From a virus, in IMG/VR virus record IMGVR_UViG_3300028663_000009, positions 1-24,091 of that record: a stretch of DNA of 24,091 nucleotides; one strand, 5' to 3'. Shown in pieces: positions 1-24,091 of the stretch (its first letter is position 1; every line of letters begins with the position of its first letter). The notes below the pieces were generated by a model. The model had not been told where the DNA came from. It searched no databases and saw nothing but the letters and a program-made list of their open reading frames with translations. The translations under genes and the position numbers were made by a program.

Positions 1-189
1 ATGACTGTCTTTCAAATCTCGTCCATGTCAGTAAGGTGGGGTGGTGCCGTAGTGGCGTACTCCGCTATGGGCTTTGCACTGCCATTAGAAAGCCTCTTTA
101 TGGGTATTGTAGTTATTTCTGCAGCGATTGCAGCCTCCATCATGCTGGAAGCAAATCGGCAGATCCAGCGAGGCATCATCTACTCCTAA
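1..189 (+). CDS. Small hydrophobic (membrane) protein, probably 5'-truncated by the window edge, low GC
   Basis: Two hydrophobic stretches (GGAVVAYSAMGFAL, LFMGIVVISAAIAASIML); visibly more AT-rich than the structural genes. Confidence 0.5.
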   Translation: MTVFQISSMSVRWGGAVVAYSAMGFALPLESLFMGIVVISAAIAASIMLEANRQIQRGIIYS

Positions 190-341
190 GAGAACTATAA
201 AGAAACGCCAGATATCGGTGCAGTCTGTTAGTTTATAGAACTATTATCACTTACTGTGACTGTAACGGCTGTCTCTACTTCGATCCCCGACCGAGGCAAC
301 GACGACGTCGGGATCCGGGACAGCCAGCGCCTTCTCCTACC

Positions 342-461
342 ATGTCCACCACAGCCCACACCGTCGACGATGACCCCGGCGAGCAGCCGCCCCGATCGTT
401 CGAACACGCACTGCGCTTGCTGATTCCATCCGATCACGTCGACGTGATCGAGGAGGTCTGA
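342..461 (+). CDS. Small acidic hypothetical protein (39 aa) or 3' remnant of a gene
   Basis: MSTTAHTVDDDPGEQPPRSFEHALRLLIPSDHVDVIEEV*; halophile codon style; stop lies 5 nt before the next ATG. Confidence 0.35.
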   Translation: MSTTAHTVDDDPGEQPPRSFEHALRLLIPSDHVDVIEEV

Positions 462-466
462 GGACG

Positions 467-738
467 ATGCCTGAACAACTCCCCGGAAGTCGCCGACGAA
501 CCGCCCGCTGCTCGACTCGTCTACCTCGCCCTCGAGGGAAGCGTCCTCGACCAGCACGACCTCGCCGACCGGACTGGGCTGACAACCCGCCGGATCCGCG
601 AGGTTGCGAGTACGCTCGACGAGAAAGGACATGATCGCGTCGTATCGTCACCCGTCGGACGCCCGTCGAAACATCTATTTCGACCCCGAGGCGTTCGACG
701 CGATTGAGGCCCACCAGCGCTATACCAGTAGTCAATAA
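467..738 (+). CDS. Winged-HTH (MarR/TrmB-like) transcription regulator, 2 indels (~482, ~630)
   Basis: Reconstructed MPEQLPEVADEPPAARLVYLALEGSVLDQHDLADRTGLTTRRIREVASTLDEKG/MIASYRHPSDARRNIYFD resembles the haloarchaeal wHTH pattern 'PPSAKLVY..LE...LTQ..I......RTVR.AL..L.......DARQ..Y'. Missing from the ORF track because of the frameshifts. Confidence 0.7.
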
Positions 739-846
739 CTTGGTTTCTTTATTTAGGAGTAGATTATGAAACTTATGTTCAGTATGGGGGGACACACTTC
801 GGTCAGTGCAAAACGAGACCAGTCGCCACAGAGAAGCGGTTCCAAA

Positions 847-957
847 TCAGAGTATATTGAAATACTGCAATGATGCGATAACCACAATTGCTAAAACCAG
901 TATCAAAAGCTGTATCTTTGGATCAACGTCCTTGCGAATTCGAAAGCCCCAATCCAT
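847..957 (-). CDS. 36-aa single-TM peptide in a low-GC patch, antisense to the late operon
   Basis: MDWGFRIRKDVDPKIQLLILVLAIVVIASLQYFNIL*: basic N-terminus followed by a ~22-aa hydrophobic helix. Confidence 0.45.
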   Translation of the reverse strand: MDWGFRIRKDVDPKIQLLILVLAIVVIASLQYFNIL

Positions 958-1142
958 GATTCCAACAATTAAATAATTCCACTCCATCTACATGAATCTT
1001 GGGCGGGCGTCATGCACAAGGTAAGCATCTGCAGTTACCGAAGGACGTAATCCAGCTTCAATCCTGCCTCTGAAGAAAGCGACTCCGCTACCATCCACTG
1101 ATATAGTCAAACAATCGGAAAAGTAACGTTCGTTGTCTACTC

Positions 1143-1221
1143 TTTATGCCCGACTGTCGATATACCTGATAACAACGCGTTTCTCCTGGGGTCGTTGGTA
1201 GCGGCCCGGGGCCCCAGAGCT
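1143..1221 (+). promoter_or_regulatory. Putative late-operon promoter (TTTATG box 1143-1148) and GC-rich structured 5' leader
   Basis: TATA-like element at the AT-to-GC boundary; inverted repeats CTGGGG(1186-1191)/CCCCAG(1212-1217) with an internal GGGTCGTT-GGT-AGCGGCCC hairpin ending just before ATG 1222. Confidence 0.4.
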
Positions 1222-1924
1222 ATGTCTGTCCACACATCCACCCCACCCCAGAGCGTCGAGTGCGGACAGTGCGGTGATCAGTTCCTCTCCCCGCCACCTG
1301 CGGGCTCGTTCTGTTCGCCGAAATGCCACACCGAACACCGCCGCGAGAAGCTCGCAGACGACTTCTTCGAGACGCTCGAGCACGATCATCGATTCTGCTC
1401 GACGTGTGGGCGTCAGACCAAGGAGATCGAAAAGCCCCCCGGAACGCAACTCCGCGGGAAGTCGATCACCGACGCGGCGATCGGCTGGGAACACGTCACC
1501 GAGCACGGCGAGTTCGGCGTGAAATCGAGCGTCGTCCAGGACGACGATGACGATGAGCCCGACGTTCCCGATCTCGACTTCGAGGACGGTCACGATCCGG
1601 TCTACGTCTTCGAACTCGGCGACGAAACCCACAACGTCGGCACCTACCGCGACTTCCGGAACCCCCTCGAGCCGTCGATCCGAGCTGACGAACCAGTCCC
1701 GACGGGCACGATCTGTCGGTGCGGGCAGACTGATCACAAGCACGAGTCCGGAAACTCTCCGCAAACGGCTCCCGTTCACCACTGCCCACTACCTGACACT
1801 CGCTGTCGATACCCTCCGCGCCGAGGAGAAGACCGACATCCGAGTCGATCGGGAGCAGCTGTTCGACACTGTCCTCGAGGGCGCGTCGACCCGGGAGGCG
1901 TTCGCCTCGGCGGTGGTCCTCTGA
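1222..1924 (+). CDS. Multi-Zn-finger hypothetical protein, 1 indel (~1765-1790)
   Basis: CGQC, CSPKC, CSTC and CRCG motifs in ORF 1195..2109; acidic C-terminus TTAHYLTLAVDTLRAEEKTD...SAVVL* from ORF 1547..1924. Confidence 0.65.
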
Positions 1925-2109
1925 TGACGGTCCAGCCGATCGAGGGGCTGCCGGTGGAGATCCGCTTCGCCGGCCGTCGCCTCGGGGGCGTCGTCGACGA
2001 AGTCCGCTGGACGCCCACCTGGGGCGAGCCCCGTTCGGAGATCGTCGTCGACGCCGACGGCACGACGATCACCACCGGGCGGGCGAACGTCCGACCAATC
2101 AGTCACTGA
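1924..2109 (+). CDS. Small beta-rich hypothetical protein (61 aa)
   Basis: MTVQPIEGLPVEIRFAGRRLGGVVDEVRW...; ATG overlaps the upstream TGA. Confidence 0.55.
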   Translation: MTVQPIEGLPVEIRFAGRRLGGVVDEVRWTPTWGEPRSEIVVDADGTTITTGRANVRPISH

Positions 2110-2115
2110 TTCACT

Positions 2116-2690
2116 ATGGAACCGCCCCTGCCCCGACGCACCGATCGACCCCATCGCCCGTACAACCCTCTACGATGTCGGCGAGGGCGAGACCGCGACT
2201 GGGAGAGTCCACCGGTACGAGGGACTGAACCTCATCTCGGGCGGCCCCACCATCACGCGTCCAGCCGGACGGTCACGTCGGATCGGTCGGCACGATCCGC
2301 CCGGACGACGTACGGCGACGTCCTGTCGCTCTTCGGTCGCCGACGTTGGCGAGTCCGTCCAGATGTGGCGCGTTTCGAGGAGGACGAACTCATCGAATGC
2401 CATCCCGTTGGTCACCACCGACGAATCGAAACGACGGAGATGATCGCCGGTCGTTCCCGATCGATCCCGCTCGGTCTGTCGTCTGGATGTCGTCGACCGG
2501 TCACCGGAGGGGGCCTCGGGGCAACGCCGGGGTCGGCTACGGGACCCCTCGCCGCCCGTCACTCGCTTCGGGGCGGCTGGTCACCGCGACTGTTAGAGAT
2601 CCCACGGCTACGAGGGACCCGGCGCCGGGATTCGGCAAAAGCCTCGCAGACGCGACCCGGCGCACCCGTTTTCATACTGATCCACCATGA
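2116..2690 (+). CDS. Hypothetical protein, heavily frameshifted; boundaries uncertain
   Basis: Fills the gap between coupled genes; patches of plausible acidic reading (CPDAPIDPIARTTLYDVGEGETATG; ARFEEDELIECHP; FPIDPARSVVWMS) occur in different frames. Confidence 0.3.
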
Positions 2691-3291
2691 TCACCGCACT
2701 CCCAGACGACGTCGTCTTCCTCGCCGGCGTCGCCATCGTGTCGCTCTCACTACTCGCTCGGCTCTACGCTGGCGAGCACGTCTTCAACGACCGGGCCCGT
2801 TTCTGGGGCCCGCTTCGGCGACACGCGATCCCGCTCTTGCACCGACTGTTCCAACGACACGACGAGGACCTCTACGCCGAGACCGAGATCGGCACCAACC
2901 AGGTCGTCGATACCGTCGATCGGTCACCGGAAGCTATCCCTCGAGGACCTCGCCGACGCTGGCTACGAACCCCAACCGCTGGCAAGCTTCGCCCGTGACT
3001 GGCTCGATCGACCGGAGGTAGCCAGCTGGGCGCGCTACGAGGGACCGGCCCCGTTCCACGGTGCGCCGCACTTCCTTCGTCCACGGCAGGTCCACGTCCG
3101 ACTGTTCGAGACCGACGAGGGCACCATGATCACCGCCCACGAGGAGGCGACGTCGTGGCGTCCCGACCAGTGGCGCGATCACTACCGCGGCGAGACGATG
3201 GACGTCGAGACCGGCGTCGTCATGGTGGCGTTCGATCTCGACCTGAACCACGCCATCGAGCGCGGAGATCGCCGACCCGATCGAGGCCTGA
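2687..3291 (+). CDS. N-terminally membrane-anchored protein with a His/Glu-motif soluble domain, indels at ~2939 and probably ~3262
   Basis: TM segment VVFLAGVAIVSLSLLARLYAG, then frame 3 reads LEDLADAGYEPQPLAS...SWARYEGP...RQVHVRLF...TAHEEATSWRPDQWRDHYRGE. A TGA TAG double stop at 3289-3294 follows EIADPIEA in frame 1. Confidence 0.6.
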
Positions 3292-3299
3292 TAGATGCC

Positions 3300-3616
3300 A
3301 TGTCGACGAAACCAAAGAAATCCGATCCGCTGGACCGCGCGAGAATCGAACTCATCTGCCTGGGGAGAACACTGATGCCCGACGACGAAACTCTCGAACG
3401 GACGATTGGCACGCTCGCCCTGTTCGTCGTCTGGGCAGCGATCGTCCTCGGCCGATGTTCACCGGCGCCGACCCGGCGCGCTACGAGATCGTCATCGGGA
3501 CGACCGCGATCGTGTTCACCGTTCTCCGGAAGATGTGGGACTTCGAAGTCAAGCGAGCGCTCAACGCGGACGCTCACCGACGGCGGCCAGTTCTGGAGGA
3601 CACCGAGGACGACTGA
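3300..3616 (+). CDS. Small 2-TM membrane protein (holin-like topology), 1 indel (~3450)
   Basis: TM1 TIGTLALFVVWAAIVLG, TM2 YEIVIGTTAIVFTVL, charged C-terminal tail RKMWDFEVKRAL...EDTEDD. Confidence 0.6.
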
Positions 3617-3618
3617 CT

Positions 3619-3823
3619 ATGACCTATCACTACGAGTGTGACGGATTCTGCAAACCGGGCACGATCTATGATGGACGCCCAGCGCTTACCGCAGAGTTCA
3701 ACGAGCAGTTCTTTGAGTCGACGCGGATCGGTGGGCAGCTCGCACGAGCACGAGTTCGGGGCCGGCGACCTGATTACGCTCTGCTCGGAGTGTACTCGCC
3801 GGCTTTTGATTGACTTTCCATGA
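3619..3823 (+). CDS. Small Zn-binding hypothetical protein, 1 indel (~3745)
   Basis: MTYHYECDGFC...HEFGAGDLITLCSECTRRLLIDFP* with paired CxxxC/CxxC motifs. Confidence 0.55.
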
Positions 3824-4100
3824 CGGACTCGAGAGACCGCCATCGTGAACGCACGAAGAGCGCGCGGCGGTCGACGCTGTCCGGGCTGTGGCCGCTCGTT
3901 TGAGATGGCCACTCGAGTGGACGTCCACCATCGCGACCAGGACGAACGGAACGGTCATCCGTCGAACCTCCGGAAGCGCTGCGAGAAGTGCCATCTCGAG
4001 GGCGAGCACGATCGCCCCGACGACGTCGAAGTCGAAGACCCCGTCCGGACTCTCTCGACGAGGACCTCGCGGCGTGAGCCGGAGCGGACCGCCGCGATGA
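3820..4100 (+). CDS. HNH endonuclease (packaging-associated position); 3' end either 4100 or 4141
   Basis: RCPGCG...VDVHHRDQDERNGHPSNLRKRCEKCH: CxxC + HH...N...N...CxxCH signature; lies immediately before terS. Confidence 0.85.
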
Positions 4101-4137
4101 ACTCACCACTGACACTCCACCCCGCAACGAATCACCA

Positions 4138-4769
4138 ATGACAGACAACGAAGACCTCGAGAGTACGAGATCTCGAGCGACCCACTCGAGATGAGAGTGG
4201 CCATGCGATCCATCCGGAACGAGGCCACCGTATCTGCGGCGCCGTCAAGTCGGACCGGACGACCCCGACCGAGCACGGCCGCGAACGCGACGACTCCCCT
4301 ACTGCACTGCCTGCTGGCGGCCGGCGTGGGATGGACCGATCCATCGGAAGGCACCTGCAGTAAACATCCAGTGACGACAACAGTGGGGCGAGTCCAACCC
4401 AAACCACAGCACGGTGGCTACTCCGAGTTCCAGGACTTCATGCAGGAGGGCCTGACCGAGGACGAGGCCGCGGCAATCGAGGCGCTGGACCTCGAGGAGC
4501 ACGGCGACGACTTCGCGGCGGACGTCGTCAAGGAAGCGTACGCGAAGTACCTTCGGACGGCTGACGATCGCTTCCTCCGCGAGGCCCGTCAGTGGGCCGC
4601 GGACTTCGGCGTGATCGAGAAGCCCGCCGACAAGCTCGAGGCGACGGTCGATGCCGATGTCGACCAGACGACCACGCAGGAACTCGGCGAGGACGAGAAA
4701 GAGATCGCTCGAGAGCTGATCCGGCAGAAACAGCAGCACTCTGCAGGAGGCGACGATACCGATGAGTAG
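4138..4769 (+). CDS. terS: Terminase small subunit, several indels in the 5' half
   Basis: Fragments HRICGAVKSDR and GWTDPSEGTCSKH...HGGYSEF match the 'ICGAK...GWGT...G.C..HGG...HG.YS' type of TerS; the gene overlaps the start of terL. Confidence 0.7.
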
Positions 4770-6394
4770 CCTCCTCGACGCCGACGACGTCGACGGCAGC
4801 GCCGAGCAACTCCTCGAGCTCGTCTCCGACCCGGAGACCAAACGTGATCTCCTCAACCCGTTCGAGACGGGCGACTGGATCACGTACGCGAACGAGCTCA
4901 CTCGGAACTACATGGCCGAGGAGATGGAGGACGACCAGTACTACCTCCTCGGCGACCATCACGAGCGCTGGCTCGAGGGCTTCGATGGCGGCGATCGCGT
5001 CCTGCTCTGTCATCGCGACGGGCTGAAGACGACGATCACGCTGGCGTACCTCATCGCCTCGCTCGAGTACAAGGACGGCTTCCGAGCGGTCTGGGCGATG
5101 AACAACCAGGGCTCGGTCAAGAAGAAAGCCGACACCGAGTTCTGGAAGTTCGTCGAACGCAACGAGTGGCTGACGAACCTGAACGGGCCGCGAAAGAAGG
5201 ACACGATCGAGGCGAAGGTGGGCCCACGGTTCGATGCTCAACGCCGGCTGGCTCTTCGGCGGGATCGAGGGCGATCGCGCCCACCTACTCGTTCTGGACG
5301 ACATCATCAAGGAGAAGGAGACGGGGACACCGAGGACGTTCTCGACTGGATCCAGGCCGTCTCCGTCCCGATGGTCAAGGAGGGTGGTCGGACCGTCATG
5401 ATCGGGACCGGAAGCGACCGGCCGATATCTACAACGACTATCGGTCGCTCGAGGGCTACGAGTTCGACGAGTATCCCGCGATCCTCGACTTCTGGGATCA
5501 GCAGTTCGGCGCCGACGACGATTGGCAGGATCGCCGGCCTGATCCCGAGCTCTACACCGAGGTCGCTGATCCGTGGAACGAAGGCGAGACACTCCAGGTA
5601 CTCTGGCCCGAGGCTCGAGGCCCACAGTGGCTCGAGAACAAACGGTCGCAGATGGCCGACCACCGCTTCTGGCGAGAGTACTGCCTCGTCATCATGGGCT
5701 CGAGCGGGAACCTGATCGAGGCGACCGACGTTCGGAAGCCGGCCGCGGAGGGCGGCTGCTCGATCGACGATCGTGACCCGCCGCCGAAGTACCGCGCTGG
5801 TCCGGGCGAGGCGATCATCCTGGGCCACGACCCAGCGAACTCGCCGACCGGCGACGACGCTGCCTTCTCGGTCTGGCTCCTGCAGCGCGACGGTCGACGT
5901 CGTCTTCTGGACGCCCACGCCGAGGCGGGGATGAAACCCAGCGAGGTGAAGAACCAACTCCTCGAGTTCGACCGGCGGTACGACCCCGCGCTGATCGTGA
6001 TCGAGGATAACGGGATGCAGTCCTACGTCGCCGAGGACGCGATCGAGTTCGACGCCCAACTGGCCGCGAAGGTGACCGGGCTGACGACATCCGGGCAGAA
6101 ACACAGCTGGGAGAACGGCATCCCGCGCATCCGGACGCTCGTCGATAACGGCTACATCCTCTTCCACCGCGGCCACCGGCCGACCGAGGACTTCATCACC
6201 GCGATGCAGTCCCTCGAGCGTCGCGACGGGAAGCTCCACGGTCACACGCCGGACCTCATCGCGTCGTGGTACATGGCCGAGAAGGGTTCCGGAAACTCGA
6301 GTCGATGGGCGCGCTCGACGACGTCGACGATCGCGACGCCGGCGACGAAGATGAGGGCGGCTCGGACGGTGGCAGCGGCGTCAGTTACCTCTAA
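4762..6394 (+). CDS. terL: Terminase large subunit, at least 4 indels
   Basis: Walker A-like LLCHRDGLKTT, Walker B HLLVLDDII (~5280-5310), coupling motif VMIGT, RNase H-like nuclease ILGHDPA...DDAA, VIEDNGMQ, TPDLIASWYMA; acidic tail ends GSGVSYL* at 6394. Confidence 0.92.
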
Positions 6395-6409
6395 CTCACC
6401 AGACAAAAC

Positions 6410-6809
6410 ATGAAGGAGATAATACCGAAGACAGTCAGACCAAAGAGCATCGACACCGACCAACTCATTGATCGACTCGATGAACTGGGTAATGTAGCCG
6501 AAGAACTCGAGGATATCAACCACGCGATCCGGGACCTCACAGACCGGGTTGAACGCGTTGAAGACGAAGCTGGGATCGATCACCAGCAACGAGCTCGACG
6601 AGCTGGCGAAAGAGACAGCGAACTCGATTGGCGAACAGCTTCTTCCATCGGAACCAGATGAGCCGCCGACTATCAGTATTCGGAACACACTCTACTCGAG
6701 CGATTTCACCCTGATTGGCCGGGACTGGGACACATTCGAACTCGAGGGTGTTGAGAGCGAGCCGGACATCCATCTCAAGCTGACCCAGCCACGAACTGAC
6801 GATGAGTAG
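6410..6809 (+). CDS. Hypothetical protein with an N-terminal coiled coil, inserted between terL and portal, 1 indel (~6570)
   Basis: LIDRLDELGNVAEELEDINHAIRDLTDRVERVE heptads joined to ITSNELDELAKE...TQPRTDDE*; lower GC than the flanks. Confidence 0.6.
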
Positions 6810-6980
6810 CTTTCAGTACCTCGGCATGGACATGGATGTCTGGGACTTCAAGACTACGGCAATTTCCTGATGGTTATTGGAAAGGTTGACGACCGGGTTG
6901 TCTCGTTCGAATGCCGGCACGGCCCAAATTTCCTTGACGGACTCCCCCCACACCGAGGAGGGTTCGGTAGCGATGAGTAA
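6802..6980 (+). CDS. Small hypothetical protein (~59 aa), 1 indel (~6850)
   Basis: MSSFQYLGMDMDVWDF/DYGNFLMVIGKVDDRVVSFECRHGPNFLDGLPPHRGGFGSDE*; overlaps both neighbours by 8 nt, as expected for translational coupling. Confidence 0.4.
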
Positions 6981-8862
6981 CTCCGAAGACGACCAATCGT
7001 CCGAGATCTCACTTTCAGTATCGACCCTCGGCAACGGGGAGACGATGGAGAAGGCCCGCGAGACGACGCAACTCGATGAGCGCCGGATCGCGATCGACGC
7101 CGGCCTCGGGATCCAGCCGCCGTACAACCCGGAGACGCTGGCTGCCTTCCAAGAGATCAACGAGACCCACCAGGCTTGCGTTCGGAAGAAGTCTCGGTAC
7201 GAGGTCGGCTATGGCTTCGATATCGTGCCCCACCCGCAGGCAGATGACCCGGATCCAGATGGCGAGGATCACGATGCCGTCGAGACGCTCTGGCACGGAG
7301 CCACCTCGAGCTGGCAGATCGGGCCCCAGGGGACAGCCGCATCGACGCCGGAGGAAGTCCTCGAACTCGCTCGACAGGACTACCACGGGGTCGGCTGGGC
7401 TGCACTCGAGATCCTCGCCGAGGGCGACGGCACGCCGATCGGGTTGGCACACGTCCCGGCAACGACGGTCCGGGTGCGGAAGACGACGAAGAAGATCGAG
7501 ACCGAGGACGGGGAAGAGAAGGAGGTCATCCAGAGCGGCCACGGCTACCTCCAAGTCCGCCAGGGCCGCCGACGCTACTTCGGTGAGGCTGGCGACCGCT
7601 ACGGCGACGATCCGATCTTCGTCGACAGGGAGACCGGGAAGACTGCCTCGAGCGCAAAAGAACTCAAGAACGATCCCGCGAATGAACTCATCTTCATCCC
7701 GAACCCGTCGCCGCTGTCGCTGTACTACGGGATCCCCGACTGGGTCGCGGCCATGCAGACGATGGGGGCCGACCAGGCGGCGAAGGAGTGGAACCACGAC
7801 CTCTTCGACCACCACGGCATCCCCTACTACGTCGTGAAGGTCACAGGTGGGACGCTCACGGAGGACTCGAAGGACGAACTCCGGGACCTGATGGACAACC
7901 TGAAGGGAACCCGCTACCGGACGGCGATCCTCGAGGTCGAGGAGTTCGAGCAGAAAACGGACCTGAACGACGAGGACGGCAACGACGTCGAGATCGAACT
8001 GGAGCCGGTCGGCTCTCGCGACGATCTCGACATGGAGTTCCAGAAGTTCCGTGAACGCAACGAACACGAGATCGCGAAGGTTCACGAGGTGCCGCCGATC
8101 CTGATCAACGTCACGGACACCTCGAACCGGTCGAACTCGAAAGAGCAGGTCCGCGAGTTCGCCGAGGACGTCATCGCACCCGAGCAGAAAAAGTTCGAGG
8201 CCCGTCTCTACAAGATCCTCCACCAGACCGCACTCGGCGTCGACGACTGGACGATCCAGTTCGAACTCCGTGGCGCTGACCGACCCGAGAAGAACGCTCG
8301 AGTGGCCCGGAACCGCGTCGACGCTGCGGGCCGGGCGGTCACGATCGACGAGGCTCGAGAGGCCGCTGGCTGGGATCCGCTGCCCGACGACCATCCCACT
8401 GACGGCAACACCCTGCTCGCGGAACCCGGCGGCCGTCAGGGGCCGCCTGGGGTAGACGAACCATCGCTCGAGGACCAACTCCCGCCAGAGGAGAACAAGA
8501 TCGGCGAGCGCGACTGGACCGATGTCGAGGCTGACCTGGACGTCGTCGACGGCGTCGCGACAAAGGACCCGCTCGAACAAACGCAGTTCAGCAGCTCGAA
8601 TCTGAATGAGGGGCTCTACGACTTTGGGGAGCGGGAACTCTATCTGTCGTTCAAGCGTGACGAGGGCCAGAACTCCCAGTACGTCTACGTTGATGTCCCG
8701 GCAGCCGTCTGGGAGGCGCTCACCAGCGCCTCGAGTCACGGCAGCTACCACTACGACAACATCCGCCTCGAGTACGGCTATCTCGAGATCACGAACAACC
8801 ACGATCGTCTCCCGGAGGGCAAGTCCCGGATCGGGGACATCCCCGACGACATCCCACTGTAG
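6973..8862 (+). CDS. Portal protein with a C-terminal KTSC-like domain
   Basis: Position after terL; portal motifs YYGIPDW..A, NHDLFDHHGIP, EHEIAKVHEVPPILI, IAPEQKKFEARL, TIDEARE. ATG 6973 preferred over TTG 6877. KTSC-like segment at ~8584-8781. Confidence 0.9.
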   Translation: MSNSEDDQSSEISLSVSTLGNGETMEKARETTQLDERRIAIDAGLGIQPPYNPETLAAFQEINETHQACVRKKSRYEVGYGFDIVPHPQADDPDPDGEDHDAVETLWHGATSSWQIGPQGTAASTPEEVLELARQDYHGVGWAALEILAEGDGTPIGLAHVPATTVRVRKTTKKIETEDGEEKEVIQSGHGYLQVRQGRRRYFGEAGDRYGDDPIFVDRETGKTASSAKELKNDPANELIFIPNPSPLSLYYGIPDWVAAMQTMGADQAAKEWNHDLFDHHGIPYYVVKVTGGTLTEDSKDELRDLMDNLKGTRYRTAILEVEEFEQKTDLNDEDGNDVEIELEPVGSRDDLDMEFQKFRERNEHEIAKVHEVPPILINVTDTSNRSNSKEQVREFAEDVIAPEQKKFEARLYKILHQTALGVDDWTIQFELRGADRPEKNARVARNRVDAAGRAVTIDEAREAAGWDPLPDDHPTDGNTLLAEPGGRQGPPGVDEPSLEDQLPPEENKIGERDWTDVEADLDVVDGVATKDPLEQTQFSSSNLNEGLYDFGERELYLSFKRDEGQNSQYVYVDVPAAVWEALTSASSHGSYHYDNIRLEYGYLEITNNHDRLPEGKSRIGDIPDDIPL

Positions 8863-8953
8863 CAGCTGACGCGAACTGCTGATGCCGATGACCGTGAGCA
8901 CGGGAGCTCCCCGACTCCCCGTGCGAGCGAGGCCCGACCGGGACATTCTCACG

Positions 8954-9067
8954 ATGACCAACAGCGACAAACAGCGGGCGAAGCGTGGCGTCCTCTCCAC
9001 CGGTCGAGCCCGGAAACTCGAGGACGCCGACGCGGACGCCGACGACGATGACGAACAGGAGGACTGA
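8954..9067 (+). CDS. Tiny bipolar peptide (basic N-half, acidic C-half); start could be 8882
   Basis: MTNSDKQRAKRGVLSTGRARKLEDADADADDDDEQED*; stop lies 3 nt before the protease ATG. Confidence 0.4.
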   Translation: MTNSDKQRAKRGVLSTGRARKLEDADADADDDDEQED

Positions 9068-9070
9068 CAC

Positions 9071-10826
9071 ATGACGGACAAGAAGGACGAACAGCTCACC
9101 AAGCGCGTCGACTTCGTCGCGAAGGACGACGACGAGCAGATCGCCACCGGCATCGTGATGGTGCCGGACAAGGTCGACCTGCAGTTCGACTTCGCCCGCG
9201 AGGACACCATTCGCGGGTTCGCCGACCAGTTCGGCGACTTCATGGAGGTCGGGCAGGCCGACGGCGGCCTCATGCACGCCGTCTGGCCCTCCGACTGGAT
9301 GGAACTCGAGCGGAACGAGGTCCTCGACGAAGCGACCGAGATCGGCGGCAAGGAGGCCCCGGCCGGCGCGTGGATCCAGTCGTGGAAGTTCAACGACGAC
9401 GACCTCTGGCAACTCGTCAAGGACGACATCCTCGGGGCGTTCTCCATCGGCGCGATCGCGGTTCAGTGGGGCGGCCCGTACGAGCAAGAGGAGCTCGAGG
9501 ACGTCGACGTCCCCGACGAGATCGATGAAGAGGAACTCGTCTGGGAATTGGCCGGCGGCACCATCCGCGAGGTCTCGAGCGTCGACATCCCTGCCGTCCC
9601 CGACGCGCAAGTCCTCGAGACGAAGGCTGAGGCCGAGAAGCGGCAGCCGATCACCTCGGCAACCGCGATGGGTTCGTCGAGGAAGCCCTCGAACGCAATC
9701 CAGACTGGTCGGAAGACGACGCCGATCAGCTCTGGGAGACCCTCAACAGTGCGATCGACGTTGAGGGGTCGGGCGAGCCAGGGAAGCAGTCCTTTTCGAG
9801 CGGATCGGGAAGGCTGCTTTCAACGCCTTCCCAGGCGCCGGGTCCGATGACGACACTCCGACGAAGACGTCCGAGGCCCCGGACCACGGTCGCGGCGCCG
9901 AGAAAGATGCAGACGACTTCGAGGCAGATGTCTTCCGCGTCACCGCTCCCGAGGACGAGGCCGAAAACTACGAGGACGAGGTCCTTGGGATCGGCGTCGA
10001 CTTCCCAAAGAGCGACGTGTACGTCGACTGGCGGAACGAAGTCTTCCCAGATCAGTTGGACGAGCCACACGTCAGCATCTACGGAAGTGTTAGCGACCTC
10101 GAGCAAGCGACAGGGAACACCGTCGAGCAGATGGACACGCTGAACGCGAAGGCAGCGAAGACCATGTTTGGCGCGTCCGGTCTGCAGGTGAACCCGATCG
10201 CCAAAGAGGGCCGCACACTCTCGACCCGCAACCGCGATAACCTGTTCGCGGCGATCGACGCATCGGCGGACGTCCTCGAGGACGCCGGCGTCGATCACGG
10301 ATTACGCGCTTCACCGATCGCGAGGATACGTCCTTCGACCTCTCCGAGCACACCGCTCGAGACTGGCCGGATCCCGATGAGGACGAAGAGGAAGACAGCG
10401 CAGGGACGGACGGACCGCCTTTTGAATCCGCTGCCGGCGGCGAGACGCCGGACGACACAGACTCTACTGACATGACTAACGACGACAACCCGATGGCCGA
10501 CGCTCCTGAATGGGCGAAGGCTCTCAACGACCGTATCGACGACCTCGTGAGCGAGGAGAAAGACGCCGGCGCCGGCGACGCCCCGATGGCTGATGCCCCC
10601 GAGTGGGCGAAGAACCTCGACGAACGCATCAACGAGATCGAGGAGAAGGCGCTCGACGACGACGGCGAAGACAAGACCCGAGTGGGCGAAGAGCCTCGAG
10701 GCGCGCATCGACGCGATCTCGAAGCAGACCGGTACCGACTCGCAGCAGATCGGGAAGGTCGAGAGCGAAGAGAGCGAGAAGGGCGGCGGCTTCACGCTGG
10801 ACCCGCGGAAGGCTCGAGGTAACTAA
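9071..10826 (+). CDS. Prohead protease (XkdF-like) fused to a scaffold region, at least 4 indels
   Basis: KDDDEQIATGIVMVPDKVDLQ...GLMH...PAGAWIQSWKF...LWQLVK...GAFSIG...EVSSVDIPAVPDA is the XkdF-type pattern. An acidic reading frame can be followed across shifts (~9640, ~9900, ~10305, ~10678) without stops to ...FTLDPRKARGN* at 10826. Confidence 0.8.
10490..10720 (+). repeat. Three PEWAK-L-RI repeats in the scaffold C-terminus
   Basis: PMADAPEWAKALNDRID (10490), PMADAPEWAKNLDERIN (10583), PEWAKSLEARID (~10678); the DNA core GA(A/G)TGGGCGAAG occurs three times. Confidence 0.85.
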
Positions 10827-10828
10827 CG

Positions 10829-11773
10829 ATGACGATTCACGCTACCCGAACGCAGAACGAGAAGGCAGTCGAAAAGCTCGACACGACCGACATGGCCGGT
10901 GGCGTCCTGCCGCGGGATCTCTTCGAGGACTGGTACCAGAAGGTCGTCGACTCGGCGACCATGCTCGAGGGGCCCGCACGGAGGACCTCCCGCGGCCGCA
11001 GATGGACCTGCCCGCATCAGCGTCGGCGAGCGCATGCGACGCGGCGCCGACGAAAACGAGGGTGACAGCGGCTCGGGAGAAGTCAACACCGACGCCGTCA
11101 GCCTCGACGTCGAGAAGGGGACGCTCGCGTACGACCCTCTCGAGAGTCCGTCGACGACACGCTCGACAACGTCGACGAGATCGTCCTGGACATGCTGGCC
11201 CGACAGTTCGCAGTCGACACGCAGGACCTCGGGATCAACGGTGACGAGTCCAGCGGGGACAACTTCCTCAACCAGAACGACGGCTGGCTGAAGATCCTCT
11301 CGAACTCCACCGACACCAGCACGTACGACCACACGGACGACAACGGCAACGCCCAGCCGGTCGACACGTCGCTGTTCGACCAGGCGATCCAGGCGATGCC
11401 GAACAAGTACCTGCGCTCGGATCGGTTCGAGCCCGTGGTCTACATGAACGAGAACAAGGTCCAGCAGTACCGGATGGCGCTGACCGAGCGTGAGGATCCG
11501 CTGGGCTCGGCCGTCATCTTCGGCGACGAGGACATTACGCCGTTCTCGTACGACGTCGTCGGCGTCGCTGCGTGGCCCGAGGACACGGCCGTCTTCACGC
11601 ACCCGCAGAACTTCGTCTACGCCCTCTACGACGAGGTCGAGATTCGCGTCCTCACCGAGACGGACAAGGTCGCCGAGAACGACCTCTTCGCTCGCTACTT
11701 CATGCGGGTTCGCGACGACTTCGCGATCGAGGACGAAGAGGCAGCGGTCCACGTCTCGGGAATCGAGGTCTAA
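10829..11773 (+). CDS. Major capsid protein (HK97 fold, phiCh1/phiH1-like), about 3 indels
   Basis: GGVLPRDLF, RISVGERMRR, EKGTLAYDL, DLGINGDE, NQNDGW, PLGSAVIFG...ITPF, THPQNFVYALY, TDKVAENDLFARYFMRVRDDFAIE closely track my recollection of the phiCh1 capsid protein. Confidence 0.9.
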
Positions 11774-11785
11774 GGAGGGCCGTAG

Positions 11786-12157
11786 ATGACAACTACCAAC
11801 GAAAAAATCCGCCGGCGGTACGAGAACGGGGAGACGCTCAACGACGGCGCACCCGGCAACGTGGCGACCGACGCACCCGCCAACGCGGCGGACACGGTCG
11901 TCGCCGAAGACGCCGACGTGCAGGCCGTCACCGCCGACGGGACGAACACGGTCGACCTCTCGAACGCCGCAGCGGAAGGACGCCAGGTCACCGTCGTTCA
12001 CAACGGCGGGGCCAACACGCCGACGCTGTCGTTCACCGACGCGGACTTCGTCGGAACCGGACCGGCTAACATGACCGCAGCGGGCGCAACGGCGACCGTC
12101 CGCAATATCGACGGGACGGCCAGCGGCTGGGTCGTCGTCGCCACCGGGAGTGCCTAA
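11786..12157 (+). CDS. Putative capsid decoration/accessory protein (Ala/Thr/Gly-rich beta domain)
   Basis: Directly follows the MCP with an RBS-like GGAGG (11775); TNTVDLSNAAAEGRQVTVVHNGG...GWVVV beta pattern. Confidence 0.6.
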   Translation: MTTTNEKIRRRYENGETLNDGAPGNVATDAPANAADTVVAEDADVQAVTADGTNTVDLSNAAAEGRQVTVVHNGGANTPTLSFTDADFVGTGPANMTAAGATATVRNIDGTASGWVVVATGSA

Positions 12158-12159
12158 CG

Positions 12160-12564
12160 ATGCCTCGAGTACGCTACACCGCTGACGGTGGACGGTATCG
12201 CACCGGCGGCGTGACGTTCGAGCCCGGCGACGAGGGCGAGGTCTCCACGGGTCTGGCCGAGCACCTGGTCGAGGACGTCGGCAGCTTCGAGTACGTCGAC
12301 GGCGCGGAGGATGCCGAAGAGCTTCCCACGCCAGATGATCTCACCGGCGACGAAGCAGAAGCCGAAGACGAGACCGAGGACGAAACGAAGGACTCGGTTG
12401 TCACCGCGCCCGGTGAGTTCACCATCGACGAGATCGAGGCCGAGCTCGAGACCGGCGAGTGGGACGACCACCTCGAGACGCTTCGTGAGAACGAAGAGGA
12501 CGGCAAGGATCGCGCCGGCGTCTACGACGCGCTCGGCGTCCGCCGTGCCGAGATCGAGGGGTAA
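12160..12564 (+). CDS. Head-region accessory protein with a short beta N-domain, acidic linker and helical Rho-N/HeH-like C-domain
   Basis: PGEFTIDEIEAELETGEWDDHLETLRENEEDGKDRAGVYDAL helical motif; typical post-MCP position. Confidence 0.6.
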   Translation: MPRVRYTADGGRYRTGGVTFEPGDEGEVSTGLAEHLVEDVGSFEYVDGAEDAEELPTPDDLTGDEAEAEDETEDETKDSVVTAPGEFTIDEIEAELETGEWDDHLETLRENEEDGKDRAGVYDALGVRRAEIEG

Positions 12565-12567
12565 CGC

Positions 12568-12876
12568 ATGCCTGCTTGGTATGCAAGCGAAGTTCTCGCC
12601 GACTCCGAGAGCCTCACGGCCGGCGAGGCCGTCTCGTCGATCGTCTCGAAGTATCGATCGCCCGTGGTCTGTGTTGCCCTCGAGGATCTCGAAGGATCGG
12701 CCGATGACACGTTGACGATCAAATTCGAGGGCGCTGCTGGAACGTACGAGGCCGACCAGCGGACTCTCTCGGAGACCCAGTCCTACACCGTCGACGTCCT
12801 GCAGTGCGAGGCGGTCTCGATCACCTCGAGCAACGGCGTCACCTACTCGGCAGAAGTCCGGGCGAACCCGGAGTGA
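12568..12876 (+). CDS. Hypothetical beta-rich protein (102 aa), possible virion component
   Basis: Intact ORF tightly packed in the head operon; alternating beta-strand pattern. Confidence 0.6.
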   Translation: MPAWYASEVLADSESLTAGEAVSSIVSKYRSPVVCVALEDLEGSADDTLTIKFEGAAGTYEADQRTLSETQSYTVDVLQCEAVSITSSNGVTYSAEVRANPE

Positions 12877-12881
12877 TCTAA

Positions 12882-13618
12882 ATGCCTACTGGCTACTGTA
12901 CCGTCGACGACGTCCGTCGAGCGAAGCAGGAGGGCGAACTGACCGGCGAACTCGTGTCGAAGGACAACGAGATCGTCGTCGACGCGATCACGGCCCAGAC
13001 CGAGTGGCTCGAGAAAGCCTCTCGCGCCACTGGTACGTCTCAACGCGGCCTGACGAGGATACCCACGAACTACTCCCGACCGGGCCGAAGACTCGAGACG
13101 ACGAGGAGGACATCCCGACCGGCGGGGCCCACCTCGTTGGTGAACCGACGACGCCGAAAACGTGGCAAGGTTCGTACACTCGGATCGAACTGGACCGTCG
13201 CGACGCCGAGTCTATCACGGAGTTGCTCGTCCGGACGCCGGAAGGTTACGAGGACTGGGCCGGGAGCAGCGAGTACAGCGGCGGCACGTGGCCTGATGCA
13301 CTCGGGGATGACTACTACCTCCGGATCAACAACGGGGGCGTCTCACAGCTATACCTCGACGTCGAGAACCTGCTCAACGAGGACGACGAGCCGCTGCTCG
13401 ACTCGTACTCGAACGCCGTCTACGTCACCTTCGACTACGGTCACGAGGGGATCCCAGACACCGTCCGCAAGGCCGTCGCGATGCGAGCCTGTGCGAAGCT
13501 GTTGATCGACGACGAGGCCGCGCTGGGGATCCCTGACAACGGCCAGTTGGTCAACCCCGAGAGCAAGAAGCAGGCGATGGAATCGGCGGCCGAAGAACTC
13601 CTCGAGGTCTACCGCTGA
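12882..13618 (+). CDS. Head-tail adaptor (gp6/gp15-like) with an inserted beta domain, indel ~13020
   Basis: N-terminal GYCTVDDVRR and C-terminal VTFDYGHEGIPDTVRKAVAMRA are hallmark adaptor motifs. Confidence 0.75.
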
Positions 13619-14073
13619 TGGAGCTCGCATCCGATTTCGAGGCCGACCTCCAGGAGGCGCTCCTGGATGACGTCGAGCAGCGAGCCCGCGACGTGATCGC
13701 GCCGGAGGTCCAGGCCCATGCCCACGATCTCCTCGAGGCGTACGGCCAGCGCCACGACTACGACGTCGGTACGATCATCGAGGCCGGCGAGACCCGAGTC
13801 GAGAGGCGTAAGGGTCGCGTGGTCGTCCGCTGGGGGTGGCCTGAGCCGGCGATCTTCTTCGAGCGAGGGACCGTCGACCACGTCGTCCAGGCGCGGAACG
13901 CAGACGTCCTCTCGTTCATCTGGGAGGACCCGCCGCAGTGGGTACGTGAGGAGTACGATCGCGAAGGCGAGGGGTGGCGCGTGTTCCTGCCCGAAACTGA
14001 ACCGTCGGGGCTGCCCGAGTCCCGATTCATCCGCGACTCGCTGAACTACGTCCGTCGGAGGTTCGAATCATGA
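13618..14073 (+). CDS. Neck/tail-completion protein (HK97 gp10-like)
   Basis: AIFFERGT...GLPESRFIRDSL motif pair; coupled to both neighbours. Confidence 0.7.
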   Translation: MELASDFEADLQEALLDDVEQRARDVIAPEVQAHAHDLLEAYGQRHDYDVGTIIEAGETRVERRKGRVVVRWGWPEPAIFFERGTVDHVVQARNADVLSFIWEDPPQWVREEYDREGEGWRVFLPETEPSGLPESRFIRDSLNYVRRRFES

Positions 14074-14619
14074 CAACGGAAGTCAACTGGGTCCTCGAGC
14101 AGCTGGGCAGCGTCGTCGACGACGTCGCGAATAGCTACACGAACCGTAACGACAACCCGGTCGCGCTCAAGCGGGTCAACCGCGACGACAGTAGCGTCTA
14201 CGAGGGTGGTGGCTCGCTGGACTTCAACGAGCCGATGCACAAGCGCAAGGAGGACCTCAAGAGCGGCGTCTTCGTCGGTGCGACGCTAGCCGATCGGGCG
14301 GAGGATCCCGCCGGGACGGAGTACAACCTCAAAATCGAGACGGTTGTTGGCCTGACCGTCGGGGATGACGTCCCAGGGCGGGCTTCACGGCCATGTCGAT
14401 CCGGACGGCGAGAACGGCATCCCGTTCACGGAGCTCGTCCGCAAGATCCGTCGCACGCTACTCGCCTCTGACACGCGGGCATACCCCGATCCCGGTGTTC
14501 CGAACACGTCGTATCACGACCTGATCCCGACGTCCAACGACCCACAGTCCGCAGAGTACCGCGACTTCTACAGGTGGCAGGGCGACTTCGCCTTCCGAGG
14601 CTACGAGAGTTTACCATGA
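14070..14619 (+). CDS. Putative tail terminator/completion protein, 1 indel (~14365)
   Basis: Position just before the tail tube; ORFs 14070..14471 and 14365..14619 join; ends FYRWQGDFAFRGYESLP*. Confidence 0.55.
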
Positions 14620-14884
14620 CAGATTTCACAGGCAACATCGAAACGACAGCGGAATCGCTCGAGGCTCTCCAAGGGGACCTCGAAACACACCTCGAGGGCA
14701 TTTTCGGCGTCGACATCGACGTAGAGGCGCCGACGCTCGCAAGCGGTGGTGATGGCCTCCCCACATCCTCGATGTCTGGGTCGCGTTCCCAGGCGCCAAA
14801 GAGCAAATTGAGGATCGGCTCGGCGTCGACCGTGTCGAACGGTGCGAGATGAAAGTCAAGCTGCATGTCGGTGATGGCGAATGA
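14616..14884 (+). CDS. Hypothetical protein (~89 aa), 1 indel (~14760)
   Basis: MTDFTGNIETTAESLEAL.../PHILDVWVAFPGAKEQIEDRLGVDRVERCEMKVKLHVGDGE*; ATGA overlaps at both ends. Confidence 0.55.
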
Positions 14885-15786
14885 CGGGCGCGGGATCGGC
14901 AACGGTCGCGTACACCGTCGAGGATAGTTATGGTTCCGGACCGGTCGCTGAACCGACGTGGTATCAGCCCGGCATGAACGTCACCGTAGGAGATCTGAGC
15001 GTCGAGCAAGCACTCGAGCGCGTCCGCCACCCGAACGACCCGACGCCGGCAGGCTCTCGCGAAGGCAACTGGGAGGGTGCTCTCTCAGTGTCGTTCGAAC
15101 TGACGGACGACAACTTCCATGATCTCGTCTTCGCCGACGGCGGGACCGCACTGCCGAACTCGCCGATGCGAGCGCCGTCGTCGACGTGGTACCTCGCCGT
15201 CGATATGCCCGACGGGACGACCGAGTCCCGCACACCGACGGGGCGCGGTCGTCCAGGAGGCGACAGTCAACTACGAGCAGGGGAGCAACATCACGGTTGA
15301 ACTGACGATCCTCTACGGGGACGAGCCGAACGACATCGCGGCACCCGGCACGATCCAGCAGCCGTCCGACGAGGACGTCTTCAGCTGGCACGGAGCGTCG
15401 TTCGAGGTCGACGGCCTCAACCAGCCCCTCATGCAGTCGGCGACGCTCTCGCTGTCGGGACTGGCGCGGTTCCGTCGTGGTCAGGATCGACACCCGTTCG
15501 ACGCGGTCGTCGACGCAATCGAGCCGTCGTTCTCGACGGACTCGACGTTCACCGAGCGCGACCAACTCGCGCTGGCGGTCGACAACTCTCGAGAGGGGCC
15601 GGTCGGAAAGGTTCCGGCGACGTTCGCACTCGAGAACGGCCAGGAACGACCATCGACTACTCCCTCACCGACTGTCAGCCCGGCGGATCGTACTCTTGGT
15701 CCGACCTCGTCGCACCGGACGCGGACCTCTCCGAACCGATCGACTACCACGTTACCGACGTGTCTGCAACGACGACCACTGCCTAA
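14881..15786 (+). CDS. Major tail (tube) protein, indels ~15240 and ~15645
   Basis: MTGAGSATVAYTVEDSYG...SREGNWEGALSVSF...; QSATLSLSGLARFRRGQDRHPFDAV; ~300 aa beta-rich protein upstream of the chaperone. Confidence 0.75.
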
Positions 15787-15789
15787 CCC

Positions 15790-16341
15790 ATGCTCACAAC
15801 TGAAACCTACACACTGGACGGCGCGATCGCGGAACTGGACGACCGGATGGACACGCTCGGGGAGGACCTCGAGGGCCTGGAGCAGGGGACAGACGACTAT
15901 TCAGCCATCAAGGCCCGACGTAATCGCGTCAGCTACCTTGAGAACGGGGTGCGCTGGCAGCGCGACGAGGAAGGCTGGGGAGGCGACACCGAGATCGAAC
16001 TCGGTTCGATGACCGCCGGAGAAGAGGCCATGATGCACCGCGAGGCACCCGACGACGCCGGCCGCAAGGAGATGCGGTTGTGGTTCGTCGCCGCCAGCAC
16101 GGTCAGCGCTCCGTACGCCGATCCCGACGATGGACTTTCGGAGACGTTCTCCGCACTCTCCAGCGCTCATCCGGCGTTCGTCGAGTGGCTCGAGGCAAAG
16201 GCCAACGGGCTCGGTGTATCGACCGAGTCGGGAAACGGATCCTCGACGTCCTCGACAGAGACCACGACCGGGGCGTCGGAGACCTCGACGGGCGACCCCG
16301 ACTCGACTACTACATCGTCGTCGGACTCGCCCACGGAATGA
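15790..16341 (+). CDS. Tail assembly chaperone (G-like), zero-frame product
   Basis: Lies between tube and TMP; acidic body followed by an S/T-rich tail after ...ESGN. Confidence 0.75.
   Translation: MLTTETYTLDGAIAELDDRMDTLGEDLEGLEQGTDDYSAIKARRNRVSYLENGVRWQRDEEGWGGDTEIELGSMTAGEEAMMHREAPDDAGRKEMRLWFVAASTVSAPYADPDDGLSETFSALSSAHPAFVEWLEAKANGLGVSTESGNGSSTSSTETTTGASETSTGDPDSTTTSSSDSPTE
16230..16236 (+). other. -1 ribosomal slippery heptamer G GGA AAC producing a GT-like chaperone that ends at 16421
   Basis: X XXY YYZ correctly phased (GGA = codon 16231-16233); the -1 frame stays open through RILDVLDRD...YYIVVGLAHGMSYTDVMEVPLEYLKLLDAYAATRPRL* and overlaps the TMP start. Confidence 0.8.
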
Positions 16342-16417
16342 GCTATACGGACGTCATGGAGGTGCCGCTCGAATACCTGAAACTGCTTGACGCCTACGCG
16401 GCCACACGACCCAGACT

Positions 16418-17634
16418 ATGAGTTTCGATACTGAAGCACAACTCTCGATCGAGATTCCCTCGAGTGAGTTGCGAAACGCTCGCCAGCAGATCGAGTCCGA
16501 GATCGGCACGACCGAGGTCGGGGTTACAGACGGTGGGTCGGCGTCGGCCCAGGCTGCAGGCGGCGGCCGTGGTGGTGGGCGTCAACGTCGGCGTGCACGC
16601 CGCGAGTACCGCTGGGCCCGCGAGCGGACCGACTACCTCGAAGAGGCAGTGGTCTACCTCGAGGACATCGAGGACAAGGTCGGGGGCGACGGCGGTGGGA
16701 TGCTCGGTGAACTGCTCGGCGGCGGCGCGATCGGTGGCCTCCTCGGCGGAGCCGGCGGCGCTGCTGGTGGTATCGGTAGCGGGGTTGCTACAGGTATCGG
16801 GGCTGCGGTCGGCTCCGCTGTTGGATCGGCGATCGGTGGCTCGAGCGTCGAGGTTGAGAAACCAGACTGGACGCCGCTCGAGGTCGACGGCCCCGAAGAG
16901 CCGTACGACGTCGACCATCCAGAGGAACCCTACGAGTTAGATCACCCGGAGGATCCGTACGACATCGACCACCCGGACGAGCCGTATGCGGTGGAGGACC
17001 CGTCGCCACTCGGTGTCGAAGATCCGTCGCCGCTGGGCGTCGAGAACCCCGACCCGTTCGAGGTTGACGATCCGTCGCCGCTCGAGGTCGAAGAGGTCGA
17101 TCCGCTCGAGGTTGAGGACGTCGACCCGATCGAGATCTCGGTGGAAGTGACCACGGGAACTGAAGAAGTGAAGCAGCCGCAGGTCGGTGAGGAGCCATAT
17201 ATTAAACAGCCCGATGACGGTGGAGATGGAAACATCTGGTCCTGGGCGGGCAAGACCGCTGATGGTGGGCGGACAAGAGTGGGCTGGAGTGGGCTGGCGA
17301 GACAGCCGAGGGTGCGCAAAAGTTCGCGAATGATATCAACCCGTGGTCTTCGGATAGCTCTGGTGGCGGTGGTGATGGCGGGGGAGGGAGCAGTTCGGGG
17401 ACCCAAACGTCCCCTCGCCCATCATCGAGAACCACCACAACGACAGTCGAGACGTCCGTCGACCCGCGCCCAGCGGACATCGACGCCAGTGTGGGGCCGG
17501 TCGAAGTCAACGTCCGCGACTTGGACAAGATGGAGGATGATGTCGTGGATGCGGTTGAGGAACGTATCGAGGAGGTCCGGGACGACATCGAGGCACAGAT
17601 CGAAGATCTCGAACGGGACATCCGGCGTGGGTGA
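16418..17634 (+). CDS. Short tape-measure-position protein (~405 aa), at least 2 indels after ~17265
   Basis: Follows the chaperone; Gly/Ala hydrophobic block, Pro/acidic repeats, then a C-terminal helix LDKMEDDVVDAVEERIEEVRDDIEAQIEDLERDIRRG* ending 17634. The ORF-track end at 17872 is an off-frame artefact. Confidence 0.65.
16880..17131 (+). repeat. Coding tandem repeats: 4 x 9 aa then about 6 x 8 aa
   Basis: VDGPEEPY-DVDHPEEPY-ELDHPEDPY-DIDHPDEPY-AVEDPSPL-GVEDPSPL-GVENPDPF-EVDDPSPL-EVEEVDPL-EVEDVDPI; synonymous codons differ between units. Confidence 0.9.
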
Positions 17635-17638
17635 GTGG

Positions 17639-17650
17639 GCGAAATTATAT
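17639..17650 (+). promoter_or_regulatory. BRE + TATA promoter for a leaderless transcript of the 17676 gene
   Basis: GCGAAA TTATAT with the TATA box 26-31 nt upstream of ATG 17676, the standard haloarchaeal leaderless geometry; AT-rich island in a GC-rich operon. Confidence 0.65.
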
Positions 17651-17675
17651 GTCTTACAAACAAGAAAGTCAACAT

Positions 17676-17897
17676 ATGAGAACACCAGATCCAACCGATC
17701 CGCGAGAGTTGGTTTGGCTGGCTCTATTCGCGTTCGTTACCATCGGCGCTGGCGCGTTCCTTTACGAAGCCCCGGCCGACGCCCTCGTCTATTCCCTCGG
17801 GATCTGGGGCGTCGTCCTCTATCTCGTCGGCCCGGAAGAGGTCCTCGACCGACTGGGGCTGCGTTCGTCTGAGGATCACGATCCGGCAGTCCAGTAG
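17676..17897 (+). CDS. 73-aa 2-TM membrane protein (moron)
   Basis: LVWLALFAFVTIGAGAFLY and ALVYSLGIWGVVLYLVG hydrophobic helices. Confidence 0.7.
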   Translation: MRTPDPTDPRELVWLALFAFVTIGAGAFLYEAPADALVYSLGIWGVVLYLVGPEEVLDRLGLRSSEDHDPAVQ

Positions 17898-17947
17898 AGC
17901 AGCAAACCACCGCCGCCGCACGGTCACCGCGGTACTTTTCGATAACA

Positions 17948-18611
17948 ATGACACTGAGGAGCACAGCGTATCTCGAGATCGACATCAACGGTGGCGACAC
18001 TACCGGCGTCTTCGAGCTCCGGGAGGACCTCTCTGATACTGGTGATGTGACCAAGAACTACCTTCTTAGCAATCGCGGCCAGCGATTTAGGGGAAGCGTT
18101 CGACATCGGCACCGACCTCCTCCCGGATGACGTCGCCGACGCGGATCTCGAGAACCGCAAAGGATACCACGTCGACGGCGGCTCCGGGCACTACCAGGAG
18201 ACCCTCTCGTTCGCCGCCAGTCCCGGCGACGAGTGGGGAGACGGGTCGACGGACGCCAACGATCCCGACGACGTCAACAAAACCGATGCGACCGGGTCGG
18301 AGCCGATCGCGATGAAACAGGTGTTCGAGTGGTTCGTCACCCAGAGCAAGAGCGACAGCTCCGGCGGCACCCGTCTCCACATCGGCGAGTGGAACGACGG
18401 CACGTATTCGGAGACTGGCGAGGCCGGCGCGTTCGGCCATCCGATGCCTATCGCGATCAACGAGAGCAGCATCACGTATGACCCTGACAAGCCGGCAGCG
18501 ATCGAGGGCTCGATCACGCTGACCTGGACGTCGATGTTCCCTGACGTCGATCTTGAGGGCTCGTTCGAGAACGGACTCAACGATATCGCCGACTTCGTTC
18601 AGGACTATTAA
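17948..18611 (+). CDS. Putative distal tail/hub protein 1, indel ~18085
   Basis: First structural-looking gene after the TMP; ORFs 17948.. and 18312..18611 join through an acidic frame. Confidence 0.55.
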
Positions 18612-18614
18612 CCG

Positions 18615-19789
18615 ATGAAGTACATCTACAACAGCCCGATCCCGGAGGCCGCACAGACCGACGAACGCGACCGGCTTGGTCAGAAACTCGCCGAGGCGGG
18701 GATCCTCCAAGAGGACGGCGCGGTCGTCGAGTCGCTTTCCTCGGAGGCGGCGGACCTCACACTCAGCGGGCAGTATCGCTGGGGCGAAGAAATCTCGACG
18801 ATGCTCGCGACCGAACTCGACGAACTGTCGGCCTCAAGCCTGCCGACGCTACCGCTGTATCGGCGGAGTGGCGGCTACTCGAACGCTGGCTACTACGAAA
18901 TCGCGAGCGCCGACGTTGAGCCGCTTCATGGGAACGACCGTAGCGTATGGCGGTACAGCCTCTCGCTGACCTTCGTCGGTAAGAAGGGGAGCTACTTCCG
19001 AGCCGTCGAAGCGACCCCTTGGAAACTCGACCACGAGCTCGGCAACTCGACATCGCCTATCGAAGTCGGTGTCCCGGCGGCCGCGACGAAGGTGCAGTGG
19101 CACAACCCCGAGGACGGGACGCGGTCGCCGGCGGTGCCGGTCGAAACTCGCCCGACCGCAGCAGCCGATGTCGACATCTACGACTTCGAGTCGGGCTACA
19201 ACGCGGTCTACGACACCAACTACAACCTGGTGGAGGGCGGCACGGCAACCCTCCTCTACGCGGCCGACTATGCAGACGGACCCCGTGCGGAGTCCGCGTT
19301 TACGACACCCGCGGGTACGACGGGAAGTTCACGAGCGAGGGGATCAGACAGTGGCAGACCGTCCACTCGACAGAACACGGCATCGGGGACCCGGTAGTCA
19401 TGTCGTCGAACGCCCTCATTCGCCTCCGTCTCGACGAGCCCAACGGCACGCTCGAGGCCGAGGAGTGGGACGACGCCAACACGACCTGGACGACGGTCGG
19501 CCTCGGGTCCTCGCAACCGCCGACGGTCTCGCTGTTCGATGTCGACCTCATGGACATCGCGATGGTCCGCGATCGCGCCCAACTGACCTTCGACGTCGGC
19601 GGTTCGCTGTTCGCGCTGAACGCGATTCTCAACCGCGGCTACGGCGCCGTCCAGTTCACGGTCCCTGAGAACGAGACGGGACCGATCCCGGACGATCTCG
19701 AGAACTGGCTGTCGCCGATCGCGAGCACGTCGATCGCGGATCCGAACGCCAGCAAGACGCTGGTCGCTCGCAAGGAGGTGCGTAAGTAA
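18615..19789 (+). CDS. Putative distal tail/baseplate protein 2 (~390 aa), indel ~19285
   Basis: ORF 18615..19397 N-part joins ORF 19019..19789 C-part (VRVYDTRGYDGK...LVARKEVRK*); TAATG coupling to the next gene. Confidence 0.6.
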
Positions 19790-22700
19790 TGGCCTGGGAA
19801 CTCCTCGAGACGGTCTCCGACTCGAATACTGTCCGCGATGCTGAAATCAGTCCAGATGGAGAGTGGCTTGTTTTGGCACCGATGGTAACGAACTCGTCAT
19901 CTACTCTACCGGGGACTGGGTTCACCAACACACCTACAGTATACGGGGAACGGCTTACGGAATATCGATCAGTTCCGATTCGAGCCAGATTGCCGTTGCC
20001 TCTGGCGCAATCACCTCTGGAGATTTCGAGGTCTATGAATTGGGAGGGGTGGACAGAGATCTACTCCGAGTCTACGAGCCTCGGCCGCTGGATGTTGACT
20101 TCAGCCCGAATGGGGATTGGGCTGCTTATGTCTACGGTAGCGGGACTGAAGTTCTGAATACGAGCGACTGGAGCAACGTCACAACCGTCACAACAGACAA
20201 TAGCAGAGGCGTTGGATTTAGTTCAGATAGTGGTTGGCTCGCGGTCGGGACAAACAATGATGAAACGCTGGTCTTCTCTACATCTGACTGGGCGGAGATT
20301 AACGACTCGCCGCTCACTGACCCTACTGATGCCGTTAAAGCAACCACGTTTGACCCTGCCGACGAGTATCTGGCTTCTGGGTCAGAGTCCAGTTCTAACC
20401 ATATTTACAACACGTCGGACTGGACAGAAAGCAGCGCCTCGCCGATCACCGACGCCTCGGGTCAAATCGAAGCCGTTGCTTTCGATGCAAACTCCCTCTG
20501 GTTCGCGTTTGCAAGCCGAGATCAAACAGGCCGTGTCTATTCGATTACCGACGGCTGGGCGTTTGAGACGACGCTTGATGACCCGACCGATTACGCGTGG
20601 GGTATCGACTTCCAAGATGAGTATCTTGCACTGGCTGCCGACACATCAGTCTATATTTACGACGTTCCCGAGCCGGACTTTACACCAACGAACGTCTCTG
20701 TCGACGCAACTCGAGACACTGAGATCGACCTCTCGTGGACCGTTACGGGCGGTGAAGATGAAGTCCGCGTCTACCGTGATTCCTCCCGGGCTCGATGTCT
20801 CCACTCTAAACCCGATCGCGACTCTCGCGACCGGAACGGAGTCGTACACCGATACGGGACTCGATAACGGGACGGACTACTACTACAAGATCGCCGCCTA
20901 TTCGTCCGATACCGAAGACGTTTCGGACGAGGTTTCAGGCCAGACGACGCTCCCGGATGTTACTAACGTCTCGGCGTCAGGTGGTTCACGAACCGTTGAT
21001 ATATCGTGGACTGCAAATCACAACACCGGCCAAACACGCGTCGAGATCCGCGAAGCTGGCGGTACGTGGACTCATTTGACGACCGTCGATTACACGACGA
21101 CCTCGGCATCAGTCGCCGGCCTCCTCGACGGCACCGACTACGAAGTTCTGGTCCGCGCTGAGACCACCGATGTCGATGGGAGTCGGGTCACGGACACGGC
21201 GACCACGACACTCCCACAGATCGGCACGTTCGAGATCGACGAGAGCGTCCGAGACGATCTCACTGCCGACTGGAGCGATCTCCTGAACACTGGCCAGTAC
21301 CGACTCCGATGGAAGGATGCTGATGCCTCGAGCTTTGATGCGGCAGATGAAGCTGTGGTTGCTCACGACGCTGCCACGCTCGAGTATGCGATTTCCGGGT
21401 TGCTCGACGGCACTGACTATGACGTCAAACTCCGGACAGAAACGGACGATGTCGCCGGCGACTGGCACCGAGAGACAGCCACGACGCTCCTCCCTGCTAT
21501 CGATGCGTTCTCTCTTGATTCAAGCGTCCAGGACGAGCTTATAGTCGGTGGCATCGACCCAGTAATTGATACCGGACAGTACCGGATTCGGTGGAAGCGG
21601 TCCGAGGACGGAACCTATGTCGCCGAGAACGAAACGACGCTCGCCCACGATGTGGATCCGCTTGAGTATACCATCTCGCCGGTCCTCGATGGCGAGAAGT
21701 ACGATGTAGGGATCCAACCGGAGACTGACGATGCCACCGGCGACTGGCACACCGCCACGGAGATCACCAAACTCGTCTCGGCGGACGGGCTCGCGTTTTC
21801 GAACGTGACTGACCGCGGGCTTACGCTCTCGTGGACGGACAACTCCGGCTTCGACGGCAGTTATCAGGTCTGGCGGCGGCGAACCGACTACGAGTACGAC
21901 GATCCGAAGGGGAGTTGATCGCGACGCTTGCCGACACGGCCACGGAGTTCGTCGAAGAGACGACGCTCCATCCCGGAGAGAGTACGCGTACACCGTCCGG
22001 GCGACGACCCAGTACGTCCACGCTGACAGTAGTGAGGCGACGGCTACCACCGACAGCATCGGCCTCGAGCAGCGAGCCGTCCCGCCGCGAGGCTGGTATG
22101 TCGAGGTGGATCACCCAAGCGGGACGGTTCTCCGACCGTCGGTCCTCGACGGTCCCGAACGTCGACCACGGGCGAACGACCAGCCGCGCGTCCGGATTCC
22201 GGTCCCAAAACCGATCGCTGGTTCTCCGAGGCCCTCGAGGACGAGACGACGATGCGCGTCTGGGTTGACGGCAATCGCCTTCCGATCGGTGTCTTCAAGC
22301 GCGCCGAGCGCCAGTCCGGCCAGGCCGTCCTGGTCGGCATCGGCGGCACCGAACTCGAGACGCGCGTCGAGCACGAGGTCGATCAGCAGGCGACCCACGA
22401 ACTCGTCGAGGAGCTCGTCTCAGCCAACACCGACCTGACGCCGAACGTCGACGCGCCCGAGAGCACGCTCCAGGAGGGCGTCGAGATGCTCGCAGTTGAC
22501 ACGACGTCTGAGATCCTCGGTGCGATCGAGGAGATTGACGAGACGACACCGGCGACGGTCGAAAACGATTCAATCAAGCTCTACCAGACGGCCTGGACTA
22601 CCGAAGCGGAGGACGCGACAGCCGATAGTAGCACGATCTTTGACCCCTCTACGCACGACCCAGACGGCGAGTTCTCCGGTGGTGATGGTCTGCGACTTAA

Positions 22701-24091
22701 CGACAGTAGCCACGACGCCGAATACGAGTTTACGACTAACCACACCATCCCCGAGGGGACCTCGGTGTCGACTTTCGGCTCGACATCACCGCGGAGGATG
22801 TCCCGCAGTCGCGGTGGACGCTCGAGGACTCGAGTGGGACTGTCCTCACCCAGACGGACGAAAACGGGCTGGGAATCTCCGGCCTCCGATGGGATGATGT
22901 GTCGTTCTACGGCAACTGGAACCCGCCGGAGTTAGAGCCCGGCACCTATACCGTCCGGTTTGACTGTACGACCACCGCAGCCCCGTCCTACCTGTTGGAT
23001 GTCGTCTGTCCGCGGGACACCCGCTTCGACGTCACGCTGGGCGACTCGATCCACGAGACCGGCGGCTACCTCGACGGGCCCGAGACCATGCCCGACGCCG
23101 TCGACGTCCTGTTCGACGCGATCGAGACGCCGTTCTCCATTGTCTCGGGGACTGCAGACCTGACGATCGACAACACTGGTGGCGAGCAGGCGATCGCCAT
23201 GTCAAACGACTTCGGCGCAACGTGGCTCGAGGAGTCCAACACCAGTTCGGCGACCGTCGACTTCGCCGATCCCGGTGGGGCGCTCACGCTCCGGCTGACG
23301 CTCTCTCGGTACGGCCAGCGGGATACGGCGACGCCACGGACTGGCTATCAGGGCCAGACCGTCGACACCGTGACGCTGTCAGCGGACGTCGACGAGACGC
23401 CGCTGACGATCGACCAGACGTTCGACGACTCGCTGCTCTCGATCCTCCAGGAACTCGCCGATCGAGGCGACTTCCTGTTCGAGGTCCAGACCGACGGCGA
23501 TACGCAGACCCTCGAGTGGACCCAGCCCGGCCAGCGCTCGAGCGAGCGGGATCTCGCGATTTCCGACCTCGAGCTCGCGAAAGAGAAGCGGATCTACCAG
23601 AGGGTCACGGTCAAGGGCTCGAACCGCGAGGTTAGCGGCGAGCGGTTCACTGCCAGCAACGACTTCGTATCGCTCGCTAACACCCGGCTTATCAACGGCT
23701 CCGAGACCGTCTACGATGATGACGGAACCCAGTTCGACCGCGGGACAGATTATCAGATCCAGTCCGGGACGGCACGATCCGGCAGCTCTCGGGGGGCAAT
23801 CTCGTCGAGGGCGACACCTACCGCGTTGACTACGAGTTCGAGGTCCAGGGATCGTTCGCTGACGACGATGTCAGTGAGCCGCGCGAGCTCGTTGAGGATA
23901 TCCCGGCGCTGACGAGCGTTCGAGCCTGCGAGCAGGCGGCGTTCGCCCTCTACCAGACGCTCTCGAGTCCGCGCTGGGAGGGGACGATCCAGCTGCCGCG
24001 TGACGAGGTCGGCTTCCAAGTCGTCGACGCGCTCTCGTTCGACGAGACTCCCGACCAGGCTCTGCCGCTCGAGATCCGCGACATTACGCAC
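19789..24091 (+). CDS. Giant tail-tip/adhesin protein (>1400 aa, 3' end outside the window): 7-blade WD40 propeller, 5 FnIII, hub, CBM-like insert; about 7-8 indels
   Basis: Blades DAEISPDGEWL, GISISSDSSQIAV, DVDFSPNGDWAA, GVGFSSDSGWLAV, ATTFDPADEYLAS, AVAFDANSLWFAF, GIDFQDEYLAL; FnIII motifs IDLSW...YTDTGLDNGTDYYYKIAA; no stop in the acidic frame across the junctions. Confidence 0.75.

Follow-up and report, generated by a model that had tools for sequence, protein, structure and literature searches.

An HK97-type portal protein with a C-terminal KTSC domain in haloarchaeal viruses: a candidate nucleic acid-binding module inside the head

The holding and release of the pressurised genome end at the portal are partly understood in tailed viruses and essentially unstudied in archaeal ones. 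The locus described herein lies in a 24,091-nucleotide stretch of an uncultured viral record (IMG/VR IMGVR_UViG_3300028663_000009, positions 1 to 24,091; hereafter, the window). The initial annotation had read a portal protein fused in frame to a KTSC domain and had proposed that a ring of these domains could grip the genome end within the head. The locus raises three questions: whether the fusion is genuine, what the appended module consists of, and what such a module may do at a portal.

The portal-KTSC gene and the origin of the fusion

The gene is situated between the large terminase and the protease and capsid genes, as is found for phage portals. The features of the gene and its neighbors are as follows.

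4762..6413, + strand, large terminase subunit gene, broken in the window into overlapping ORFs of two frames (Terminase_6C in 5166-6413)
6973..8862, + strand, portal-KTSC gene, 629 aa plus stop; HK97-type portal with C-terminal KTSC
7072..8382, + strand, portal fold of the HK97/GTA type (AlphaFold model, structure alignment)
8383..8481, + strand, variable acidic/Pro-rich linker, aa 503-535; poorly conserved, with indels among 123 homologues
8482..8517, + strand, conserved motif PPxENKIGERDW before KTSC, aa 536-547 (homologue alignments)
8590..8775, + strand, KTSC domain, aa 572-633 (Pfam PF13619, fold match, profile match to PDB KTSC chains)
8776..8859, + strand, conserved acidic C-terminal tail, Y.EITN.H.RLPEG...DIPDDIP (homologue alignments)
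8819..8832, + strand, compensated -2/-1 deletions (at 8819 and 8832) within the last 15 codons, specific to the window (L021 alignment, family consensus)
9071..10823, + strand, XkdF-type prohead protease/scaffold gene, immediately downstream of the portal (Peptidase_S78_2)
10826..11773, + strand, major capsid protein homologue, 58 % identical to a CGphi46 virion structural protein

The open frame runs from TTG 6877 to the stop codon at 8860-8862. Since homologues begin at Met33, the start of the gene was set at ATG 6973. Pfam Phage_portal (PF04860) matched aa 168-497 (7378-8367; E 9.6e-27; 94.4 bits versus a cut-off of 39.1), and the gene product also matched the phrog_12 portal family (E 6e-49). 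In the full-length AlphaFold model (pLDDT 78), residues 34-470 aligned with the GTA portal 6te8 (Z 22.7 over 334 aa), and the portal model also aligned with HK97 8cez (Z 19.2). We concluded that gene 6973..8862 encodes an HK97-type portal.

Many of the surrounding genes are broken in the window. In L021, a contig 99.6 % identical to the window, one uninterrupted frame of 559 codons encodes the large terminase. The XkdF-type gene, which is interrupted by window-specific 1-nt indels (frames 2/1/2/3 against CGphi46), is also intact in L021 (586 codons from stop to stop). The capsid gene of the window contains an internal out-of-frame stretch and a stop. Over the whole comparison, the window differs from L021 by 4 substitutions and 12 indels, many of which are located at short homopolymer runs. 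A decaying provirus appears to be less likely than sequencing error as the source of the broken genes because indels greatly outnumber substitutions and L021 has long open frames where the window genes are broken. The portal (70 % identity), protease, capsid protein, and two further genes match those of CGphi46 in order; no match was obtained with the CGphi46 TerL, in a record that is approximately 59 % complete. Upstream of the terminase genes, the HNH gene assumed in the initial annotation corresponds to a borderline motif at 3878-3997.

The portal-KTSC fusion is genuine and natural. Both PF13619 and PF04860 were present in all 120 of the best database clusters, and 12 of 13 IMG/VR loci carried the fusion in a single ORF, with lengths from 335 (truncated by the contig end) to 634 aa. 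Two isolated Halorubrum viruses, CGphi46 and BJ1, share the fusion, with identities of 70 % and 51.5 %, respectively, over aa 40-660. In BJ1, KTSC and the tail are 73 % identical to those of the window, versus 51.5 % for the whole protein, and an alignment of homologues revealed that KTSC and the tail are conserved to the same degree as the portal core. Furthermore, no indel separates the portal from KTSC in four contigs that are 98-99 % identical to the window. Besides L021, three of these encode the same 629-aa protein. In the alignment with L021, positions 6973-8818 differ by three substitutions only, with no indel. Therefore, although many 1-2 nt indels in the window break adjoining genes and KTSC is a separate gene in contig L004, we rejected, and give hardly any credence to, the possibility that the fusion is an artefact of the error-rich record, with a frameshift or a missed stop joining a portal to a separate KTSC gene, because contigs from other samples encode the same protein and the fusion is common to BJ1, CGphi46, and all of the best clusters.

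These results bear out the initial view of the linker as natural sequence. The claim that the portal gene is free of indels stands for 6973-8818; however, it fails for the last 15 codons, in which the deletions at 8819 and 8832 put four codons out of frame (KSRI in place of PSPGS). The tail reads ...LPEGKSRIGDIP... in the window versus ...LPEGPSPGSGDIP... in L021 and the family consensus. The KTSC domain is unaffected because the deletion pair lies downstream of it. The order portal, linker, KTSC, and tail is the rule in the Graaviviridae-like lineage of haloarchaeal viruses. The initial annotation knew of no characterised portal of this kind and left database entries open; the architecture is not new, with abundant entries that include the isolates BJ1 (ORF50) and CGphi46, none of which is characterised. 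Our literature search retrieved no paper discussing a portal-KTSC fusion.

Architecture of the C-terminal appendage

Pfam matched the portal and KTSC in one open frame, in agreement with the in-frame fusion initially described. KTSC had been placed at 8584-8781, and the PF13619 match at 8590-8775 (E 1.9e-12; 47.1 bits versus a cut-off of 25) differs from this by 6 nt on each side. The domain was also detected when the C-terminal 110 aa were searched alone (E 1e-13; 51.2 bits) and, at identical coordinates, in a six-frame search (52 bits). When the C-terminal 137 aa were modelled with AlphaFold (pLDDT 85), the resulting fold matched the whole chains of the crystal structures 4rgi (Z 14.0; rmsd 1.5 Å; 71 aa) and 7x8c (Z 13.8; rmsd 1.1 Å). 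The KTSC hallmarks (SS, the central YxY, VP, and AxSxG) are represented by S573/S574, Y602, Y604, V607, P608, A618, S620, and G622, and are invariant or nearly so in alignments of the portal fusions.

The conserved parts extend to both sides of the domain. The linker has a net charge of -0.23 per residue and a pLDDT below 50 in the full-length model. The PPxENKIGERDW motif that follows it was modelled at a pLDDT of approximately 90; among 20 diverse homologues, P536, P537, and R545 do not vary and N540, K541, and E544 hardly vary, and the first three are also at least 90 % conserved in 123. In the tail (net charge -0.22 per residue), Y635, E637, T639, and G648 are invariant in the 20 diverse homologues, with Y635 and E637 also being present in 123 of 123, and H642, R644, L645, and P646 are nearly invariant. 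One family member, P0095, is 1012 aa long and carries approximately 400 extra residues after KTSC. We did not call this extension an ADP-ribosyltransferase; an Atlas search with the 373-residue extension gave only weak leads (0.85; DraT 0.82).

The fused module has a net charge of -0.11 per residue and 5.4 % K/R, versus approximately 0 and 11.8 % in stand-alone KTSC proteins, a comparison that is confounded by halophile adaptation. The conserved basic residues in the module are limited to K563, R594, R630, and R644. Since the fused module is acidic, simple electrostatic binding to DNA is not favored. A complex prediction between the portal body (model residues 24-470) and the C-terminal module (493-629), performed with alignments for both but without controls, gave a score of 0.00, from which we drew no conclusion.

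Putative role of the KTSC module inside the head

The portal would be a dodecamer at one capsid vertex, and the last portal-fold helices of solved HK97-type portals form the crown, which faces the capsid interior. In our model, the portal fold stops at approximately residues 470-485, which correspond to the C-terminal ends of the solved HK97 and GTA portal chains, and the appendage follows. This placement after the crown helices is consistent with the initial statement that portal C termini face the capsid interior, and suggests that twelve tethered KTSC modules are arranged inside the head, around the channel mouth.

We see an approximately even chance that the KTSC module is a portal-tethered nucleic acid-binding module inside the capsid. 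This reading draws on an architecture that is real and under selection, the position of the appendage after the crown, the exchange of KTSC and winged-helix domains in a second portal lineage, the complementary distribution of MuF, a stand-alone KTSC gene in L004, and the presence of KTSC in DNA-handling and virion settings (HerA, HerA-like ATPases, RHH, and CBB_320).

KTSC is present and PF04233 (MuF) absent in the window, CGphi46, and BJ1. In phiH and HRTV-DL1, which lack KTSC, the gene immediately downstream of the portal encodes a MuF protein (PhiH1_030 and ORF10, respectively). The PF04233 (Phage_Mu_F) profile gave no match in the window record, including the interval between the portal and the XkdF-type gene. 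Five further KTSC-bearing contigs were also without MuF. The complementarity covers few, phylogenetically clustered genomes, and fragments. Portal-MuF fusions occur elsewhere (Atlas cluster). SPP1 gp7 is a portal-bound, capsid-internal protein that binds DNA and affects DNA delivery. In the second portal lineage, of which the Nonlabens phages P12024S/L are the nearest isolates, 112 of the 120 relatives listed have a C-terminal winged-helix module (HTH_24, MarR_2, TrmB, or HTH_45). Two members, P0239 and P0240, possess KTSC instead, and the portal bodies are collinear up to aa 418/439. In L004, the stand-alone KTSC gene is located between TerL and a probable portal, a 531-aa ORF called solely from an Atlas feature and structure matches; its comparison with the portal alignment by hhalign gave an uninformative probability of 5.7 %. 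Related loci of P0192 were not found in viral contigs, nor were those of the stand-alone KTSC protein P0140 in genome contigs.

Outside portals, KTSC occurs in RHH-KTSC and DnaJ-KTSC fusions, and its hallmarks are invariant across the portal, HerA, DnaJ, RHH, and stand-alone forms. HerA of Paenibacillus sp. 453MF (8wld/8wiv) ends in KTSC at aa 625-696 (profile E 4e-18; Z 10.7; 26 % identity). [quoted passage not shown] The HerA arm domain contains a KTSC that its authors did not recognise. Aravind's group described HerA-like ATPases coupled to separate KTSC genes (PMC9503650), and the KTSC protein CBB_320 was detected in jumbo-phage virions by mass spectrometry (PMC5259590). Pfam describes KTSC as a domain that "could be" RNA-binding; Aravind's group, without an experiment, regards it as binding DNA. 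Our literature search on KTSC retrieved no functional study and no experiment showing nucleic acid binding.

On this reading, the KTSC module would be a built-in accessory that binds nucleic acid within the head. It would correspond in function to the minor head protein of the MuF/SPP1 gp7 type that related viruses encode separately, as well as to the winged-helix domains that occupy this position in the other portal lineage. Its likely role would be to grip or arrange the end of the genome at the portal, so that DNA is either kept in place once packaged or made ready for ejection. The genome grip suggested in the initial annotation gains indirect support from the winged-helix exchange, MuF complementarity, and KTSC of HerA; however, the single-strand specificity attached to it is without basis. 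Several points count against a nucleic acid-binding module: the acidic character and low K/R content of the fused module, the place of the HerA KTSC in a subunit-contacting arm, the few and phylogenetically clustered genomes behind the MuF complementarity, and the ability of winged-helix domains to mediate protein contacts as well.

We regard it as rather unlikely that KTSC is instead a protein-docking arm, which would clamp adjacent portal subunits to stabilise the ring in high salt or recruit the XkdF protease/scaffold or capsid protein, such that the portal nucleates procapsid assembly. The sole KTSC seen within a large assembly, the HerA arm, wraps its neighbor in trans (PMC11472057), and the acidic surface is atypical of a DNA binder. 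Moreover, the conserved pre-KTSC motif and tail could act as docking peptides, and the DnaJ-KTSC fusions suggest protein-handling roles. However, the hallmarks remain invariant despite unrelated partners, which fits a common ligand better than many protein interfaces, and the winged-helix exchange and RHH fusion point to DNA. A flexible linker of variable length would also be odd for a fixed clamp between subunits.

A further reading, to which we assign a low probability, is KTSC as an adaptor for further cargo domains or as cargo itself, released from the portal by the prohead protease cutting the linker or otherwise, and delivered with the DNA to act, for example, on host RNA or translation. 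The prohead protease gene directly follows portal-KTSC, the long extension of P0095 lies behind KTSC, and KTSC is attached to lysyl-tRNA synthetases and adjoins IF3 in jumbo phages (PMC7824862). MuF-type proteins are known carriers of cargo domains in the polymorphic-toxin literature. However, no conserved cleavage-like site was identified, and with all twelve copies anchored to the portal, release would require cutting. The Atlas search gave only a weak lead for the P0095 extension, and 119 of the 120 best clusters do not exceed 664 aa, which leaves room for only a short tail after KTSC.

Returning to the head-internal nucleic acid-binding module, a broader version is possible, albeit tentative. 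KTSC may be a general accessory of ring-shaped dsDNA translocation machines, such as portals and HerA-type pumps, that engages the DNA end at the ring mouth as a fused domain or the product of a neighboring gene. In these haloarchaeal viruses, twelve copies would serve as a clamp for genome retention and ejection, replacing MuF/gp7.

Throughout a family of haloarchaeal viruses, a small and conserved domain has been added to the portal at its inward end. BJ1 and CGphi46 are cultured members of this family, with a Halorubrum host being recorded for the latter. The choice among KTSC, a separate MuF, and a winged helix offers a way to test what head-internal modules do, and may provide the widespread, uncharacterised KTSC domain with its first function. 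It also ties KTSC to bacterial antiphage defence through the HerA arm domain, whose structure had been solved without its being recognised as KTSC.

Comparison with known systems

The closest named systems are CGphi46 (YP_008126541) and BJ1 (ORF50, YP_919077) of Graaviviridae, Kirjokansivirales, which have the same portal, linker, KTSC, and tail and, as in the window, the order TerS-TerL-portal-XkdF protease-capsid protein without a MuF gene. There is no difference in kind; the window is an uncultured provirus record with a compensated indel patch in the tail. The records of both isolates are annotated as "portal protein" only, with KTSC unmentioned.

The solved portals of GTA (6te8), HK97 (8cez/8fql), and Haloferax tailed virus 1 (8qsy) share the clip/stem/wing/crown fold (Z 22.7, 19.2, and 17.4, respectively). 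However, unlike the protein in the window, their chains (338-479 residues) end with the crown, and neither KTSC nor another folded domain lies beyond it. The MuF/SPP1 gp7-type proteins (PF04233; PhiH1_030 of phiH and ORF10 of HRTV-DL1) are encoded where KTSC sits, directly behind the portal body. They have no sequence or fold relation to KTSC, and the likeness would be functional only; unlike MuF, a separate protein with few copies, the KTSC of the portal is covalently attached and would be present in twelve.

HerA (8wld, 8wiv, and 8wof; PMC11472057) similarly carries KTSC at the C terminus of a ring-forming machine that surrounds DNA; however, HerA is a hexameric ATPase rather than a portal, and its arm contacts the neighboring subunit. 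The portal-winged-helix fusions (for example, P0246 and P0276) from uncultured phages related to P12024S/L place a small domain of a nucleic acid-binding type behind the portal crown, as is the case here. This lineage differs in its appended fold and shows 27 % identity over the last third only, and is likewise uncharacterised.

The portal-KTSC gene and its record

An ORF scan of the window, a provirus record from IMG/VR (24,091 bp; GC ~64%; CheckV completeness estimate, 59%), revealed one open frame running from position 6877 to the stop codon at 8860-8862; it encodes a portal protein together with a KTSC domain. ATG 6973 was taken as the start because homologues begin there, and the product comprises 629 aa (aa numbers below count from 6877; model residues from ATG 6973). 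In Pfam searches, this ORF matched both Phage_portal (PF04860; aa 168-497, E 9.6e-27) and KTSC (PF13619; aa 572-633, positions 8590-8775, E 1.9e-12); the KTSC E value was 1e-13 when only the last 110 aa were searched. In PHROGs, the portal body fell into phrog_12 (portal), and the C-terminus matched two families that have no known function. Based on these Pfam and PHROGs results, the initial annotation, which had placed an in-frame KTSC-like domain at 8584-8781, was correct in its peptide and coordinates.

Other features of the window were as follows.

3878-3997 (+): borderline HNH endonuclease motif (21.2 bits; cut-off, 21.4) just upstream of the terminase genes, an arrangement as in HNH-dependent cos packaging systems
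4762-5715 and 5166-6413 (+): large terminase subunit, split over two overlapping frames
20212-21918 (+): 568-aa ORF in the tail region, carrying fibronectin type III (E 5e-16); possible fibre or receptor-binding protein

Four contigs 98-99% identical to the window were found. Positions 6891-11811 are 99.2-99.6% identical to the comparison contigs L020-L024, with differences being mainly indels of 1-2 nt; against L021 (99.6% DNA identity), 4 substitutions and 12 indels, many at short homopolymer runs, were detected over 4.8 kb. Since 6973-8818 differs from L021 by three substitutions alone, the portal-KTSC junction is clean, and an indel separating the two domains was not found in this interval. 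A compensated pair of -2/-1 deletions relative to L021, at 8819 and 8832, converts PSPGS, which agrees with the family consensus, into KSRI. The terminase, protease/scaffold, capsid, and other neighbour genes are disrupted in the window and form long open frames in L021; the large terminase is one 559-codon frame in an L021 region 96% identical to the window. These comparisons suggest that the window is an error-rich record or assembly. A decaying provirus is disfavoured by the preponderance of indels over substitutions and by the intact frames in L021.

Conservation and predicted structure of the fusion

PF13619 and PF04860 were both present in 120 of the 120 best database clusters, which originate from many genera of Halobacteria and from metagenomes. 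The Halorubrum virus isolates CGphi46 (YP_008126541; 70% identity over aa 41-660) and BJ1 (ORF50, YP_919077; 51.5% over the whole protein, 73% in KTSC and the tail) carry the same single gene, named merely "portal protein" in their records. A separate KTSC gene in all homologues, regarded initially as a possible refutation, was not the pattern observed: when a stand-alone KTSC served as the query, ORFs were fused at 12 of the 13 IMG/VR loci retrieved; eleven of these ORFs span 620-634 aa, and the twelfth, at 335 aa, ends at a contig edge. In the homologue alignment, KTSC and the tail are conserved to the same degree as the portal core. The linker (aa ~500-560) varies in sequence and contains indels, and a near-invariant motif, PPxENKIGERDW, lies within it. 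Homologue comparisons thus indicate that the fusion, which the initial annotation considered to be probably real, is real and conserved.

In a full-length AlphaFold model from 123 homologues (mean pLDDT 78), the portal fold spans model residues ~34-470 and matches the GTA portal 6te8 (Z 22.7, 334 aa), HK97 8cez (Z 19.2), and the Haloferax tailed virus 1 portal (Z 17.4), with alignments reaching the C-terminal ends of these solved chains. Behind this fold, two short terminal helices and a low-confidence stretch precede a confidently modelled module. The last 137 aa, modelled separately (pLDDT 85), could be superposed on two crystal structures of KTSC proteins, 4rgi (Z 14.0, rmsd 1.5 Å) and 7x8c (Z 13.8, rmsd 1.1 Å). 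Since the C-terminal crown of solved portals points to the capsid interior, the appendage of ~160 residues should be located inside the head in twelve copies.

KTSC, MuF, and other portal attachments

Portals of 516-518 aa that lack KTSC are found in two related myoviruses, phiH and HRTV-DL1, and an HMM search identified a MuF-type gene (PF04233) directly after the portal in both. The same search detected no MuF in the window, CGphi46, or BJ1, all of which carry KTSC and have an XkdF-type protease after the portal; MuF was also absent from five more KTSC-bearing contigs. The distributions of KTSC and MuF appear to be complementary in this small, phylogenetically clustered sample.

A stand-alone KTSC gene was found at another locus.

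L004 (IMGVR_UViG_3300026124_000214), locus 4788-6988: stand-alone KTSC gene, 131 aa (Pfam E 1e-12)

It sits between TerL and the gene of a 531-aa protein and overlaps the stop codon of the former and the start of the latter. The 531-aa protein is probably a portal, being grouped with portals in Atlas (feature score 0.98; TM 0.58-0.72). This KTSC protein has a tail of the DWPQQGRG...RRFV type, which also occurs on P0134-P0141, likewise stand-alone KTSC proteins of haloarchaeal type.

In a second portal lineage (uncultured phages P0241-P0358; nearest isolates, Nonlabens phages P12024S/L), 112 of the 120 relatives listed have a C-terminal winged-helix domain of the DNA-binding type (HTH_24, MarR_2, TrmB, or HTH_45), and two (P0239 and P0240) have KTSC in its place. 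The portal bodies of the two types remain collinear until the site of the swap. Some winged-helix portals carry the JGI name "MarR family transcriptional regulator". Since portal-MuF fusions also exist, as one Atlas cluster, the portal C-terminus is a recurrent attachment site for head-internal modules.

Possible roles of KTSC and its occurrence outside portals

The simplest interpretation, with about an even chance of being correct, is that KTSC is an accessory module tethered to the portal within the capsid, where it would perform the role of MuF/gp7 proteins or winged-helix domains in other viruses, probably by interacting with the end of the genome at the portal. However, a literature search yielded no demonstration of nucleic-acid binding by any KTSC domain, and the fused module has an acidic composition with few K/R residues, which also counts against engagement of the genome end, although halophily confounds this argument.

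A docking arm that binds protein is a less probable role, at perhaps half that likelihood.

The KTSC profile matches the DNA translocase HerA of the Paenibacillus sp. 453MF SIR2-HerA antiphage system (aa 625-696, E 4e-18), and the HerA C-terminus (PDB 8wld/8wiv/8wof) agrees with the KTSC fold (Z 10.7, 26% identity). HerA aa 576-696 were named the "C-terminal arm domain", which wraps the adjacent RecA-like domain, in a structure paper that nowhere mentions KTSC (PMC11472057). Profile and fold matches indicate that this arm contains a bona fide KTSC domain; KTSC in HerA therefore belongs to a protein-protein arm, which argues against the portal module engaging the genome end. Aravind's group has described an association of HerA-like ATPases with "DNA-binding KTSC" domains encoded by genes of their own (PMC9503650).

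A role as cargo that is cleaved off or ejected, or as an adaptor, is improbable. P0095 (1012 aa), a member of the same portal-KTSC family, has ~400 more residues behind its KTSC; this extension has no Pfam match and gave a weak ADP-ribosyltransferase-like lead in Atlas.

DnaJ-KTSC and RHH-KTSC fusions are also present, and a KTSC protein was detected by mass spectrometry in virions of jumbo phage CBB (4 peptides, 37% coverage; PMC5259590).

L003, 2447-2980: CBB_320, KTSC protein of Pectobacterium phage CBB (Rak2-like jumbo phage)

CBB_320 adjoins IF3 and ClpS homologues, and its own homologues are annotated as "DnaJ-like".

Public databases already contain the portal-KTSC architecture, among others in two isolates (CGphi46 and BJ1) whose sequences are years old. 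The initial annotation knew of no characterised portal of this kind and allowed for database entries; our literature searches found no publication discussing the fusion. The window portal is a further member of a known, uncharacterised architecture. New to the present study are the KTSC/winged-helix swap in the second portal lineage, the apparent KTSC-MuF complementarity checked with HMMs, the stand-alone KTSC gene adjoining a probable portal, and the detection of KTSC in the HerA arm domain.
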